Part shown: positions 1 through 64,000 of the stretch, one piece after another
Numbering within the stretch: position 1 is the stretch's first letter
How the letters are laid out: each line of letters begins with the position of its first letter
Source of the DNA: a virus
Strand: one strand, 5' to 3'
Virus record (IMG/VR): IMGVR_UViG_3300021185_001461
Coordinates: 1-64,000 of that record
Length of the DNA stretch: 64,000 bases
Notes under the pieces: generated by a model
The model's input: only the letters and a program-made list of their open reading frames with translations
What the model was told of the DNA's origin: nothing
The model's database searches: none
Made by a program: the position numbers and the translations under genes

Positions 1-132
1 TGGCATCTGTAACGAGTCTACTTTAGCCTCGAGTCTGTTTAATTTTTCTTCTAACACGCGATATCTCTCCGCACATAAATCTACATGTGCCTCTAGATTT
101 TCACGCTCAAGTCTTGACTGATTCATTGCCAT
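1..132 (-). CDS. Partial (runs off window) small coiled-coil phage protein MAMNQSRLERENLEAHVDLCAERYRVLEEKLNRLEAKVDSLQMP...
   Basis: Manually translated from the ATG at 132; open to the window edge; heptad pattern. Confidence 0.7.
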   Translation of the reverse strand, partial: MAMNQSRLERENLEAHVDLCAERYRVLEEKLNRLEAKVDSLQMP

Positions 133-207
133 ATTTTGTTCTCACAATCTTTAGCAGCGTCTTAATAGAGCTGATTTAATTAAAGTACATCCTTGCACTT
201 ATTGTAT

Positions 208-663
208 TTATATGTTTTCTCTATATTTAAAGTATGTGTTTTTACTCACTGTCTTTGTATCTATAATTTCAGGATTAATAATTGCCGTTTCATCTAAAGT
301 TCCATGAACTGGCGTTGCATTAAAATCCTCATCTAACATATAAACACTATTATTCTCTTTATTCCAAGCATCTGCTGTTTCACTAGCAAATTTTAATACC
401 CAAACATCATGTAATCCGGTAAAATTACTACCAAATTGATGATCAGCTAAATCTTCTGCGTCTAACTTTTCAACACTGCTTAATACAGGTTGAGATCTTA
501 AACTTATACTTTGAATAAAAGTATTTAAATTTTGGGCTTGAAAAAATCCTTTAGAGTTACCCTTAGGACTGACTACACCCGTGTCTGTTATATCTATCAG
601 TGTATACACTGTATAAAAATCTGTTGAACCCGTTAAGACCTCTACAGGTCTACTTGTTCCCAT
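208..663 (-). CDS. Hypothetical phage protein (possibly virion)
   Basis: 151-aa ORF coupled to the upstream gene by a TAATG overlap. Confidence 0.6.
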   Translation of the reverse strand: MGTSRPVEVLTGSTDFYTVYTLIDITDTGVVSPKGNSKGFFQAQNLNTFIQSISLRSQPVLSSVEKLDAEDLADHQFGSNFTGLHDVWVLKFASETADAWNKENNSVYMLDEDFNATPVHGTLDETAIINPEIIDTKTVSKNTYFKYRENI

Positions 664-1430
664 TACTCTTGGTCCATGCCAGTCAATTTACCAGCAGTAT
701 AACCTGCCGCAAAAGCTGCCGCACCACGCATAATACGTTTTCCAATACTTTGCTTTTCGCCATCTTTTAAGTTTAAACCATGTTCTTCGGAATACTTTTT
801 AAATGGAATCATTAAGTCACTTCGTCTAGCATTTATTCTATAATGTTTATTTAATTGTGTAGCCGCCAATTGTTGTTGTTGTGTAGTTAACTTAGTCCAG
901 TCACCTACTAATCTTCTGGCTGCTCTTAATTTTGGATCTTGTATAGCTAATTGTCCTTCAAGTTTATAAAAAAATGCTTGTGCTTGACCGGCTGTCATAT
1001 TTCCTGATTGAAGTTGTTTTAAAAATTGTCTTATCTTAGGCTGACTTATTTGCACTTTATTGAATAGTAATTTATCTGCTTCTGTATTTGTAAACCCTTC
1101 TGGTTTTAAAAGAGCGTGTAATGTTTGGTAAACATCTGTGCCACTTGGACTAGGTCTACTAAACCCACCATACATTCCTGTTTTACGTGCATACTCTTTA
1201 GCCACTGGTGCATACTTATAATCATTTGACATAGCATATAAACTCATAAGACCTACAAACAGATGATCAGTTAATCCTCTAGCACCTTCTTTACTAAGTT
1301 GTTGTCTTGTTTTAAACATACGAGCTTCGCCTAGAGATTGAATAAACTCTAAACCATTATTTTCGTCACCTAATGTATGTCCGCCTTCCATGGCTGCATA
1401 CTGTTTTAATGTATATTTTTCTTCGCTCAT
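663..1430 (-). CDS. Hypothetical phage protein, possibly an internal virion protein
   Basis: ORF track 663..1460; likely start MSEEK at 1430, overlapping the stop of the upstream ORF (TAATG). Confidence 0.6.
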   Translation of the reverse strand: MSEEKYTLKQYAAMEGGHTLGDENNGLEFIQSLGEARMFKTRQQLSKEGARGLTDHLFVGLMSLYAMSNDYKYAPVAKEYARKTGMYGGFSRPSPSGTDVYQTLHALLKPEGFTNTEADKLLFNKVQISQPKIRQFLKQLQSGNMTAGQAQAFFYKLEGQLAIQDPKLRAARRLVGDWTKLTTQQQQLAATQLNKHYRINARRSDLMIPFKKYSEEHGLNLKDGEKQSIGKRIMRGAAAFAAGYTAGKLTGMDQE

Positions 1431-1624
1431 TATATATTCTCTTTTGCTATCATATCGCATGTGTTACTTGCATAAGTCTTAAACCATCTAGGAGCAAATG
1501 CATGTATAAACACTGCAAGCATTGCCTTCTTTAATCTCCATGCAATACCCATTGCATGTTTAAAGTGTTGCCAACGTGTCATGTTAACTTCTTCTAAATG
1601 TAATTTACATTGCTTACTATACAT
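1430..1624 (-). CDS. Small DUF6356-like protein
   Basis: Pattern H..EVNMT.WQHF.HAM..AWRL...LAVFIHAFAP.WF.TYAS resembles DUF6356 (recalled, not searched). Confidence 0.6.
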   Translation of the reverse strand: MYSKQCKLHLEEVNMTRWQHFKHAMGIAWRLKKAMLAVFIHAFAPRWFKTYASNTCDMIAKENI

Positions 1625-2809
1625 TTATCTTTCCTTTGCCATGTTAGCCGCTGTAAAGCCTGCTCTATTTACCAATTTAACATCTTTGTCTACTACATAT
1701 CCTTCGCCGCCTCGTTCGCCACTTGTGTATGATTCAACATCTGCGTCTTGTGAATCTAATGCAGTAATAACCATATTCTTAACTTTCATAATTCCTCTAA
1801 TGAAATTAAACGTTGCATTAAACCCATCTATATTACTATTTATATACTCGCCCAGACGTTGTTTTTTAGGTGCTGATAGTTTACTACCATCTAACCATTT
1901 CATAAAGTCTGAACCTAATTTATCTAAGCCGCCTGTTTTTACTGTTGCATTAATATATGCATAAAGTATTTTGCCAAAGTCGGCCATTTTTAATTCTGGT
2001 GGTACATTGAATAACTTATCAATTGCACCTGCATGTTTGCCTACAAACGCATCTAATTCGTCTATTGCAGGAACATCTATACCTGGTGATTTTTGTACCA
2101 TTACTGGTGGCATAATAAATGTTGGTCCACCTTGAAACTGTGTCATATCAATATTACTTTTTTCGCCGTCTAGTCCAATTGCCATATGTACAACTACACC
2201 AACATCGCTTTCTGCAATTTTTTTACCTACGTCACTATCTACTTTTACTTTATATGTTGTAGTGTTTGGAGTGAATACATATTTGTTATCTTCTACTTGT
2301 GGCGTTGTAAACCATAGTAAATCTCCATGTGCGTATCCTCTAAAATCTGCTGGTACTGTTGCTTCTACTTTAGGCCAAATGCTTTTCATTTTGCCAGCAA
2401 ACTCACCATAATCTTGTGGGTTCTTAGCATATCCAGGACGATTTTTTAACATGCCTTCTAAATCATCTGCACTAGTAACTTTACCGTCATAACCTTTTGC
2501 ACTAAATCCACTTTTATCTGTTAATACAAATTCACCCTTTTCGTTGCGGCCAAATATAACCGCAGGTGAACCGTCCCATTTAACAGTAACAGTATTAGGT
2601 TGTTGTTCTACTTGATGTAATGTTGCGATGGCTTTTTTAGCACCGTTGCTACCATCCCATAAGATAAGATCTTCTAAATGTTGAATACGTGCATCTTCAT
2701 TTAGGTCTTGTGCTGTAGGTGTATATAAACCTTTGCCTTTTAATCTAATGTTTCTGAAGTTTCTAGGTTTACGCTTTTTAGTACCTGCTAAAATATCATC
2801 TATTTTCAT
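1625..2809 (-). CDS. DUF6267-like protein with ATP-dependent nucleotide ligase motifs
   Basis: TVKWDGSPA (motif I KxDG), HGDLL (III), EGYVV (IV), KLVNR (V). Confidence 0.65.
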   Translation of the reverse strand: MKIDDILAGTKKRKPRNFRNIRLKGKGLYTPTAQDLNEDARIQHLEDLILWDGSNGAKKAIATLHQVEQQPNTVTVKWDGSPAVIFGRNEKGEFVLTDKSGFSAKGYDGKVTSADDLEGMLKNRPGYAKNPQDYGEFAGKMKSIWPKVEATVPADFRGYAHGDLLWFTTPQVEDNKYVFTPNTTTYKVKVDSDVGKKIAESDVGVVVHMAIGLDGEKSNIDMTQFQGGPTFIMPPVMVQKSPGIDVPAIDELDAFVGKHAGAIDKLFNVPPELKMADFGKILYAYINATVKTGGLDKLGSDFMKWLDGSKLSAPKKQRLGEYINSNIDGFNATFNFIRGIMKVKNMVITALDSQDADVESYTSGERGGEGYVVDKDVKLVNRAGFTAANMAKER

Positions 2810-3054
2810 TTTGGACCCCTGATCTTTTTAACACCTCGGTTAAAACGTTCTGGGTCCCTATTTTTGATACTTAACATGATACGTTTAGTAAGATCCTGAG
2901 CGGTATCATCGTCGTAGTTAGTGTCGATCATCTCTAGAATATTAATAATACTGCTAATAGCATTGTTTCCTTTGCTTTCAAGAATAGCAGTTTTATCTTT
3001 TTTTGGTGCTAAAGAGTTAATTTCCTCTAATAAGCTACGAGTACGTTTTTTCAT
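2806..3054 (-). CDS. Hypothetical phage protein
   Basis: 82-aa ORF, GGAG RBS, late-type ATAAATA upstream, ATGA overlap with the next gene. Confidence 0.65.
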   Translation of the reverse strand: MKKRTRSLLEEINSLAPKKDKTAILESKGNNAISSIINILEMIDTNYDDDTAQDLTKRIMLSIKNRDPERFNRGVKKIRGPK

Positions 3055-3101
3055 GTGTTATATCTCCAGTATAGTTACCTATATAGTATTTATCTATTTT
3101 A

Positions 3102-4505
3102 CTAACTATTACTACGTTTTAGCAAACCGCGAAGTTTATCATGCCCTGCTATTGTATTCTCTACCACACTATTTTCTGCAATATTCTTCTCTTGATGTGT
3201 TACTTTGTTCTGTGCTTTAATCTTTTCAAACATAGCACTAGGTTGATTCATAGTAGATCCTGCTTCATCTTCATCTAAATCTTCAATACGTAAGCCTGCT
3301 ATATCAAATTTTAAGTCTACTTTTTGTCCAACACCACTACTACTACGTGTTTTCATAAATTGTACTTGATAACGCCCTCGTTCACGCATTGCTTGGCTTG
3401 TAAAGATACCAATTACATTATCTGCTGTTTGTACTTTACTTAAACCACCTGCAATATGCGAATGATCAAACTCTACTTCTTCGACTGCTGCCCTGTTTAA
3501 CTGTGATGCAGTAGCAAACAATATATCATGTTCTACTGCAAAATTACGCATTTCTTCTGATACAAACTTGTCTTTGATATATAAATCACTTGGACTAACT
3601 TTGCTTTGTGCTGGCATCATAAGATCTAAATAGTCAATTAATACGCCGTCTACTTTAATATCATTTTTAACTTCAAACTCACGCAAATAACTAGAAACAC
3701 TATTAATAGTAATACCATTTGGTAATTGTACAATTTGTAATTTACCTGCTTTTTTACCTTGCATACGTACTTTTAAATCTACATCATCTTTGTTCTTAAA
3801 CACATCACGTGTATTCATTCCAGTAATCATACTATCTAATCGCATACTAGATAATTCTTCACTAAGCTCTAATGTAATGTATACAACATTAAGTCCTGCA
3901 ATTGACCAGTTAAGTGCTAAGTTCTGCAAGAACAAACTTTTACCACCACCCGATGGTGCAGCAAATATGTTTAGTTCGCCTCTGTTAAATCCACCATATA
4001 ATTTACTATCAATTTCTTTCCAACCAGTACTTGTTCCACCTCGTTGATTACGAACTCGTTCAATACGCTCTGCTGGATCTTCCCAATAATCAGTACCCAT
4101 GTGTTTAGCAAGTCCAATTTGAACTGCTTCTTTAATTCTTCTTTCTACAGGACCATATTGTCCTTTTTCTAACATATCAGCACTTTCAAGTATTGCACCT
4201 TCTAATGCTTTGTGTTTACAAAATGTTTCAAACTCATCAATAAACCAATTTTGATGACGCTCATCTACATCTTTTAATTCTTGTAATTCTATATTTGTTG
4301 TTGCTTTGATTTGTTCTAATGTAGGTAATGCACTATAACCAGATGCATGTTCTTGTATAAATTCTACTGCCTTTCTCAATTCTCTATCAAAGTATAACGG
4401 ATCAATAATTCCGTTAACCCTAGCAAATAGATCCTTGTCTTGTGCTAAAAATTCTACAAACAATCGTTGTAAGTCTACGTTATATTCTTTTACCTGTTCA
4501 TTCAT
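3102..4505 (-). CDS. gp41: DnaB-like replicative helicase (T4 gp41-like)
   Basis: Walker A APSGGGKS, ITLELSE, LIDYLDL, TASQLNR, MKTR; start at 4505 gives an ATGA overlap with the primase. Confidence 0.95.
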   Translation of the reverse strand: MNEQVKEYNVDLQRLFVEFLAQDKDLFARVNGIIDPLYFDRELRKAVEFIQEHASGYSALPTLEQIKATTNIELQELKDVDERHQNWFIDEFETFCKHKALEGAILESADMLEKGQYGPVERRIKEAVQIGLAKHMGTDYWEDPAERIERVRNQRGGTSTGWKEIDSKLYGGFNRGELNIFAAPSGGGKSLFLQNLALNWSIAGLNVVYITLELSEELSSMRLDSMITGMNTRDVFKNKDDVDLKVRMQGKKAGKLQIVQLPNGITINSVSSYLREFEVKNDIKVDGVLIDYLDLMMPAQSKVSPSDLYIKDKFVSEEMRNFAVEHDILFATASQLNRAAVEEVEFDHSHIAGGLSKVQTADNVIGIFTSQAMRERGRYQVQFMKTRSSSGVGQKVDLKFDIAGLRIEDLDEDEAGSTMNQPSAMFEKIKAQNKVTHQEKNIAENSVVENTIAGHDKLRGLLKRSNS

Positions 4506-5515
4506 TTGCAATACTTTCTCATCATTAATTCAATTTTTGTTTTATTACTTTCAGCACTATTAAGTATACTACTTATTGTATACAATCTTCCGTATTTTGT
4601 CAAGCTATCTGATGCATCTTTGCAATCTTTCCATTCGGGAAACGCAACGCTCCAACCATGCTTTATTGCTGCCTTGCACATTAACTTTCCGGCTTCGTCT
4701 GCATCTGGTAATATTATAATACGTTTATTTAAACTATGTAATATATCTGCTTGATCTTCGTTTATGTTATTACTACCAATTGCACACCCGTCTGTTACAA
4801 TAGCATCAAGTTGTCCTTCGCTCACAATAACAATTTCTTTATCAGATGTTTGTCTATCTAAACCATATACAAAATCTTTTTTAGGTTGCTGATTATAGTA
4901 CTTAGGCATTCCGTCAGGAATATTATTGCCTGCCCATCTTGCAGTATAACCTACTACTTTGCCTTTGTATGTAAATGGCAATATAAAACGTTTACTAACT
5001 CTGCCATGTTGTTTACTTGGACTCCACATAAACCTATCATCTGTAATATCAAATCCACGATCAGTTAAGTACATTACTGCATTTGTCCAATCTTCATTTG
5101 GTTCTGTAAATTCCATAAAAGGTTTAGCATCTTCTGGTAGTTCTTTTTCATCCCAATCAATAACTAGTTTTTTACGCTTTTCAGTTTTTATTAATAGTGT
5201 TGCTACATCTTGTTCACGCAATAATTCAAGTTGTATACGTTGTATATCTGCCTCATCGGCACCTAATGTAGTTAATAGTTGCTTTAGCCTTAGTGTAATC
5301 TTACCCTGTGGACTCCAACCAGTTTTAAAATTACAATTAAAACAATTATACTGAAATTTATCACTATCGAAATGAAACCCGCCTCTGCCTTTAGTATCTG
5401 GTCTTGCTTGCCCATTACGTACACACATAGGACAATTACCATGTACCCAACCACTAGGAGTTGTTCGCCAATTGCTAGGAACCAGAGTTCTGACGTATTC
5501 ATTCATTATAGTCAT
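4502..5515 (-). CDS. gp61: DNA primase (T4 gp61-like)
   Basis: N-terminal Zn ribbon CPMC...CFNC, TOPRIM EGQLDA and DADEAG, KDASD. Confidence 0.92.
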   Translation of the reverse strand: MTIMNEYVRTLVPSNWRTTPSGWVHGNCPMCVRNGQARPDTKGRGGFHFDSDKFQYNCFNCNFKTGWSPQGKITLRLKQLLTTLGADEADIQRIQLELLREQDVATLLIKTEKRKKLVIDWDEKELPEDAKPFMEFTEPNEDWTNAVMYLTDRGFDITDDRFMWSPSKQHGRVSKRFILPFTYKGKVVGYTARWAGNNIPDGMPKYYNQQPKKDFVYGLDRQTSDKEIVIVSEGQLDAIVTDGCAIGSNNINEDQADILHSLNKRIIILPDADEAGKLMCKAAIKHGWSVAFPEWKDCKDASDSLTKYGRLYTISSILNSAESNKTKIELMMRKYCK

Positions 5516-5521
5516 GTGTAT

Positions 5522-5550
5522 ATATTACACTCTAACTACGACTTTGTCAA
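5522..5550 (-). promoter_or_regulatory. Sigma70-type promoter of primase (leaderless geometry)
   Basis: TTGACA-17-TAATAT, then 6 nt to the ATG. Confidence 0.7.
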
Positions 5551-6358
5551 GTGTTCCTGCGGAAGATGTGTGTTTTGTTCTAATAAAGTTTACATTTGTA
5601 CGGAATGTCCATGGATCTATTCCAGTATGTCCACTATATGGGAAGAATGTTTGTGTATAAGAACCAAGTGTAATATCAAACCAGTCACCTTCAGTGGGAT
5701 TTTCGCTTAATGCACCCTGTACTGTAAAGTTACCAGTATATCCTGTTCCATACACTGCAATTGTAATTAGTCCATTTGGTTTATTATAATAGCCTGTTGC
5801 TTTTAAGTCACTGCTATAATAGTATGTATCTGATCCAACTACTTGAGAAGTAAATGAGTCATTTATTTGTGTAGTTAGTGGTAATGCATCGCCTTCTTCT
5901 GAACATTCTACTGTAAAGTTAGGACGCATATTTAAGTCACAAAATAGAGGTAATACTAATCCCTTGTCGTTTGTGTAACTAAACACAAGATCGTACAAGC
6001 CTTGCGAGAATAACGCACTCTCACCTACTGTTAATACAACTTTAATACCACCTGCTTCGTAATCAGTAATTATTGCTTTCTTACTTACAACTGTTGATCT
6101 ATCTGTCCTGTCAATAAAAGATGCATTAACCGTAACGCCTTGTAACATTATTGGTTTTCTATCTTGATTTTTTATAAAGAAGAAAAACTGTGAATCAAAT
6201 CCACGAAACAGTTTTAAAAACCTATAGTTTAATGGGCTATTTACTGATGTACCTTTTGCACTAGCGTATTTTCCTAGTCCTGGTGCTGACCCGTGATCCT
6301 CAAGTGTGTATAAATCACCTACTTGGTTAATATTATATGTTGATCCGTAATTTGACAT
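5525..6358 (-). CDS. Hypothetical beta-rich protein, probably virion structural
   Basis: 277 aa, GGAG RBS, late-type GATAAATAC upstream (~6378-6386). Confidence 0.6.
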   Translation of the reverse strand: MSNYGSTYNINQVGDLYTLEDHGSAPGLGKYASAKGTSVNSPLNYRFLKLFRGFDSQFFFFIKNQDRKPIMLQGVTVNASFIDRTDRSTVVSKKAIITDYEAGGIKVVLTVGESALFSQGLYDLVFSYTNDKGLVLPLFCDLNMRPNFTVECSEEGDALPLTTQINDSFTSQVVGSDTYYYSSDLKATGYYNKPNGLITIAVYGTGYTGNFTVQGALSENPTEGDWFDITLGSYTQTFFPYSGHTGIDPWTFRTNVNFIRTKHTSSAGTLDKVVVRV

Positions 6359-6421
6359 GTGTTAGACTCCTGTAATGTATTTATCAAAATCTTCCAAATT
6401 TTTTCTGCATAAATAAAAGTA

Positions 6422-6793
6422 ATGCAAACAAAACACCAGAAGCTTTTAGACGAATATCCGTTCTTAACCGTTATTGAATATGCAGGCAAAGAGTATCTTG
6501 GCATAGTCCAAAATATAGATAGTCATGTTGCCAGCGTATATATCTACGAAAGACTTAACGATACAAAAGAAAGAGTTAAATTTTTACAACTAGGCGAAGA
6601 ATGGTGGTGGGAAACAAATAGAAAACTACCTATAAACATTGCATTACTTAATAGATGGAATTTTGCTCATTGTGTAATGAGTTTTAATGTAAAACAATTA
6701 GAAATAGTAGCAGGCCCCGAAGTTAGGTTAAGTAACAGCATCACTAAACGTATCAAACGTAGAAGTATTAATCTTGTAAAGAAAAACCCGTAG
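6422..6793 (+). CDS. Hypothetical phage protein
   Basis: 123-aa plus-strand ORF preceded by ATAAATA at ~6409-6415. Confidence 0.7.
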   Translation: MQTKHQKLLDEYPFLTVIEYAGKEYLGIVQNIDSHVASVYIYERLNDTKERVKFLQLGEEWWWETNRKLPINIALLNRWNFAHCVMSFNVKQLEIVAGPEVRLSNSITKRIKRRSINLVKKNP

Positions 6794-7352
6794 CCAACAT
6801 ATTTAACTGTAGAACAATAGCCATTGCATATGCGTGAGCGTGTGCTTTTTTAAAGAAGTAATCATCGTTAGTTGGCTTAACCCATACATCTTTATTAATT
6901 GTATCCCAATCCTTACCTATTAAATGTCTTTTAGCAGGACGTATAACTGCTAGTACGGCCGCTAGTTGCGATACACTTTTTGGTTTCATTTGACTTACAA
7001 TGCCAAAGTGTTTGTGAATATGAAAGCATTGTTCTACAACTTCTTTATGCTCTAACAACTCCCACATTGGTTCTTTGTTTAATAATTCAATTAATTGTTG
7101 CTTAGTTTTAATATGTTTATACAAACTAACATTAAGAACATCAATTTTAAAGTAGCCCATCTTTTCTGCTTCTTTATGATCAATTGTACTAAGTCCACTA
7201 AATGGATTACTTGGAATATCATGAAAGTAAACGCCTGTATTATGCTTTACTTGTTTATTGTCTCTGGCAATCATTGCAGGTGTGCCTTTGATTATTTTTA
7301 ACAACTGATCTCTGTCAGCAATATCAATGTCAATATCTGTGTTTACTATCAT
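6768..7352 (-). CDS. Miniature DNA polymerase III alpha (DnaE/family C) catalytic-core-like protein
   Basis: TDIDID, KHNTGVYF, GYFKIDVL, IRPAK and YFFKKAHAHAYA match DnaE PDxDxD, HAAGVV, KxDFL, RPG and YGFNKSHAxAY in order. Confidence 0.8.
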   Translation of the reverse strand: MIVNTDIDIDIADRDQLLKIIKGTPAMIARDNKQVKHNTGVYFHDIPSNPFSGLSTIDHKEAEKMGYFKIDVLNVSLYKHIKTKQQLIELLNKEPMWELLEHKEVVEQCFHIHKHFGIVSQMKPKSVSQLAAVLAVIRPAKRHLIGKDWDTINKDVWVKPTNDDYFFKKAHAHAYAMAIVLQLNMLATGFSLQD

Positions 7353-7438
7353 TGTTTAGGATCCTCATTATTCATTTTGCAGAGCAATAGTATAGGTATA
7401 ACATAGCAACATAATACAAAAAATACAGCTACTATCAT
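7349..7438 (-). CDS. 29-aa single-TM peptide MIVAVFFVLCCYVIPILLLCKMNNEDPKQ
   Basis: Below the ORF-track cutoff; ATGA overlaps at both ends. Confidence 0.65.
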   Translation of the reverse strand: MIVAVFFVLCCYVIPILLLCKMNNEDPKQ

Positions 7439-8106
7439 ATTCCTGCTTGCTCCAATATTCCTTCTACCCACCTAGTATCTTGTGGGTTAACGCTCATAGT
7501 ACGTTGCCAGTAATCTATTTCTAAATAGTCTGTTATCATTTTTAATTGCTCGCCGTTGAACCTGTCAATAAGTCCTTGTGCTTCTGTACTATTAAAAAGT
7601 ACCCACGGTGATATCTTTCCACTACAAATATGAAACACTGCTAAACTTGGTGCAATGTCATTAAAGTATCTATTGTATGTTGTATTATTTTCTTCTGCCC
7701 AAGTTTGTAAAAATATAATTGTACGTTCTACGCCTCTATCAACTGATTCTGTTTTTAATCTTTCTTTCATCCACTTTGTAAATTGTTTATCTTTGCCCCA
7801 TATATCAAGTCTTACACTATTCTTTATTAACCAAGTAGCATAACCTTGCACATCGTCAATACCAATGTCGCGACAGTAATAACCAAACTTACAAAAACTA
7901 ATGTAATATTGACTTTTTGCAAAATCTTCGTATGTTTTATCTTTCTTTGCATTTGTTCCTATTTTATAAAATAATTGATATGATCTAAATCCAAGTTGTA
8001 CATGCTTTTCATCTTTTTGCATGAACCTTCTTTTTTGCTCACACAGATGTACTGCTAATGTGCTTTCTTTCTTAAAAGATTTACCACAGTATTGACATTT
8101 GTGCAT
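7435..8106 (-). CDS. Phage protein with N-terminal C2H2/C2HC zinc finger
   Basis: HKCQYCGKSFKKESTLAVHLC. Confidence 0.7.
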   Translation of the reverse strand: MHKCQYCGKSFKKESTLAVHLCEQKRRFMQKDEKHVQLGFRSYQLFYKIGTNAKKDKTYEDFAKSQYYISFCKFGYYCRDIGIDDVQGYATWLIKNSVRLDIWGKDKQFTKWMKERLKTESVDRGVERTIIFLQTWAEENNTTYNRYFNDIAPSLAVFHICSGKISPWVLFNSTEAQGLIDRFNGEQLKMITDYLEIDYWQRTMSVNPQDTRWVEGILEQAGI

Positions 8107-8107
8107 T

Positions 8108-8569
8108 TTATTTTTTCAACAACTCTTTGATTTGTTTTTTATTCATACCGTGTTCTTCAAACAACTCAACAAAATCTTCTTTTGTTTTAGTACTAATAAA
8201 AATTTCTACTTCGTCATCATTTAAATGACTATAATTCTCTATGACCCATTTTTGTACTTTGCTTTGCTTCATTGCCTTGCCGGGTGCTATCCAAGGATGA
8301 AATGTACTTTTACCTAATCCTACTAACTGCATCAGTTGATACTGCAATTGTGGATGTTTACGTAATTTATTGAAGTGTACATTAACTACTTCATTTGTCC
8401 ATTCTAAGTAATGCTCACTGAACATCTTATCGCCACAACTACTAGTATAACGCATTAGTAACCATATGCCAACTTTTTTCTTTTCTTCTTCTGTTAAACT
8501 ATCATACCAGCCTCTATCTTTAGTATCAATAGATCTCATTTCTTCTTTGATGTTTAATTTATTTGACAA
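8108..8569 (-). CDS. Putative clamp-loader small subunit (T4 gp62-like)
   Basis: LLMRYTS...NEVVN..F..L.KHPQLQYQL...FHPWI pattern; replication-module context. Confidence 0.55.
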   Translation of the reverse strand: MSNKLNIKEEMRSIDTKDRGWYDSLTEEEKKKVGIWLLMRYTSSCGDKMFSEHYLEWTNEVVNVHFNKLRKHPQLQYQLMQLVGLGKSTFHPWIAPGKAMKQSKVQKWVIENYSHLNDDEVEIFISTKTKEDFVELFEEHGMNKKQIKELLKK

Positions 8570-8780
8570 TGATTACTTCTCCTTCAGTTTCTATCCAAAC
8601 CTTTGCACCACATGATAATGGCTTGTCTGGGCTATATACTACTTTTGAGTCACCCTTAATAACAACTTCGTGTGCGTAGTTATTATTTTTAGATGTTTTA
8701 CATGTTAACACAGGTTCTCTTTCGCCTGTTTTACTATTGCGTTTTATAACGTGTTGATTAACATGTATTCTAGTCTTCAT
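8559..8780 (-). CDS. Small hypothetical phage protein
   Basis: IHVNQH...VVYSPDKPLSCGAKVWIET; likely start MKTRIH. Confidence 0.7.
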   Translation of the reverse strand: MKTRIHVNQHVIKRNSKTGEREPVLTCKTSKNNNYAHEVVIKGDSKVVYSPDKPLSCGAKVWIETEGEVIIVK

Positions 8781-8784
8781 TGTA

Positions 8785-9285
8785 CTACCAAAGCTCACTA
8801 ATGTCAAGTACTTCGGGCAATTTGTTTGCTTCTTTCACAAATAATACACAAGGAGGGTTTTCTCCGTCATGTAATGGAACATTTAGCAAATGTCCAAACT
8901 TTAATTTAGGTGCATACCATTTTACATCTGTATAAATGTTAGTAATGTTAACATCTAAATATTTAGGTGTAAATCCAGACATTGGATTAAATCCAAGTAC
9001 ACTAAAGCCTCTGTCATTTAAACTCATTAAACTTATTACTTCTGGATCACCTACATCTGGATCACAGATAACTATACTCCAATCTAAAGGCATAGTAATT
9101 TGATGCTGACCAATTTGCAATACTGCCGCTGGTGCATAAAAACTTTCTAAGAACACTAATGGAATAAAATAATAATCTATGTGTCCTGGGTTACTATAAT
9201 CTAAAATGCTATATCGTAGGTCGTCTATTGTATCTGGTATATCGTCTAACTCATACGTCTTGTTTTCTACTGTTAATATTTTCAT
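8785..9285 (-). CDS. Hypothetical protein (possible degenerate Hint-like fold)
   Basis: 166-aa ORF with AAGGA RBS directly after uvsW. Confidence 0.6.
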   Translation of the reverse strand: MKILTVENKTYELDDIPDTIDDLRYSILDYSNPGHIDYYFIPLVFLESFYAPAAVLQIGQHQITMPLDWSIVICDPDVGDPEVISLMSLNDRGFSVLGFNPMSGFTPKYLDVNITNIYTDVKWYAPKLKFGHLLNVPLHDGENPPCVLFVKEANKLPEVLDISELW

Positions 9286-9294
9286 ACTTTTTCC

Positions 9295-10746
9295 TTATTG
9301 CCAATCTACTTTTTCAATAGTAAATGGATAGTTCGCTTCTTTGTAAAATTTCTTACGTTGTGTTAAGTGCCTTTTACTAAATTTTGCTGAACTTGTGATG
9401 TCCCATATTTGAACATTGTCTTTGTCTTCTGCTTTACGTATTCCACGACCAATACTTTGAATTACTCTAACAAAACTTTTGCCAGGCTCAATAAGTACTA
9501 GATTAAAAATACGTGGAATATTAATTCCAACCGCCGCAACTCCGTATGTTGCTACTACAATTTGATTAGTGCCTTCGTTGATATCATCATAATGATCTTT
9601 ACGATCTGTTGATTTCATTGCACCACTAACAAAATTAGCATGTGGTAAATTATCACAAATTAAGCCACCTGCTTTAATTCTGTCTACTAATACAAGTGTG
9701 TTTCCTGATTGTGAAATTTTATCAATCAATCCACTTATATGTTGCATACGAGCTTTATCTGTAGTAAGATATGTTAGCTCACTTTGGTAATTATTATATT
9801 CAGCAAATTCTTTTAACTGAACAACGTTAACATGACACTGACTAAGTACGTCCATGTCTTGTAATTCACTTGCACTAAGTTTATTAGTTACTTCACCTAA
9901 ACATGCTTGTAAACTAACCTTCTCATGATCTGCTTTAGGAATAGTTCCTGTTAGTCCCCAACGCAATGGAATATGTGCAAACTCTTTTGTTAGCAAATCT
10001 TTTAATACATCTGCTTTTGCTTGATGTACTTCGTCAACTATAACACAAGTTACATCAGCAGTAAATTCGTGTAAACTAAGCTCATCAAGTCCATCACGAA
10101 AACGTTTTCTAATACTGTTTAAACTTTGCCATGTGCAAATTGTGTGGGTATGTCCTAATTCTTTTTTGTCTCCAAAATAAACGCCTACATCTAATCCGAG
10201 GTTTGCATAATCATCAGCAGTCTGCCTAACTAAATCTTTGTTAGGTACAATAACGATTGATCTTCCGTATTTTTCTACACGCTCACTAAGTGCCGCAGTA
10301 ATTAATGTTTTACCTGCACCAGTGGCAATTTCTTGTAAACAATGTGGTGTACTTAAAAACTTGTTTACAATTTCAATTTGATAATCACGTAACGTAATAG
10401 GCTCGCCTGCCATTTGATGTTTCTCTGGCCAGAGCTTGTGTTGAAATGTTGTTTCATCAACAATAGGGAAATCAAAAGTGTGTACTTTTCTTAGGTCATT
10501 AATATCAATTTCATAACCTTGTTCCATTATAAGAGGAAGTACTCTATCTAATAAGTTAATGTATGTAACACCACCTACAGTAAAGTAACTCTGACACCCG
10601 TCCCATCTACCTAACTTATATGCTGGCACGTGGAATGCATAAGGTAAAAAGAACTTTAATTCTTTTTCACATTTTCTACGAGTGTTTACATCAAGATTTT
10701 CAATCTTACAGTTAACTTCGTCTTTAAGGATAATTTTACATTTCAT
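9295..10746 (-). CDS. uvsW: UvsW-like SF2 DNA helicase
   Basis: LRDYQ, ATGAGKT, DEVH, GLTGT, QSIGRGIR; likely start MKCKII at 10746. Confidence 0.93.
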   Translation of the reverse strand: MKCKIILKDEVNCKIENLDVNTRRKCEKELKFFLPYAFHVPAYKLGRWDGCQSYFTVGGVTYINLLDRVLPLIMEQGYEIDINDLRKVHTFDFPIVDETTFQHKLWPEKHQMAGEPITLRDYQIEIVNKFLSTPHCLQEIATGAGKTLITAALSERVEKYGRSIVIVPNKDLVRQTADDYANLGLDVGVYFGDKKELGHTHTICTWQSLNSIRKRFRDGLDELSLHEFTADVTCVIVDEVHQAKADVLKDLLTKEFAHIPLRWGLTGTIPKADHEKVSLQACLGEVTNKLSASELQDMDVLSQCHVNVVQLKEFAEYNNYQSELTYLTTDKARMQHISGLIDKISQSGNTLVLVDRIKAGGLICDNLPHANFVSGAMKSTDRKDHYDDINEGTNQIVVATYGVAAVGINIPRIFNLVLIEPGKSFVRVIQSIGRGIRKAEDKDNVQIWDITSSAKFSKRHLTQRKKFYKEANYPFTIEKVDWQ

Positions 10747-10752
10747 ATTAGT

Positions 10753-10781
10753 ATAATACACTATTGTATAGGATAAGTCAA
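10753..10781 (-). promoter_or_regulatory. Sigma70-type promoter of uvsW (leaderless geometry)
   Basis: TTGACT-17-TATTAT, 6 nt to the ATG. Confidence 0.65.
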
Positions 10782-10795
10782 GCTCGAACGCTTGA

Positions 10796-11125
10796 TTATG
10801 TTAGATATTTTAAAAGTAAATAAAGGCAGAACAATGTAAATGATATTGATACAGTCAATGATATCCAAAAACCATTTTGTAATACCATATATGCAAAGAT
10901 AGGAAAGAAAACTAAACTTACAACTACAAAGTAAACAGTTTCCTTTGCCAGTTGAGCAAACACTTCTGGTTGTACTCCACTAAGATGCATAAAGATAACA
11001 CTTATTACACTACCCAACGGTATTCCTAATATTAATGCACCCATGGTTGGATTGCCACGCTCGGCTGCAGTTACTACACCTGCTATAACTAGCCCACCTA
11101 TGATTGCTTTAATTACAAATTCCAT
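10796..11125 (-). CDS. Small 4-TM membrane protein (DUF3147/GlpM-like)
   Basis: Four hydrophobic segments; IKAIIGGLVIA...P..GALILGIPL.S pattern. Confidence 0.6.
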   Translation of the reverse strand: MEFVIKAIIGGLVIAGVVTAAERGNPTMGALILGIPLGSVISVIFMHLSGVQPEVFAQLAKETVYFVVVSLVFFPIFAYMVLQNGFWISLTVSISFTLFCLYLLLKYLT

Positions 11126-11141
11126 CTTGTATTTATGTCAT

Positions 11142-11170
11142 AAAAAAAGCCCCGAAGGGCTTTTTCTTTT
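11142..11170. terminator. Rho-independent terminator
   Basis: A7-GCCC-CGAA-GGGC-T5. Confidence 0.8.
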
Positions 11171-11179
11171 TAAATTTTA

Positions 11180-12049
11180 TTATGCAACTCTTCGCATACA
11201 AGTGACTTCAGCAGTTCGTTTCCACTTTTCATCACCAAAACTCTTTTTAAGATCTGCAAGTTTAGTAACCATACGCAAACTAATCTCACGCATTTTTTCT
11301 TTGTTATCAAACATGAAGTTCATTAAGTCTTCTTGTTCTTCTTGTGTAAACTGATACTCATTAAGCATACCATCTGCAACAATCTGCTTACAACGTAATA
11401 CTTTTTCACGCATTGTATCCATTGTAAGATCTAAGTAGTGACATCTTGACATGATTGCCGCTAAGTGATCTTTAATTTTACCTCTTACATTATCAAACTT
11501 AAGGTTAGTAATAAAGATAACACTACCTTGGAATTCAAAAGTATCTGGAATACCCTCACGTCTTAGCAATGCACTATCTGTGTTCCAACTTAATTTTCTT
11601 TTCTTACAAGAATCAAGTGCCGCTTTAAGCAAGTTAAGTGATGTCTCATCATACAATACTGTATCACAATCATCTAAAACAAGAACACTATTCTTGTCTG
11701 CGTTATTATAAAGTACTTTGTACAAACCAATTGCACTTGAGGCACCTTTAATAACTTCAAACCTTAGTTTATTGTTAGCAAGTACATCAAACAAACTGTT
11801 CTTTTCTAGTACTTTCTCAACTCCAAAACTTTTACCAACTCCTGGAGGGCCTGTTACAACCATACCACGCACAACACCATCAATTGAGGCTTGTGTCATA
11901 TCATCTAGTATGCTAAAACGCTCACGCATACGCTCGATAATTTGATTATCAGTTTCATTTGGATTGTCCTTCACATTATTAGGAAGAACTTCAATAATAG
12001 TCTCGCCTTTTTTGTTTTTACGAGCCTTCTTAAGTTGCATTTGTGTCAT
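11180..12049 (-). CDS. AAA+-type P-loop ATPase, early gene
   Basis: GPPGVGKS, LVLDDCD, IFITN, SRC. Confidence 0.85.
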   Translation of the reverse strand: MTQMQLKKARKNKKGETIIEVLPNNVKDNPNETDNQIIERMRERFSILDDMTQASIDGVVRGMVVTGPPGVGKSFGVEKVLEKNSLFDVLANNKLRFEVIKGASSAIGLYKVLYNNADKNSVLVLDDCDTVLYDETSLNLLKAALDSCKKRKLSWNTDSALLRREGIPDTFEFQGSVIFITNLKFDNVRGKIKDHLAAIMSRCHYLDLTMDTMREKVLRCKQIVADGMLNEYQFTQEEQEDLMNFMFDNKEKMREISLRMVTKLADLKKSFGDEKWKRTAEVTCMRRVA

Positions 12050-12082
12050 TTAAAACTCCTGTTTTTTATTAACTATACTTAC

Positions 12083-12111
12083 AGTATACAGTAAGACGTC
12101 TTACTTGTCAA
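12083..12111 (-). promoter_or_regulatory. Early sigma70 promoter with palindromic spacer GTAAGACGTCTTAC
   Basis: TTGACA-17-TATACT; perfect 14-bp palindrome at 12091-12104. Confidence 0.85.
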
Positions 12112-12159
12112 CCTATATACTAAACTTTTTTTACTCTTTTTTGACGTTTTATTCATAGA

Positions 12160-12198
12160 ATTGGGCCCTATAAGAAAAAGGGCCCAATATGTGTTTTT
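12160..12198 (-). terminator. Probable terminator hairpin
   Basis: ATTGGGCCC...GGGCCCAAT inverted repeat after the HTH gene. Confidence 0.6.
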
Positions 12199-12206
12199 AT
12201 TAAATA

Positions 12207-12476
12207 TTATACTAATACTCTTTTTTTAGCGATTGTGTACTCGTTTGCTGCTCTTCCAACATCACCCGATTCAATTGCTACTGCTTTTACGTTAAAACCT
12301 TCTTCTCTTAACTCAGAAAGTCTTGCACCCGGAGATGCGATGTCTAATTTTTCTCTTAGATCATCCATTGTAAAAGATTTACCTGTACCCCAGAATTTAG
12401 CTAGGATTTTTTGGTTTTGAGTACCTTCTTTGAAAAATTTAGTACCCACTGCACTTGTTTTTTTAGTTCTTGGCAT
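12207..12476 (-). CDS. Small winged-helix DNA-binding protein
   Basis: TQNQKIL...FTMDDLREKLDIASPGARLSELREEGFNV...Y pattern. Confidence 0.75.
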   Translation of the reverse strand: MPRTKKTSAVGTKFFKEGTQNQKILAKFWGTGKSFTMDDLREKLDIASPGARLSELREEGFNVKAVAIESGDVGRAANEYTIAKKRVLV

Positions 12477-12526
12477 TTTAACTCCTTTATTATTAATTAT
12501 AATAACTTTATGTTATTGTTAAATAT

Positions 12527-12555
12527 AATATATACTAGGAATTGGATCCTGTCAA
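12527..12555 (-). promoter_or_regulatory. Sigma70 promoter of the HTH gene
   Basis: TTGACA-17-TATATT. Confidence 0.75.
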
Positions 12556-12569
12556 CCTTTAAAAAACCC

Positions 12570-13307
12570 TTATAATTGTAGGATTTTTACCCTATTTACA
12601 ACAGTTTCTTTGGCATTTGAGTACTTTGATAGCTCATGTTTGTTGACTGTACCACGAATTTTAATGGTTTTATCCGAAATAATATCACTAATATCCGGTT
12701 GATCTCGCCACCAAAACTTAATAATATCTTTTTCAGCGTAAACTGTGGTAATCATATAAACATCACTAGTTTGAATAAACTTAACATCTAGTACTTTTAC
12801 ATTAATATCGTATCTTTTACCCCTAGTACCAAAATACATACTACTATGCTTTAATGCTGACATTTTATCTTCAACTGCTTCACGCTTTTTGTCAATTTCA
12901 ACACTATGTGGTAAACTAGCAATAATACTTACTGCAAAATTATTAATTTGTGGGTCTGATAATGCTTTAGCAACGTTTTGCTCAAAATTATTGAGATTAT
13001 TAGTCATCTTTTTGATCATTAATTTACCATTAATACTATCAATAAGATCATTAGCATTTTTAGTTTCTTCGTCGGTAAACGACATATTTGGATCTTCTAA
13101 AATATCAACAATACAAGATTTATTATCTCGTATTTCTACAGGTTCACCACTTTGGGGCGAAGTATCAGTATATCCTTGTCCACTACGAACAAATCCCTGA
13201 TCTTTGTATACAAGAACTGCCGCACACATTACATCTATAACGGTAACTGTTGGCCATGGTGTTTTTTTCATTTTTGACTCCACTGGTAAAATTGAATATT
13301 TGAACAT
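12570..13307 (-). CDS. Hypothetical early protein with probable C-terminal OB fold
   Basis: YFGTRGKR...IKIRGTVNKH...ETVVNRVK. Confidence 0.65.
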   Translation of the reverse strand: MFKYSILPVESKMKKTPWPTVTVIDVMCAAVLVYKDQGFVRSGQGYTDTSPQSGEPVEIRDNKSCIVDILEDPNMSFTDEETKNANDLIDSINGKLMIKKMTNNLNNFEQNVAKALSDPQINNFAVSIIASLPHSVEIDKKREAVEDKMSALKHSSMYFGTRGKRYDINVKVLDVKFIQTSDVYMITTVYAEKDIIKFWWRDQPDISDIISDKTIKIRGTVNKHELSKYSNAKETVVNRVKILQL

Positions 13308-13323
13308 TTTCTACTTTAACTAT

Positions 13324-13352
13324 AGTATACGGTAAGAGTTCTTGCTTGTCAA
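13324..13352 (-). promoter_or_regulatory. Early sigma70 promoter with imperfect palindromic spacer
   Basis: TTGACA-17-TATACT; GTAAGAGTTCTTGC at 13332-13345. Confidence 0.8.
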
Positions 13353-13356
13353 CCTT

Positions 13357-13815
13357 TTATAATGAAATATCTTCTAATCCTGCGGCACGTAGTTTAACTA
13401 CATTATTAATCTGAAACTGTTTGGCTTCTAATGCCTTAATAACACCTATATATTTGTTTCGTACTAAACTAAAATCATTAATAAGGTATTGTAAATCTAC
13501 TACATTTTGCTCACCATCTACAAATTTATCTGCATCACGTGAGCTAAGTGCTTTATTATAATTTTCTAAAAACTTACGGAATGTTTGGGATCGTAATTTA
13601 CGCATTTCTGTATTGAGAAACTCAAGTATTGCTTCTACTTCTTGTAATTGATTAAACCTATGTTCAACAATACCAGGCATATCTCTACTTTGCTTTTCTA
13701 ATACACCTTTCATACTACACTCAAATCGTGCTTCATCAATTTGTTTCTCAAAGTGAGAGATAGCATTAACTATCTCTCCTAAATTTGCCGTAACTTTACG
13801 ATACCATGCACTCAT
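13357..13815 (-). CDS. uvsY: UvsY-like recombination mediator
   Basis: Helical 152 aa, D.DKFVDGE, KALEAKQFQINN..KLR; two genes downstream of uvsX. Confidence 0.8.
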   Translation of the reverse strand: MSAWYRKVTANLGEIVNAISHFEKQIDEARFECSMKGVLEKQSRDMPGIVEHRFNQLQEVEAILEFLNTEMRKLRSQTFRKFLENYNKALSSRDADKFVDGEQNVVDLQYLINDFSLVRNKYIGVIKALEAKQFQINNVVKLRAAGLEDISL

Positions 13816-14084
13816 TAGTATTCATGCTCCTCGTCATCTTCGTTGTATTCGTCAAAAACATCTTCATCTTCTTCTTCTTGCTCTAAATGTTCATCAAGTG
13901 CTTCACCTAAGTATTCGCAATGATCCGCTATTTCTTTATATGCTGGTTTTAATTCAAAACCAAAGTCTAGCAGTTGATAGATAGTTCTTCGAGCAAATTC
14001 TAGTTTATCTTTATCAGATATAAAGTTTTGTGCTTCGTCATATAAGTTAAATATAAACTCAAAATCTCCTTCATCAAGATTCAT
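13815..14084 (-). CDS. Acidic hypothetical protein
   Basis: 89 aa, coupled between uvsX and uvsY. Confidence 0.65.
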   Translation of the reverse strand: MNLDEGDFEFIFNLYDEAQNFISDKDKLEFARRTIYQLLDFGFELKPAYKEIADHCEYLGEALDEHLEQEEEDEDVFDEYNEDDEEHEY

Positions 14085-15177
14085 TTACCACCTCCGTTGT
14101 AGTTTCTTCAATGTTATCCATAATTTCTTCTTCTGCATCAGCTAGATCATTGTCATATTCTGACATGACGATATCTAATGCGCCGTCCTTATTTGCATTC
14201 CAAGGTTTACGGAACATTTTAATTACTTCACCTGTTACCGGGCTAATGTATTCTAAACTGTTTCCACTTTTCTTTAACAAACCTTTTGCTTCAAAGAAGT
14301 CAGTCAAGCCACTGTATGGGCTCATACCTGTTTCATATGGGATTTCAACTTGCACACTTTCAAATGGTTTAGCGTAACGAGATTTCATTACTTTACACGC
14401 CGCTCTAATACCAAATACTTGTGATGTTTTGTTGCCATCTGCATCAACTTTTAGTTTAAGTTTACGCATTGCAATAACAATACTACTTGCATAGATAAAG
14501 CCCTGTCCGCCTGAGATCTTATCATCTGGATCGAACATGTCTTGTGATGCATATGTATGGTTAGTTGCTAGTAGTCCTACATTGTACTGTCCAAACATAT
14601 TAACTGTGTTACGAACTAATGAAGTTAGTGCTTTAGGCTTACGACCCATATCACCTTTCATATCACCTTTGTTAAACTGGTCAACATCAGTGGGTGTTAA
14701 TAACATACCTAACGAGTCAACTACAAACAATACCTTAGGTCTGTCTTCGTCTTCTGCTTCGGCGTATTCTGCCTTGTAATCCTTCATAAAGTCACTAATT
14801 GTTTTAGCAACATCATCAATCATACTCATGTTAAGTTTTAATAGTTTTTCTGGTGTAGTATCTACATTCAGTGCGTGTAGCCATTTCTCATCTAATGCAT
14901 TTTCTGTGTCAATTAGAATAACAAATATGCCTTGTTCTTGTGCTGATCTAACTACATTACCTGCCGCGATAAACGATTTACCTGCGCCTGATTCTCCTGC
15001 TAGAACAGTTACCTTACCTAGTGGAATTCCTTTGTCAAATTCGTTACTGATAAGTTTGTTTAGTGTGTAATTTCCTGTACTAATCCAAGTGTCAGGGTCA
15101 TTAAAGCCTACGCTTAACCCAGGAACACTTTTAGTAATAGCTTTTCGGAATTTACTTACGTCAAATGGTCTTGCCAT
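14074..15177 (-). CDS. uvsX: RecA/UvsX recombinase
   Basis: GESGAGKS, IDTENA, VVDSLG, TNHTY, SGGQG. Confidence 0.95.
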   Translation of the reverse strand: MARPFDVSKFRKAITKSVPGLSVGFNDPDTWISTGNYTLNKLISNEFDKGIPLGKVTVLAGESGAGKSFIAAGNVVRSAQEQGIFVILIDTENALDEKWLHALNVDTTPEKLLKLNMSMIDDVAKTISDFMKDYKAEYAEAEDEDRPKVLFVVDSLGMLLTPTDVDQFNKGDMKGDMGRKPKALTSLVRNTVNMFGQYNVGLLATNHTYASQDMFDPDDKISGGQGFIYASSIVIAMRKLKLKVDADGNKTSQVFGIRAACKVMKSRYAKPFESVQVEIPYETGMSPYSGLTDFFEAKGLLKKSGNSLEYISPVTGEVIKMFRKPWNANKDGALDIVMSEYDNDLADAEEEIMDNIEETTTEVVNES

Positions 15178-15198
15178 AATGTTTTTTCTCCTATGTTA

Positions 15199-15225
15199 AA
15201 GTGAGGGCACTAAGGACCCTCACTC
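15199..15225 (-). terminator. Hairpin/terminator between gp32 and uvsX
   Basis: AGTGAGGG...CCCTCACT inverted repeat. Confidence 0.6.
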
Positions 15226-15237
15226 AATTTATATTAC

Positions 15238-16251
15238 TTATTGCTTACGATTTCTAATCTGTGCTAGAATATCTTGAGCACTCGGCTGATCACCTGCTGG
15301 TGCTGCCGCTGGCGCCACTTCAGCCGTTGCCATTTCTGGCTCTGGTGCTGGCGCTGGTGCTACTGCTTCAGCAACTGGTGCCGCTGGTGCAGGTGCAGGT
15401 GCTGGTGTTGGTGGTGGAGTAGTTGCCGCTGCTTCAGGTTTTGCTCCTGTAGTAGCTGGTGCATCTACACCATATGGACGATAGTACTGACCAAAACGTG
15501 CTGGATCATACAGTTGTCCATCAACACTTGCTTCGAACATTTCGAAGATAGCATTTAGATGCTCTGCATCAGGCTTCTTAGGTAAGAAGTCATTTAGATT
15601 GTGCAGGTCGTGTGTTGCAATTGCATCACGTTCTGTTTGATCTAAACTACGTTCTCTACGAGCCCAATTAGATGTTGAATAGTCAGCATATTGACCTTTG
15701 GTAGATTTTCTGATTACGAAATCTGTACCAGCTTCATAGTCTGTAGGAATTTCCTGGAATTCAGGATCCATTAATGCTGAACTAATGATTTTATAAATTT
15801 GAGGTGAAATAACAAAACGTCTAATAGGATTCTCAGGTACTGAGTCTTCCTGTAGATCACTTTGTGTTACAAAGCCTTGGAAAATGTAACTACGCTTTTT
15901 CCAATACTTACGACCCATGTCTTCCATAGTAGGGTCTTTAAACCAAGGACGAATTTCTGCATGTACTGGACATGTATCTCCCCACATTTCAACACAAGGT
16001 ACTTGTATTGTAACTGGTTTGTTTTCGTCTCCGCCTTTTACACCTGGAAATGATAGACGGATCATTTGACGTTCTTTCCAAAAGAAAGTGTTGTCGGGAT
16101 CTGCGTCTGGTAGGAATCGTAGTGTTGCACTACTGCCTTCTGGAATATTCCAGTGTGTGAAGATAGCGTTATCGCCGCCACCTTGTGATGAGCCTGAGCT
16201 CTTTGTTTCTTGTGCTTGTAATTTTGCACGGATTTCTGCTAAAGATGCCAT
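15238..16251 (-). CDS. gp32: Single-stranded DNA-binding protein (T4 gp32-like)
   Basis: LRFLP, CP, YWKKRSY, DY..GTDF, YADYSTS; Pro/Ala-rich linker and C-terminal DILAQIR. Confidence 0.9.
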   Translation of the reverse strand: MASLAEIRAKLQAQETKSSGSSQGGGDNAIFTHWNIPEGSSATLRFLPDADPDNTFFWKERQMIRLSFPGVKGGDENKPVTIQVPCVEMWGDTCPVHAEIRPWFKDPTMEDMGRKYWKKRSYIFQGFVTQSDLQEDSVPENPIRRFVISPQIYKIISSALMDPEFQEIPTDYEAGTDFVIRKSTKGQYADYSTSNWARRERSLDQTERDAIATHDLHNLNDFLPKKPDAEHLNAIFEMFEASVDGQLYDPARFGQYYRPYGVDAPATTGAKPEAAATTPPPTPAPAPAPAAPVAEAVAPAPAPEPEMATAEVAPAAAPAGDQPSAQDILAQIRNRKQ

Positions 16252-16374
16252 TATTAGTTTCTCCTATATTAGCCTTTATTTGTAACAAAACTTATAGTTC
16301 TGCTTTGTTTGTGTAGCTAGTGCTACTTTGCCTTTGTGTAGCTCTTAACTACTTTTGCCTTTAGTTGCCATTAC

Positions 16375-16403
16375 AGTATATAATAAATTGTGCCTACTGT
16401 CAA
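16375..16403 (-). promoter_or_regulatory. Sigma70 promoter of gp32
   Basis: TTGACA-17-TATACT. Confidence 0.8.
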
Positions 16404-16421
16404 GCACTTTTTGAAGAAAAA

Positions 16422-19244
16422 TTATGCAATCTTTCTTCTTAGACTATTTAACGTGGCTTCAGCAAGATCTTCCATTGCTGGTTCCTTTGCTGGAGCTTTG
16501 TTATTTTTGTCTAAATATTTTGCAATCTTGGCTAATAATATAACATGCTCTTTCGGCAAGCTATACATTTCGCCTGAAATTTGACTTAGTAAGTTAAATA
16601 CTTCGTCATTTTTACTGTTCATTGCTAGAAAAGATAAGTGTGATACTAACTTAGCCATTGCACCATTACCACCTGAGTATTTAATTGGATCTTCATTATC
16701 AGGATGTTCTGGATCATTTGGATCAATGTTAAGTTTGAAATCTTCCTTGTTTTTAATCATATCGTATAAACGATTCATGTTACTTTTAGTTAGATCTGTC
16801 ATACTGTCTCTCTCCTTTATAATACGGGCTACTGTTTCTAAGACTGAATCCATATTTGCAGTCTCGAATGTATTATACATGAACTTGTCAGTTAAGTCAA
16901 CCGATTCTTTATCATTATCTTCTACAATCGCAGTAGTAGGTGCTTGATAGGCGTTATAACCTCTTGAAGTCTGTAGACTCTTAACTGTATTCTTAAATTC
17001 TTTTAATTTTTGTTTAATTGTTTCAACAATGTTTTCATTGCCTTCATTTGTTAATTTGTTTGTACGCACATGTCTCAAAAACTGTGTACATTGTGCTACT
17101 TCTGTACATAAATTAACTATTGATTCACCAATTGCATCATATGGCGTTCCGCCATTGCTTACATGGTTGGCCATAGCTTTAGCGCCTTGTAAATATTTAT
17201 GTGGGAATCTAAATCTTTCTCCTGCACTGTTTTCAATAAACAATGCTTTAATGTTACGTGATCTGCTACCACGCACTTCTTCATTAACACCTTTTGTATG
17301 CTTAATAATAAGTTTAGTGTTTTCTGGTAATTGAATATAACTTGTTTTCATACTACCTGTTGCAGGTGAATAACTTTCCATTTGTGGTTTAACTGTTCCA
17401 GTTTGTGGCTTTCTAAGGTCAGTAGTGAATTTAACTCCTTTTTTACCAAACTTAACTCCGCCGTGTCTAAGAGTATCAACACCTTTTTTAACTGCATTTT
17501 TAATGCCATCCCAACTTTCGTAATATTCTTCTTCTGATTCGCCGGCTGCCATTTCTTTACAATCTGAACATCTACCATGTCCATCATTGTAGTCCATTAA
17601 TTGAGCGCCACAGCAATTACTTACTACGCCATCTTCCATTTCATCACCTGGTGAATATGATTCAGTTTCTGCTTCAAGTAATTCGCCTGATGCTAAAACA
17701 TCAATTGCATGTTTGATATCTGTGTTTTCCATATCCACATGTGGTATTGCTTTTAATATAGCTTGCACTTGTGGCATACTCATAAATTCTTCATCGTCTG
17801 TATCTATTTCATCTGTAAATTCGTAATATGAACTATCAGTCATTCTATAGTTATCTGCTTGAATTTCTTTAGCATGATCAACTACATGTGACATAAATGC
17901 CTCTACTGAATTTCCACCTGCTTCGCCTAAATTATCTGGGCGTAACTTTGGCTTAGTTGTTGGAAATTTCTTACCAAGATTTGCTGGACGTAACTTTGGC
18001 TTAGTTTTAATTCCTGGGCCTGTGCCCATTTGATTTTCTGGATGTGCCATTTGGTCTCTGTGTCCTGCATTTGGGTTAACTTCAAACGATTCAACAAATA
18101 CTTCTACCATGTCATCGCCATTACGCAATGCACCTTTTTTAACTTTTACGTTTTCTTTGCCGTATTTTGCTATTGCTTCTTCTGGAGACATACTAGTTTG
18201 TTTCCAACGCTTTTCTGCTTCAGTAACTTTTTTAGATTCAGTAGTATTCAAAGCGTCTAACTCAGCATCATTTCTTTCTACTTCACCTGAATTATATGCT
18301 GACTTTGGATTAGGTTTTGCGTTTGGTGGTAGAACGTCATTGTCTACTCCATAAATAGAAGTCTTTTTGCCTTTTAACTTGGCAATAGCTTCTCTGTATA
18401 AACCTCTATAATCATCGTTTACTGCTGTATCAAAATAAGGTTCATGTTCGCCAATATCAACGGCTTCAATCATATCGTTAACATCACGTAATTCTGATGA
18501 AACCATGTTTGGATCCATTTCTTCATTCTCAAGATACCACTTGTGTCTTAATAATGATTTTTTCATTATTTGAAATACTGGTGAACTTGCATCTTCTTTA
18601 ATACCAGATAGTTCTCTTAATCTGCGAACATCTTCATTCTTTGATTCCAATTGAGCAATCATGTCATCAAATGTCATATCGTCTTTTTTGTTCCTCAATG
18701 CGTCAACTACTATTGCTAATGTACGTTTTGCTAATTCATCTCTGTCTCTAGTGGCTGTTGTCATTTCAATCCAAGTCCACTCATAAATCATTTGCATCAC
18801 TTCGTCAACACTTTTGTCCCACATCTGCGTGTGTTCTTTCCAGAAGTCTGTGATCTCGTAATAGCCTGTAACTGCACTTGGTTGCATGTCTTTCATTGCC
18901 TTTTCAGTACGGTCGTCTTCTTTTACTACATCGTGAGCGAAGTCTTTTGGTTCAATATTCTTATCAAATTTTCTAATGCTATATTCTGCCATGGCGTTGT
19001 GTCCTGCTTGTTTAATACTATCTAATACATCTTTGTGTTTATCAAAGTTGAAACTAGCTCCTGCTTGTACAACTAGCTCAACTTCGTCCTCTTCTTCTCT
19101 AATAGTGACAAGAAAATCATTATCATATGCGTAAAATCTCGCTGATAACTCAGGATCTAGTGTTTTATTTCCCATTGGATCAAACAGTTTTAATTTAACG
19201 TTTGCACCCTTTAGGATATTAAAAATCTCATTTGATAGTTGCAT
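16422..19244 (-). CDS. Large acidic modular protein, probable internal head protein
   Basis: 940 aa; late promoter GATAAATAC at ~19262-19270; RRLRELSGI motif; many xxE sites; CCG..CSDC Zn-like module. Confidence 0.6.
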   Translation of the reverse strand: MQLSNEIFNILKGANVKLKLFDPMGNKTLDPELSARFYAYDNDFLVTIREEEDEVELVVQAGASFNFDKHKDVLDSIKQAGHNAMAEYSIRKFDKNIEPKDFAHDVVKEDDRTEKAMKDMQPSAVTGYYEITDFWKEHTQMWDKSVDEVMQMIYEWTWIEMTTATRDRDELAKRTLAIVVDALRNKKDDMTFDDMIAQLESKNEDVRRLRELSGIKEDASSPVFQIMKKSLLRHKWYLENEEMDPNMVSSELRDVNDMIEAVDIGEHEPYFDTAVNDDYRGLYREAIAKLKGKKTSIYGVDNDVLPPNAKPNPKSAYNSGEVERNDAELDALNTTESKKVTEAEKRWKQTSMSPEEAIAKYGKENVKVKKGALRNGDDMVEVFVESFEVNPNAGHRDQMAHPENQMGTGPGIKTKPKLRPANLGKKFPTTKPKLRPDNLGEAGGNSVEAFMSHVVDHAKEIQADNYRMTDSSYYEFTDEIDTDDEEFMSMPQVQAILKAIPHVDMENTDIKHAIDVLASGELLEAETESYSPGDEMEDGVVSNCCGAQLMDYNDGHGRCSDCKEMAAGESEEEYYESWDGIKNAVKKGVDTLRHGGVKFGKKGVKFTTDLRKPQTGTVKPQMESYSPATGSMKTSYIQLPENTKLIIKHTKGVNEEVRGSRSRNIKALFIENSAGERFRFPHKYLQGAKAMANHVSNGGTPYDAIGESIVNLCTEVAQCTQFLRHVRTNKLTNEGNENIVETIKQKLKEFKNTVKSLQTSRGYNAYQAPTTAIVEDNDKESVDLTDKFMYNTFETANMDSVLETVARIIKERDSMTDLTKSNMNRLYDMIKNKEDFKLNIDPNDPEHPDNEDPIKYSGGNGAMAKLVSHLSFLAMNSKNDEVFNLLSQISGEMYSLPKEHVILLAKIAKYLDKNNKAPAKEPAMEDLAEATLNSLRRKIA

Positions 19245-19285
19245 TATAGTATTCCTTTTATGTATTTATCTAATTGATGTAATTT

Positions 19286-20161
19286 TTACTTAAATATTAC
19301 AGGTTTATAATTATCTACTGCTTCTGAATAATCAAATGCAGTTCTCCATAACTGTCTATCTTTGTTTTTAACTGCTGATCTTCTATGACTTGTAGTTAAT
19401 TGATCCATGAATAATAAGTCGCCTTCGCGGAATACATGATGAAACATATATCTTGATTGTGTAATAACATCATATAATTTATCTTTAAATTCAGCAAAAT
19501 TTTCTAATTCTGTGCCATCTTTGTACCATGCATTAAACAAATATATAAACATAGGATAAAAATATTCTCTGCCACTTACAGGGTGTTTAGCAATTAACGG
19601 TCGTCTGTCTATCTCTTCTTGGTAATGCTCTTGTCCTAATCTAAACTGATCTTCTTTACCTGCAGTTTGATATGCTTTAGAATAAACTCCATCATCTCTC
19701 CAAATTGATCGTGCAACTCCACGTGTATTATCCAAGTGAATATCTATGTTACGATAATAGTCTTTTTCTTCCTCTGGTAAGTCTTCAAACGCTTTGCACT
19801 GGTCAACTATTGATAATACTGTATCAACACATTCTGTTTCACAATATAATCCTACACAAATTTCAGTAAAATTATATCTACCAGTACCATTTGCATGCCA
19901 CTCTAGTTCAGTAGGACCAAACATACCAATAGCTTTACCGTTTTCATCAATTGCTCCTGATACAATACTAATTTGTGGACTATCTTTTGGATTCATAAAG
20001 TAATCTAGTTCTTCTACTTTACCCATTTTAGAACATGCATATGCTAATTCTTGTCTAGTTAAATTTTGATCATGTAATACTGCTGATCCATCGTTTACAA
20101 TTTTATTTACTAAATGAGCAAACTCTTCATCTGTGTATTCTAATATACTTTTATGTTTCAT
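19286..20161 (-). CDS. TauD/TfdA-family dioxygenase-like protein
   Basis: LEWHANG, HPVSGR, GDLLFMDQ..TSHRR, RQLWR. Confidence 0.85.
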   Translation of the reverse strand: MKHKSILEYTDEEFAHLVNKIVNDGSAVLHDQNLTRQELAYACSKMGKVEELDYFMNPKDSPQISIVSGAIDENGKAIGMFGPTELEWHANGTGRYNFTEICVGLYCETECVDTVLSIVDQCKAFEDLPEEEKDYYRNIDIHLDNTRGVARSIWRDDGVYSKAYQTAGKEDQFRLGQEHYQEEIDRRPLIAKHPVSGREYFYPMFIYLFNAWYKDGTELENFAEFKDKLYDVITQSRYMFHHVFREGDLLFMDQLTTSHRRSAVKNKDRQLWRTAFDYSEAVDNYKPVIFK

Positions 20162-20910
20162 AGTTTTTCCTCAATCATATCTTTAAATGTATGTATATCT
20201 ACCTCTTTTGGTAAATTTATCCACCTAGTTACCCAAGCCACTCTTGGTGCTTCCTGAACTGTAACTCTATGCATTGTGTTTGTATCTATTATTAATGGCC
20301 TATCTATTACAAATTGAGCAATTAATCTTTCTTGTAAAAATTCTTCATAGCCTTCGTGTGTTCTGTTTTTAAATTCGTGATAGTAAAATTCGTTATGACA
20401 ATTAACTTCTGGCATTTGTACTTCATCTTCATTTGTTTGAAAATATTCAATTGTGCTTTTACCATGTACTGGTATTACTATATTAAAGTAATGTGGATGC
20501 TCTTGATCAAAATCAAGATCTGAATGAGCATATAAATCATCTTCAGTACTTGTACTTAAATTAAATCCAGTTGAACGCTTTTGTATGTGTGGGTGAAATT
20601 CTCTGTGTGGAGCTAGTATTGGTTCAAAGTGTTCAAGATATTCAGTGTCGCCACCTTTTTTATGTTCTAGAGCAAAACTATGCCATTTTGTTTTACCAAA
20701 TGAATTAAACTTTCCATCACAAAACTTGTATAATTCTTTAAGTAAATCTGTGTGCGGTTCTACATCAACATACACAGCTAAATCTTTTATACTATTTCTT
20801 GTAAATTCTTTCCATATAGCTTCTTCTTTTATGCTATCTTTTTCAATGTCGTCTAATCCCAATCCTGCTCTACTGGTTTTTATTTTATTATCTATCATTT
20901 TCTTCTCCAT
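20158..20910 (-). CDS. Fe(II)/2OG oxygenase-like (DSBH) protein
   Basis: HSD...NIVIPV...IDTNTMHRV...PR. Confidence 0.7.
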   Translation of the reverse strand: MEKKMIDNKIKTSRAGLGLDDIEKDSIKEEAIWKEFTRNSIKDLAVYVDVEPHTDLLKELYKFCDGKFNSFGKTKWHSFALEHKKGGDTEYLEHFEPILAPHREFHPHIQKRSTGFNLSTSTEDDLYAHSDLDFDQEHPHYFNIVIPVHGKSTIEYFQTNEDEVQMPEVNCHNEFYYHEFKNRTHEGYEEFLQERLIAQFVIDRPLIIDTNTMHRVTVQEAPRVAWVTRWINLPKEVDIHTFKDMIEEKL

Positions 20911-21838
20911 TACTATTTATTAAACTGGTTATACATATTCTAGCATCGTCATTCCAACGCATGCGTCTTCGTCTTCTATAAAACGAGTCTCTGGTTGTTG
21001 CTAAGAAAAAACAATCCGATGGTTTAAAATTATATTCATTACAAATTTTTATTTGTTGTTCTCTGTGTTTTTTCCACATCTCATCCACTGCAAAATTCTT
21101 TATTATTAATTCTATTGTTTTTACTCCACTGTAATTCCAATTTTCAAACTCTTTTAATAGTTGTAATGTTGGATGAGGTTCTTTAGTATATACTAATCCT
21201 AGACGTTGTCCTACTAATCCAAAGCCTTTACTAAAACTAAAAAATACTTGCTCGGTATTTATTGGAACATCTATTTTTTGTATGTCAGTGGAACTAACAT
21301 ATGTACAGTCTAATATAACAGGTGCTTGTATATTTCCTAAATTAAAATAATTTCCATCTGCGGCACTTGGTATACTAATGTAAAGAGGTTTGCTAGAATC
21401 AATATTTCCTGGTAACGCTGAACGCCCTGTTTCTTCGTTCATATACTGTCCTGGTACATCACAAGTAACAGATCCTTTAGAACCTATCATATCTCTATAT
21501 TCATATTCACCATAACATAATTTCTGCCATGGTCTTTTATCTGTCATTTCCCAATGATGTATGGCATCTGTTGCACCATTAACAAAATAACAATGCTTAA
21601 AATCTTTTAGATCTATAATTTCTTTAACCCATTCTCTATGAGCAGACTCAACTGCATCTAAATCACGTGTTGCTTCTCCGCTACCTCTTTTGTAATATGT
21701 ATCTGATGTGCGTTGGCTTTTTAGTATGTTCATAACATCTTTGTGACAGGGCACATCTACCCATGCATTTTTTCTTAACTCTTTTTTTACTGAGTCTGAT
21801 TGCATTATTCTATTTCCTAAAATATGTTTTTTCATCAA
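20888..21838 (-). CDS. PLP-dependent class I/II aminotransferase-fold enzyme
   Basis: NGATDAI, ILDCTY, SFSKGFGLVGQRLG (Schiff-base Lys). Confidence 0.85.
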   Translation of the reverse strand: MMKKHILGNRIMQSDSVKKELRKNAWVDVPCHKDVMNILKSQRTSDTYYKRGSGEATRDLDAVESAHREWVKEIIDLKDFKHCYFVNGATDAIHHWEMTDKRPWQKLCYGEYEYRDMIGSKGSVTCDVPGQYMNEETGRSALPGNIDSSKPLYISIPSAADGNYFNLGNIQAPVILDCTYVSSTDIQKIDVPINTEQVFFSFSKGFGLVGQRLGLVYTKEPHPTLQLLKEFENWNYSGVKTIELIIKNFAVDEMWKKHREQQIKICNEYNFKPSDCFFLATTRDSFYRRRRRMRWNDDARICITSLINSNGEENDR

Positions 21839-22277
21839 ATGATTTATTTAAACCAAACACAACTAAATCACCTACTCCTTGTATATCATGCATAAATTCT
21901 GTATGATATAAACACATAGCATTTTTATTATTAAGAATACGAGATTCTAGTACTTCTTTGGTTTCTTTATCATGCATAGTAACGGTTAATTCTCCTCGAG
22001 GACAAAAGAACACAACTGCATTTTCAATAGATCCAGTATCTACATGAGGGCCTAAATCATCAACAAATCCCTCATAGTAATCCCATACACCCATATATTC
22101 TATAGGACCAACATATTCTTCTATTGCATTTCTTAGATCAAGTGTTTCTTTAGAGAATGTTTCTCTCTCATAAATTGCCCACCATTTTTCATTATTTTCT
22201 TTATTTGCATCAAGGAATGGTACTAGATTATATTGATCTACGTCCATGTCCCATGTACGACACCAGTTATATGTCAT
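21810..22277 (-). CDS. Cupin/2OG-oxygenase-like protein
   Basis: PHVD...HTEFMHDIQG. Confidence 0.6.
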   Translation of the reverse strand: MTYNWCRTWDMDVDQYNLVPFLDANKENNEKWWAIYERETFSKETLDLRNAIEEYVGPIEYMGVWDYYEGFVDDLGPHVDTGSIENAVVFFCPRGELTVTMHDKETKEVLESRILNNKNAMCLYHTEFMHDIQGVGDLVVFGLNKSFDEKTYFRK

Positions 22278-22836
22278 TAAAATACTCCTCTATGTTTAAT
22301 TGTTTACTAGTTGTAAACACTATAAGATCACCTTGACCTTCTACTGAATGTGGAAATACAGTATTGTTTAATGCAACTAGTTTAGTATCATCTATATTTA
22401 TTGTATTTATTATAGGTGAATCAGCCTTATCTTCTTCATGTAAATGTAATTTAAAACTGCCAGATATACATGTAACTATAGAACCTGTATGTTCTCCGCC
22501 AACATCTATGTGTACTGGACAATGTTTAAAGTTTTCATCATACCTCCATATAGCAAGAACAGGCGGGTTGTCTTCTAATTGTGACTTAGTAATATGTGTT
22601 ACTAGCTCTCTAACATTAGATAGTTTATCATTTGCTCCACCATCATCTAATCTTACTCTATTACTTCCAGTAGCCACAGCTTCATTTGATCCTAAAGGTG
22701 GAATAACCCACATCTTAGAATCTACCACAGACTTATAAGTATTAAAGGGTTCGTAATCATATGTTTTAGTATAACGGTCAGCAACCAACTTTAGGTTTTC
22801 TGGCATACTAACTTTAAATTCTTTAGCCCAGATCAT
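22267..22836 (-). CDS. Cupin/2OG-oxygenase-like protein
   Basis: VHID...NNTVFPHSVEG; paralogue of 21810..22277. Confidence 0.6.
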   Translation of the reverse strand: MIWAKEFKVSMPENLKLVADRYTKTYDYEPFNTYKSVVDSKMWVIPPLGSNEAVATGSNRVRLDDGGANDKLSNVRELVTHITKSQLEDNPPVLAIWRYDENFKHCPVHIDVGGEHTGSIVTCISGSFKLHLHEEDKADSPIINTINIDDTKLVALNNTVFPHSVEGQGDLIVFTTSKQLNIEEYFNDI

Positions 22837-23521
22837 TGAGAGTACTCTCTACTTTGTTTTTAAATGTTTGAAAATCTGATAACTCTGGTGGAATATTAAC
22901 CCACCTTGTTACAAACGCACACCTAGGTGCTTCTGTAATAACAACTCTATGCATTATTTCTGTATCAATAAAACATGGCTTATCAATTATAATTTCACCT
23001 ATTTTTCTATCTGCAAGGAACTTTTCATATTCAGGAGATCCTTGTCCCATTTTTGCTTGAGCTTTAAATTCGTGATAGTAATAATATCCTTGAGCATTAT
23101 GTTCTGGAAGAAATACTTCATCTGGATTAGTTTCATAATAATCTAATCTACTGCTACCAAACACAGGATAGATAATATTATACCCTTGACTATATTTTTG
23201 ATTTTGGTCAATATCAGTATGTGGGAACACATCTTTCTCTGTAGTATTTGCCGTATTAAATCCTGTTGACCTAAATTGATAATGTGGATGAACTTTTCTA
23301 TGTTGAGAAAGAATTGGATCAAACACTTCTTCATATCCTGTTAATAAACTTTCTCTGCCTTCTTTGGGATATGCATATTCTAGAGAATAACTCTCAAATG
23401 GTGTTTTTCCAAATACATTAAAATCTTCTCCAGGCAAACTACCTTTTACTTTTTTATATAACTCAAGTAAAAGGTCTATTTGTGGATTAACATCTAAATA
23501 TTCAGCAATGTTAGGTATCAT
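22823..23521 (-). CDS. Fe(II)/2OG oxygenase-like (DSBH) protein
   Basis: PHTD...NIIYPV...IDTEIMHRV...PR; paralogue of 20158..20910. Confidence 0.7.
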   Translation of the reverse strand: MIPNIAEYLDVNPQIDLLLELYKKVKGSLPGEDFNVFGKTPFESYSLEYAYPKEGRESLLTGYEEVFDPILSQHRKVHPHYQFRSTGFNTANTTEKDVFPHTDIDQNQKYSQGYNIIYPVFGSSRLDYYETNPDEVFLPEHNAQGYYYYHEFKAQAKMGQGSPEYEKFLADRKIGEIIIDKPCFIDTEIMHRVVITEAPRCAFVTRWVNIPPELSDFQTFKNKVESTLNDLG

Positions 23522-23924
23522 TTAATGCGCCTTCCACAAACGGATCTTTAAATTCTTTAACAAATTCTCCATCTTGTAAAAGTATCGCAAAACGCTTACA
23601 ACGGATTCCCATTGTTTCGCCATAGTCTACATCTTTACCAATGCTTTTGCTAAAAACTGCTAACGGGTCTGCAACGGCATCAATGTCTTTATGTCCATGT
23701 AAGTTATTCCATGCATCCATTACGCTAGGATCATTTACTCCAACAAAAACAACTTTACAACCTAATTTTTCTAAATTATTTGCATAACCTGGCAAATGTT
23801 TGTTTGTACAACCAGATGTAAATGCACCCGGTACTCCACACACAATAACTTTACCTTGTGGTATTTCATATGGTTTATAATCATTATCTTTAAATATGTA
23901 TAAACCTTTATTATTAATTTCCAT
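23511..23924 (-). CDS. Peroxiredoxin (Prx5/type II redoxin)
   Basis: VPGAFTSGCT.KHLPGY, VND..VMDAW, G.RCKRFA. Confidence 0.9.
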   Translation of the reverse strand: MEINNKGLYIFKDNDYKPYEIPQGKVIVCGVPGAFTSGCTNKHLPGYANNLEKLGCKVVFVGVNDPSVMDAWNNLHGHKDIDAVADPLAVFSKSIGKDVDYGETMGIRCKRFAILLQDGEFVKEFKDPFVEGALNDT

Positions 23925-23943
23925 AATTTACTCCTTTGTATTG

Positions 23944-25500
23944 TTATATTAAACTAAATGGCATTGGTTCCATACCATCATTGTCATCAAAATCTTCATT
24001 TAAATATTCAAATGCATCTTCTTCGTATTTTGATACTTCTAAACTCATACGCACAATTAAGTTAAGCGCCATTACAAGATCATCATTTTCTCCATCTTTG
24101 GCTGCATAACTATTACCACGTGCAATAAATGTTTTTAATTCTCTTAGCAATGGCTTACTTGCTACTTCTAATTTCTCTGTTTCAACCCAGTATTTTAGTT
24201 TACTACATGCATTTATTTTTGCTTTGTGTGTAGTTGTAAAGCCTCGTCTATAGCGTTTGGCATTTCCATGTTGTCTTGTTTCACTTAAAAACGTACCTGG
24301 AAAATTTTCTTCTCCAGTTTCTTCTACAACAACTAATGCTGCCTCACCAAGTGTATTGTTTTCCATACTGTAATATATTTCGCAATCACCTTGTGTTTCA
24401 CTTTCTATAAACTGTGCTATTTCTCGCAAAATTTTTATCTGCCCTTGAACTGTTGTTCTATTGTGCATCCATTCTGCTACTTGTTTCATGCCTGGCATTT
24501 GATAAACTTGAATAGCACTGTTATCTCCACCTGTACCTAAACTAGGATCTAATCCTATCATATATAATTTACCCTTAGCAACTGGTGTGTACCAACGTAC
24601 TTGTCCTGATATAGCGTATGGATCCCGAGCTTCCATGTTACTTAGTTTAATACTATCAATAAGTGTTTCGTCAAACGCAATAAATTCACATTTGTGTTCA
24701 CGCCTAAATCTTTCTTCACCAATTTTACCTTGTTCAACATCTGCCCATTCTTGATCTCTATCTGGATGTACTTCCCATGTAGCAAGATAATGTGCAAATC
24801 CATTAATACCTTCATTTGTTTCATTACCAAATTCGTCTTGATTCTTTTGTGCATCTCTCCAAATTTGTGCAAATTGATCATCGTCCATATTTGGTGTTGA
24901 TGTAATAATACATTTACCACCTGTTGCTAATGTAGGTGAAAGTGAAGTCCAAAACTCTTTGGCTATGTTTGGTCTAACAAATGCAAACTCGTCTAAGTAT
25001 GCTAACGATATAGACAAACCACGTCCAGTATTTTCTGTTGTACTCTGTGCTACAATACGAGAACCGTTATCAAATTCCAACGATCCTTTGTTATATGCAG
25101 TAACACCAGCTCTAATAAAATCAGGTAGTGTTTCGTATGCAAAACGTATACGTTGCATAATTTCACTAGCACCTGAATATTTGTGTGCCGCTATAAGAAT
25201 AGTTTGATCTGGATTAAACATTGCATACCATAACAAATAACCTGCCGCACAGGTACTTTTACCTGTTTGTCGTGCAAGCATACTAATACTGTATCTGTTA
25301 TTATGATATGTATCAACTAGCTCTTCTTGGAAATCATATAGTGCAAACTTCATACGACCTTGTGTAGGATGCTGAATATAACAGTGTTCCTTCATAAAGT
25401 GTTTAGGATCTTGTGAACATAGTGCAAGTTCTAACAACTGCTCTTCAGTGTATTTTTCTTTTCTATATGGGGTTTTAGTTAATTTTGTATCTACTGCCAT
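23944..25500 (-). CDS. gp17: Terminase large subunit (T4 gp17-like)
   Basis: ARQTGKST, YLDEFAF, ITSTPN, GLDPS, DDLVMA. Confidence 0.96.
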   Translation of the reverse strand: MAVDTKLTKTPYRKEKYTEEQLLELALCSQDPKHFMKEHCYIQHPTQGRMKFALYDFQEELVDTYHNNRYSISMLARQTGKSTCAAGYLLWYAMFNPDQTILIAAHKYSGASEIMQRIRFAYETLPDFIRAGVTAYNKGSLEFDNGSRIVAQSTTENTGRGLSISLAYLDEFAFVRPNIAKEFWTSLSPTLATGGKCIITSTPNMDDDQFAQIWRDAQKNQDEFGNETNEGINGFAHYLATWEVHPDRDQEWADVEQGKIGEERFRREHKCEFIAFDETLIDSIKLSNMEARDPYAISGQVRWYTPVAKGKLYMIGLDPSLGTGGDNSAIQVYQMPGMKQVAEWMHNRTTVQGQIKILREIAQFIESETQGDCEIYYSMENNTLGEAALVVVEETGEENFPGTFLSETRQHGNAKRYRRGFTTTHKAKINACSKLKYWVETEKLEVASKPLLRELKTFIARGNSYAAKDGENDDLVMALNLIVRMSLEVSKYEEDAFEYLNEDFDDNDGMEPMPFSLI

Positions 25501-25545
25501 TTGGGTTCCATTGTAATATATTTATACATTACTATTTATGTATAG

Positions 25546-26247
25546 TTATAACTGCCCAAATGCCCATTTACGTTCTTGACACCACCAGCATTCGCCACAA
25601 TGCTCATCTTTTGGATCAGTAAGTAATTCTCCATTAACTTCAAATCCTTCGTGCCATTCACAACTTCTTGTATGTGTAAACAAGGTATCTGTTAAATCAA
25701 AGTGCTTATACAAGTGTGCTATCATGCGTTTATCTACATTTATAAAAGGAACCCAAGTTGTAGTATCGTTATTATCATACATTACTGGTCTCCCATGTCC
25801 TGGATCACGTGGTTTATAACTTTCTAAACTAAATGCATCTCTAACTTCAAGTGGTGGGTTTTGTGTAGTTCCATGTAAAATAAATGTTATTCCAGATAAA
25901 TCTTTTTGTATTTGTTCTGCTTCAGTAATCTCAGATCTAATCTGATCTGTACTATAAAATGTGTAATGATTTTTAATTAATGTTGTGCCTGTATCCTGGA
26001 GTACTTTGTTGAGTACCCTAGTACTCCAGGTAGCATTATACCAGCCCTTAATAGGATTAGCTGATGTTATAACATATATTTCAGCTTCTGGTATATGTTT
26101 TTCACAGTATTGTATTAGCATCCATAATAGTATGGCACTATCTGCACCACCCGAGATGTTAATACAAATCTTTTTATGAGGGTCAGGAATTATAAATTCG
26201 ATAGTTTGACCAAAACTATCTGTATACGTTTCTAATGGTCTTTCCAT
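25546..26247 (-). CDS. QueC-like PP-loop ATPase
   Basis: SGGADS PP-loop; TRSC...HCGECWWCQER Zn cluster. Confidence 0.7.
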   Translation of the reverse strand: MERPLETYTDSFGQTIEFIIPDPHKKICINISGGADSAILLWMLIQYCEKHIPEAEIYVITSANPIKGWYNATWSTRVLNKVLQDTGTTLIKNHYTFYSTDQIRSEITEAEQIQKDLSGITFILHGTTQNPPLEVRDAFSLESYKPRDPGHGRPVMYDNNDTTTWVPFINVDKRMIAHLYKHFDLTDTLFTHTRSCEWHEGFEVNGELLTDPKDEHCGECWWCQERKWAFGQL

Positions 26248-26334
26248 TTTCTATACTCCATGTTAAATGTGTATAGTCTTTCTCAAGGATTCACATATAC
26301 GTCTTGCTACTATTATTTACTCAATTAAGTAACG

Positions 26335-26372
26335 AAAAAACGGTGCAGTTAATAAAAACTACACCGCTTTAG
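26335..26372 (-). terminator. Probable terminator
   Basis: CGGTG(C)AGTT...AACT(A)CACCG hairpin; the flanking A-run gives a U-tract on the minus strand. Confidence 0.6.
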
Positions 26373-26399
26373 TTTCACCTGGGAGGAAACGTGAACTTT

Positions 26400-27245
26400 T
26401 TAAATTTTTAAAACTGCTTCTTCTTCTACTGATTCATCTGTGTAAAGAGAATTTTCAATTTCGTCTGATACTTGCCTTGCAAGACCAGAGGCTTTTTGTA
26501 TGCTTTTTACTGCATCGTCCATACTATTTTGCACACCTGCCAATGCATCATGCATATCGCCTTTGTCTGACATATCGTATTGATATGGAGCTTCTGTAAT
26601 GCCAGATAGTTCTCTTAATCTGCGTACTTCTGATTCGTAGTATTCTTCAGAATCTGCTTCAAGATCACTTATTTCAAAATCTTCTGGTTTTATTGTTGCT
26701 TCTGGCTTTACATTGCCATTTTCGTCTTTGTGCCAATCGTTAATTTCCGGCCAATCAACTTCGCCGTCATTCATTGCATTGCCCATATAATCATAATCTG
26801 GCGAACCATCTGTAAATGTCATACCATCAAGTAATCCATGAGGCATATCGTCTACTAAATTCTCTTTAACTGGAGTTAGTGATTCAAACATGTCTGCGTA
26901 TTCGCCCTGGGCAAATTTAATATCTTCACCTGGGAATAACATATTATATAATGCAGGATCTTGTGATATTGAAACTTGAAAATAAAATATTAAACTATCT
27001 CTTGCTTCAGTATCCATATAGTCTGGTTGCATCATGTCTACAACCTCTACATCACCAGCATCCATCATATCATCTAAATGTTCAATAAATTCTCTTGCTT
27101 CACTAGGATCTTCTTGAGCGTGTCTCACCATTGCCGCTTTAACGTTTTTAATGTGAGGTAAAAGTTGAGCGTGTGTAACATCACTTCTATCTGCTTCTTT
27201 AATACCAGATAGTTCTCTTAATCTGCTAAGGTCCTTGTAATTCAT
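26400..27245 (-). CDS. Acidic protein with two RLRELSGI motifs, probable internal head protein
   Basis: 281 aa; motif shared with 16422..19244. Confidence 0.6.
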   Translation of the reverse strand: MNYKDLSRLRELSGIKEADRSDVTHAQLLPHIKNVKAAMVRHAQEDPSEAREFIEHLDDMMDAGDVEVVDMMQPDYMDTEARDSLIFYFQVSISQDPALYNMLFPGEDIKFAQGEYADMFESLTPVKENLVDDMPHGLLDGMTFTDGSPDYDYMGNAMNDGEVDWPEINDWHKDENGNVKPEATIKPEDFEISDLEADSEEYYESEVRRLRELSGITEAPYQYDMSDKGDMHDALAGVQNSMDDAVKSIQKASGLARQVSDEIENSLYTDESVEEEAVLKI

Positions 27246-28492
27246 TACTTTTCCCCTTTAGATTTCTTATATGCTTCTTTGATATCTTCAACTTTATGTT
27301 CTTTTAAGCCTACTTTCATGTCTTCTGCGTCTAAGTATCTTTTTAAACTTAGGTTAACGCTTTGTGCATAATTCTCATATGGTTCACCATGTGATGTAGC
27401 TTCTTCTTCTGCTGCACCGGCTGGTGTGTTTGCCCATTCGTCTAATTTTGTTTTAATTTTCTCTTCGCTTAAACCTGAGTTTTTCATTAAGTTAATTAAT
27501 TGTGTTGTATCCATAGTCGGAGACTCCTCTAATTCTTCTTTGTCAGTTTCTGATTCTTCTGATTCTACTTTGTATTTTTTACCATCAACTTCAAATTCTT
27601 TTTTACCATTTTTCTTAGCATCAGCTAATGCACCTGAGAATTCATTGCCTTCATTTGGAGCTTCTTCTAATGAATCTGGAACACCGTTGCCGTCTTTGTC
27701 TTTCCACCAGCTACCTGTTTCGTCATCACAATCATGTGAACAATCTGTAGTAGGTTTGTGCATTGTGTCGCCACAGTCTTCGCATTTGTATTCTGATGCG
27801 TTTAATTTTGTTTTCTTTTTATATGCTTCGTCCATATCATCACCCATTGGTAAATCATGGTTACGTCTAAAGTCTGCAACAAAATCTTCAATTTGATCAC
27901 CACTTAAATAACGAACTAAATCATCAAATACTGGTTGACAGTCGCCTTCAAAATGCATATCAATTAAATCATAAATTGGTTCTGCAAATTCGCCAACTGC
28001 TTCAGTTGTTGTTTCCATACATGCATTTTTAACAATATCATAAACACCTTGCATTGTTGATTCGTCATCGTTGCCCATAATAGCTATAAATTCATCTTGC
28101 ATTTTATTTGTCAATGGCAAGTGCTTTTGAATTTCATAATCACCCCAATCAACATCATGTGCATGAGCATCACCGTCGTTCATGTCGCCTTTCATTTCAG
28201 CGCCTTTGCCTGGATATATAATTTCCATTGCTTTATCGGCTTCGCCTGCTTCAATTCCGTCTGTTGTAATACCTGAATCTACTTTAGCTAGTACCATTCC
28301 CATTGGTAATGGATCGCCATTCATTCCTTTATACTTGGACCATCTTTTACACCAATCTTCTAGTGCCAATTTGGCATGTGGTTTTAATTCTCTACCTGGT
28401 GCTTCTTTTAATTCTCTTTCTGCTGGAGCCGGGCTTTGAGCATCTGCTGTGCCGTGGCTAGCAAGTTTTAATATTCTGTCTAAATCACTCAT
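27245..28492 (-). CDS. Acidic modular protein, probable internal head protein
   Basis: 415 aa; LDRILKLA, LINLMKNSGL, CEDC..CSHDC module, GNEFSGAL..AK..GKKEFEVDGKKY module. Confidence 0.6.
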   Translation of the reverse strand: MSDLDRILKLASHGTADAQSPAPAERELKEAPGRELKPHAKLALEDWCKRWSKYKGMNGDPLPMGMVLAKVDSGITTDGIEAGEADKAMEIIYPGKGAEMKGDMNDGDAHAHDVDWGDYEIQKHLPLTNKMQDEFIAIMGNDDESTMQGVYDIVKNACMETTTEAVGEFAEPIYDLIDMHFEGDCQPVFDDLVRYLSGDQIEDFVADFRRNHDLPMGDDMDEAYKKKTKLNASEYKCEDCGDTMHKPTTDCSHDCDDETGSWWKDKDGNGVPDSLEEAPNEGNEFSGALADAKKNGKKEFEVDGKKYKVESEESETDKEELEESPTMDTTQLINLMKNSGLSEEKIKTKLDEWANTPAGAAEEEATSHGEPYENYAQSVNLSLKRYLDAEDMKVGLKEHKVEDIKEAYKKSKGEK

Positions 28493-28979
28493 TGCCTTTT
28501 TCCTTTTCTTTTTTTACTTTCATTAATTCTTTAATGAAACTGGAGTTATACTCGTCACCGTAATGATCTGATGCATTTACTTTTTCTGCATCTTTATATT
28601 CGCCATCAGCTAGTACGCTTTCAACACGTTCGCTCATTGGTGGAATTAATTCATCTGGTTCATGTTCGCCTTTTACTTTAAGTACACCGTCAGTTAATCC
28701 AAGCATGTTACGAATATCGTTTTGTATTTGCCAACCGCTAGCGACGATATTAGTTTCAAAATCATGTGTAAAAACTTCGTATCCTTTGTGATTTGGAAAA
28801 TCACGTGGAGCACTTTGTAAGATTGTTTTCTTTGCAGCACCGAGTCCTTTAGAGTCGTATTTACCGAGGTGCTTCTCTATGCGATCACATTGTTCATCAG
28901 TTAGATCATGTACTGTTTTAATACAAAACTTCCACGATTTTTTTGATTCGTTTAAGTATTGCGAAAATAGTTTGTTCAT
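28485..28979 (-). CDS. Hypothetical late/virion protein
   Basis: 164 aa; late promoter at ~29001-29009; N-terminal F.QYLNES. Confidence 0.6.
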   Translation of the reverse strand: MNKLFSQYLNESKKSWKFCIKTVHDLTDEQCDRIEKHLGKYDSKGLGAAKKTILQSAPRDFPNHKGYEVFTHDFETNIVASGWQIQNDIRNMLGLTDGVLKVKGEHEPDELIPPMSERVESVLADGEYKDAEKVNASDHYGDEYNSSFIKELMKVKKEKEKGNE

Positions 28980-29000
28980 TGCGGTTATCTCCTATTAATA

Positions 29001-29540
29001 CTATTTATCTTTTTCAGGCAAATTTTTCATAATTTCGGCAAGCATAGCAGTTCTATCTCCTACTATACGTCCTTCTGTTTCTTCTTCTTCGCCTAATTCG
29101 TGTTTTTTACCGGCTACATACGCATCTATCTTCTCACTGTCTTTTTCAAGTCTAGCTTGACGCATTTGTAACTCAATCATTTTCATTTTTTTATCCATTT
29201 TGGCTTGTTTTGCCTGTAATGCTGCCGCTATCATTTTTGCCGCACTATCAAATATTGGTGCTGCATGTCTATCTTCTACGTTCTTGCCTAAATCAACTAA
29301 ATCTTCAAATGTTTCCATGGCCTTTGTAGCATATGCATCCATTTCTCTATCTAATTGTTCTAGTCCTTCAACAGTAGGTAGTGCCGCTTGAGCACGTTCT
29401 ACCATACTCATTTCGCCTTCTATGTTAGCAATTTCGTTTTTTACTTCTTCAGTTGTAGGTTCCTTATCTTCCTGTTCTACGTCAGGAAGTAATTCATCTA
29501 AATCTGGTAAGTTTAATTCTTCTTCTAATTTTTTTGTCAT
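29001..29540 (-). CDS. Helical protein, possible terminase small subunit (gp16-like)
   Basis: Size, two central helices and context; no decisive motif. Confidence 0.4.
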   Translation of the reverse strand: MTKKLEEELNLPDLDELLPDVEQEDKEPTTEEVKNEIANIEGEMSMVERAQAALPTVEGLEQLDREMDAYATKAMETFEDLVDLGKNVEDRHAAPIFDSAAKMIAAALQAKQAKMDKKMKMIELQMRQARLEKDSEKIDAYVAGKKHELGEEEETEGRIVGDRTAMLAEIMKNLPEKDK

Positions 29541-29983
29541 TTTCGTTTCTTTTTAGAATTTTGAGGTTTATTAAAAATCTGATTTTCAGTTATAACCCTA
29601 AAACTCATCCCTTGTGATTTACACCATGCGTGTGCTGCCGCCCATTTGGAATGATTGACTACTGCCGCTGCCTTTTGAGCTTGTGTTCTTGCCTCACTCA
29701 ATGTCTGACTAGCTGGTTTAATCTCAACCATCTCAGCATGATTCTGTCCTTTCTTGTCTTTGTATACCAATAACAAGTCAGGTACATAAGTACTCATTTT
29801 TCCAGTAAGTGGATTTTTATATGGAATTCTATGTGTTTCACTGCCCCAGCCTAGTATTGCTGGATGATTATCACACATACGCATTACTGCTAATTCCCAC
29901 CCACTTCTATAATGAGGTGTTCTTTTGCCTAAGTATTTATCAGGGTTAGATGGTATGAATTTTCCGTTTTGGAATTTGGGCAT
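29537..29983 (-). CDS. gp4: Head completion nuclease (T4 gp4-like, TnsA-like PD-(D/E)xK)
   Basis: P.NPDKY.G, YRSGWE, YVPD, EIKP, N..KW.AA..WC, F.VITE. Confidence 0.9.
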   Translation of the reverse strand: MPKFQNGKFIPSNPDKYLGKRTPHYRSGWELAVMRMCDNHPAILGWGSETHRIPYKNPLTGKMSTYVPDLLLVYKDKKGQNHAEMVEIKPASQTLSEARTQAQKAAAVVNHSKWAAAHAWCKSQGMSFRVITENQIFNKPQNSKKKRK

Positions 29984-30579
29984 TAGTTACTCCCAAGAGG
30001 AGTATCAATTCTATAGCCTTCGTATGCAAATGTTACTCTAAAAGTAGTAGGACTACTGTCTGAGTAGTCTAATGTATCTGCATCTGCATTTTGTATAAAT
30101 GGGTGAAATATTTCTATTATGTTTTTTTGTTTACTAGTATCAGTTCTAGTAATAACCATAGATGTAATATAATGATTAGATGTTTTTAGATTAAAACCTT
30201 TAGGGCTATTAAGCCATTCAGCATAACTGCCCTCGTTCATTGGTCCTGTATAATAATGGTCAGCGTACTTCTTAAGGAAATTTTCAAATACAGCATCTTT
30301 AGTATCATATGCTGTCAGTGTTATAGGAGTATAATCTATTCCTGTTTGAACTACGCTTTTATTATTATAGTTGTTTAACGTTTGTGTTCTATATACAAAC
30401 GATGGCATTGCCACGTTAGCTATTCTAGGTAAGTAAACTACTCTGTCATTGCCATTAGCAATTGTATTTAACTTTACATCGAAATTATATTTATTTCTTG
30501 GTATAGCTAATAGTTTTTCATCTCTTTTGTGTGGTAAACTTTGACCATACAAAATATGTGCGTCATTACCCAATGCCAT
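29983..30579 (-). CDS. Tail tube-like protein (gp19/gp54 fold)
   Basis: IDYTPITLT.YD, LDYSDS, VTFAYE; adjacent to the tube gene. Confidence 0.7.
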   Translation of the reverse strand: MALGNDAHILYGQSLPHKRDEKLLAIPRNKYNFDVKLNTIANGNDRVVYLPRIANVAMPSFVYRTQTLNNYNNKSVVQTGIDYTPITLTAYDTKDAVFENFLKKYADHYYTGPMNEGSYAEWLNSPKGFNLKTSNHYITSMVITRTDTSKQKNIIEIFHPFIQNADADTLDYSDSSPTTFRVTFAYEGYRIDTPLGSN

Positions 30580-30597
30580 TGTATTAGTTCCTAACTA

Positions 30598-31203
30598 TTA
30601 ACTAGTTGCGCCTGATTCACCAACTGTTTTAGCTTTTTGGCCCGACAATACATCATCACCGTCTATTGTATGTACTGCGTGATCGTAACGTACTGTTAAT
30701 GTAACTTGCACCATATTCGAATCTGCATAGTTTAAATCACCATATTGTATATTACTAATAAACGAACCTTGTAAGTCCCATGTATCAAATGGTTTTGGTT
30801 TAGTTGCACCATTGGCACCATCTAATGTTTCAATTTTTACGTTAAATTTATATGCACTACCGGCTATAGGGCTTGATTGATCTGCATGATCAACTTGCTT
30901 GTTTAGTTGTTCGCCTAATACTTTGATAACGTTTGAATCCATATCATCACGTAATACAATAGTTACTGGTTCCCAAGTATGCTTACCTGCTAGATACATT
31001 TTTGAGTTGTATGAATCAACAACAACTTCTTCGTGTGTTAAGTTTGGACGTGAAGCACTGATAACGTTTTGCGTTGTCTGGTCTTTAAGGCTTCCGCCGC
31101 CTAAATTTGTAAATGACACTCTAAATCTATATTGTAGTTTAGGCATCAAAGTAGTACCTACTGCCGAGTCTGTTGGTACTCCAAAATTTGTAATTACAGC
31201 CAT
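30598..31203 (-). CDS. gp19: Tail tube protein (gp19-like)
   Basis: AGKHTWEPVT..LRDD, W.LQG.F, LNY, LTVRYD; follows the sheath gene. Confidence 0.88.
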   Translation of the reverse strand: MAVITNFGVPTDSAVGTTLMPKLQYRFRVSFTNLGGGSLKDQTTQNVISASRPNLTHEEVVVDSYNSKMYLAGKHTWEPVTIVLRDDMDSNVIKVLGEQLNKQVDHADQSSPIAGSAYKFNVKIETLDGANGATKPKPFDTWDLQGSFISNIQYGDLNYADSNMVQVTLTVRYDHAVHTIDGDDVLSGQKAKTVGESGATS

Positions 31204-31300
31204 TTGTTTTCTCCTATAATACTATACTGTAGTATTTCTGTTATATTGTATTTATCAAAACATCGTCGAAAAATAACAATCTTTAAGATTTATCACATTA

Positions 31301-31327
31301 AAGGCTACTATATTTCTATAGTAGCCC
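31301..31327 (-). terminator. Hairpin terminator after the sheath gene
   Basis: GGCTACTATA-TTTC-TATAGTAGCC. Confidence 0.7.
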
Positions 31328-31350
31328 TTATTTTAACTAAAATTAAAGTT

Positions 31351-33783
31351 TTAGTTTAATTCGCCAGTATTTACAATTCTAATTGGAATGTAAATAAATT
31401 CTGCTGATTTTGTAGGCTCAATTGCTACGTCAACATAGAATTCATTAGCATCAATTCTTGCTGGTGTGTTGTTTGTTTCATCACATACTACTGCGAAGTC
31501 ATAAACACCACGTTGCCTCATGATATTTGATAAAAATCCTTCAAAAGTTGCTTTAGCATTTTCTCTTGTACCTGCATCATTTGGTTCAAACAAGTAAGGT
31601 CTTGCTATTACGGCAAAACGTTCTCTTAGATAAGCAGTAAGTCTTGCAACGTTAACTCTGTCTAATGCTGAAGCACCTGCATGTAATGATTTTTGACCAA
31701 ATACAACTACTCCGTCTGTCGGGAATGTTGCAATTGGATTCATCTTTTGTTCATACATTGCATCTCTAGAACCTTGTGTTAATGATAGTTTAACAAACTC
31801 GTCTTCATTGTTTAAGTAACCAACGCTAGTTGCATTTTGTACAACACCACGTGTTAAACCTGCTGGTGCAAACCATTGGAAGCTCACGTTATCACTGTAT
31901 GCATATGTGTATAATGCAATGTGTGATGCTGGAGCAACAACGTTATCACCTGTAGAAGGGTTAGTTGTTAATGCATGTGGATAATAAACTGCACTGTAAG
32001 TGTTTGATGTTACTAATCCGTCTTCGCCATTTTCTGTAGCAGTAGTTCCTTGTTTCCAAGCAATTGCTTCAGTTTGGTTTAAACGGAATGGAGCGTCAAC
32101 AATAACAAATGCTGTTTCATCTCTATCACTATTTAATGTTACCATTTCATCATACATTTCTGTATAACCTGGAGCTGCAATTAAACGGAACGCTACTGTA
32201 TCTTCACGTAGTTCTGAACCACTTGCTGCTGCCTGCATTGCTGTTGTAACAACTTTACGCTGAGCTAATCTACCAAACGAACCTTTGCCGTTTGCTTGAT
32301 TGCCTGCTTTGTTACGCCATTTCCATGTAGTTCCTAATGAACCATCATATTCTCTAACTGTGTTAGCTGAACGACACATGTTAATACCAGTCATTCCAGT
32401 TGGGTGTACTAATGGATCTGGAGCACCTGCTAATAGAGTTGCTTCAAATGTATCTACAGTTGTATCGTTAGCAGTAATATCGCCAAATACAACACCACCA
32501 CTTGTGCTTTGATCTGTACCATCTTTAACTACCCATGCAGTACCATTGTGTCTGTAAATTACAGGGTAACCGCTTGCGTCTGTATCAACCCAATAGTCAC
32601 CGTCAGCTAGTGCGTTACCGCCTGTGTCTGATGTTGGTGCTGTTGTAGTGTATTGTACATCTGCTGCACGTTTCCATTTTTGTGTACCTGAGTCTGATAC
32701 AACTTCGTAAACTGCTAATTCGTTTACATCTGGATCAAACCACATAGTACCAGTTACTGGATTACCAGTTGGTTGTGTAGTTGAAGCAGTCATAATAAAA
32801 CCGCCTGTTCCTGCAGAACCGTCTGATGAGATTGAATCCCAATCGTTGCCTGAACTGTCATAGCGTTTAAGTTCAATTGATGATGTTGTATCATCAAAAT
32901 CAAACCAAAGGTCGCCTTCGCCTAATGATCTAGCTACACCGCTACTACCGTCTTGTGGAATATCGCCTGTTGTTCCATCTGGAGCTGAATCATCTGCATA
33001 TGTAATTGCTTTACTTACAAATGAACCTGCTGTTGTTGTAAACAAACTAGGTGCAATATCTAAACCTGAACCTGGAGTTGTTGTTTTAATCCAAACATCA
33101 TCTGCTGATGGGCTTGATGGTGCTGAGTAATGTGGAGCAAATGTAGTATCTGCGTTTACTAATGCATCCCAACTACCACTTACACCTTTATAGTAATGTA
33201 ATTTAGTACTAGATGTACTGTTTACTATTTCAACTAAGTAGTTACCATTAACTACTGTGGCTGTTGCTGCGCCTGCCGTAGAAACTATTTCTACTGTAGG
33301 AGTTTGCTCAACCCATGCTGTTCCTGACCATTCAAAAATACCCATGCTTGCACCTGTTGGATTTAACCAATAAGTATTATTTGCTGGATCACCTGCTGGT
33401 GCTGATGAACTTGGTCTAAGTTCTGTTAGGTTAACATCAGCACGTACTATGTGTGCCGCTGACGCTTGTCCTAAAAATGAATATGCTGCCAAAAGCCCGT
33501 ATTCGTTAGTTTCGTCACCTTGTTGAACTGTACCAGCTACTTTATGGAAATCAACGTTTCCAAAGTATTGTGTAAGTTCTCTTTGTGAAGTAACTAGAAT
33601 AGGCTTTCCTGCGTTTGCAGACTTTGTATATTTTGCAATGCCATCTGATTCAGTAAGGGTAGGATCCGCCTTATCCTCACCAGTAGCAATGAATAACATA
33701 GGAACAGTGCCGGCTCCGGCTGGGCCGTATACTGATTCGTCTGTTACTGAAACCTGTACGCCAGGTGAAGTAAGATTTGCCAT
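31351..33783 (-). CDS. gp18: Tail sheath protein (gp18-like)
   Basis: SPGVQVSVTDES, WFAPAG..RG, NPI, FGQKS, DRVNVARL, FEPND, AEFIYI. Confidence 0.95.
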   Translation of the reverse strand: MANLTSPGVQVSVTDESVYGPAGAGTVPMLFIATGEDKADPTLTESDGIAKYTKSANAGKPILVTSQRELTQYFGNVDFHKVAGTVQQGDETNEYGLLAAYSFLGQASAAHIVRADVNLTELRPSSSAPAGDPANNTYWLNPTGASMGIFEWSGTAWVEQTPTVEIVSTAGAATATVVNGNYLVEIVNSTSSTKLHYYKGVSGSWDALVNADTTFAPHYSAPSSPSADDVWIKTTTPGSGLDIAPSLFTTTAGSFVSKAITYADDSAPDGTTGDIPQDGSSGVARSLGEGDLWFDFDDTTSSIELKRYDSSGNDWDSISSDGSAGTGGFIMTASTTQPTGNPVTGTMWFDPDVNELAVYEVVSDSGTQKWKRAADVQYTTTAPTSDTGGNALADGDYWVDTDASGYPVIYRHNGTAWVVKDGTDQSTSGGVVFGDITANDTTVDTFEATLLAGAPDPLVHPTGMTGINMCRSANTVREYDGSLGTTWKWRNKAGNQANGKGSFGRLAQRKVVTTAMQAAASGSELREDTVAFRLIAAPGYTEMYDEMVTLNSDRDETAFVIVDAPFRLNQTEAIAWKQGTTATENGEDGLVTSNTYSAVYYPHALTTNPSTGDNVVAPASHIALYTYAYSDNVSFQWFAPAGLTRGVVQNATSVGYLNNEDEFVKLSLTQGSRDAMYEQKMNPIATFPTDGVVVFGQKSLHAGASALDRVNVARLTAYLRERFAVIARPYLFEPNDAGTRENAKATFEGFLSNIMRQRGVYDFAVVCDETNNTPARIDANEFYVDVAIEPTKSAEFIYIPIRIVNTGELN

Positions 33784-33876
33784 GTTATAGCTCCTTTTCT
33801 ATTATAGGCTATTGCCTAAATTTACTATACATGTATTTATTTGTTTTTGCTTAAATCGGGGGTTTATAGAGTTAAC

Positions 33877-34674
33877 TTAGTTGTTATTTGAGGCTATATT
33901 TATCAAAAGGTCCTCAAAACTTTCACAAATGCACCTTTCAAATCCATCTGCCCACAGTCCATGAATAATCATATGGATTCTATTTTCTGTTCCTGTATGC
34001 AATACACTGTGATTCCTTCCAATATCAATAGCACGAGCCTCGCCTGGTTGCCATGGTATTAGTCCTGCTTCTTCTAGTGCAAACTCTACGCCTGGGGGAT
34101 TGCTAAGAGCTACATTAAATGCAGCCATTCGTCTTTCTTTAAAATCACTATGTGGCTGAATAAAACCCTCTGGCTCTAATAACATATATCTGACTCTATG
34201 ATATTCTTTAATTGGAAAAGTATTCTTTAACCATTCAACTGTAACTGGGCAATCTTTTGCAATTTCTGTCCAAGTATACGGTGCTATATTATCTTCAGAA
34301 TCAATTCCTTCTTCTACATAATAATTTGCAGGTTGTGTTCTTTCTGCTGACTGTCCGTGTACTGCAATACTGCTCCATCCTGGATTCCACCCACCTCTAT
34401 GTTTAACAAACCTATCAAGGAATTGTTCAGCTTCAGCAGTCATTTCTTTATAAGGTACTGGTATATTTAAAAGTAAACTAGGACAGTTACTATCTTGTAT
34501 AATCCATTTTGCATATTTATTTTCAACACGTTTATCATTTTTCCAATTATCAAATTCATTACCTGGTATTTTTAAACCATGATAATGGTTTGTAGTTTGT
34601 TTGCATTCAGTAATAAATTCTTTTACTTCTTTTAAATTATTAAAGTACTCACTGTCTTTTTTTATTTGTTCCAT
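33877..34674 (-). CDS. Aspartyl/asparaginyl beta-hydroxylase-like 2OG oxygenase
   Basis: RVRYMLLEPEGFIQPHSD...HSVLH.GTENRIHMII. Confidence 0.8.
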   Translation of the reverse strand: MEQIKKDSEYFNNLKEVKEFITECKQTTNHYHGLKIPGNEFDNWKNDKRVENKYAKWIIQDSNCPSLLLNIPVPYKEMTAEAEQFLDRFVKHRGGWNPGWSSIAVHGQSAERTQPANYYVEEGIDSEDNIAPYTWTEIAKDCPVTVEWLKNTFPIKEYHRVRYMLLEPEGFIQPHSDFKERRMAAFNVALSNPPGVEFALEEAGLIPWQPGEARAIDIGRNHSVLHTGTENRIHMIIHGLWADGFERCICESFEDLLINIASNNN

Positions 34675-36086
34675 TTTAAAAGCCTAAATATATGTTGTTC
34701 TGATAATTCAGAAAAATCTGTACGAGCAATATGTTCATCTATCCAATTTATTCGTCGAAAATCACTGTTACAATCAGCATTGTATACTAGCATATTATTA
34801 TCTACGCTACGTTCATGTAATTTATGTAATAATTCTCTACCTAATTCATACCTTTGTTGTAGGCTATAATAAAACGAAGTAGGCATATAATGAAAAACAT
34901 TACTAAGATGAATGTATGTCATTTTATTTTCAATACGTCTTGTAAATCCTTTATATTGATGTACATCAAACAAATTAAGTTGTTCAGTTCTTATATTGAT
35001 TAAACCAAATTCTTCTTTTTTCCATTCAGCAAAACCTTCTTTGTTTAATTCGTCTATTAGTTCTTGAGCATTAATTAGTTGGTTTTGTCCCTTAAAGTTT
35101 ATTCCCTCTGCAGAGTCCATAATCTTTTTTGCAAATTCAATATAAGAAGTATTTGGATCATATTCATCAAATATCTTTAAGGTATATTTTATTGCACTAG
35201 GAGAAACATCATATATAAGAACAGTATCTCGGCGTTTTAGTCCTAATTTAAATGCAAAAATAAGTGCAGTTAATCCAGAAGCAGGACAGACTATTTGCTC
35301 AAATAAAGGCCATCGGTGTTTGGCAGTAGCTAATTCCATAAGTTCAAATGGAATTGTTTCAGTATTAGCAATAAAAAATGAGTTATTAAATTGAATCTCT
35401 TCTAGAAATTGTGACCTATGTCGAGGCCCATCTTCTTTTACTTCTGCATATGCATATTGCTTTGCTACTCTACATTCATGTGACCATGATAATATTTTTT
35501 CTCCAGATTCTATTAAAGACTTTACTATATTCCAACCTTCGCCTCGTTGTCCCTGATATGTTTTTAAATCTTTACCAGGAGCAATCCAATGTGGTGTATA
35601 TTGATCATGATGATTTTCTTTACTACGTATAGGTACTATTGTTTCAAGTGGTGAATCCCATGTTCTTTCTCCCCATTCAGGAAAGCCAGCTTCTGCCCAC
35701 CAATTGAGATCTATAAAAAATGCTTGTGGATGTACTTCGTAATAACCTTCTTGTCTGTCTAATACGTGACCAATAAACTTAGCATCTGGGTTTGCTTCAT
35801 GAAACTTTTTAAACTCTGGTAAAAAGCTATCTCCACGTAAAGTAGTTCCTTGTTTAAATACAATTATCTGTGAAAAACCGTCTTTGTGTGCTTGAGTTAA
35901 TAAATCAAATATAGTGTCGCCTGCAAACTGTTTATCAAAAAATATTCCAAATTCAACTGACCAATAATCGGTCATATTTTTTGTATAACCTTTTGCAAAA
36001 TCATCTTTAATATTGTTGTTATATAACCAACCAACTGTTATTTCTTTGTTTTGGCTTTTTGATTTCCACCATTCTTCATTAAACAT
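34662..36086 (-). CDS. Two-domain hypothetical enzyme (possible GT-like N-terminus, methyltransferase-like C-terminus)
   Basis: 474 aa; HPQ.F.IDL, YTP.WI, LIYDVS, IHLSNVF; weak. Confidence 0.5.
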   Translation of the reverse strand: MFNEEWWKSKSQNKEITVGWLYNNNIKDDFAKGYTKNMTDYWSVEFGIFFDKQFAGDTIFDLLTQAHKDGFSQIIVFKQGTTLRGDSFLPEFKKFHEANPDAKFIGHVLDRQEGYYEVHPQAFFIDLNWWAEAGFPEWGERTWDSPLETIVPIRSKENHHDQYTPHWIAPGKDLKTYQGQRGEGWNIVKSLIESGEKILSWSHECRVAKQYAYAEVKEDGPRHRSQFLEEIQFNNSFFIANTETIPFELMELATAKHRWPLFEQIVCPASGLTALIFAFKLGLKRRDTVLIYDVSPSAIKYTLKIFDEYDPNTSYIEFAKKIMDSAEGINFKGQNQLINAQELIDELNKEGFAEWKKEEFGLINIRTEQLNLFDVHQYKGFTRRIENKMTYIHLSNVFHYMPTSFYYSLQQRYELGRELLHKLHERSVDNNMLVYNADCNSDFRRINWIDEHIARTDFSELSEQHIFRLLKWNK

Positions 36087-36134
36087 ATACTACACTCCTA
36101 TTATGTATATATTTATACATAACGAGTTTGAGAT

Positions 36135-36776
36135 TTATGCTAACTTTTCTATAGTGTGAATTTTAAGATCTTCAATAGTAGATGTGTTCAGTAATTCAAC
36201 ATCAAAATCCCAACCTGCCCAGCTCCATTCACTTTTATGTACATTTGAATATTTGCCGGCCATTCCATCTACAAGATGTGTTCGTTTATTTGTTGCGGTA
36301 GCTATGTTCATTGTAGAAGCAATGTTCCACCAATCAGGTTTATCGTCTCTCCATACAACTGCTGTAGTTCCACCTAAGTTTTTGATTGCTTGTAATTCGT
36401 TAAAGAATCTACAATCACTTATTACTACATTTTTTTCTGAATTTATGATTTGTCTTTCGCAAGCCGCTACCCATATATCAGGATGCCAATGTGTTCTTAA
36501 TGCATCAGTTCCTATTTGTTGTAACGCAAGTCGCGGTGTGAAGTTTGGCATATCTAAACGGTCAGCCCACCATTCATCAACTGTTTCTCTCCATACTCTG
36601 CCTTCTGGAGTATTGCCTTCTAATAGTATTCTATCCCATCCAAATATATTAGCACATGCATCTTTTAATACACCTGCAAAACTAACCCTTTCAAATCCCT
36701 CTTCAATTAGGAATCCTGCGGCTGTATCTTTGCCGTGTCCGATAAGTCCACATATGCCAATTATTTTTTTCTTCAT
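36135..36776 (-). CDS. Deoxynucleoside monophosphate kinase (T4 gp1-like)
   Basis: IIGICGLIGHGKDT, SFA..LKD, TPR.ALQ.IGTD, ISDCRF.NE, H.SE. Confidence 0.9.
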   Translation of the reverse strand: MKKKIIGICGLIGHGKDTAAGFLIEEGFERVSFAGVLKDACANIFGWDRILLEGNTPEGRVWRETVDEWWADRLDMPNFTPRLALQQIGTDALRTHWHPDIWVAACERQIINSEKNVVISDCRFFNELQAIKNLGGTTAVVWRDDKPDWWNIASTMNIATATNKRTHLVDGMAGKYSNVHKSEWSWAGWDFDVELLNTSTIEDLKIHTIEKLA

Positions 36777-36782
36777 GTTTAT

Positions 36783-36811
36783 ATTATACTAACTTTCTAT
36801 AAAAATGTCAA
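36783..36811 (-). promoter_or_regulatory. Consensus sigma70 promoter of dNMP kinase (leaderless geometry)
   Basis: TTGACA-17-TATAAT, 6 nt to the ATG. Confidence 0.85.
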
Positions 36812-37086
36812 GTTCTTCTTTTACTTAAATCACGCATATGTTTTAATAATTGCTTCCAAGTAGGTGTTGGCTTTTTTTCTATTTTGGGTATGATGTATGT
36901 TTTTGGTTTAGTGGTTGTTGTACACTGATTACATCTGCAATGATCACAAATTTTAATTTGTCTATATTCTCCGCCGTCTATTGCATAGTCTTGTGCTTCT
37001 GCATATCTGGCTGTTCCACAATGTGAACCCCAACCGCAATTCTGACAAGAACCGCCGTTGTGATCGTGAATTGTGTTTAGATGCAT
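36808..37086 (-). CDS. Small Cys/His-rich protein
   Basis: CQNCG..SHCG...ICDHCRC..C. Confidence 0.65.
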   Translation of the reverse strand: MHLNTIHDHNGGSCQNCGWGSHCGTARYAEAQDYAIDGGEYRQIKICDHCRCNQCTTTTKPKTYIIPKIEKKPTPTWKQLLKHMRDLSKRRT

Positions 37087-37824
37087 TTAACCAATAACAA
37101 ATCCAAGCCCAGTGCTTCCATCGTTATACAATGTAAGTTCTGTCTCTAGCTTATCAATTTCTGTCAAAGCGTCTGTACGTAATTGGTCTGCGTTCATTGT
37201 AGTACCACCTTGTGGTCCTGCTATCTGTGTAAATTTACCACGTGCTTCTGCAAGCATTAATCTTGCGTGTGCAAATGCGTAATCCTTTATCCAAGGACCA
37301 GCATATGTATCTTCTAGTAAACTTTCTGTAGGTCTGAAGTTATAACAATGCAGTACTGCATTGTCATCTGCTTTAATTTTTCTTTGTAGGATTAATTTTT
37401 TATCTTGTGGGCGCCAAGTAAACAATAGTTCTGCGCCAAATAGTCTACCCATTGTTTCTCTGTTTTGTTGTAGGAAATCAAAACTTGATAGTCCACCGTT
37501 TCTGCTACTACCTAACAAGTATGTGTTAAGGTAAGCCGCTTGGAATGGTTCTATGTCATTTCCTGTTCCACTGCTTACACCAGTTGTACGTCTGTAAATA
37601 TCACGTACTTCCATTACTTCTGATGGGAGTGTATATTCGCTTTGATCTTTTATCATTTCAAGAATGATAAAACTTTCTTCTACGGCATTTTCGGCACGTT
37701 GTCTATATTTTGCTAATGCCTTATCGGCGGCAAGTTCGTAGTGTTCTGGATCGAGTTCAACATCGACCATTCCACCGCCTAAGCGTAGTTCTATTTCTTT
37801 TTGAAGTTTGTTTATAGCTGCCAT
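37087..37824 (-). CDS. gp13: Neck protein (gp13-like)
   Basis: RLGGGMVDVELD, WIKDYA.A, RGKF..I.GP.GG..MN. Confidence 0.85.
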   Translation of the reverse strand: MAAINKLQKEIELRLGGGMVDVELDPEHYELAADKALAKYRQRAENAVEESFIILEMIKDQSEYTLPSEVMEVRDIYRRTTGVSSGTGNDIEPFQAAYLNTYLLGSSRNGGLSSFDFLQQNRETMGRLFGAELLFTWRPQDKKLILQRKIKADDNAVLHCYNFRPTESLLEDTYAGPWIKDYAFAHARLMLAEARGKFTQIAGPQGGTTMNADQLRTDALTEIDKLETELTLYNDGSTGLGFVIG

Positions 37825-37856
37825 TTAAATTCTCCTACTATGTATTTATCATAGTA

Positions 37857-39143
37857 TCACTTATTAAAGGCGGCTAATAAGATAGTCTCTCCATTAATAC
37901 GTCCATTTAACTTAGTTTCAGTTGTTTTTAATGTTTCAAACAATTTTTCTGTCTTTGCTCTAGTGGCTTTTTTAACTTCTGGTAAAAACTCTTGTGGTTT
38001 ACGTATTGTTCGTTGCAAGCTCTTTTCTTCGTCATAACCAGTTATAGTAGTTCCTTTAACACTTAGTCCACTGCCTTCACGTTTTAGTCCCATAGGGTCT
38101 ACGTTCTTAGCATAGTACATTCCAATCTTACGGTTTTTAGTGTTAAAAACCACCAGTATACGGGCGTAAACGATTTCTGCTGGCATTATGCTACCTAAAC
38201 CGTATTCGGTGTCTGTTTGCTTAAATTTGAGCTTCTTAACAATGTCTTCTGGGCTCTTTGTACGTGTCTTACGTGGCTTGCGATTTGCTTTGCTTTCTGC
38301 TTCAACAATATCACATGCATCAATAATTTTACGATATACTTCTAATGCACCTTTTTGTTGATCAGTGGACATGTGTTCATATCCTTCTTCCAACTGCAAA
38401 CGCATATCGTCTTTGTCTTCTTTTTTAACTTTCTTAGCAAGTTCTGTAAACTCTGCAAGATTGTCTTTGTATAAGTTGCGAATAATTCGTACATGTGCCT
38501 GTTTTGCAGTTGCTCTACGTAGCAATGTATCTGGTTTAAAATCTTTTATAAGTTTTGGGTCATACCCACTAACTACCCATTGCTCTAAAAATTCTTCTAT
38601 CTCATCAGTCATTTGCAATGCGGCTGCATGTAATAGTTGTTGAATTGAAGGCTTTGGTCTACTTGCCCTTTTTGCTTCTGCTTCTGCTAAACGCTCAGCT
38701 TCTTCTACGTGTTCTTTGCCATCTTCAATTGCTCGTTTAACTGTTTTATGAATAAACTCACTGATTGGAGTTGGAGTGCCACTTGTGCCTGCTAAACTTT
38801 CCCAATATGCATTCCAGGCCAAATGCTGATCTGGGCAACCCATTGTAAGCATACGGCAATAATATCCTGTAGTTGCATTAATGGCTCCGGCTTTAGCTGC
38901 CTTAACACATTTTATGTCTTTTTTAGTATACCCATTTGCAAGCATCCAATCCCATGCATAATCAATAAGAACAGAAGTCTTATAATTACGATAATAATAA
39001 TCAGTCGCGGCTTGTCGTGCCTGATGATACTCTTTGCCAGACCATCCGTCTGCACCTTCCCAACTAGGATCTTTTAATTGATTTGCTCTAATTCGTTCTG
39101 ATGGCCTGCGTGGTTGCTTACGCTTTGTCTTAGGTAGTGCCAT
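37857..39143 (-). CDS. Large hypothetical phage protein
   Basis: Likely start MALPK at 39143 with GGAG RBS. Confidence 0.7.
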   Translation of the reverse strand: MALPKTKRKQPRRPSERIRANQLKDPSWEGADGWSGKEYHQARQAATDYYYRNYKTSVLIDYAWDWMLANGYTKKDIKCVKAAKAGAINATTGYYCRMLTMGCPDQHLAWNAYWESLAGTSGTPTPISEFIHKTVKRAIEDGKEHVEEAERLAEAEAKRASRPKPSIQQLLHAAALQMTDEIEEFLEQWVVSGYDPKLIKDFKPDTLLRRATAKQAHVRIIRNLYKDNLAEFTELAKKVKKEDKDDMRLQLEEGYEHMSTDQQKGALEVYRKIIDACDIVEAESKANRKPRKTRTKSPEDIVKKLKFKQTDTEYGLGSIMPAEIVYARILVVFNTKNRKIGMYYAKNVDPMGLKREGSGLSVKGTTITGYDEEKSLQRTIRKPQEFLPEVKKATRAKTEKLFETLKTTETKLNGRINGETILLAAFNK

Positions 39144-39144
39144 T

Positions 39145-39306
39145 TTACTTTTCTCCGTTATAATCGTCAAACATTCGACGTTCCATGTCGTCGGCTATTT
39201 TTTGATACTTATCAATTACCGAAGAAATTCGTCGTTTAGCGGTTAAATCAGTGGTTTTAGAATATAATTCATTTAATTCGTCTATAAAAGATAAAATCTC
39301 TATCAT
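39145..39306 (-). CDS. 53-aa hypothetical protein MIEILSFIDELNELYSK...YNGEK
   Basis: Below the track cutoff; GGAG RBS; fills the gap in the early operon. Confidence 0.6.
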   Translation of the reverse strand: MIEILSFIDELNELYSKTTDLTAKRRISSVIDKYQKIADDMERRMFDDYNGEK

Positions 39307-39343
39307 TGATTGTCACTCCAGGTTGGTATAATTTAAAACAAGT

Positions 39344-39712
39344 TTACGCTAAAACTTTTATTTCGTCAACCTTTTTAAATCCAAAATCTGCAACAACGTG
39401 TTTTACACCGTCTGTGCCTTCAACAATATCACCAACACTAAGACTGTGCATAGGTGCTAATCTTTCAATTAATTCTTCTGGACCCATGTTACCTACATGG
39501 AAAACACCTTCAAGATCTTCAGCAGTAATATTACTAACATGTGTATAATATCCTCTGTTGAATGCATCTGCAGAAATTTCATTTATATCATTTTTTCCAA
39601 AATTCATACTCAACCTTAGAGAATTTTTATGAACTGCGTCATGTCCTTCATCGTTAATAATATCGATTTCAGCATCTGTTAATCTAATTTGATATACTTT
39701 AAATTTTTCCAT
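39344..39712 (-). CDS. YodL-like domain protein
   Basis: KVYQI...DLE.VF..GN...MHSLSVGDIV...DFGF. Confidence 0.65.
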   Translation of the reverse strand: MEKFKVYQIRLTDAEIDIINDEGHDAVHKNSLRLSMNFGKNDINEISADAFNRGYYTHVSNITAEDLEGVFHVGNMGPEELIERLAPMHSLSVGDIVEGTDGVKHVVADFGFKKVDEIKVLA

Positions 39713-39714
39713 TG

Positions 39715-40224
39715 TTATACTCCTATGTTGTTAAATTCAGTTTTCATACTGTATGGTAATCCAAGACTATAACAAATATAGTCTGCATCTTTTTCATTGT
39801 CAAGTTCTTCTGCTTGCAATATCCAACGAATAGCGTCTTTACGAGTTTGACCCATATCCATGTATTTTTTAATTGAAGATTCAAACTTAGAAACTGCGTC
39901 TGCTTCCCATTTAGCTTCTTCTTCCATTTGTTCTTTAACTGCTACAGAAATTCTATCAGCTTCATTTTTAAGATCTTGTGTAGTCATTGCTTCAAAATTA
40001 TAATGACGACCTTTTGTACCATAAGCATCTTTATGACCTTCGTAAATATAAGTTGCTAACTCATCACGTTCAAGCTCTACGAGATTAGTAATACCACGTT
40101 CAATCCAATAAGCCTCATCTTCAGGATACATACCTGACCAACTACCTGGATTTGCTTCCATCCAAGCCTTAGCTTTGATATTACGTGATTTAATTTCTGC
40201 AATTAGTTCTTTCATTATGCCCAC
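39715..40224 (-). CDS. Hypothetical early protein
   Basis: 169 aa; HKDAYG.K.R motif. Confidence 0.65.
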   Translation of the reverse strand: MGIMKELIAEIKSRNIKAKAWMEANPGSWSGMYPEDEAYWIERGITNLVELERDELATYIYEGHKDAYGTKGRHYNFEAMTTQDLKNEADRISVAVKEQMEEEAKWEADAVSKFESSIKKYMDMGQTRKDAIRWILQAEELDNEKDADYICYSLGLPYSMKTEFNNIGV

Positions 40225-40607
40225 TCTCCTATACCTTCATGCATTGCATGAATACAAATTTTATAATTTTCTTGTGTAGGCTTCAAACCATTTTGTTTAC
40301 ACAATTTCTTTGCTTGAGGAGTCATAAAACCTTTTTCCTCTAACATACTTAAAGGTGACTTACCAGCTTTGTAACCTTCAGCAAATTCTTCAACTGTAAA
40401 GTTTTTAACTAGGAAGTTCTTAAAAGCACCTTGAAAGAACACATACTTAAACCTAGCAATAAAAAGTTCTACTGGCATACCAATACGTGAAGGATGAATT
40501 TTATCCTTACCATATACTTCTTCATATGTAGGTTGACCTTCATATGTACCATTATACATCAAATATCCACCGTGGTAACTAAATTTTGTTTTATCAAATT
40601 GTGTCAT
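40215..40607 (-). CDS. Hypothetical early protein
   Basis: 130 aa; AAGGAG RBS; first gene after an early promoter. Confidence 0.7.
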   Translation of the reverse strand: MTQFDKTKFSYHGGYLMYNGTYEGQPTYEEVYGKDKIHPSRIGMPVELFIARFKYVFFQGAFKNFLVKNFTVEEFAEGYKAGKSPLSMLEEKGFMTPQAKKLCKQNGLKPTQENYKICIHAMHEGIGEWA

Positions 40608-40639
40608 TTGTTGCTCCTTTTTTTATTAACTATACTTAT

Positions 40640-40668
40640 AGTATACGGTAAGATGTCTTACTTGTCAA
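40640..40668 (-). promoter_or_regulatory. Early sigma70 promoter with palindromic spacer
   Basis: TTGACA-17-TATACT; GTAAGATGTCTTAC at 40648-40661; near-identical to 12062-12113. Confidence 0.85.
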
Positions 40669-40680
40669 CCTTTTCAGTCA

Positions 40681-40730
40681 TAAAAAAACCCTGTAAAATC
40701 AAAGACTTACAGGGTTTTTATTTTTTTTTT
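40681..40730. terminator. Terminator (possibly bidirectional)
   Basis: AAAAACCCTGTAA...TTACAGGGTTTTT. Confidence 0.8.
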
Positions 40731-40752
40731 GGCTTTTATTTAATTTTTTTTG

Positions 40753-41724
40753 CTATTTTTCGTTAATTTGACGTTCAAATTCTCTTAAACGTTTGAATAC
40801 ACTCATTAACTCAATAAGTGTTGGCCACGCTCTGAAGAGATATTGCATACTGCCTTCTACTCTTCCAAATGCACGAATAATCTGTTGCATTACACCAAGT
40901 GTTACTACACCTGCTACAATAGCCGGTGCTAAGAACACATATGCACTTAGTACGTTTGCTTGTAAGTATGTAATACGTCCAACATTAAAATACAAGTAAC
41001 GCAAATAAGACTTAAAGTGAATACCACGAACATCTTGGAAAAGTTCGTTAATAGTTTTTGGTCTTACTGTTGCATCGTCTTCTGCAATAACAAGTATTTT
41101 TCTGTATGCCGCTTCTTTTTTCTGCAAATCATATTCAACACCAACTAAGCGTAATATCCAACCTAGTGCTATTAAGAATAATGTTCCGCCCACTGACCAA
41201 ACAATAGCACCTGTAACAAGTCCATATTGCCAATCACCAAAGAAGAAGATAGGAATACCTACTGATAGTCCTAATAGAATAGGAACGAACTGTACTAGAA
41301 CCATTATTGATTCAATAAAACTTGTACCTAATCCTTCCATAATACGACTAAACTTAATCGTATCTTCTTGTACCCTTTGTGCGGCACCTTCAATAGTTCT
41401 AGCTTTGTCATATACTGAATGATACCATTCTACCATTGCAGTACGCCATCTAAATAGATAGTGTGCAGTAAAGTAACTTACTACAACCGCAATACCTACA
41501 TATATAGCCGCTAGGTATAAGAAACTTGCTAAACTACTCCAATACTCACCTATAGTGATTGCATTAGGTGTTGCTAGGGCTTTCTGGATCATATCATAGA
41601 ATTGACCGAACCATTCGTTAATTTTAACATCAATTTCGACTTGTACCCAAAGTGATGATAAAATTATTGCGGAACCTACCCAGGACCACAAAAGCCATTT
41701 CTTTTCTGTAAAAAATCTAAACAT
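40753..41724 (-). CDS. sbmA: SbmA/BacA-like peptide transporter
   Basis: V.INEWFG.FYD.IQ.AL, HY.FRWRTAM, IEGAAQRVQEDT, Q..EAAYRK.LV..ED, F..V..S.QYL...W.T..EL.S..KRL..FE; likely start MFRFF. Confidence 0.88.
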   Translation of the reverse strand: MFRFFTEKKWLLWSWVGSAIILSSLWVQVEIDVKINEWFGQFYDMIQKALATPNAITIGEYWSSLASFLYLAAIYVGIAVVVSYFTAHYLFRWRTAMVEWYHSVYDKARTIEGAAQRVQEDTIKFSRIMEGLGTSFIESIMVLVQFVPILLGLSVGIPIFFFGDWQYGLVTGAIVWSVGGTLFLIALGWILRLVGVEYDLQKKEAAYRKILVIAEDDATVRPKTINELFQDVRGIHFKSYLRYLYFNVGRITYLQANVLSAYVFLAPAIVAGVVTLGVMQQIIRAFGRVEGSMQYLFRAWPTLIELMSVFKRLREFERQINEK

Positions 41725-41836
41725 AGTGTTTATCCTTATATAAATGCAGAATATTAACTGCATACATAACTATTTAGCCTTTTCTACGATGGGTTATTAT
41801 AAAAATGGATAAATACAATATAACAAGGAAAACCAC

Positions 41837-42904
41837 ATGCCAAGACTCAGTTTATACAAACCCTATAAGGGAAACGATTACACTTTTATGGATCATGCGA
41901 TCCGTGAACAGTTTGATATAGGTGGAACAGGTATACATGTACACAAATACCTAGGACCAGATGTACAAAACAAAAGTAATGACCCAAGTGAGCCTAATTA
42001 TGGCAGTGGATTAGAGATTGATAACATAACAGGTGAAGAAATTAATCCTGATGGATTAATAGACGAAACTAATATACAAGACTTGTTGTTTATGGAAAAC
42101 AGAGATCGTAAGTACGATCCAGATGTTTATGAACTACGTGGTGTATATAATGTTAGTGATAATGACTTTGATTTAACACAATTTGGTTTGTTTTTAACAA
42201 ACGATACGTTGTTTATTAGTTTTCATATTAATGACATGGTAGAACGTATGGGGCGTAGACTTATGCCCGGTGATGTAATTGAATTACCTCATTTACGTGA
42301 TGAATTATTACTTACTAACGACAGAGATGCTATTAATAAGTTTTACGTTGTACAAGATGCTGCAAGAGGAAGTGAAGGATTTTCACAAACTTGGTATCCA
42401 CACATTTGGCGTGTTAAAGTAGCACCATTAACAGATACACAAGAATACGCAGATATACTTGGTACTGCTGATAATCCAGATAGTCTTAAAAATGATATTA
42501 GTTCTTACAAAACAGAACTTAACATTAGTAATGCTATTGTTAAAAGTGCTGAAGCAGCCAATCCAAATAACTTACCACTAGCTGATCATTTATTTGGTGT
42601 AGAAGATAATAGTACAACATATGAACATGGTGAAGTGTTACAACAAGGTGATCAATTTCCTGCTCAACCAAGCGAAGGTGAGTATTTTGTGAGAACAGAT
42701 TTTACGCCTAACAGACTTTTTGTTAGACGAGGAAGCAAATGGCACAGATTATACGATAATATTACTGAGCAAACATGGAGTGATAGAACTTATAATGCAA
42801 GTGGATTTATTAACAATGATACAACAACTATAGTTAATAATCAAGAAACTCCAGAGAAACAACCCCTGTCTCAGGTAATTAAACCAAAGAGTGATTTTGA
42901 ATAA
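41837..42904 (+). CDS. gp14: Neck/head-closure protein (gp14-like)
   Basis: IQDLLFMENRDRKYD, L.QFGLF, GDVIELPH; precedes gp15. Confidence 0.75.
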   Translation: MPRLSLYKPYKGNDYTFMDHAIREQFDIGGTGIHVHKYLGPDVQNKSNDPSEPNYGSGLEIDNITGEEINPDGLIDETNIQDLLFMENRDRKYDPDVYELRGVYNVSDNDFDLTQFGLFLTNDTLFISFHINDMVERMGRRLMPGDVIELPHLRDELLLTNDRDAINKFYVVQDAARGSEGFSQTWYPHIWRVKVAPLTDTQEYADILGTADNPDSLKNDISSYKTELNISNAIVKSAEAANPNNLPLADHLFGVEDNSTTYEHGEVLQQGDQFPAQPSEGEYFVRTDFTPNRLFVRRGSKWHRLYDNITEQTWSDRTYNASGFINNDTTTIVNNQETPEKQPLSQVIKPKSDFE

Positions 42905-44262
42905 TGGCACAACAATACTTTTACGATAAACAAATTAGAAGATACATTCAACAGTTTATAAGACTGTTTAGTGGATTCAATGTACAAATGGGAAAAAACG
43001 ATAACGACCTTCCTATATTTCAACAAGTACCTGTACGCTATGGTGACATTAATAGAATGGCTGCACACATAACAAGAGAGAATAGTGAGAACATTGTTAA
43101 CACTGTTCCGTTTATTAGTTGTTATGTAACATCATTAGATATGTTTGCTGAAAGACGTACATATCAAGATCACGTAGACAAAGTTCAAGTAAACGAAAAG
43201 AAATACAATCAAGCAACTGGAGAATATGTTAACGAATTAGGTAATCAATATACAGTTGAAAGACACGCACCTGTTCCTTATATGTTAGTAATGAACTGTG
43301 ATGTTTGGACTTCAAATACAGATCAAAAACTACAACTCATGGAACAAATACTAGTATTGTTTAACCCAACATTAGATATTAGAACCAATGATAGTCCAGT
43401 TGACTGGACTTCTTTAAGTCATGTTGAATTAACTAATACAACTTGGAGTACTAGAAGTGTGGGATCAAGTATTGACGATATTATTGATGTTGCCACACTA
43501 ACTTTTAATATTCCTATATATATTACTCCACCAGCAAAATTAAAACAACAAAAACTAATTCATACTATTATTAGTGAACTATATAGTTTAGATGACGATG
43601 ACTTGGATAACTTTAAAGAACAAAAAGTATTTGATAAAGACTCATTGAAGTATACTATTGTCACCTACAAAGATAGAAAAGTTAAATATGAAAATGGTAA
43701 TTTACAATTATTAAACGATAAGGGTGCAAATTTAGACGACGATGGATTAGTATTAGAATGGGACAAAGCATTATTACCATTTGGTACATTAAGATCTGGA
43801 ATAAGTCAATTAAGACTTAGAAAAGGAAGCGATATTAGTGATAAAGACAATGATATTATTGGTAGATTAGAAGAGCATCCAAGTGATCCTAACTTATTAA
43901 GTGTTACTATAGATAATTCTACATTGCCTACAAATACACTAACGGCTGTTGATGCTATAGTCGATCCAAGTAAAAATTATCCCGGAGACGGAAGTGTTCC
44001 TTCAGCAGTTACAGGACAACGTTACGTTGTATTAGAAAGTACTCCTATAAATGCATTATGGACTAATGTAGTTGCAAATAAAAATGACATTATAGAATAC
44101 AACGGTACCGCATGGACTGTTAGTTTTGATAGCTCTACTAATAATACAACTCAATACGTAACGAATGTTTCAAGTAACGATCAGCTTGAATGGAATGGAT
44201 CAGAGTGGATTAACAGTTATGAAGGAATTTATAATTCTGGATACTGGCGAATATATCTGTAA
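42904..44262 (+). CDS. gp15: Tail terminator/sheath stabiliser (gp15-like) with C-terminal extension
   Basis: YFYDKQIRRY..QF.RLFS, VPVRYG, PVPY, EQIL.LFNP. Confidence 0.85.
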   Translation: MAQQYFYDKQIRRYIQQFIRLFSGFNVQMGKNDNDLPIFQQVPVRYGDINRMAAHITRENSENIVNTVPFISCYVTSLDMFAERRTYQDHVDKVQVNEKKYNQATGEYVNELGNQYTVERHAPVPYMLVMNCDVWTSNTDQKLQLMEQILVLFNPTLDIRTNDSPVDWTSLSHVELTNTTWSTRSVGSSIDDIIDVATLTFNIPIYITPPAKLKQQKLIHTIISELYSLDDDDLDNFKEQKVFDKDSLKYTIVTYKDRKVKYENGNLQLLNDKGANLDDDGLVLEWDKALLPFGTLRSGISQLRLRKGSDISDKDNDIIGRLEEHPSDPNLLSVTIDNSTLPTNTLTAVDAIVDPSKNYPGDGSVPSAVTGQRYVVLESTPINALWTNVVANKNDIIEYNGTAWTVSFDSSTNNTTQYVTNVSSNDQLEWNGSEWINSYEGIYNSGYWRIYL

Positions 44263-44311
44263 AATTGACGACCCGTGCGATGATTGTACTCACTGGATAG
44301 GACATATATGA
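44219..44311 (+). CDS. Candidate 30-aa peptide MKEFIILDTGEYICKIDDPCDDCTHWIGHI
   Basis: Overlaps the gp15 3' end by 44 nt; its TGA overlaps the NUDIX ATG (ATGA). Confidence 0.35.
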   Translation: MKEFIILDTGEYICKIDDPCDDCTHWIGHI

Positions 44312-44739
44312 TAACAGCAAGCGGATGTATATTTTTAAGTATAGATACTGGCAGAGTAATGCTACAACAAAGAAGTGGCGAAGTTAATCATCCTAGAACA
44401 TGGGGCTTTTTTGGTGGTAAATCAGAAGGCAATGAGAGACCTATTGAAACTTTATATAGAGAAATAGAAGAAGAAGTAGGAATAGTTCCATCTATTGAAA
44501 AGGTTATTCCTTTAAACAAATTTACAAGTCCTAATAAGAAATTTATATATCACAGTTTTGTTGTTACAGTAGAAGATGAGTTCATTCCTGTACTAAACAA
44601 CGAAAGTGATGGATATTGTTGGGTTAAAATTGGGAATTGGCCTAGACCTGTTCATCCAGGAGCAAAGATACAATTTAATTCAAAACAGTTTATTAAGAAA
44701 CTTAGAACTGTACACACACATCAAACAAAACAAAAATAA
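44308..44739 (+). CDS. NUDIX hydrolase
   Basis: WGFFGG..EGNE....LYREIEEEVG Nudix box; likely start MITASG. Confidence 0.9.
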   Translation: MITASGCIFLSIDTGRVMLQQRSGEVNHPRTWGFFGGKSEGNERPIETLYREIEEEVGIVPSIEKVIPLNKFTSPNKKFIYHSFVVTVEDEFIPVLNNESDGYCWVKIGNWPRPVHPGAKIQFNSKQFIKKLRTVHTHQTKQK

Positions 44740-44740
44740 C

Positions 44741-45823
44741 TTATCGTTTTTTCATACTAGCAACAAACTGTTCACGTAACCATTCAAAGTCATTAATTTT
44801 ATTTAATGCTTCTGTATTGTCTTTGTGTTCAAGTCCATATGCTTTGCCTTCGTTTGCACCTTTAAGACAATAGCGTCCAAAACGTCCACCGTTGTCTACA
44901 GTTGTCCAAGTTTCAAGTCTTGCATCTGTTTCTTCTTGTTTTTGATTAGGGTTTACAGAACTTGCTAGTTTAACACATTCACGGAATGCACTACGCCATG
45001 TTCTATATGGGTCTTTATTGAATCGTGTAATATTTGATATATCACTAATTGGTTGATAAAATGCTACGCCTGTTGTATAATCTGGCAATGTGTGTCCTAA
45101 TGATAGTAACTGTTCGCGTGGGAATAATTTAACACCACCATAACCGTATTCTAAATCATTAATTGGATTTCTTGCACTCCATACAAATGTTGTATTTTTT
45201 CTACTACTCATTGGTGGAATATAATCAAAACTAAAATGCCCTGTTATGTCTGCATCAGCATCAACAATATATACCATTTCTGATTTTGCTAATTCTCCTG
45301 CACGTTTATGTGCATTACCAATGCCTTCTACATTCTTTACGTGTTGTGCATCTTTGAATCTATCTCTTAATTTTTGGAAATTTTCATCTGCTTCTGCTTC
45401 GTGAAAACTAATCATGAATATATCAAACTCTGCTACATGATAGCTTGATACAAGTTTGTTTTGCAGTACTCCATGTGATACTCCATGTGTAGGAACTAAA
45501 TGAATATCACCCCAACTAACTGGTCTGCTAGTTCGTTTAACTACTCTAGGAAACGTATGGATAAAACTCTTTCCAATTTCTCCATCGGGTCTGTATTGCC
45601 ATGCAAAATTTGGATTTACTTCAATTTCATCAAATACTACCCAAACCATATCATGTGTATCTTTATATTTGGATGCTACTTCAAGTAATGCACCTTCGTC
45701 TGTTAATTTGATAGGTGTTTTAACTACTGGATATGAATCGAACATAAACCTTTTTAATCTATCCCAAGGTGTTACAACACTTTGCCCTTGGAATTCTTTG
45801 TTTCTATTAATTAAATTAATCAT
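44741..45823 (-). CDS. Glycosyltransferase (GT-A)-like protein
   Basis: DIFMISFHE..ADENF, GI.NAHK, IVDAD, N.LEYGYGGVKL; likely start MINLIN. Confidence 0.65.
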   Translation of the reverse strand: MINLINRNKEFQGQSVVTPWDRLKRFMFDSYPVVKTPIKLTDEGALLEVASKYKDTHDMVWVVFDEIEVNPNFAWQYRPDGEIGKSFIHTFPRVVKRTSRPVSWGDIHLVPTHGVSHGVLQNKLVSSYHVAEFDIFMISFHEAEADENFQKLRDRFKDAQHVKNVEGIGNAHKRAGELAKSEMVYIVDADADITGHFSFDYIPPMSSRKNTTFVWSARNPINDLEYGYGGVKLFPREQLLSLGHTLPDYTTGVAFYQPISDISNITRFNKDPYRTWRSAFRECVKLASSVNPNQKQEETDARLETWTTVDNGGRFGRYCLKGANEGKAYGLEHKDNTEALNKINDFEWLREQFVASMKKR

Positions 45824-46466
45824 TGCAATCGCCCTTAATTGTATATGCACGTGTTCCTATATGTGCTATTCTGTCACTTACATCGTGACTAACATATACG
45901 CTATAACCATTGTCATGTGCTAGGTTACAAAAGTATATATCTTCTCCTACTAATTCAGTATAGCTTTCGTTATACTCAATCTTATAATGAGGTCGAGAAA
46001 TATTTTCGTATACTTCTCTTTTTACTAACATCATTCCGCTTCCAACTGCCCATACTTGTTCGTTTCCTTTTCCTGTAAAAACTCTACTATCTAAATTGTT
46101 TTTACTTTTAAAAGCAACCGGCCTGTGTGGCGGGACTCTTGTTGAGTAATTTCCAGCGACAATATCTTTGTCTGCTGCTAATAATATATTTAGCGTATCT
46201 ACTGGAAATTGCATATCTGCGTCAATCCACATAATGTGAGTGCAATCTGTTTCTAGTGCTTGATCTACTAACTGTTGTCTTTGCATTGCTACTTCACTGC
46301 CCATATTAAAATGCAATGAAGTTGCAAGTCCAGTCTCGCCACACTTTTTTTGAAGCATGGCTAAACTATAAGCAAAGACCGCCGTAGTTTGATTCTGCAC
46401 AGGAACACAAATGGCTACATTCGCGGAATTGTCTTTCTTGTAATAATGGTTAGTTACACTGACCAT
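45816..46466 (-). CDS. Family 2-like glycosyltransferase
   Basis: ICVP, MWIDADM (DxD), GSGMMLVKREV, GEDIYFC, H.G. Confidence 0.8.
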   Translation of the reverse strand: MVSVTNHYYKKDNSANVAICVPVQNQTTAVFAYSLAMLQKKCGETGLATSLHFNMGSEVAMQRQQLVDQALETDCTHIMWIDADMQFPVDTLNILLAADKDIVAGNYSTRVPPHRPVAFKSKNNLDSRVFTGKGNEQVWAVGSGMMLVKREVYENISRPHYKIEYNESYTELVGEDIYFCNLAHDNGYSVYVSHDVSDRIAHIGTRAYTIKGDCND

Positions 46467-46469
46467 TAA

Positions 46470-46892
46470 TTACTTTTCAGAAGCTAGTTCTGACTGAAGT
46501 TCAGCTTCAATTTGCTGTACTTCAAAATTCAATTGTTTAGCAATTGAAGTTGTTTCTTTAACACATGCCGCAAAGGCTTCGTCTTCCAACGCTACCATAT
46601 AATTCATGTGTTCTGGTTGTACTTTACCAATTGTTAAAATATCAACCGCTGCCAATTTTGCTAAACGGTGTACCCAATATTCTTCTTCAGTATCATTGAT
46701 GTTAGACAGTAATGCATCTACATCATGCTCTGCACTAAAGTTTGCATAAACTTCTTCTAATACTTGAAGATCTGGGTGTTGTTGTTCTCTAGCCTGCATA
46801 AGTTCTTGTGTTAATGCATGTGCTTTTCTTGCCGGTGTTGGGTGTGCCCCAAGCACGAACGTTTCAATTTCAAAACGTGTTCTAATACTCAT
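46470..46892 (-). CDS. Hypothetical helical protein
   Basis: 140 aa with AGGAG RBS. Confidence 0.65.
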   Translation of the reverse strand: MSIRTRFEIETFVLGAHPTPARKAHALTQELMQAREQQHPDLQVLEEVYANFSAEHDVDALLSNINDTEEEYWVHRLAKLAAVDILTIGKVQPEHMNYMVALEDEAFAACVKETTSIAKQLNFEVQQIEAELQSELASEK

Positions 46893-47007
46893 TGTTTTCT
46901 CCTGTGTTGAGTTTACTTGTGTAATTCATCTAAGTTATTTTACTATAAAATAATAACGTTGTCAAGTTAATAACAACGTTATTATTAGTTTTATTTACCT
47001 ATTCAAA

Positions 47008-47193
47008 TTAAGCGTCTGCGCCAGTTGAATTTGGATTCTGCCATCCGCCAAACGTAGCTGAAAGCTGAATGTTTGATGTTACTGATGGTGAAATAGTATT
47101 TCCTAATGTAGACATAGCGATGTTTCCACTTAGTCCAAAATAGTTACGTACTTGTCCCATACTAATAATGGATCCGGTTGCTGGTAATGCCAT
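47008..47193 (-). CDS. Small tail-fibre-associated protein
   Basis: MALPATGSIISMGQVRNYFG resembles the MALP.SG.IS N-terminus of fibre-tip proteins; AAGGAG RBS. Confidence 0.6.
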   Translation of the reverse strand: MALPATGSIISMGQVRNYFGLSGNIAMSTLGNTISPSVTSNIQLSATFGGWQNPNSTGADA

Positions 47194-47285
47194 AGTGTGA
47201 CTCCTTGCTTGTAATTATCGATAATCGCAGGCTTATTGCTTGCAGTTGTATTTATCTAAAATATATAATTGCTTATATTAGTATA

Positions 47286-48629
47286 TTATTCTTTTGATGA
47301 TTGTATATCTGATATTTGCTTTTGTAAATTCTCAATAGTCTGTTGTTGCTCTTTAATTGCTTCAATTAATAAGCCTGCAATATTTCCATATGCTACAGAC
47401 TTCATTCCTTCAGCGTCAGTGTGAACTACTTCTGGTAAAAATTCTTCTACTTCTTGTGCAATAACACCAGTACTGTGTCTACCGTCTTTTTCAAAATTTA
47501 CACCTCTTAAACAGTTAACTAAATCAACTGCATTACTTATTGTTTCTACATTTCTTTTTAATCTTGCATCTGAGTATGCCGTAACATCTTGTGTTGCAAT
47601 AATATTTCCATCAACATTAAAATCTCCTGTGTATGAACCATCCATTGAAAATTCTGTTCCAACTAATTGTAAACCTTCTCCTGCTGTGTAAGTAGTATCA
47701 CCAGTGTTAGAATAGTTACTTGCATGAATTGTTCCTGCACTTGCTGACGTCCAATCAATATGTTCGTTTGCTACAAAATCTGCAAAACCATCGTGTGTTA
47801 ATGCCGCTATTTGATTTGTTATTGTTGTACTAAAGTTAGCATCATCGCCAAGTGCTGCGGCTAATTCGTTTAATGTGTCTAGTGTTGCTGGTGCAGTATC
47901 TACTAAGTTTGCGATTGCAGTATCTGTGTATGTATTTGCGTCTGTTTCTGCTGTGTCAACATATGTTTCTGTTGCATAAGTAGTACCGCCGCCTCCGGCT
48001 AATAATGCACTAACTCTTGCGTCTGTGTAATATAAGTTAGTACCTTCTGATAAATTTGTTGTTGACTTTGCACTAAATCCTGCGTCAACTCTAGCATCAG
48101 CTCTTGCATCTGTGTAATATAAGTTTGTACCTTCAGCAATATCGTCTGTATCTAATGCACCTGTTCCTGAAGTTATTGCACTGTCAACATATGATTTAGT
48201 TGCGGCGTGAAGAGCATTTGTTGGTGCTCCACTTAATGTTAATAGTCCTGTTAATACTCCACCGCTTAGTGGTAATACTGTTGCAATTTGCGTATCTGTA
48301 TATGTGTTTGCTGATATTTCAGCTGCATCTGTATATAAATTCGAAGTAGCGATTGCATCTGCTTCGGCTGTATCTGCATAAGTTTCTATTGCAGTTTGTC
48401 TAGCTGCTGTATAAAATAAATTTGTGGAACCTTCAGTAAGATTATCAGTATTAATTGAATCTTCAATTGCATCATTAATATCTACATTTTTTAATGTAAT
48501 TGTACTACCATCATGTGTTAGCACATCAGTTCCATTAATTTGTAATCTATCTAAATTACTACTAGTGGAAATACCTGCCGTTGCATCTGTATCTTCAATT
48601 ACTTTGTCTGTTCCTATATAAAAAGCCAT
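47286..48629 (-). CDS. Tail fibre protein with C-terminal peptidase S74 intramolecular chaperone
   Basis: AYSDARLK, GVIAQEVE..LPE.V, VAYGN..GLLIEAIKE; EGxxNLYYT and LDTLNELAAALGDD repeats. Confidence 0.88.
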   Translation of the reverse strand: MAFYIGTDKVIEDTDATAGISTSSNLDRLQINGTDVLTHDGSTITLKNVDINDAIEDSINTDNLTEGSTNLFYTAARQTAIETYADTAEADAIATSNLYTDAAEISANTYTDTQIATVLPLSGGVLTGLLTLSGAPTNALHAATKSYVDSAITSGTGALDTDDIAEGTNLYYTDARADARVDAGFSAKSTTNLSEGTNLYYTDARVSALLAGGGGTTYATETYVDTAETDANTYTDTAIANLVDTAPATLDTLNELAAALGDDANFSTTITNQIAALTHDGFADFVANEHIDWTSASAGTIHASNYSNTGDTTYTAGEGLQLVGTEFSMDGSYTGDFNVDGNIIATQDVTAYSDARLKRNVETISNAVDLVNCLRGVNFEKDGRHSTGVIAQEVEEFLPEVVHTDAEGMKSVAYGNIAGLLIEAIKEQQQTIENLQKQISDIQSSKE

Positions 48630-48657
48630 CGCTCTTTCTCCGTTCTATTTAATGTAT

Positions 48658-50058
48658 TTATGACTTATTAGCTTTTATAAGTTCATCAATTTGTTTCTGT
48701 TGTTCTTTAATTGCTTCAATTAATAAGCCAACAACATTACCATATGCAACAGAGTGTACTCCTTGTTCATCTGTGTGTACTGCTTCCGGAAGTACTTCTT
48801 TGAGTTCTTGTGCAATAACACCAGTAGACGTAGATCCATCTTCTATACGATCAAATGTTACTCCTCGTAGTTGTTCTACTTTACCTACTGCATTGTCAAT
48901 TACTTGTACATTTGTTTTTAAACTATCATCTGAGTAAGCAGTAATATCAGCAGTTGCTAATATACTTCCTACAACATGTAGCACTTCTGTTGGACTACTT
49001 GTACCTAATCCAAGTTTACCATCATTTGCCATGTGCATTTTTGTAGTACCATTTTTCAATACTTGAATTAATTCACCAACATGTCCACTTGTACTGTTTA
49101 CATACAATGCTGCTGAGCCTGTACTACCTCCGCCTAAATTAGCTAATGCAGCCAGTCCATTTACTGACAATTTTGCTCCTGGACTAGTTGTTCCAATACC
49201 AGTGTTGCCACCTGTTGCAATGTACATGCGTGTATCAGCATTCTCTTTTAAACTAATACTACCGTTGCCTGCTGCACCCAAAATTAAGTGATCATCATTG
49301 CCGCGAACATATACACTATTATCACTGTCACTATTTGCACCCGATCCACTAGTGCCTAACTGTATTCTTGCATCAACTCCTGCTGTTAAATAAACATTGG
49401 CTGATACTGACAAATCACCTGTAAGTGTACCACCAGCTAGTGGTAGTTTTGCGGCAATACTGTTTGTAACAGTTGTACTAAAGTTAGCGTCATCTCCAAG
49501 TGCTGCAGCCAACTCATCTAGTGTGTTTAATGCCGAAGGAGCAGCACCTACTAGTTCATCAAATTTTAATTGTGCTCTTGCATCTGCTCTAGCATTTGTG
49601 TAATATAGATTAGTTGAACCTTCGCTTAAATTGTCTGTATTTTTAGTTGCAATCCTAGTATCAAAATCTGCATCTGCTCGTGTTGTTGTGTAGTAAAGGT
49701 TACTTGAACCTTCCGTTAAACTGTTTGTGTTGAAATTACTAATATCACTTACTTGTCCTGTTACATCACCTATTAGATCACCTGTGACTGTGTCTACTAT
49801 AAGATCACCTTTTACTAAACTTAAATCTGTAGCATCAATACTGTTAACTGAGCTTGAAGCTAAATTAATTGATTTTATTAAAAGAAAATCTTCTGTAGTA
49901 CTATCTTTAACAAGTCCTGTATATGATGTAGATCCTATTTTACCTAAAAATCCAACATCAACTGCTGTTGACCCATCTTTATTCAATATGAGAAGTGGGT
50001 CTGTTATTCCAACTTCTGTGCTGATTATATTAGTTGATTGTATTCCTCTAAATGCCAT
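48658..50058 (-). CDS. Tail fibre protein with S74 chaperone
   Basis: AYSDDSLK...GVIAQEL; GNTGIGTTSP repeats. Confidence 0.88.
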   Translation of the reverse strand: MAFRGIQSTNIISTEVGITDPLLILNKDGSTAVDVGFLGKIGSTSYTGLVKDSTTEDFLLIKSINLASSSVNSIDATDLSLVKGDLIVDTVTGDLIGDVTGQVSDISNFNTNSLTEGSSNLYYTTTRADADFDTRIATKNTDNLSEGSTNLYYTNARADARAQLKFDELVGAAPSALNTLDELAAALGDDANFSTTVTNSIAAKLPLAGGTLTGDLSVSANVYLTAGVDARIQLGTSGSGANSDSDNSVYVRGNDDHLILGAAGNGSISLKENADTRMYIATGGNTGIGTTSPGAKLSVNGLAALANLGGGSTGSAALYVNSTSGHVGELIQVLKNGTTKMHMANDGKLGLGTSSPTEVLHVVGSILATADITAYSDDSLKTNVQVIDNAVGKVEQLRGVTFDRIEDGSTSTGVIAQELKEVLPEAVHTDEQGVHSVAYGNVVGLLIEAIKEQQKQIDELIKANKS

Positions 50059-50127
50059 AATAGTAAATTCCTTTAATTATAGTAGTATTTATCAAATAAG
50101 AAGTTTTAACAGAAGTTTTAATCAGCC

Positions 50128-50160
50128 ATAAAAAAAGCAGGGCTTTCACCCTGCTTTTAA
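50128..50160. terminator. Rho-independent terminator
   Basis: AAAAAAGCAGGG-CTTTCA-CCCTGCTTTT. Confidence 0.8.
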
Positions 50161-50175
50161 TGTTAGTAAAACTAA

Positions 50176-51192
50176 TTACTTTTTAAGTTCTGCTACTTGA
50201 GCCGATAATTCCTTAACCGCTTCAATTAATAGACCTGTAATGTTTCCGTATGCTACTGAATGTAGACCTTCTGCATCTGTATGTACTGCTTCAGGAAGTA
50301 CTTCTTTAAGTTCCTGGGCAATAACACCTGTTGATACTGAACCGTCTGCAATTCTTTCAAATGTAACACCGCGAATTGCTTCAACTTTACCTAATGCACC
50401 GTCGATAACTTGAACGTTAGTTTTTAAGCTATCATCTGAATAAGCAATAATATCACCAGTTGCTGTAAAGCTACCAGTATATGAACCACTCATTGTAAAT
50501 TCAGTGCCACTTAACGTCAAGCCGTTACCAGCTGAGTAAGTTGTGTTGGCATCGTTTGCATCTGCATAGTTTTGAGCTGCTGTTTGAGCTGCCGCAATTG
50601 CTGATGTAACTGATGCTGCATAGTTGGCATCGTCACCTAGTGCCGCCGCAAGTTCATTTAGTGTATCAAGTGAACCTGGAGCTGAATCAACTAAGTTAGC
50701 TACCGCAGTATCAGTATAACCATTTGCTGCTGTCTCTGCCGCATCTGCTTTAGAACTTGCGTCTGCTGATGCAGTTGCTATTGCGTCTGCTTCGGCTGTA
50801 TCTGCATATGATTCCATAGCAGTTTGTAGGGCTGTGTTTGCACCTGCCGCCGTTGCTTCTGCTGCCGCCTGGGCTGCGTTTGCTTTAGATGTTGCATCTG
50901 TAGCCGCAGTTGCTATTGCATCTGCTTCGGCTGTATCTGCATAAGTTTGCAATGATGTTTGCAATGCAGTATCGGCGTTTGTTGCAGCCGTTCCTGCATC
51001 TGTTACGGCTTGTGCTGCCACTGTGTCTGCATAAGTCTTATTAGCTGCATCTGTACCAACAGTTGGTGTCGCGACTTGAATAACCTTGTTATCATCCATG
51101 TCAATTGTACCACCCATAGTCAAGTTAGCTAATAGCTCAGAAGCATCATCAGTTTTAAATCCACCGTCAATTATAAATTTTCTTTGTGCCAT
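50176..51192 (-). CDS. Ala-rich tail fibre protein with S74 chaperone
   Basis: YADTAEADAIATA repeats; AYSDDSLK; likely start MAQRK. Confidence 0.85.
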   Translation of the reverse strand: MAQRKFIIDGGFKTDDASELLANLTMGGTIDMDDNKVIQVATPTVGTDAANKTYADTVAAQAVTDAGTAATNADTALQTSLQTYADTAEADAIATAATDATSKANAAQAAAEATAAGANTALQTAMESYADTAEADAIATASADASSKADAAETAANGYTDTAVANLVDSAPGSLDTLNELAAALGDDANYAASVTSAIAAAQTAAQNYADANDANTTYSAGNGLTLSGTEFTMSGSYTGSFTATGDIIAYSDDSLKTNVQVIDGALGKVEAIRGVTFERIADGSVSTGVIAQELKEVLPEAVHTDAEGLHSVAYGNITGLLIEAVKELSAQVAELKK

Positions 51193-51334
51193 TTTATGAC
51201 TCCTTTTTTGCAAAAAAGTTATCAATACATAGAGTATCGATATTTATTTCTTTTCTTTAACTGTAAACTGCTAATATTTGCAGTTTCCAATTAATGGGAC
51301 GTTGCTTTCACAACGCCCCGAGTTTTTTTAGGTC

Positions 51335-53962
51335 TTAGACATCAATGTAAGTTGCAATAACTTTCACTGTGACTGAACCCGAAGTTGGTGTGTACTGAAG
51401 TAAAACATCGCTGCCCGACATAGTAACACTTGCATCACCCAATAAATCTGATCCGGTATAAACCATCGCATATTCAGTGATGTATGCATTTGTACCGTCG
51501 TGTACAACCAATGCTTCTCTTGTTTCGTAGTCGCCTGATCCATTATCTACTTGAATGATGTACTTAGCTGAACGGTATGTACCGCCTGCAAAAGTATCAA
51601 TAGTAGTTGAACCTGTTACAGATACATCTGAACCTTGTACATACGCTTTAACGCTTGCACCTAGTTTATCAGCTGTTACTGAAGCCGGTTGTAAGTATGG
51701 AACTGAAGCTACTGCTGGGTTAATTACAACTGCCTGTGTTCCTGATGGAATGTTTGACGTAAATGTAATTGATGAACCAGTAATAGTGTAGTGAGTTGTT
51801 GGATCCTGGATAACACCACCTACAAACACCATAGCATGACTCTGTGAGCCAGTAAAGCCTAGTGAGTAAGTTGCCGTACCCGCACCGTTTAATATTACAC
51901 GTTCTTGTGAACCCCATACAACTGTTGCTGGATCTTTAAGTTCCATAGCAGTTGAGCCAGTGTTAACTTGTAAAACATAACCTGCTTTACTTGTGTAATC
52001 GTTGTCTGTAACATCAGTTAATGTTAAGACTGTTGCTGCTGCATCACCAACGATCCATTTGCTGTTTACGGCATCATATTTCAGAACCTTATCAGCTGCT
52101 GCACCTGTTGTATCAACGTCTGAAAGATCGTCAATTGAAGCTGCTGCAATCTTTGTATCAAACATTGCTTCACCACGTGTTGATGTATAATATAAGTTAC
52201 TTGAACCTTCAGCAATATCATCAGTGTCTAACGCTGAGATTGTGCTGTTGATTGATGTAACTTCACCATCAACATAAGTTTTGTTAGTTGCATCGCCACC
52301 TGCTGCCGGAGCTGCAAGACCTGTAATTGAGTTTGAACCCATTGCGATGTCGCCAGTCATTGTTCCACCAGCTAGTGCTAACTTGCCTGCTAAAGATGTT
52401 GTCATTGTACCTGCGAAGTTGGCGTCATCACCTAGTGCTGCCGCTAATTCGTTCAATGTATCTAAAGCTGCTGGAGCTGAGTCAATAACTGCCTGTACTG
52501 CTGTATCAACATATGTTTCTGTTGCATATGAGTTACTAGAAAGGTAAGAGGCTACACGAGCATCTGTGAAGTATAAGTTACTTGAACCTTCAGATAGGTC
52601 GTCTGTATCAGCCGCCGCCATCTTAGTATCCCAATCTGCATCTTTATATGTTGTTACTGAGAATGCACCCGTAGTTGAGTTATATGATAAATCGCCAGAT
52701 GCACTTAAGGCACCTTTTGCTAAAGCTTCAACTTGTGAGTTAGTTCTTTGTGTGAATGACATAACACCAGTAGATGAGTTATATGATAAATCACCACCTG
52801 CACTTATGGCACCACGTGCTCTTGCATTCGTAAAGTACAGATTTCCTGCACCTTCTGAAATGTCATCTGAGTCAATTGCCGCAATCGCTGCCGCAAAGTC
52901 TGCCGAATCAAAGTGATCTGCAGTTGTAAATGTGTTGTTTGCACCATCCCAAACGATAGTATTACCGCCTGCGATTGATGAGATATCAACGTCTGCTAAG
53001 TCACCAACTGAAGCTGCTGCTATTCTGGCATCTGCTCTTGCGTTAGTGTAGTAAAGGTTACTTGAACCTTCTGACAGACCGTCTGTATCTGCTGCCGCGA
53101 ACTTAGTATCCCAAGCCGAGTTAGCTCTTGCGTCTGTGTAGTAAAGGTTAGTTGAACCTTCAGCTAAATCATCTGAATCAGATGCTGCCAACTGTGCGTC
53201 GAAACGTGCAGTTGTAAAGAAAAGGTTAGTTGAACCTTCAGCTAAGTCATCAGTGTCATGGTTAGCAATTGATGAAACTGTACCAGTTACATTACCAACT
53301 ACGTTACCAATTAATGAAGCTGCCGCAATATTTTCGCCGTCTGTTGACCAACGATCGTTTGTTTCGTCCCAGATAAACGACTTGTCGCCATCTGATCCAC
53401 GTACAACTTTAAGTCCAGCATCTACTGTACCTGATGTTGCGTCTTTGTTTAGTTCTAGAATGTTATCACCAATCTGAACTGTTGTTGAGTCAACTGATGT
53501 AGTTGTACCCTGAACTGTTAAGTTACCACCAACAATCATGTTGCCTGAAGCCGTTACTGTTGCTGCTGTAATGTCGTCTGTTGATAAAGTACCATCAACA
53601 GAAACGTTATTGAACGTTACGTTTGCTGTTGTGGCAACGTCCTGTCCAATAGAAATAGCACCAGATGATACTGTAACACCTGTTCCACCAGTAATATAAC
53701 CGTCTACTGCTGACTCAACACGTGCGTCAGTGTAGTATAAGTTACTTGAACCTTCTGAAATATCGTCAGTATCAAAGTTACCAATAAAGTTAGCAGAAGT
53801 GATCTTTTTCAAGGCACTGTTTGCTGAATCGTGAACTAGTAATTCGTCTGCACCGATAAGCGATGTAACCGCAGAGTGGCCTGAAACTGCTGTAACGTCT
53901 AGCTTGGCTGTGATAACTGCCTGATCTGCTAGAGCAGGAGTTTTAATTTGTCTAAAAGCCAT
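51335..53962 (-). CDS. Long tail fibre/virion structural protein
   Basis: About 7 copies of DD(I/L)xEGxxNLY(Y/F)T; LDTLNELAAALGDD; C-terminal YRSAKY domain; likely start MAFRQ. Confidence 0.8.
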   Translation of the reverse strand: MAFRQIKTPALADQAVITAKLDVTAVSGHSAVTSLIGADELLVHDSANSALKKITSANFIGNFDTDDISEGSSNLYYTDARVESAVDGYITGGTGVTVSSGAISIGQDVATTANVTFNNVSVDGTLSTDDITAATVTASGNMIVGGNLTVQGTTTSVDSTTVQIGDNILELNKDATSGTVDAGLKVVRGSDGDKSFIWDETNDRWSTDGENIAAASLIGNVVGNVTGTVSSIANHDTDDLAEGSTNLFFTTARFDAQLAASDSDDLAEGSTNLYYTDARANSAWDTKFAAADTDGLSEGSSNLYYTNARADARIAAASVGDLADVDISSIAGGNTIVWDGANNTFTTADHFDSADFAAAIAAIDSDDISEGAGNLYFTNARARGAISAGGDLSYNSSTGVMSFTQRTNSQVEALAKGALSASGDLSYNSTTGAFSVTTYKDADWDTKMAAADTDDLSEGSSNLYFTDARVASYLSSNSYATETYVDTAVQAVIDSAPAALDTLNELAAALGDDANFAGTMTTSLAGKLALAGGTMTGDIAMGSNSITGLAAPAAGGDATNKTYVDGEVTSINSTISALDTDDIAEGSSNLYYTSTRGEAMFDTKIAAASIDDLSDVDTTGAAADKVLKYDAVNSKWIVGDAAATVLTLTDVTDNDYTSKAGYVLQVNTGSTAMELKDPATVVWGSQERVILNGAGTATYSLGFTGSQSHAMVFVGGVIQDPTTHYTITGSSITFTSNIPSGTQAVVINPAVASVPYLQPASVTADKLGASVKAYVQGSDVSVTGSTTIDTFAGGTYRSAKYIIQVDNGSGDYETREALVVHDGTNAYITEYAMVYTGSDLLGDASVTMSGSDVLLQYTPTSGSVTVKVIATYIDV

Positions 53963-54135
53963 ATAGATTTCTCCAATCAAATATATTTGATTTCCCTATA
54001 ATCTTTATAAGGAAAGGTCAACTGCGGTATATGAACTCCGCAATTAACACACAGGTAAGTACCCGTGCAATGTATTTAGCTTTATCTGACTGGAATTAAG
54101 TTATTTGTGAACTCTGATTTTAAAAAAATATTTCC

Positions 54136-55650
54136 TTAAATTGGGAAATATCTAAAGTCAACTGTTGAACTAGTTGACGGAGCAGTTGTAAATGTTAAAG
54201 TTGTACCACTAATACTATATTCAGTTGGTTGCAAAATTAATCCATCTACTATGGCTAATACGCTATCAACTGTGTGTCCAGTTGGAATAGTATATTGCGT
54301 TGTAGTATTGTCTCCTGTATACTGGTTACTAGTATATATCAAATCTAAGTGTTGGTTTTCTACAGAGTTATTCACTAAACTTACATTTGTTGCATTTGGA
54401 TATCTATACTTAACATAAATCTCATCATTATTAGCAGGAGTCTCATTGAATGATAATGTTGTTCCACTTAACGAGTATATACTAGGACGTTGCAAAACAT
54501 CATTTACATAAACGTCTATAGATTCTTCATCTGCTGGCGAGTCTGTTAATGTGTAATCAACTGTTGATCCATCTCCTGTAAATTCTTGAGAAGCAGGAAT
54601 TGAATTAGATGTAATACTATTATCTGTAAACGAGAAATTACCATTACCATCTGTTTGTAATACTTGACCAACTGTACCATCACTTATACCAAGGTCTAAT
54701 AAATCACTAATATCACTAGCAATTGTTATTCCTTTGGAACCAGTAGTAGTAACTGGAGTAAGTGTAATATTATTACCAGCACGTATATCAATTTCGTCAA
54801 CTGCACTTGCAACAATATCAGTTGGTGTTGTATCACTAACTGTATCGTAAACATGCCACGTTTTAAACGTTGACTCAAGTGTAATTGTAACTGTACCATC
54901 ACTGTTGTCTGTTAATGCAAAACCACCATCGACATCAAATTTTAGTCCTGTTACATCTGATACACTTACGTTTGATGTTGGATCATTTATTTCTTCAACT
55001 GATAATGACGGTAGATTATTTACAATTTCTGTAAACGAGTCTAATGCTGCTGGATCTGTGTTTGATATTATATTAGCTACATCTGTTTGTAATGCAGTAA
55101 TGTCAGCGGATACACTCGATGATGCAGTACCTTTAGTTCCAGAATATGTTGCACCAGATATATAAACACTCTTACCTGAGAAGTTTACACCATCCGGTAA
55201 GTTTGTGCCAATAAAGTTTAATACACCTGACTGATAATCAAAGAACCATTCGTCATTGTTACCACTACCAGTTGTAAAAACTTTGTTAGATAATGACTCA
55301 GCACCTGCGGCATCACCGCTGGTATGAATATAAACATTTACAAGATATGTTGCACCAAATTCAGTTGGAATCCAATCTGTTACTCCTGTTTTCCAAGTTC
55401 TATTAGTACTTGCAGTAATATCAGCAGTTGCTTCAACAGCCGTTTGTATTGTTACTGGGCTTGTTGTAGTACTGGGCTTAACTGAAGGAATACTACCAGA
55501 TTCTGCCCAAATTGTATCACCACGTATTAATAACGGACTTGGTAAACTTTCGTTGGCAGCAAGTTTGTTAGAATTAGTATCAGTTTTGGTTGCACCAAAA
55601 CCAACTTTCTTAAATAGATAGTCTAACTTTTGATTATCGGAAATTGCCAT
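54136..55650 (-). CDS. Virion structural (baseplate/fibre) protein
   Basis: EWFFDYQSGVLNF; repeated GDG.T..YTL...V.V..VLQ.P..YS.SGTTL.F...P domains. Confidence 0.7.
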   Translation of the reverse strand: MAISDNQKLDYLFKKVGFGATKTDTNSNKLAANESLPSPLLIRGDTIWAESGSIPSVKPSTTTSPVTIQTAVEATADITASTNRTWKTGVTDWIPTEFGATYLVNVYIHTSGDAAGAESLSNKVFTTGSGNNDEWFFDYQSGVLNFIGTNLPDGVNFSGKSVYISGATYSGTKGTASSSVSADITALQTDVANIISNTDPAALDSFTEIVNNLPSLSVEEINDPTSNVSVSDVTGLKFDVDGGFALTDNSDGTVTITLESTFKTWHVYDTVSDTTPTDIVASAVDEIDIRAGNNITLTPVTTTGSKGITIASDISDLLDLGISDGTVGQVLQTDGNGNFSFTDNSITSNSIPASQEFTGDGSTVDYTLTDSPADEESIDVYVNDVLQRPSIYSLSGTTLSFNETPANNDEIYVKYRYPNATNVSLVNNSVENQHLDLIYTSNQYTGDNTTTQYTIPTGHTVDSVLAIVDGLILQPTEYSISGTTLTFTTAPSTSSTVDFRYFPI

Positions 55651-58600
55651 TAACTAGTCTCCCCGATAGATATGCTTGTAATTTGCTTACCGCTTGCTAG
55701 TGCTACTCTAACTAACACAACATTGTTTGTTGCATTACTCATATTTTCACTACCTAGTGTCATTGTATAACTTGAATTAATACTTGAACCTGTTGGTACT
55801 GTGTCTGAACCTGTTAACGCACAACCATCACTTCCGTTACCTCCGTTTCCAGTATCACTACCTGGAACACCTGCACCAGCATATTGACTTGTACAGTCTA
55901 GCCAGCCATTTAATCCACTTGCAGTATCAACACCAGTACCTGGTGCTGCAATCCATAGTCCTGCAATACCCGTACTGTTTATACTGATATTAAAGTTAGC
56001 AACAACTTGTCTTCGGAAAGCAAAAGTAAAATACTGTGTTCCAGTATCTGAGCTTCTATCAGGACCTACTGGTAGATAGCCTGTACTATAATCAGTAGTA
56101 TCATGTTTTAGTACACCCCAACGTACAGTTGCTTCTTGTGTTCCACTTACACTAATTGCACCAGTGAATGGTGTAGAAATATAATTAGTAGAACTTGATA
56201 TTGCTGGAGTATCTGTAGTAGAAGATATAAAGTCAGCAACACGAATTCCGTCATCAGTAATTACACCGTTACCTAATCCACTTGCTACAGGTATATCGTC
56301 CTCTAAAACACCCGTAGGATTAGCAGTATGCACCTGTACAGCGGTGTTTGTTAGTTCTGCATAGTTTGAGCTACCATTTACATTATTCGCTTTAAATTTA
56401 AGCGTTTCGACTGCTTTAACACTACTTGTAGTAATGTTAATTGTTTGGTCTGCTAATGCATATGACGAACCAAATCCAGTATTAGCATTTGGTATACCTG
56501 ATGTTAAATAAGAAACTGCTTCTAGGTCTGCATATCCTTTATACTGTGTACTAATAGTAGCACCGCTTGTGCTTTCTGAATTATTACCGTTAGCAATTTC
56601 AAATACATTGTTTGTATCTCTATATGCTTGTCCAATCCAGTTAGAAAGTGATGCACCACTTAGTGTGAGTTGTGGGTTTCCTGTGTTGTAGTATGGAATT
56701 CCAGATATATATCTGTAACTACCTGCGGTGCTTTCTGTCAAAGTAGCACTTGCTAAGTCAATAGTAGGAACGCTAGTTAAGTCATCACAAATAACTGTCA
56801 CGTAGTTAGTATTGCCTGTTGCATTGTGCTCTATTCTTTGATCGTTAACACCTGTTGAATATTCAGCAAATGGTTTAGTAATTTTTGCATCGAATGTTTG
56901 ATAAAAACCTGTAGGATAAGTTGAAGAACTTATACTATCATTTGCATCTCTTTGATCACTAATTACCAAGCTGTCAAAAGTACCGTTTTCATTTAAGGAA
57001 GTAGTAAACGCTTTTGAACCATCTGCTGAACCGTTAACGATTGCAGTTGCAGTACCACTTAAACCATTATATACATTTTGTGCAATGCTGGTGTCAATAG
57101 TACCGTTAGTATATCGTCTTTCGGTATTTGTTTTTAAACTTGCTCCAGCCGAGACTGGTGATGTTGCACTATTATCAGTAAAGTTATTGGCTAGTTTAGG
57201 ATCAATACCCTGTGCGGAATCAGTAAGTGTAATTGTTTTTGTACTTAATCCGCCTGGTGCGTTTGGCACTGCATTAACTTGAAAAGTTAAGCTGGCCGAA
57301 TCTGTTTGAGCTGTTATATCTGGAGTACCTGTTGCAGTAAAATCTAATTGATAGTTACCAGGTGTTACTCCTGTAAAATCATGTTGGACACTGTTTAGTC
57401 CTGCTTCATTGTCATTAGCACTGCCATCGTTCCAATCGTATTCATGATTGTCACCATTTTCACTTGTGTTGTTTACAGTAACTAATGCTCTGTTTACGCC
57501 GTTATAATCTACGCCATCATAAACATCATATATGTTATCGCCGTTACGGTCTGAAACTGTATCAGCACTACCTGAGATGTTAGCTCTAACATCTGGTTCT
57601 ACATGAATTACAAAGTCTGTACTTTCAAAAGGACTGCTAGTGTGATTACTTACAACTTGTAAGTTACCTGTATAATCTGCTGGCGTACTATTATTTGAAA
57701 GTGTGTACTTGTGTGTTATTGTTCTTCCGGTATCACCGCTTTGATTACTTCCTGCGTTTACTGTTGTAATTGTTCCATCACCAAAATCCCATCTATAAGT
57801 TGTTCCATATGTACTGTAACTTCCTATAGTATTTTCAGTGTTGTTAGTAAATGTTACTGTTAATCCTGCATTTGATTCTTCATTAATACCTGTTGTAATA
57901 TTTGAAGTAGTATCAGGTGTATGGTCATCATATATTTTATACGAAGCATCATCATCAAGTGGGAGTATTGATGGCGTAGCTGTGCTATGACTGTCTAATG
58001 TTAGTGTAACGGTTCTTTGTACTTCTGCTTCTGTACTAAGAGCAAACGTGTGAGACAATCGTCCTCCGCCTACACCGCCTGCTACACTATCGCTATTAAT
58101 AACATCATCTGCGGAACCATCACCCCAATCCCATGTGTATTGAATTACTGCTCCTGATGTGTTAGTTGTTGTATTTTCGAAATAGACAGTATCGCCATCA
58201 TCCCAATATGTAATTGCGTTGCCACCAGTTGGTGCATCGTATACTACAAATGAAACTGCTGGATCGCCTGTAAAAATTGTTATATAATCTTCTCTTATTT
58301 TAGTAGAAGTTGAACCTGTTCCAGATCCATTATTATTAAAAGCCGTTACTGTTACATCAAACGGGCTTCCTGTGTTAGTTGAATAGGTATGAGTTGGAGT
58401 TGAATCTGTTGTTGCAGTTGTTGAGGAACCATCGCCCCAATTAATAGTATATCTGTTTGGATTTCCGTCAGCAGTAATAGTAAGAGTAGAAGTTAGACCT
58501 GCGCCGCCTGTAACAATGTTAGCAGTAAAATCAACGCCTTTAACAAATGTATTATTCTGTACGTTTAGAAGTGCTTCGTTAATATCATCAATAGCATCAC

Positions 58601-58868
58601 CTACTGTTGTAGTACTTAACCATCCTTCAATTGCACCGTCTGTCCAACTACTGTCTGAACTTACACCTAATGTTAAATCAATAGCATTACTACCACCACT
58701 ATTTGCTTCTAGGTATGCTTTTGTTACAAGATCTTGTTGATCTACTGGATCAGATGCGTTTTTAACAATCTTCGCTGAAACATCAATATTACTTGTGGAT
58801 CCTGCATCTAATATTAGGTCAGATTCTGATTTAATTTTATCTGCCTGATGATTTATGTTTATAGCCAA
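55650..58868 (-). CDS. PKD-domain virion structural protein (TTG start)
   Basis: INWGDG, WDWGDG, WDFGDG, YDWNDG PKD signatures; GAGGA RBS. Confidence 0.8.
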   Translation of the reverse strand: MAININHQADKIKSESDLILDAGSTSNIDVSAKIVKNASDPVDQQDLVTKAYLEANSGGSNAIDLTLGVSSDSSWTDGAIEGWLSTTTVGDAIDDINEALLNVQNNTFVKGVDFTANIVTGGAGLTSTLTITADGNPNRYTINWGDGSSTTATTDSTPTHTYSTNTGSPFDVTVTAFNNNGSGTGSTSTKIREDYITIFTGDPAVSFVVYDAPTGGNAITYWDDGDTVYFENTTTNTSGAVIQYTWDWGDGSADDVINSDSVAGGVGGGRLSHTFALSTEAEVQRTVTLTLDSHSTATPSILPLDDDASYKIYDDHTPDTTSNITTGINEESNAGLTVTFTNNTENTIGSYSTYGTTYRWDFGDGTITTVNAGSNQSGDTGRTITHKYTLSNNSTPADYTGNLQVVSNHTSSPFESTDFVIHVEPDVRANISGSADTVSDRNGDNIYDVYDGVDYNGVNRALVTVNNTSENGDNHEYDWNDGSANDNEAGLNSVQHDFTGVTPGNYQLDFTATGTPDITAQTDSASLTFQVNAVPNAPGGLSTKTITLTDSAQGIDPKLANNFTDNSATSPVSAGASLKTNTERRYTNGTIDTSIAQNVYNGLSGTATAIVNGSADGSKAFTTSLNENGTFDSLVISDQRDANDSISSSTYPTGFYQTFDAKITKPFAEYSTGVNDQRIEHNATGNTNYVTVICDDLTSVPTIDLASATLTESTAGSYRYISGIPYYNTGNPQLTLSGASLSNWIGQAYRDTNNVFEIANGNNSESTSGATISTQYKGYADLEAVSYLTSGIPNANTGFGSSYALADQTINITTSSVKAVETLKFKANNVNGSSNYAELTNTAVQVHTANPTGVLEDDIPVASGLGNGVITDDGIRVADFISSTTDTPAISSSTNYISTPFTGAISVSGTQEATVRWGVLKHDTTDYSTGYLPVGPDRSSDTGTQYFTFAFRRQVVANFNISINSTGIAGLWIAAPGTGVDTASGLNGWLDCTSQYAGAGVPGSDTGNGGNGSDGCALTGSDTVPTGSSINSSYTMTLGSENMSNATNNVVLVRVALASGKQITSISIGETS

Positions 58869-58939
58869 CTTCTTCTATTCCTCACAATTTCGCTTCGCTC
58901 TTGCGTTTTTGTATTTATTTTGTTTTTTCTAGCTTTGCT

Positions 58940-59539
58940 TTATGCTATGCTAGAACCATAAACAGAAAGAATAGACCAACCAGAACTTGTATAAATTAAA
59001 TCTATACTTTGTCCTGCTGTTGTAAAAGATATTGTATTAAAACCATTTGCAGTATCCGGTGTTACAACTACTGTACCACTTGGTGCTGATATAACAACTA
59101 TTGTTTTTCTTTCACCTACTTCTCCATTTGCTAAACTTAATGCCAAATCAGTACTTACATCTATATACAACATTCCTGTTGTGCTAGAAGATGCTGAGTT
59201 TGTTACTGATTGCGGTATTGTTACTGCTTTTTGAGAATAAGATGTATTCCAAGGTTTTATAGTGCTACCTATGTTATATATGATCCCAGAGGCTGTGTTT
59301 GGAATAACATGGCTGCTTATATTGGCATTTATTGCCAATGAGCCTCCTCCATTGCCTAGTGATATAACATCTCCGTTTACTAAAAGAGTTCCACCTACAT
59401 ACATATTTCCTGATGTATAATGGCCTCCTTTAATATGAAGTGCTGCACCTACTGGATCAACAGGAGATACGCTAACGTCTAATGCATTAGTGCTTTCAAT
59501 TACTAGTGTTCCAGAATCTGGGTTAATGTGTGATGACAT
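58940..59539 (-). CDS. Virion structural/fibre-like protein
   Basis: 199 aa Ser/Gly/Thr-rich; late promoter upstream. Confidence 0.6.
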   Translation of the reverse strand: MSSHINPDSGTLVIESTNALDVSVSPVDPVGAALHIKGGHYTSGNMYVGGTLLVNGDVISLGNGGGSLAINANISSHVIPNTASGIIYNIGSTIKPWNTSYSQKAVTIPQSVTNSASSSTTGMLYIDVSTDLALSLANGEVGERKTIVVISAPSGTVVVTPDTANGFNTISFTTAGQSIDLIYTSSGWSILSVYGSSIA

Positions 59540-59644
59540 AATACTTTTTCCTACTACTTCCTATTATTATATATGTATTTATCAAAGACAGAGAGTTTTT
59601 GCTGCTCAAAGAAAAAGACGCTCTAAAGCGCCTTTTAAAAAATA

Positions 59645-59856
59645 AGCAAAATAGGTAGGACTCGGTTATACCTACAAGCACGTACACAGAATACCATTCT
59701 ATCACGCACAACCTAGTTCCGCTCGGTAGAGCAATGTGATCCTTAGTCTCTCAACCTCGAACCTGGGTACCACCCCTAACTAGTCAAGTTCGACCCTTCT
59801 GGTAAAGGCCTCTTCCTTGCACTATAAACAAAAGTTAATTATTCTCTTGTTGCTAT
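59645..59856 (-). ncRNA. Candidate structured non-coding RNA (~200 nt)
   Basis: Own sigma70 promoter; multiple stems whose G-U pairs work only on the minus strand; terminal hairpin plus U-rich tail; GC-rich relative to the genome; no credible ORF. Confidence 0.65.
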
Positions 59857-59862
59857 GTACTT

Positions 59863-59891
59863 AATATACAACGTTTTTGCATAAAGGTCAA
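59863..59891 (-). promoter_or_regulatory. Sigma70 promoter of the candidate ncRNA
   Basis: TTGACC-17-TATATT, preceded by an AT-rich UP-like tract. Confidence 0.7.
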
Positions 59892-59909
59892 CCTTTTTTT
59901 TAAAAAAAA

Positions 59910-60062
59910 TTAAATTTTTTGTAATCTAGGGTCTGATGCAAGAATATTCTTGTCAGCACGTGGTCTTGACAATGGTCTTTGCAGTTGTTTTTTGTGAATT
60001 GCTTTGTGTGATCGTTTAGTACGCTCTTTTTTACGAGCTATTTCGAAGTCTCTATGATTCAT
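59910..60062 (-). CDS. 50-aa basic peptide MNHRDFEIARKKERTKRSHKAIHKKQLQRPLSRPRADKNILASDPRLQKI
   Basis: Manually translated; AAGGAAG RBS; directly downstream of the glutamine riboswitch. Confidence 0.7.
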   Translation of the reverse strand: MNHRDFEIARKKERTKRSHKAIHKKQLQRPLSRPRADKNILASDPRLQKI

Positions 60063-60087
60063 AACACTCTTCCTTTTAAAGTTAAGT

Positions 60088-60132
60088 GCGTTCCTTCGCT
60101 AGTGCTACTTCCGTCCTAATTTAGGATGAACG
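60088..60132 (-). promoter_or_regulatory. Glutamine riboswitch (glnA RNA motif)
   Basis: CGUUC-A-UCCUA(AAU)UAGGA-C-GGAAGUA-GC(ACUA)GC-GAAG-GAACG-C: P1/P2/P3 three-way junction with E-loop. Confidence 0.8.
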
Positions 60133-60136
60133 TGAG

Positions 60137-60168
60137 AAAAAAATAGGCCCAATAAAGGGCCTATTTTC
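60137..60168 (-). terminator. Terminator after the major capsid gene
   Basis: AATAGGCCC-loop-GGGCCTATT followed by a U-tract on the minus strand. Confidence 0.85.
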
Positions 60169-60195
60169 ATATTGAATATGTATTCTAGTAAAATA

Positions 60196-61359
60196 TTACT
60201 GGAATGACAAGTTACCTGAGTTAACATCAATTTTAGATAGGTAATCAGCTGCGTTACCAAGAGATGAAGCTTGGTTGTTTAGCTCAACATAACCATAACG
60301 TGTCATAAATGATACTGTTGGTTCGAATGTTGCCGGATCTAATACTGTGCCTGAGCTCATTAGTGGGATGTATGGGCAGTAAAATGCTGCTGCATCAATC
60401 TCACCGTCGCCTTTATAGCCAACTAGTACTGGAGCATTATCTGCCGCGTACTGGTCAACAAAAACACGCATAGTGCCGTTCAAAGTACCAACAAATTTAG
60501 TGTTAGTTGGAGCTTCGAATGGTCCTTCAGTTGTTCTTGCGAACGCTGAAGTTGTTGCACTTTGTAGTACAGTTAACATTGTTGGTGAAATAACAACGTA
60601 GTTACCTGCGCCTCTACGTGTACGTGCTGCGATTAAGTTAGCTGATCTGTTAATAAGAACTGCCAACGCCGCATGCTGGTCTCCAACAAACGTTGCTGTA
60701 CCAGAAACGTTACCCTGGTCATATGTGTCTGTTGCCGTACCCGCTAATGTGCGAAGTGAAGTTAAAACTTCTTGATCAATCTCAGCAGTAATTTCTTGTG
60801 CAAGTGCTTGCATAATTTCTGCTTCAACGTCTAGACCGTGCATTGAATTAGCATCTTGTGCCGCTTCAAAAGTCCAACGTGCTGATAATTTACGTGTTTT
60901 CGCTTCAACAGTTTGTTTCAATACTTGGATTGAAAGCTTCTTACCAGCTTCTGCCTCTAGTGCTGAAGTTGAAGTTGCTGTACCGTTTGATGCGTCACCT
61001 GAGTAACCTTTTGCAATTGCGAAAGGTGATAGTGCTTCATCACCAGCTGTTACGCCAGCTGCTGTTTGGCCATATCTTACTCTTAATGTGTGAATTTGTC
61101 CTACTGGACCTGTCATAGGTTGTACACCTACTAGTTCGTTTGCGATAACTGTTGGCATCACACGACGAATAACTGGAAGAATCACTTTGTTAAGTGATGC
61201 TACGTTACCTGCCATAGTTGTGCCAGCATTAGCTGATTCTGAAAGGTAGCCCTTAGTGTTTTCTAGGACTGATTCCATTACAACCTTTTTGTTACCTTCT
61301 AAGCCATCTGTAAGGGCGTCTTTTGTAACGTCCCAATTTTCAAATAGATTCTGTGTCAT
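60196..61359 (-). CDS. gp23: Major capsid protein (T4 gp23-like)
   Basis: GVQPMTGPVGQI..LR, VEAKTRKL.ARWT.E.AQD, EITAEID, YCPYIPL, F.P....TRYG. Confidence 0.97.
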   Translation of the reverse strand: MTQNLFENWDVTKDALTDGLEGNKKVVMESVLENTKGYLSESANAGTTMAGNVASLNKVILPVIRRVMPTVIANELVGVQPMTGPVGQIHTLRVRYGQTAAGVTAGDEALSPFAIAKGYSGDASNGTATSTSALEAEAGKKLSIQVLKQTVEAKTRKLSARWTFEAAQDANSMHGLDVEAEIMQALAQEITAEIDQEVLTSLRTLAGTATDTYDQGNVSGTATFVGDQHAALAVLINRSANLIAARTRRGAGNYVVISPTMLTVLQSATTSAFARTTEGPFEAPTNTKFVGTLNGTMRVFVDQYAADNAPVLVGYKGDGEIDAAAFYCPYIPLMSSGTVLDPATFEPTVSFMTRYGYVELNNQASSLGNAADYLSKIDVNSGNLSFQ

Positions 61360-61371
61360 TTGGAATTCTCC

Positions 61372-62469
61372 TTAGTTGATTCCTGCTAACTTTTTAAGGT
61401 TAATAATTTCGGCTTTACTATCAGTTTCCTGAGTCGTGTCTGCCTTGTTACCGGTAATCTCAGTCTTCTGAGATTCTGTTAGTTTTTGTGACTTAACTGG
61501 GCTTGATTCGTTTAATACTGTTGGTAAGTATTTGTTGAATTGAGCTTTAAGTTTACTTGTGCTTACGCTTTCAAGTAAATTGTTCATTAATTCACGCTTA
61601 TCTTTAGATAGTGGAGACATAAGTTCAGTCATAACTGCCTCACGCTCACGGCTTTCATTGATCTTCGCAACTTGTTTTTCTGCTACATCAATCTTTGCCT
61701 CTCTATCTGCAATTTCTTTTTGTGATTCGTCAAGTTGACTTTTCACATCTGAAAGTTCTTTTGAAAGTTTTGAAATGTGTGTTCCTTCAGCTATATGAGA
61801 ACTCATAAACTCAGCTGCAAAAGTTTCGAACAATTTACGTCCGAACATATTTTCTTTTGCTTGCTTGATGTCTTCTTTCAACGTACCTAATTCTGTTGAC
61901 AATGTTGTATCAACAATACTAGCTAGTTTGCCAGAAGCTTTGTTTATAAAGTCTTCTTTTGCTTTAGTGATCATTTCTTTACCTTCCGCGACAAGTTTTA
62001 CCTTTTGTTCAATAAGGTCTTTCTTATCACTATGGAATTCATTAAGTTCTGAAGTAAGTTGTTCCATCACAAAATCTTCTAGCTTCTCAAAGTTGCCTTC
62101 TTGTAGCTTTCTGTCTTTGCGTAGTTCTGTAATTTCCTTGTTAAGCGTTTCCATAACAAACTTATCAAGTATTTCTGCATGTTGCGAAATTTGACGTTTA
62201 TACTCAACTTGAGCTTCTACTGCCGCTTTTTTGTCCGCTGCAAATTCTTTCAATTCGGTATTAATCGTATCTGATACCATGGCATCTAGTGCTTCCACCA
62301 TTGATGTCTTATCAGTTTCGTACCTGTTAGCGAATTCTTCACGTAATTCAGCAGTGATCTCTTCACGAGCTTCTGTTAAACGTTCTTCCCATGCTTCTGA
62401 AAGTGTTGAACGCACTTCCTCAGAAAGGACTTCGGAACTTAGGAGTTGTTCTATTGCATTATTAGCCAT
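61372..62469 (-). CDS. gp22: Prohead core scaffold protein (gp22-like)
   Basis: Acidic coiled coil between gp21 and gp23. Confidence 0.85.
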   Translation of the reverse strand: MANNAIEQLLSSEVLSEEVRSTLSEAWEERLTEAREEITAELREEFANRYETDKTSMVEALDAMVSDTINTELKEFAADKKAAVEAQVEYKRQISQHAEILDKFVMETLNKEITELRKDRKLQEGNFEKLEDFVMEQLTSELNEFHSDKKDLIEQKVKLVAEGKEMITKAKEDFINKASGKLASIVDTTLSTELGTLKEDIKQAKENMFGRKLFETFAAEFMSSHIAEGTHISKLSKELSDVKSQLDESQKEIADREAKIDVAEKQVAKINESREREAVMTELMSPLSKDKRELMNNLLESVSTSKLKAQFNKYLPTVLNESSPVKSQKLTESQKTEITGNKADTTQETDSKAEIINLKKLAGIN

Positions 62470-63099
62470 CTAGCTTCTCCTAATGTTTAGTTTTTCAATG
62501 AACTTTAATACTTCCTTCTGGAGGTATGTTTCGGCTAAATTATCGTCTTTTGCCGCAGCAGCAACGTCAAGTAAGATGTTACCACGATGACCATTCATAA
62601 TTTGTTCATATAAAGGATCTGGGTAGGCATCTGGTGCACTTGGGTTAGCAACAATATCAACAGTTTGTATTTCAAAATCACTGACATTACCGCTTTCTGC
62701 TACATTACCACTACCTCTTGACGAAACGCCAAGTTTTACTCCATTCTCTAATAGGGTTTTACAAATATTTCCCATCGGAGTAGGTAGCAATTTTAAACGA
62801 CCATAACCGTCTTGACCGTCCATCCACATTTTTTCAATCATGTGAGATACACGGTCTAAATTAACTTGCAAATCATCTGGATGATCTGCTTCGCCTAATA
62901 CTGAATAACCAGTTTCAATTTTTTCTTGTATTGCCTTAACGGCTTTTGAAATTTCATTAACTGGATAAACTCTACTATTCTGATTACGCTTGTCACCTTG
63001 TACAAAGATACCTTGCATAAACAAGTTCTTACCTTCCTGATCTGACTCAGTAATGATTTTCGCTTGATCATAACTTAGATTCTCTTTAAGTGTAAGCAT
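62470..63099 (-). CDS. gp21: Prohead protease (gp21-like)
   Basis: N.N.RVYP, GEADHP (His), GVSSRG (Ser), DIV.NPSAPDA. Confidence 0.95.
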   Translation of the reverse strand: MLTLKENLSYDQAKIITESDQEGKNLFMQGIFVQGDKRNQNSRVYPVNEISKAVKAIQEKIETGYSVLGEADHPDDLQVNLDRVSHMIEKMWMDGQDGYGRLKLLPTPMGNICKTLLENGVKLGVSSRGSGNVAESGNVSDFEIQTVDIVANPSAPDAYPDPLYEQIMNGHRGNILLDVAAAAKDDNLAETYLQKEVLKFIEKLNIRRS

Positions 63100-63101
63100 A
63101 A

Positions 63102-63956
63102 TTAGTTACTCTTGCCTTTTTTCTCAGCGCCGTGTCCTTTTGGTTCTGCTTTAAGATCGCCTGCCTCTTGTGGGCCAGTTACGTTCATATCTTTAGCATC
63201 GCCTGTTAGACCTTTTTTTGCACCTTCTGAAGATTTCTTAGACATGTCTACTGCTTTGCCGCCCATGTCGTTCTTACCTGCAACTGGTGACGCTTTACCG
63301 TCATCGCCTGCTGGCATACTTACTGGAGCTGCTTTTAGTTCTGCACCTTCTTCGATTTCTTCTGAGTCTTCATCAGTTTCAGCATCAGTTTCTTCAATTA
63401 CTGGAGATACTGCTTCTTCCATTTCTGGTTCCATTTCTGGTTCCATTTCTGGTTCCATTTCTGGCATAGCTTCTTCTTCTGAATCACCCATTACTTTGGC
63501 AAATTCTGCTTTAAGATCAGCTAGTGCGTCTTCGACGTTTACTAACTTATCTTCAATTTCTTCATGCTCTTCTTCGTGATCGTCTGTTTCACCGTCACTG
63601 TCGAAGTCCATGTCGCCATCTTCATCAGATAGTTCCATTTCAGCTTCTGGCTCTGTTAGCTCAGATTCAGGTGCGTCTTCGCCCTCTTCATCTTCGCCGT
63701 ACATTTCCTCGGCTTTAATTTCCTCATCGTCTTCTTCGATGTCGTCGATAAAGTCATCAGCTTTTTCTCCGCCGATCGCTTCATCTATTTCTTCTTCCGC
63801 TACTTCATCTTCAACAACTTCGTCAGCTTCGACTAGGTCATTCCAGATTTCACGTGCTTTTTCTACGAATGCTTCGTGTAATAAATCAGAAGCTTTTGCT
63901 TCTTCACCATTAACTAGGCTTTCTATCACTTTAATATAACGTTCGCGAGTACTCAT
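63102..63956 (-). CDS. Highly acidic prohead core protein (gp67/gp68-position)
   Basis: Very E/D-rich; directly upstream of gp21; likely start MSTRE with AAGGAG RBS. Confidence 0.65.
   Translation of the reverse strand: MSTRERYIKVIESLVNGEEAKASDLLHEAFVEKAREIWNDLVEADEVVEDEVAEEEIDEAIGGEKADDFIDDIEEDDEEIKAEEMYGEDEEGEDAPESELTEPEAEMELSDEDGDMDFDSDGETDDHEEEHEEIEDKLVNVEDALADLKAEFAKVMGDSEEEAMPEMEPEMEPEMEPEMEEAVSPVIEETDAETDEDSEEIEEGAELKAAPVSMPAGDDGKASPVAGKNDMGGKAVDMSKKSSEGAKKGLTGDAKDMNVTGPQEAGDLKAEPKGHGAEKKGKSN
63417..63464. repeat. In-frame tandem repeat (TTCCATTTCTGG)x4 encoding (PEME)4
   Basis: Four exact 12-bp units. Confidence 0.9.
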
Positions 63957-64000
63957 TTGACATTCTCCTTTATCGAGGTTATAACACATGTATTTAGTCT

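Follow-up and report, generated by a model that had tools for sequence, protein, structure and literature searches.

A divergent manA RNA between late genes of a marine phage: a probable discrete early transcript with loops that may pair between copies

INTRODUCTION

In a 64,000-nt stretch of viral DNA (IMG/VR record IMGVR_UViG_3300021185_001461, positions 1 to 64,000; hereafter the window), an earlier note made from the letters alone pointed to a structured RNA next to the capsid genes. The locus raises two questions: to which family, if any, does this RNA belong, and is it a leader that controls the gene behind it or a gene in its own right? As judged from its sequence, the RNA belongs to manA, a family on record since 2010, and the genomic layout bears on the purpose of that family.

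MATERIALS AND METHODS

Blastn against phage records gave a single match, Pelagibacter phage Mosig, and relatives were therefore gathered by motif scans of viral contigs, which yielded at least 83 distinct sequences. One locus (L028), a chance pattern match in coding DNA, was left out by hand; four others (L223, L229, L252 and L255) seem to be of the same kind and are possibly still contained in the counts. Loop and context counts were made from MAFFT alignments with simple scripts and ignore phylogeny. In the context scan, the pattern for the late-promoter-like motif was widened to include GATAAATA. Loop contacts were assessed by register-free duplex complementarity, comparing loops within a sequence with loops permuted between sequences (2000 permutations). 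This test replaced a version on fixed alignment columns, which gave pairing of only 60.2% and 75.9%, because MAFFT shifts short loops.

RESULTS

The RNA matches the manA family and folds into its nine helices

By its match to the Rfam covariance models, the RNA is a divergent subgroup member of the known manA family. Using cmscan, window positions 59645-59850 on the minus strand matched manA (RF01745) at 59.8 bits, where the gathering score is 55.2 (E 9.7e-13), over model positions 1-192 of 192 and on the minus strand only. The match clears the gathering score by only 4.6 bits, and canonical manA copies score far higher (169-187 bits). The same search found manA in none of 14 control genomes (0/14). 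The earlier note had called the RNA possibly undescribed and had named an Rfam search as the check; with a full-model match above the gathering score, the RNA is not novel. Only two families passed the Rfam cut-offs within the window, manA and the glutamine riboswitch, and the search of positions 59400-60300 returned no other family with E <0.2. An analogy had also been drawn to ROOL, GOLLD and phi29 pRNA, RNAs of phages or prophages whose copies join into multimers by RNA-RNA contacts. The models of these three had no match in the window at the gathering score and none in 59400-60300 at E up to 1; the window RNA thus matches them in neither sequence nor structure, and it is much shorter than ROOL and GOLLD.

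All nine manA helices, P1-P9, were placed in the window in the order of the family (Table 1). Every helix listed from the letters in the earlier note is present on the minus strand where it had been drawn, according to the sequence and the Rfam alignment. Among the 83 distinct relatives listed, 87.4% of cells are paired, compared to 72.8% in shuffles (0/500 shuffles equal), and 47 of the 68 pairs change on both sides; pairing with slid partners, used as a control, is at most 50.8%. This covariation supports the nine-helix manA fold in the subgroup and, together with the full-length model match (E 1e-12), confirms the earlier claim of a structured RNA. P2 of the window copy is AU-rich and has 4 pairs, 3 of which are invariant among relatives, and the columns of L6 read GAAA or GAGA in 49/83 relatives listed.

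Table 1. Positions of the manA helices and loops and of the neighbouring signals and gene in the window
Feature	Positions	Strand	Details
Sigma70-like promoter	59863-59891	-	-35 TTGACC 59891-59886, 17-nt spacer, -10 TATATT 59868-59863
P1	59850-59845/59833-59828	-	alignment-placed
P2	59825-59822/59654-59651	-	alignment-placed
P3	59819-59816/59788-59785 and 59810-59804/59798-59792	-	second part GGCCUUU/AAGGGUC
L3	59799-59803	-	ACCAG; with closing U, UACCA, complementary to UGGUA of L8
P4	59783-59778/59718-59713	-	CUAGUU/AACUAG
P5	59776-59774/59767-59765	-	GGG/CCC around GUGGUA
L5	59768-59773	-	GUGGUA; GGUA complementary to UACC of L7
P6	59763-59759/59742-59738 and 59756-59753/59748-59745	-	tip GGUU-GAGA-GACU
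L6	59749-59752	-	GAGA, GNRA tetraloop on P6
P7	59734-59729/59724-59719	-	GCUC-UACC-GAGC at 59732-59721
L7	59725-59728	-	UACC
P8	59709-59704/59683-59678 and 59700-59696/59692-59688	-	GUGCGU/ACGUGC and AGAAU-GGU-AUUCU
L8	59693-59695	-	GGU; with flanking bases, UGGUA
P9	59675-59671/59659-59655	-	GUAGG/CCUAC
L9	59660-59670	-	UAUAACCGAGU; ACC at 59666-59664 complementary to GGU of L8
Intrinsic terminator	59608-59636	-	hairpin 59636-59613, then U run 59616-59608
ATAAATA late-promoter-like motif	59576-59582	-	inside invariant block ATAAATACATATATA
Next gene	58940-59539	-	199-aa protein, no known family; ribosome-binding site GGAAGUAGUAGGAA 59561-59548

Three pairs of loops change together

The UACC and GGUA hairpin tips had been proposed as kissing partners. 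Consistent with this, of 21 loop pairs compared among the relatives listed, L5-L7, L8-L9 and L3-L8 alone show greater complementarity between loops of one sequence than between permuted loops. In tests that ignore the relatedness of the sequences, the observed value was reached in 5/2000 and 4/2000 permutations for L5-L7 (two tests; 26 distinct loop combinations listed) and in 0/2000 for both L8-L9 (34 distinct combinations listed) and L3-L8, the signal of the latter coming partly from one divergent subgroup without either motif. The next-best pair, L6-L7, was equalled in 85/2000. Coordinated loop changes include GUGGUA/CUACCG, GUUGUA/CGACA and GUUGCA/CGGCA, as well as GUAGUA/AUACUA, AUGGAAU/AUUCCAU and CGAGA/UCUCG.

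For the window copy, duplex energies were calculated as -5.4 kcal/mol for L3-L8 (5 pairs), -3.8 kcal/mol for L5-L7 (GGUA/UACC) and -3.4 kcal/mol for L8-L9 (GGU/ACC). Here L5 and L8 on one side and L3, L7 and L9 on the other all use a single GGUA/UACC code, so that a GGUA loop might pair with any of the UACC-type loops; cross pairs among these loops are as stable as the cognate ones, with -3.6 and -4.5 kcal/mol compared to -3.8 and -3.4 kcal/mol.

Covariation of this kind does not separate intramolecular from intermolecular contacts. According to the accessible text of a bioRxiv preprint on cryo-EM structures of manA RNAs (10.64898/2026.07.01.735769; PDB entries 23NO-23NT and 24QD/24QE), intermolecular L5-L7' and L8-L9' contacts hold together the pentamers of one member, and in those of a second member L3-L8' stands in place of L8-L9'; these are the pairs that covary here. 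The pentamers build decamers and a 60-mer cage, the first 60-subunit cage reported for a natural RNA. These multimers of other members were seen in vitro, with RNA annealed at ~3 mg/mL in 10 mM MgCl2. The suggestion that the RNA oligomerises through its loops thus gains from the covariation of the same loop pairs, but the idea is not new, having been published for manA (accessible text of 10.64898/2026.07.01.735769). Taken with the cryo-EM of other members, the covariation suggests that L5 and L7 kiss between copies and that UGGUA of L8 does so with UACCA of L3 or ACC of L9; such contacts might lead to closed multimers built from pentamers.

The RNA has its own promoter and terminator

The sigma70-like promoter noticed at first reading is present upstream of manA and matches 10/12 consensus positions (TTGACC-17-TATATT). 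A consensus scan of the region returned 8 sites where 5.3 +/- 2.3 are expected, which is not above chance by itself, and for this reason the weight rests on conservation of the promoter. It is kept in 15/16 rows of the locus alignment, and a promoter with at least 10/12 positions stands at the fixed distance in 68/72 distinct subgroup copies listed, compared to 1/72 at a control place. The same holds for canonical manA, where 72/76 copies listed are closely preceded, at a fixed distance, by a sigma70-like promoter (1/76 at the control place). Transcription is predicted to start near 59856.

The hairpin at 59655-59675 that had been taken for the terminator is helix P9. A strong intrinsic terminator hairpin follows at 59636-59613, and the unit therefore extends past the end given in the earlier note. 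The terminator begins ~14 nt past the manA fold and does not overlap it. Its stem, GGCGCU/AGCGUC at 59632-59627/59622-59617 with an A/U-pair extension and a UUAG loop, is present in the minimum-energy fold and covaries among relatives in the locus alignment. The hairpin is missing from the minus-strand output of a terminator consensus scan, probably because the T tail is consumed by the A/U pairs that lengthen the stem; it was identified from the letters and the minimum-energy fold. A hairpin with a T run was found in 38/69 subgroup copies listed and in 2/69 at a control place, while a looser scan had a high background (17/72 at the control place). A terminator is missing from 26/69 subgroup copies listed, in which manA is followed at once by the late-promoter-like motif. 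The subgroup copy of Pelagibacter phage Mosig EXVC030M, a phage of HTCC1062 (locus L001, 5001-5229), has the promoter, while the context scan picked up no terminator there.

We judge it somewhat probable that the window holds a divergent manA of a marine phage that is made early as a discrete RNA of ~245 nt from an insert of promoter, RNA and terminator, not as a leader, and that may multimerise through its loops. The RNA would be made early in infection from its own sigma70-like promoter and would run roughly from 59856 to 59610. Own conserved promoter, terminator and the absence of a conserved reading frame agree with the stand-alone unit without a credible ORF that was first proposed.

Metatranscriptome contigs provide a weak hint in the same direction. 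One run holds an identical 128-nt contig inside manA (59661-59788); in three other runs the contigs that hold the next gene stop short of manA, at 59553, 59555 and 59578, and none enters it. No contig in the four runs covers 59556-59660 or 59880-59987, a gap that does not speak against transcription there. This layout favours a separate manA transcript only weakly, as such contigs give neither starts, ends nor strand and DNA carry-over is possible in the libraries.

The next gene appears to be served by signals of its own

The manA cassette separates the capsid gene from the late gene behind it. The 199-aa ORF of the latter begins 105 nt past manA on the same strand, and the interval holds the terminator and a late-promoter-like motif. 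This motif, ATAAATA, which we take to resemble the T4 late promoter TATAAATA, is part of a block that, together with the ribosome-binding site of the next gene, is invariant in 16/16 rows of the locus alignment. The rows include L011, a relative without manA and without the glutamine riboswitch and small ORF, in which the terminator of the capsid gene directly abuts the late-promoter-like motif. The next gene would thus be served by its own motif and ribosome-binding site, and the manA unit may be an insert between late genes rather than a leader controlling the gene behind it.

A different reading, which we hold to be unlikely, is that manA is a riboswitch or other cis-acting leader that, with a metabolite bound, sets how many early transcripts read through 59636-59608 and reach the genes of the 199-aa and 1072-aa proteins. 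Weinberg et al. (2010; accessible text) place manA, found in potential 5' UTRs, among the probable riboswitch candidates, Rfam gives its type as 'Cis-reg', and the preprint, in the text available, still calls it a putative cis-regulatory 5' UTR element (10.64898/2026.07.01.735769). The order of promoter, structured RNA, terminator and gene is that of a classic attenuator, and the terminator-less subgroup copies (26/69 listed) stand directly upstream of a gene. In those copies manA would form the 5' leader of early transcripts of the next gene, in line with the earlier idea of a cis-regulator, and read-through of the terminator is possible in the window copy. The gap between fold and terminator, however, leaves no expression platform that overlaps the aptamer. 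The terminators also vary freely, the 35 copies listed having 27 different 5' arms. An arm pairs no better with the 3' part of its own manA (-6.87 kcal/mol) than with that of other members (-6.92 kcal/mol), and the arms therefore encode no antiterminator. The promoter-like motif of the next gene is invariant even where manA is missing, and downstream of some copies there is a tRNA or another RNA gene rather than a coding gene: a tRNA follows directly in the canonical copies L227 and L142, and freshwater-2 RNA lies downstream in 8/12 subgroup loci listed. No ligand is named in the accessible text of the manA papers (Weinberg 2010, the S-CREM1 paper, Rfam 14 and 10.64898/2026.07.01.735769), beyond which searches of the open literature gave no further manA study, and in the cryo-EM structures, as far as the preprint text is accessible, the conserved loops serve RNA-RNA contacts (10.64898/2026.07.01.735769).

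We regard it as improbable that manA is the 3' part of an upstream transcript with the glutamine riboswitch and a 50-aa ORF, or a trans-acting protein decoy, with multimerisation having no role in the cell. The sequence between the stop of the 50-aa ORF (59910) and manA holds no hairpin terminator, so that upstream transcripts would enter manA and end at its terminator, and manA is accompanied by the glutamine riboswitch in 9/15 related loci and 9/12 subgroup loci among those listed. Against an upstream origin, manA has a near-consensus promoter of its own at a fixed distance (68/72 and 72/76 copies listed) and also occurs in many gene contexts without the glutamine riboswitch; for a decoy, the analysis gave no pointer to a protein partner. 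Finally, the reading as no functional RNA at all, but a fold arisen by chance or DNA coding for a 62-aa protein (ORF 59523-59711), has next to no probability: the single-sequence fold is modestly better than shuffles (z -2.15; 3/100 shuffles equally good) and an open frame exists, but this reading is refuted by the full-length family match, the strong covariation and the lack of conservation of the ORF, which the earlier note had flagged as a possible conserved protein and which is shortened to 34 aa in the closest relative listed and is absent from the others, no frame being open in all 14 motif-bearing relatives listed.

DISCUSSION

Overall, a promoter in ~95% of copies listed, variable and uncoupled terminators, a motif of the next gene's own, RNA genes downstream and presence or absence of the whole cassette fit a separate RNA better than a switch for the neighbouring gene. 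The cis-regulatory label in the accessible preprint text differs from the window layout, which argues for a separate gene (10.64898/2026.07.01.735769). We found no description of manA as a separate transcription unit in the open literature searched. The discussion of the preprint, in its accessible text, sets manA against earlier long RNA-only multimers (10.64898/2026.07.01.735769).

The discrete insert that we favour shares its layout with another kind of phage gene cassette. Phage 'morons' are inserts of promoter, gene and terminator between late genes. The window unit resembles them in carrying both signals itself, in its insertion between the capsid gene and the late gene that follows, and in its absence from L011; its cargo differs, being an RNA and a riboswitch-controlled 50-aa ORF rather than a protein gene alone.

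More tentatively, manA RNAs as a whole, including the window copy, may not be riboswitches but autonomous early RNA genes that move between genomic sites and whose RNA would self-assemble within infected cells into closed multimers through L5-L7', L8-L9' and L3-L8' kissing loops. The shared loop code of the window subtype might then yield an assembly geometry unlike those solved.

Compared to canonical manA from T4-like cyanophages and marine metagenomes (RF01745; accessible text of Weinberg et al. 2010), the window copy keeps all nine helices in their order, the GNRA loop of P6, a GGU/ACC-type complementarity between L5 and L7 and the complementarity of L8 to L9. It differs in P2 (AUAG/CUAU, canonical GGGAG/CUCCC), in the joiner between P2 and P3 (UGCAAGGAAGAG, canonical UGaCUGAAUAA), in L8/L9 (GGU/ACC, consensus CUGUA/UACAG) and in its single GGUA/UACC loop code. 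The capsid protein of the window phage is nearest to those of jumbo phages, not cyanophages. Only 8 of 26 related loci, among the matches listed, reach the Rfam cut-off; the Rfam manA model thus leaves the greater part of a widespread subgroup below that cut-off, and annotation pipelines will therefore under-call manA in marine phages outside cyanophages.

The structured RNA is a divergent member of the manA family

We read the minus strand of 59540-59900 directly and searched the full window with the Rfam 15 models, applying gathering thresholds, which gave two matches, manA RNA and a glutamine riboswitch (see table). The earlier note had not recognised a known family and called the RNA possibly undescribed; the match to RF01745 overturns that claim, and each of the stems it listed maps onto a manA helix in the residue-level Rfam alignment. 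By sequence, the window RNA is a new, divergent member of a known family, and its novelty is low. The virus record (121,228 bases) holds a single copy by Rfam search, and the identical search found manA in none of 14 control genomes. The absence of a credible ORF was borne out: the 62-aa frame (59523-59711) shrinks to 34 aa in the nearest relative and is missing from the others, so it is not conserved, and no reading frame stays open in every one of the 14 motif-bearing relatives.

Features of the manA region (helices numbered P, loops of like-numbered hairpins L)
Feature	Sequence or description	Position	Strand	Basis or score
manA RNA (RF01745)	model 1-192 of 192	59645-59850	-	59.8 bits, gathering score 55.2; E 9.7e-13
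Glutamine riboswitch (RF01739)		60085-60134	-	52.5 bits, gathering score 35
P1	5' hairpin of manA		-	residue-level Rfam alignment
P2	AUAG/CUAU, closing helix		-	residue-level Rfam alignment
P3	CAAG/CUUG + GGCCUUU/AAGGGUC		-	residue-level Rfam alignment
P4	CUAGUU/AACUAG		-	residue-level Rfam alignment
P5	GGG/CCC		-	residue-level Rfam alignment
P6	GAGA-capped hairpin		-	residue-level Rfam alignment
P7	GCUC/GAGC		-	residue-level Rfam alignment
P8	long hairpin GUGCGU...ACGUGC		-	residue-level Rfam alignment
P9	GUAGG/CCUAC		-	residue-level Rfam alignment
L3	(U)ACCAG		-	sequence read
L5	GUGGUA		-	sequence read
L7	UACC		-	sequence read
L8	(U)GGU(A)		-	sequence read
L9	UAUAACCGAGU		-	sequence read
Promoter	GGTTGACC-17-TATATT	upstream of manA		almost invariant in 16-region alignment
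Hairpin + U run	stem varies among relatives yet stays paired	~14 nt after manA fold		16-region alignment
ATAAATACATATATA block	invariant	after terminator		16-region alignment
Ribosome-binding site + ATG of 199-aa gene	ribosome-binding site invariant	after ATAAATACATATATA block		16-region alignment
Major head protein gene	387 aa, T4-type (phrog_138)	60196-61359	-
1072-aa protein gene	PKD domains; phrog_8578 (function unknown)	55650-58868	-

Weinberg et al. 2010 (PMC2864571) present manA as a probable riboswitch candidate in potential 5' UTRs, found in T4-like cyanophages, in two gamma-proteobacteria and in marine metagenomes; their figure marks a 'pseudoknot?'. Two further papers note 48 significantly covarying pairs (Rfam 14 paper, PMC7779021) and a copy at 100.6 bits (S-CREM1 cyanophage paper, PMC9964418).

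Fifteen related viral contigs were gathered via the downstream 199-aa protein. Rfam placed manA upstream of this gene in 10 of them at E <= 0.01, 7 reaching the gathering score, and the element was visible by alignment in 14. Scanning viral contigs for the 16-nt P2-P3 joiner motif gave at least 120 further stretches, and the matches listed yielded 83 distinct core sequences of the divergent subgroup to which the window copy belongs; a motif from the Rfam consensus gave at least 120 canonical copies. When loci of both kinds were scanned together with Rfam, all seven canonical ones scored 169-187 bits and one of 12 subgroup loci reached the gathering score (8/26 in two Rfam scans combined). Judged from these sequences, the subgroup is widespread and mostly missed by default Rfam annotation, which adds to its interest. 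Pelagibacter phage Mosig is the sole phage record with a similar RNA by DNA (73% identical across 75% of the query), unannotated and upstream of a 'putative rubrerythrin' gene. Contigs with subgroup manA also carry alpha-proteobacterial-type (permuted) tmRNA genes, at 9321-9583 (-) in a related contig, L021, and at 1589-1927 in Mosig (L001), in agreement with the SsrA annotated in that phage.

Helices and loop pairs covary

Projecting the window's helices onto the 83-sequence subgroup alignment, we found standard pairs in 87.4% of 5463 cells, as opposed to 72.8 +/- 0.3% after shuffling (0/500 shuffles as high), with two-sided changes in 47 of 68 pairs. Pairing fell to 36-51% when the 3' partners were slid 1-3 columns. 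The lower part of P3 and all but one of the four P2 pairs are invariant and, because they never vary, uninformative either way. The nine-helix fold is thus supported by the covariation that the earlier note had proposed to look for. Folded alone, the window sequence is only slightly better than its shuffles (z -2.15; 3/100 as good).

Fixed alignment columns were unsuited to the loops, which are short and get shifted by MAFFT. For each sequence we therefore computed the best duplex of every loop pair, and set the mean against 2000 partner permutations drawn among distinct loop combinations, with kinship ignored. Three of 21 loop pairs stood out, bearing out the suggestion that UACC and GGUA hairpin tips are partners: L8-L9 (-4.23 vs permuted -2.90 kcal/mol; 0/2000), L3-L8 (-3.62 vs -2.95 kcal/mol; 0/2000, part of the signal coming from a divergent subgroup that has neither motif) and L5-L7 (-1.78 vs -1.09 kcal/mol; 4/2000). 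An earlier run gave 5/2000 for L5-L7 and 0/2000 for L8-L9. The other 18 pairs do not stand out (L6-L7 85/2000, the remainder at least 604/2000). Coordinated loop changes include GUGGUA/CUACCG, GUUGUA/CGACA, GUUGCA/CGGCA, GUAGUA/AUACUA, AUGGUA/AACCA, AUGGAAU/AUUCCAU, CAGA/UCUG and CGAGA/UCUCG, and in three sequences UACCU/AGGUA replaces UACCA/UGGUA at L3-L8.

According to a cryo-EM preprint (10.64898/2026.07.01.735769), one manA member forms pentamers through intermolecular L5-L7' and L8-L9' kissing loops, and another uses L5-L7' and L3-L8' together with a GNRA-receptor contact of L6; from the pentamers arise octamers, decamers and a cage of 60 subunits. Since counting hairpins in the Rfam structure line gives the same numbering, our three covarying pairs correspond to the three published kissing pairs. 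The earlier idea of oligomerisation through loops was therefore well aimed, though no longer new.

The Rfam consensus keeps the codes of the two main pairs apart, with GGU/ACC at L5-L7 and CUGUA/UACAG at L8-L9, whereas in the window copy every one of these loops is on the GGUA/UACC code. Its cross pairs (L5-L9 -3.6, L8-L7 -4.5 kcal/mol) are as stable as the cognate pairs (L5-L7 -3.8, L8-L9 -3.4 kcal/mol), and the most stable pair of all is L3-L8 (-5.4 kcal/mol). Such shared-code loops occur in 19 of the 83 subgroup sequences; another 19 are cleanly orthogonal. The P6 tip (A2 columns 102-105 of the 83-sequence alignment) is UACC rather than GNRA in 14/83 and would offer L8's GGUA one more possible partner; L6-L8 complementarity was not significant by permutation in the subgroup sequences (604/2000).

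manA probably lies in its own transcription unit

The order of the unit was taken from the alignment of 16 syntenic regions. The promoter previously seen facing the RNA is nearly unchanged there and keeps a fixed distance in the wider set: among the matches listed, at least 10 of 12 positions agree in 68/72 subgroup and 72/76 canonical copies, against 1/72 and 1/76 at control places. A terminator follows manA in 38/69 subgroup copies listed (controls: 2/69 at 250 nt further on, 12/69 on the reverse complement); stem variants in the 16-region alignment include GGCGCU/AGCGUC, GACGCAU.../...AUGUGUC and CCCACAU/UGUGGG. A looser scan found one in 45/72 copies, 33 of the hairpins beginning 10-17 nt past manA, with a high control of 17/72. 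The ATAAATACATATATA block beyond the terminator appears similar to TATAAATA, the late promoter of T4.

A riboswitch that works through a terminator needs a terminator segment able to pair with the aptamer as well. Among 35 subgroup copies with a close terminator there are 27 distinct 5' arms, and their best duplexes with the last 70 nt average -6.87 kcal/mol for their own manA and -6.92 kcal/mol for those of other members (terminator hairpins, -12.7 kcal/mol). A tRNA gene lies within 200 nt downstream of 5/79 canonical copies (directly behind and on the same strand at 1729-1801 in contig L227 and 344-417 in L142) and of none of 69 subgroup copies, by aragorn among the matches listed. Freshwater-2 RNA (RF02980, 52-76 bits) lies ~80 nt downstream, behind a late-type motif, in 8 of 12 subgroup loci. 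Because the arms are unmatched to their own manA and tRNA or freshwater-2 RNA follows some copies, a separately made RNA of ~245 nt is favoured over a switch. We keep alive manA as a cis-acting element of the next gene, a reading supported by the 26/69 subgroup copies in which the terminator is missing and the late-type motif directly follows manA (in a subset, 6-7 nt or less away), but the terminator arms' lack of preference and the RNAs downstream speak against a switch. The layout argues that the members of this cage-forming family are transcribed early and on their own.

Of the words sampled from 59000-60300, 21-46% are present in each of six metatranscriptome runs. We compared the contigs of four runs, which show neither transcript ends nor strand, with the window. 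One run has an identical 128-nt contig wholly within manA (59661-59788), and in three others those covering the 199-aa gene stop at 59553, 59555 and 59578, near the late transcript start expected from the ATAAATA motif (59576..59582). Capsid gene coverage is 50-860-fold. No contig in the four runs links manA to either neighbour, although gaps prove nothing; the pattern is a weak hint that manA stands apart.

The late gene can do without the cassette, and the host is probably a jumbo phage

In related contig L011 the capsid gene's terminator is directly followed by the invariant block and the 199-aa gene, with glutamine riboswitch, 50-aa ORF and manA all absent; the late gene can thus do without the cassette, which is dispensable to it. 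When L011 2120-2503 is compared with window 59540-60165, the missing block is ~560 nt and includes the manA promoter and terminator, and the L011 sequence past the capsid-gene terminator resembles the window sequence past the manA terminator. Gain or loss of the cassette by recombination between the two terminators would fit.

The riboswitch unit (59910-60134, minus strand) begins just past the capsid gene's terminator and continues with a ribosome-binding site and the lysine/arginine-rich 50-aa ORF, which has no match in Pfam or PHROG. The riboswitch occurs in 9/15 related loci, as a tandem double in L012-L015. Riboswitch, manA and freshwater-2 RNA (carried by L047, L064, L130, L127, L059, L100 at 5474-5556, L060 and L118) form a three-member cluster of structured RNAs. 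Ahead of canonical manA in L212, L216, L218, L219, L224 and others, the -35 box TTGACA is the loop of a GC-rich hairpin whose T run is the promoter spacer, which suggests that terminator and promoter overlap just upstream of many canonical copies. A ~40-nt conserved hairpin, AGACC...GGUCU with a U run, lies 8-15 nt past canonical manA (13/29 terminator calls; L214, L218, L231, L236, L241 and others) and could be either a terminator that is conserved or another RNA element.

Searched against 50,697 phage records, the major head protein has its best matches, at 68-70% identity, in the capsid proteins of jumbo phages (287-469 kb), namely Sinorhizobium phage Phosso, Vibrio phage 2.275.O and the Pseudomonas phage PA5oct group; the virus record is estimated as 33% complete at 121 kb. 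The host seems to be a large marine phage of myovirus type rather than a cyanophage, and head protein identity and completeness make a marine jumbo phage the probable source of the window. The 1072-aa protein encoded after the 199-aa gene probably has a structural role, at the surface or in a fibre-like part.

Follow-up and report, generated by a model that had tools for sequence, protein, structure and literature searches.

Organization of the locus

The window analyzed here is the whole 64,000-nucleotide stretch that opens a 121-kb record (IMGVR_UViG_3300021185_001461) of an uncultured giant marine phage, a jumbo myovirus. Its capsid gene is 66 to 69% identical at the DNA level to those of jumbo phages of Gammaproteobacteria. 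The 121-kb record contains no glutamine synthetase (GS) gene, no photosystem genes or other cyanophage marker genes, and no gene for S-adenosylmethionine decarboxylase (SpeD); no tRNA genes were found in the 64-kb window. All of the features considered here lie on the minus strand (Table 1). The major capsid protein gene is the last gene of a prohead operon, in which it follows a protease gene (positions 62470 to 63099) and a scaffold-like gene (61372 to 62469). A preliminary description of this DNA had placed a glnA-type glutamine riboswitch and an ORF for a 50-amino-acid basic peptide, together referred to below as the cassette, directly behind a Gp23-type capsid gene and its terminator. This arrangement is confirmed, and the 45-nucleotide minus-strand string quoted in that description is found at positions 60132 to 60088.

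Table 1. Features of the capsid-riboswitch-manA region of the window
Feature	Positions	Strand	Description and basis
Major capsid protein gene (Gp23 type)	60196..61359	-	PF07068, 337.9 bits; phrog_138
Sigma-70-like promoter match, 10/12	60182..60210	-	TTGTCA-17-TAGAAT; consensus scan; overlaps capsid stop codon
Terminator-like hairpin + U-run	60139..60168	-	AAAAUAGGCCC-UUUAUU-GGGCCUAUUUU; fold; abuts aptamer
Type-1 glutamine riboswitch aptamer	60085..60134	-	P1 CGUUC/GAACG, P2 UCCUA/UAGGA, P3 GC/GC, conserved junctions; RF01739
Expression platform	60063..60088	-	5' arm CACUU 60088-60084, right after P1; SD AAGGAAG 60075-60069; 3' arm GAGUG 60069-60065
Gene for 50-aa basic peptide (family A)	59910..60062	-	ORF; charged N-terminal helix (residues 3-28) and conserved C-terminal tail
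Sigma-70-like promoter match, 10/12	59863..59891	-	Consensus scan; precedes manA RNA
manA RNA	59645..59850	-	RF01745, 59.8 bits vs gathering score (GA) 55.2

The hairpin between the capsid gene and the aptamer is, judged by its stem and the U-run that follows, the predicted terminator of the capsid transcript. The same hairpin precedes the aptamer in three relatives (L129 to L131). A consensus terminator scan returned 0 sites and did not list this hairpin; probably a portion of the U-run is taken up into the stem.

The leader contains a type-1 glutamine riboswitch aptamer

When the window was searched with all 4227 Rfam families (Infernal), the RNA abutting the hairpin matched RF01739 with 52.5 bits against a gathering score of 35. 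The match spans model positions 1 to 53 of 53 (E = 1.2e-8 for the 64-kb window and 5.1e-12 per genome) and is the sole RF01739 copy in the 121-kb record. Every upper-case consensus base is matched from the 5' strand of P1 (CGUUCA) on, and the conserved junction bases CGGAAGUAG and GAAGGAACGCA and the C after P1 are all present in the RF01739 alignment. The covariance-model check proposed in the preliminary description, which had recognized the glnA type from the letters alone, thus came out positive. The gathering score is also exceeded in all 20 relatives that were sampled.

The helices are supported by covariation. In an alignment of 98 distinct viral sequences, 92.2% of the cells are paired; shuffles give 78.2%, none of 500 being as high as the alignment itself, and pairing falls to 35 to 54% when the partners are slid. 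P1 is paired in 100% of cells, P2 in 91.5% with double changes at 4 of 4 pairs, and P3 in 87.1% with double changes at 3 of 3 pairs, although these counts are not independent events because the sequences are related and the alignment was fitted to the model. Among 81 loci, the P2 swaps are UCC/GGA (36 loci), GGC/GCC (42), GCC/GGC (2), and UCU/AGA (1). Both columns of the pair formed by the C after P1 are occupied in 85 distinct sequences, and 81 of these show C-G there. This pair has been described as a ligand-dependent linchpin (G23-C60 in a review). Based on the model match and these pairing patterns, we conclude that the RNA at positions 60085 to 60134 is a genuine type-1 (glnA-type) glutamine riboswitch aptamer, and it presumably binds glutamine.

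Glutamine riboswitches have been regarded as essentially cyanobacterial devices that control the GS inactivating factor IF17 (Klahn et al. 2018, PMC6212724), and McCown et al. 2017 (PMC5473149), with two phage examples, concluded that riboswitches are rarely used by phages. These two examples compare with at least 120 aptamer stretches detected here by an exact-core scan of viral contigs and at least 517 viral loci of the peptide family described below. A phage-encoded glutamine riboswitch is, however, less of a novelty than the preliminary description made it, since such RNAs are already in print for cyanophages and for phages Melnitz and Mosig. T4-like cyanophages resemble the window in carrying a phage-borne RF01739 RNA, often in genomes that also have manA and wcaG RNAs (PMC5473149; S-CREM1, PMC9964418); unlike the present analysis, these reports, in their passages on the riboswitch, list the RNA only.

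The expression platform can pair the bases after P1 with the region between the SD and the AUG

An AAGGAAG ribosome-binding site and an ORF start about 25 nt past the aptamer had been noted previously. Measured from the last G of P1 (60089) to the AUG (60062 to 60060), the spacer is 26 nt, and it contains this Shine-Dalgarno sequence (SD). Within the spacer, the CACUU directly after P1 is complementary to GAGUG, an arm that stops 2 nt short of the AUG. The local minimum free energy (MFE) of this platform helix is -5.7 kcal/mol, a value matched or bettered by 3 of 200 shuffles, and the helix is weak compared with the -10.1 kcal/mol of relative L007. Comparative evidence for the helix was obtained from 89 unique leaders, of which 64 have a platform helix of at least 5 bp, while controls in which the partners were swapped averaged 32.1 such leaders and never exceeded 42 (200 rounds). 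All 6 pairs vary on both sides, and 88% of the cells are paired (e.g., UA 37, CG 30, and UG 8 at one pair). The mean fold of the leaders is -8.0 kcal/mol, compared with -3.6 kcal/mol for controls with a shuffled 5' part. With about a hundred natural variants, this is comparative support for pairing of the P1-adjacent bases with the ribosome-binding region.

Whether the SD core itself is sequestered is less clear. The paired fraction of the SD core is 0.60 against 0.47 in controls, and the leaders in which at least 3 of 4 SD nucleotides are paired number 35 against 31.8 in controls (maximum, 41), so the core is not clearly sequestered. A possible inner helix of CUU with the AGG of the SD was seen in folds and has a CCU/GGG counterpart in Melnitz, but it is a suggestion because the SD-pairing measure is not clearly above the control. 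P1 does not form in the plain MFE fold of the whole leader, and plain thermodynamic folding is a poor guide for this aptamer.

The covarying helix fits the published glutamine-ON translational model. In Synechocystis sp. PCC 6803, the gifB leader is, like that in the window, a short 5' leader with an RF01739 RNA, and the gene behind it encodes a small basic protein. There, glutamine raises protein synthesis, and the postulated mechanism is that the C after P1 and its neighbors pair with the ribosome-binding site until glutamine melts the helix (Klahn et al. 2018, PMC6212724). By analogy, the riboswitch in the window would act on translation of the 50-amino-acid ORF behind the aptamer. When glutamine is absent, CACUU would pair with GAGUG between the SD and the AUG, and CUU probably also with the AGG of the SD, so that the ribosome-binding site would be shut within a small hairpin adjoining P1. 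When glutamine is bound, a junction G would be pulled into P1, where its partner would be the C that begins the CACUU arm, a step taken from the literature, and the hairpin would then open and the peptide be made. The switch would thus be ON at high glutamine, a direction that we infer from one cyanobacterial example.

Transcription of the cassette

In 76 of 81 loci of the peptide family, a TAAATA element lies between the upstream gene and the aptamer. This element is about 3-fold enriched in the intergenic DNA of the phage (44 occurrences versus 14.6 expected) and precedes structural genes. The window is one of the 5 loci where it is absent, the others being 4 relatives that include L129 to L131 and those closest to the window, and because of this loss the cassette might be poorly expressed in the window lineage. 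The cassette transcript might alternatively begin from the sigma-70-like match that overlaps the capsid stop codon, as far as a consensus match can indicate a promoter, although the match could be due to chance because 5 such sites were found versus 2.8 expected in shuffles.

The locus was compared, at 90% likeness, with contigs of four metatranscriptome runs, each run being from a different study. The contigs cover the capsid gene in 4 of 4 runs, the manA region in 3, and the aptamer in 2, and those over the aptamer come from relatives, as their differences and loose ends show. At this likeness, positions 59936 to 60002, in the 3' part of the ORF, are uncovered in all 4 runs, and positions 59869 to 59935 are covered in run X17 only, gaps that weigh neither for nor against expression of the ORF. 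One RNA-library contig of a relative runs from the 3' end of the capsid gene into the aptamer, but it is a weak hint only, because contigs are not single transcripts and DNA carry-over is possible. The proposal of the preliminary description that the cassette is transcribed by read-through from the capsid operon is plausible, with the bridging contig and the lack of a TAAATA element of its own pointing in this direction. The cassette would then most likely form the end of the late prohead/capsid transcript, reached by transcription that continues past the capsid terminator.

The missing TAAATA element (absent in the window and in 4 of 80 relatives examined), the hairpin and U-run directly upstream, and a platform helix weaker than that of L007 could also be taken to mean that the cassette is a decaying or silent remnant in the window lineage, its own promoter lost and a strong terminator in front of it, or that the switch is of the OFF type. 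We consider this very unlikely. The aptamer matches every conserved consensus base, the ORF, SD, and AUG are intact, the closest cluster of relatives (96% identity) comprises 14 member sequences from 27 contigs, there is a sigma-70-like site upstream, and the RNA contig of the relative bridges the capsid gene and the aptamer.

The riboswitch precedes a gene of a virus-only family of small basic proteins

The ORF behind the aptamer encodes 50 amino acids, with K8 R8 H3 D3 E2 and a net charge of +11, in agreement with the earlier characterization of it as K/R/H-rich and basic. The same characterization held that the peptide looks disordered. This applies at most to the tail: AlphaFold2, given a 27-sequence alignment, predicts a confident helix for residues 3 to 28 (pLDDT about 90 to 96) and assigns low confidence to residues 29 to 50 (pLDDT about 58 to 62). 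The helix is hydrophilic and non-amphipathic. The tail carries the motif ..[SA]RP[RK][AC]xKN[IL]xSxDP[RK][LM]Q[KG]I, and the invariant residues of the family are M1, D5, K25, P34, N39, D44, P45, Q48, and I50.

Relatives of the peptide, which we call family A, fall into 24 clusters with 64 to 96% identity and, in a search of 1.84 billion proteins, into 49 clusters at 50% identity. The dN/dS ratio is 0.165 overall and 0.12 in the tail, and differences are distributed over the three codon positions as 29, 21, and 49%. The aptamer is upstream of 81 of the 81 family A ORFs examined, so that both the conservation of the ORF and its synteny with the riboswitch, which the preliminary description had left to be checked, are borne out. 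JGI and the GenBank phage records label the relatives "hypothetical protein." Four family A representatives had 0 Pfam families at E ≤ 10 (0 at E ≤ 0.1 for the window peptide), a PDB profile search gave one match with an E of 0.33, and neither PADLOC nor PHROGs matched any of 27 members. In the ESM Atlas, only unnamed clusters were found, the nearest named ones being DUF6800 (0.87) and bL32 (0.80), at chance level. Two apparently cellular matches are contigs of metagenome-assembled genomes, one with baseplate genes and the other without the aptamer. By the constraint on its sequence, the ORF is a real conserved gene, and by the distribution of its relatives, family A is taken to be a large, undescribed, virus-only family of small proteins. 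In the giant marine phage, a known glutamine sensor is coupled to a virus-only microprotein other than IF17.

Some of these peptides have N-termini that may resemble the capsid-targeting sequence of T4 internal proteins, but over a very short stretch and with no conservation of the expected protease site, and the idea of a capsid-targeting peptide was dropped.

The conserved tail looks like a docking motif. Since a genuine glutamine switch precedes a real gene, the phage probably ties production of the peptide to the nitrogen state of the infected cell, and we think that the peptide is a dosage-controlled effector, made only in a nitrogen-replete infected cell, whose tail would bind a partner. 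We have moderate confidence in this explanation as a whole, i.e., a type-1 switch, glutamine-ON translation of the 50-amino-acid ORF, late transcription by read-through, and a dosage-controlled effector, within which direct support exists for the identity of the aptamer, for the helices with the covariation in them, for the constraint on the coding sequence, and for the linkage of aptamer to ORF. Family A also has aptamer-less members in the Pelagibacter podophages HTVC023P (gp47) and HTVC104P (gp51), and its function therefore needs no glutamine control.

The regulatory logic of the cassette, a type-1 switch before a small and very basic protein, is that of gifB, and this raises the possibility, put forward in the preliminary description as an IF-like GS modulator, that the peptide is a functional analogue of IF7/IF17, made at high glutamine to bind and shut off the host GS. 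IF7 acts via conserved arginines and electrostatic contact, according to the literature, and in family A there are R/K positions that are conserved and a tail that is strongly constrained though predicted with low confidence. A separate viral family behind the same aptamer gives weak DUF4278 matches (23.7 and 19.9 bits, below the GA of 25.3), DUF4278 being the family of the gifB product IF17. The window peptide itself, however, is not DUF4278/IF17. Homology to IF7/IF17 finds no support in the Pfam searches of the four representatives, and the hhalign probability of family A against the viral YRG/DUF4278-like family is 0.04%, well under 1%. GS inactivating factors have been described as unique to cyanobacteria, whereas family A occurs in four cultured Pelagibacter phages and, in the window, the cassette ends a capsid operon in a phage without cyanophage marker genes. 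IF17/IF7 and the window peptide are both small, strongly basic, and under a glutamine riboswitch, which is a likeness of design and not of descent, and an analogue acting on GS appears improbable on these grounds.

A similar comparison can be made with the downstream-peptide (type-2) switch of marine picocyanobacteria, a glutamine-sensing leader found before short conserved ORFs of 17 to 100 amino acids with no function assigned in the reports describing them (Weinberg et al. 2010, PMC2864571; Klahn et al. 2018, PMC6212724). The type-2 aptamer differs from that of the window (RF01704, with a pseudoknot), and the type-2 ORFs are mostly DUF4278-like as reported, while family A is unrelated.

Genes and RNAs next to the cassette

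Among 81 loci, the same-strand upstream neighbor is the capsid gene in 25, SpeD (AdoMet_dc, 51.3 bits) in 29, and a NifU-like gene in 12, with an HTH protein and ORFs without assigned identity among the others. The capsid and SpeD neighbors, the net charge of +11 on a hydrophilic, non-amphipathic helix, and the late-promoter-like TAAATA element at most loci would fit a nitrogen-costly polycation that neutralizes or packages nucleic acid, whether as a head-internal or DNA-condensing protein or as a partner of SpeD, and that is made only when nitrogen is plentiful. We regard such a role as unlikely. Because the upstream neighbors are so varied, the cassette resembles a free module; the 121-kb record has no SpeD gene; and no SpeD-sized protein with a C-terminal match, i.e., no SpeD-peptide fusion, was found among 13 longer proteins and the 49 representative clusters from the 1.84 billion proteins. 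The sharply conserved tail motif also argues for a specific protein partner over generic polyanion binding.

Downstream of the cassette lies a manA RNA, a module that is not part of the riboswitch and that accompanies the cassette in most relatives. Of 64 relatives that could be assessed, 45 have a manA-like RNA no more than 400 nt downstream, and the upstream contexts of these number at least 4 (SpeD, 18 of 19; capsid, 19 of 20; U326, 4 of 4; HTH, 1 of 1; other, 3 of 3). In the window, neither the sequence nor the consensus scan gave a terminator in the interval from the ORF stop to manA. A basic, helical make-up like that of the peptide is common among RNA binders. The cassette and manA could on this basis be one unit, in which the peptide partners the manA RNA or the switch and ORF mainly determine the amount of transcription that enters it, yet we give this little credence. 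The manA RNA has its own promoter-like site (Table 1), and no manA-like RNA is found downstream in the NifU (0 of 12) and U62 (0 of 5) contexts. Of 20 sampled relatives, only 4 reach the Rfam manA cut-off. Phages HTVC023P and HTVC104P carry family A and lack manA RNA, and in Mosig 16 kb separates the family A gene from the manA RNA, which weakens the case for a complex of peptide and manA RNA. An effector with a specific partner for its tail is the reading that we continue to prefer.

Glutamine riboswitches and small basic ORFs in other phages

A complete ORF of 28 to 78 amino acids lies behind 117 of 123 viral aptamers, and all of these ORFs are basic and belong to several unrelated families. 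Aptamers on viral contigs thus nearly always precede some small basic ORF. We tentatively suggest, as a possibility that goes beyond the window, that marine phages, those of heterotrophs and jumbo phages included, commonly use glutamine riboswitches as a portable nitrogen sensor, and that these switches gate six or more families of tiny basic proteins, unrelated to each other and mostly missed by standard annotation. Family A would then be a virus-only effector whose tail docks on a target of host or phage origin, for example in nitrogen metabolism, in polyamine metabolism, or on the accompanying manA RNA, within a late, glutamine-gated microprotein program. Such proteins are candidate effectors by which phages in the nitrogen-poor ocean may couple late gene expression to the nitrogen status of the host.

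Two cultured phages bear on this suggestion. Buchholz et al. 2022 (PMC9004378) reported glutamine riboswitches in Methylophilales phage Melnitz and Pelagibacter phage Mosig, which are of lineages other than that of the jumbo myovirus studied here; their aptamers score 52.8 and 50.0 bits, respectively. In that report, the Melnitz switch is stated to control the upstream two-piece tmRNA (ssrA). However, the Melnitz aptamer is followed by a spacer, SD, and AUG nearly identical to those in the window, and downstream of the switch there is an unannotated ORF for a 32-amino-acid basic protein (L005 2572 to 2669) of another conserved peptide family. Based on this arrangement of sequences, the Melnitz switch most likely controls the hidden 32-amino-acid ORF and not, as published, ssrA. 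In Mosig, the same aptamer is directly before Mosig_00116, a family A member, as in the window, and Mosig on Pelagibacter HTCC1062 is therefore a cultured system with both the aptamer and a family A gene.

The glutamine aptamer and the ORF behind it

When the whole window was scanned against all 4227 Rfam families with curated cut-offs, there were two matches above cut-off, the RF01739 aptamer and an RF01745 manA RNA (see the table). The preliminary description had claimed a glnA-type riboswitch on the minus strand, and both the sequence that it read and a full-model match to the family are present; the aptamer is single-copy in the 121-kb record. The AAGGAAG ribosome-binding site (SD) and the K/R/H-rich ORF are also as described, with 8 K, 8 R, 3 H, 3 D, and 2 E in 50 residues. 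The capsid gene, upstream of the aptamer, itself follows genes for a prohead protease and a scaffold-like protein. The reported position behind the gp23 terminator is borne out: capsid gene and aptamer are separated by a strong hairpin that carries a U-run, and this hairpin is missing from the output of a simple terminator scan. The original observation was thus confirmed on all checkable points.

Features of the window and of its full record (G000)
Feature	Position	Strand	Basis or remark
SbmA/BacA-like transporter gene	40756-41763	minus	Full length; PF05992, 467.7 bits
manA RNA	59645-59850	minus	RF01745, 59.8 bits (cut-off 55.2)
manA module with promoter match	59645-59891	minus	Sigma-70-like
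Peptide ORF	59910-60062	minus	50 residues
AUG	60062-60060	minus
AAGGAAG	60075-60069	minus
Glutamine riboswitch aptamer	60085-60134	minus	RF01739, 52.5 bits (cut-off 35; E 1.2e-8)
Riboswitch sequence first read	60132-60088	minus
P1 last base	60089	minus
Terminator-like hairpin with U-run	60139-60168	minus	Fold
Sigma-70-like site	60182-60210
Gp23-type capsid gene	60196-61359	minus	Upstream of aptamer
3416-aa ORF	G000 86874-97124	plus	Outside window
Radical-SAM/SPASM gene cluster	G000 104878-117204	plus	Outside window

The peptide family

The ORF is conserved. A big protein collection contains 24 clusters of relatives that share 64-96% identity; their proteins all have 50-71 aa, and the contigs reach 226 kb. 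A scan with two family motifs confirmed at least 517 relatives in viral contigs. When 1.84 billion representatives were searched exhaustively with a profile, 49 clusters emerged, nearly all of 35-101 aa. The Nei-Gojobori dN/dS ratio for 47 unique 50-codon sequences is 0.165 (of 1081 pairs, 83 saturated ones were dropped and 996 enter the whole-gene figure), and codon positions 1, 2, and 3 take 29, 21, and 49% of the differences. Among 185,579 prokaryote species (one genome each), the family is found on just two contigs, from MAGs labeled 'Rickettsiales bacterium' and 'Thermoplasmatales archaeon.' Since baseplate wedge genes and the aptamer lie on the former contig, it probably comes from a phage (a myophage) and was binned into a MAG. 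Conservation of this kind indicates a genuine gene, and its family, which we call family A, is large and confined to viruses.

The view that the peptide looks disordered is at most half right. AlphaFold2, run on the family A alignment (mean pLDDT, 77.7), predicts a confident helix at residues 3-28, which is hydrophilic and non-amphipathic, whereas the tail (residues 29-50) is predicted with low confidence. In a 27-member alignment, M1, D5, K25, P34, N39, D44, P45, Q48, and I50 are invariant, and the C-terminal motif is [SA]RP[RK][AC]xKN[IL]xSxDP[RK][LM]Q[KG]I. The helix has a dN/dS ratio of 0.23 and the tail one of 0.12. The tail is therefore the most constrained part and yet is not predicted to fold alone, a combination typical of docking motifs.

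The peptide has no match in Pfam, PHROGs, PADLOC, PDB sequences, or the ESM Atlas. We rank first the reading that it is a partner-docking effector. The earlier proposal of an IF-like glutamine synthetase (GS) modulator fared less well: family A resembles IF7/IF17 in design, being small, basic, and glutamine-gated with a tail that is constrained and does not fold by itself, but its sequence is unlike theirs. GS inhibition shares third rank with a manA-linked role.

Linkage of aptamer and peptide and the genomic context

In the best 80 of at least 517 viral loci plus the window, a mutually related set of the family members nearest the window, the aptamer is upstream of the ORF in 81/81, and the Rfam cut-off was reached in all 20 family A loci sampled at even steps. 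Among cultured phages, Pelagibacter phage Mosig has an aptamer (50.0 bits) directly ahead of Mosig_00116, a family A member, and HTVC103P has a tblastn match to family A. The Pelagibacter podophages HTVC023P and HTVC104P encode full-length members (gp47 and gp51, respectively), and there is no aptamer near either gene. Aptamer and peptide belong together, though not always.

In the same best 80 loci plus the window, the same-strand upstream neighbor is an S-adenosylmethionine decarboxylase gene in 29/81, the capsid gene in 25, and a NifU-like gene in 12; the remainder have other upstream ORFs or none. The cassette of aptamer and ORF behaves as a module. The decarboxylase neighbor speaks for a polyamine link, which we rank second together with a polycation or packaging role; against it, the window's record has no SpeD gene, and no SpeD-fused form of the peptide was found among the longer matches or the 49 profile-search clusters.

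On its other side, the peptide gene adjoins the manA RNA, which has its own promoter match, and no terminator lies between the ORF stop and manA in the window. Among the matches listed, the cassette has a manA-like RNA behind it in 45 of 64 assessable loci and in at least four upstream contexts, never in NifU or U62 contexts. Because manA trails the cassette across differing upstream neighbors, the two mostly move together. This favors a manA-linked role for the peptide, and the absence of manA RNA from HTVC023P and HTVC104P, which have the peptide, argues against one.

In five of 20 sampled relatives (L141, L157, L165, L169, and L201), a freshwater-2 RNA (RF02980, 66-73 bits) follows the cassette at a distance of a few hundred bases, and in other sampled relatives tRNA genes flank the region, so the cassette tends toward RNA-gene-rich spots. 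The window has no tRNA genes.

A helix between P1 and the start codon

In the window, the five bases right after P1 (CACUU) can pair with a GAGUG that ends 2 nt ahead of the AUG. In 64 of 89 unique leaders there is a contiguous helix of ≥5 bp that begins one or two bases after P1, compared with a mean of 32.1 and a maximum of 42 in 200 control rounds in which 3' partners were swapped among leaders with differing 5' arms. The arms vary in compensatory fashion (CACCU/GGGUG, CACUUU/GAAGUG, CAUCUUU/GGAGAUG, CGCCU/AGGUG, and CAAUCUU/GAGAUUG). Of the 20 leaders with <4 bp, most show, by eye, a shifted CUUUAC/GUAAAG pairing across the SD. A covariance model was built from 31 seeds, which served solely as a model since all were picked for having the helix, and it aligned 112 matches (98 distinct). 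Paired cells amounted to 92.2%, versus 78.2% in shuffled alignments (0/500 as high) and 35-54% with partners slid. In the platform helix, 6/6 pairs changed on both sides, and the paired share is 88% of cells. None of these counts represents independent events, because the alignment follows the model and its sequences are related. This platform helix exists in viral leaders. Local folds place AGG of the SD opposite a conserved CUU (CCU/GGG in Methylophilales phage Melnitz); leader folds average -8.0 kcal/mol versus -3.6 in controls, and the SD pairing measure across leaders was not clearly above control.

According to Klahn et al. (2018, PMC6212724), the Synechocystis type-1 switch increases IF17 synthesis with glutamine, and the C after P1 and its neighbors are postulated to pair with the ribosome-binding site until freed on glutamine binding. 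A review describes a ligand-dependent G23-C60 linchpin pair at the P1 base. Based on the helix found here and this mechanism, we infer that the window's element is a translational ON switch: the CACUU arm would pair with GAGUG near the AUG, and glutamine binding would form the linchpin pair, freeing the ribosome-binding region.

Glutamine aptamers in other viruses

At least 120 stretches in viral contigs match an exact-core aptamer pattern, which fixes GACGGAAGUA and thereby favors one P2 type. Among the matches listed plus the window, Mosig, and Melnitz, there are 131 cores, of which 123 are the last or sole aptamer ahead of a gene; the other eight are upstream members of tandem pairs. In 117 of these 123, a complete ORF lies 15-39 nt downstream, with lengths of 28-78 aa and a median of 45; in four the ORF is cut by the locus end, and of the two without an ORF, one locus ends after 21 nt and the other then has a variant second aptamer. 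All 117 peptides, again among the matches listed, are net basic, and they form clusters of 47, 17 (the window's family), 16, 12, 11, and then fewer. The aptamer-bearing contigs L007-L126 hold at least five further families of basic 28-78-aa peptides: a W..C type (28-52 aa), an NG.GTSGY type (64-65 aa), an MTKYQ...NPFYP type, YRG repeats, and an MK..FVQYLK...PQVA type. DUF4278 matches were confined to the YRG-repeat cluster and were weak and below threshold. Profile comparison gave no relation of family A to the four other larger families (probability, <1% each).

In Melnitz (MZ577097.1; locus L005, 2500-2669), the 3' end of an annotated tmRNA feature overlaps with the aptamer (52.8 bits), which is followed by a spacer, SD, and AUG nearly identical to those of the window and by an unannotated, basic 32-aa ORF on the plus strand, which belongs to the largest peptide cluster among the matches listed. 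The record annotates instead a 33-aa ORF on the opposite strand. The switch is said by Buchholz et al. (2022, PMC9004378) to control ssrA. Since the architecture points to the 32-aa ORF, this is most likely a misassignment in which the direction was misread. Phage glutamine riboswitches as such have already been published, as three reports state (PMC9004378, PMC5473149, and PMC9964418). In the passages reached by full-text searches, there is no description of family A or of small basic ORFs as the rule behind viral glutamine aptamers; supplements may bear on both.

Transcription of the cassette

TAAATA occurs ≤30 nt upstream of the aptamer in 76/81 family loci (best 80 of at least 517 plus the window). 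It is absent there in the window and its nearest relatives, in which the aptamer abuts the terminator's U-run instead. In this phage's intergenic DNA, TAAATA is found 44 times versus 14.6 expected (~3-fold), and ATAAATAC-type elements stand ahead of the prohead operon's first gene, the portal gene, and two structural genes downstream; this pattern fits a T4-type late promoter. Based on this enrichment and placement, TAAATA is a likely late-promoter motif of this phage group. Because the window's cassette lacks its own TAAATA, it is most likely transcribed by read-through from the capsid operon, the alternative being a start at the sigma-70-like site that overlaps the capsid gene's end. The capsid gene is covered by contigs in 4/4 metatranscriptome runs, and one relative's contig extends from the 3' end of the capsid gene through a divergent 78-nt spacer into the aptamer, a weak hint of a capsid-to-aptamer transcript.

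The phage

The record is 121,228 bases long (35% G+C; CheckV completeness, about one third) and has T4-type portal, capsid, sheath, gp15, and gp25 genes. The capsid gene is 66-69% identical in DNA sequence to those of jumbo phages of Pseudomonas, Yersinia, Vibrio, Erwinia, and Escherichia. There are no photosystem, hli, GS, or PII genes among the 112 ORFs scanned in the record. The window also carries the gene of an SbmA/BacA-like inner-membrane peptide transporter, which is unusual as an auxiliary gene. Elsewhere in the record are a 3416-aa ORF without any Pfam match and a cluster encoding three radical-SAM/SPASM proteins, a methyltransferase, a HAD hydrolase, and a nucleotidyl transferase.
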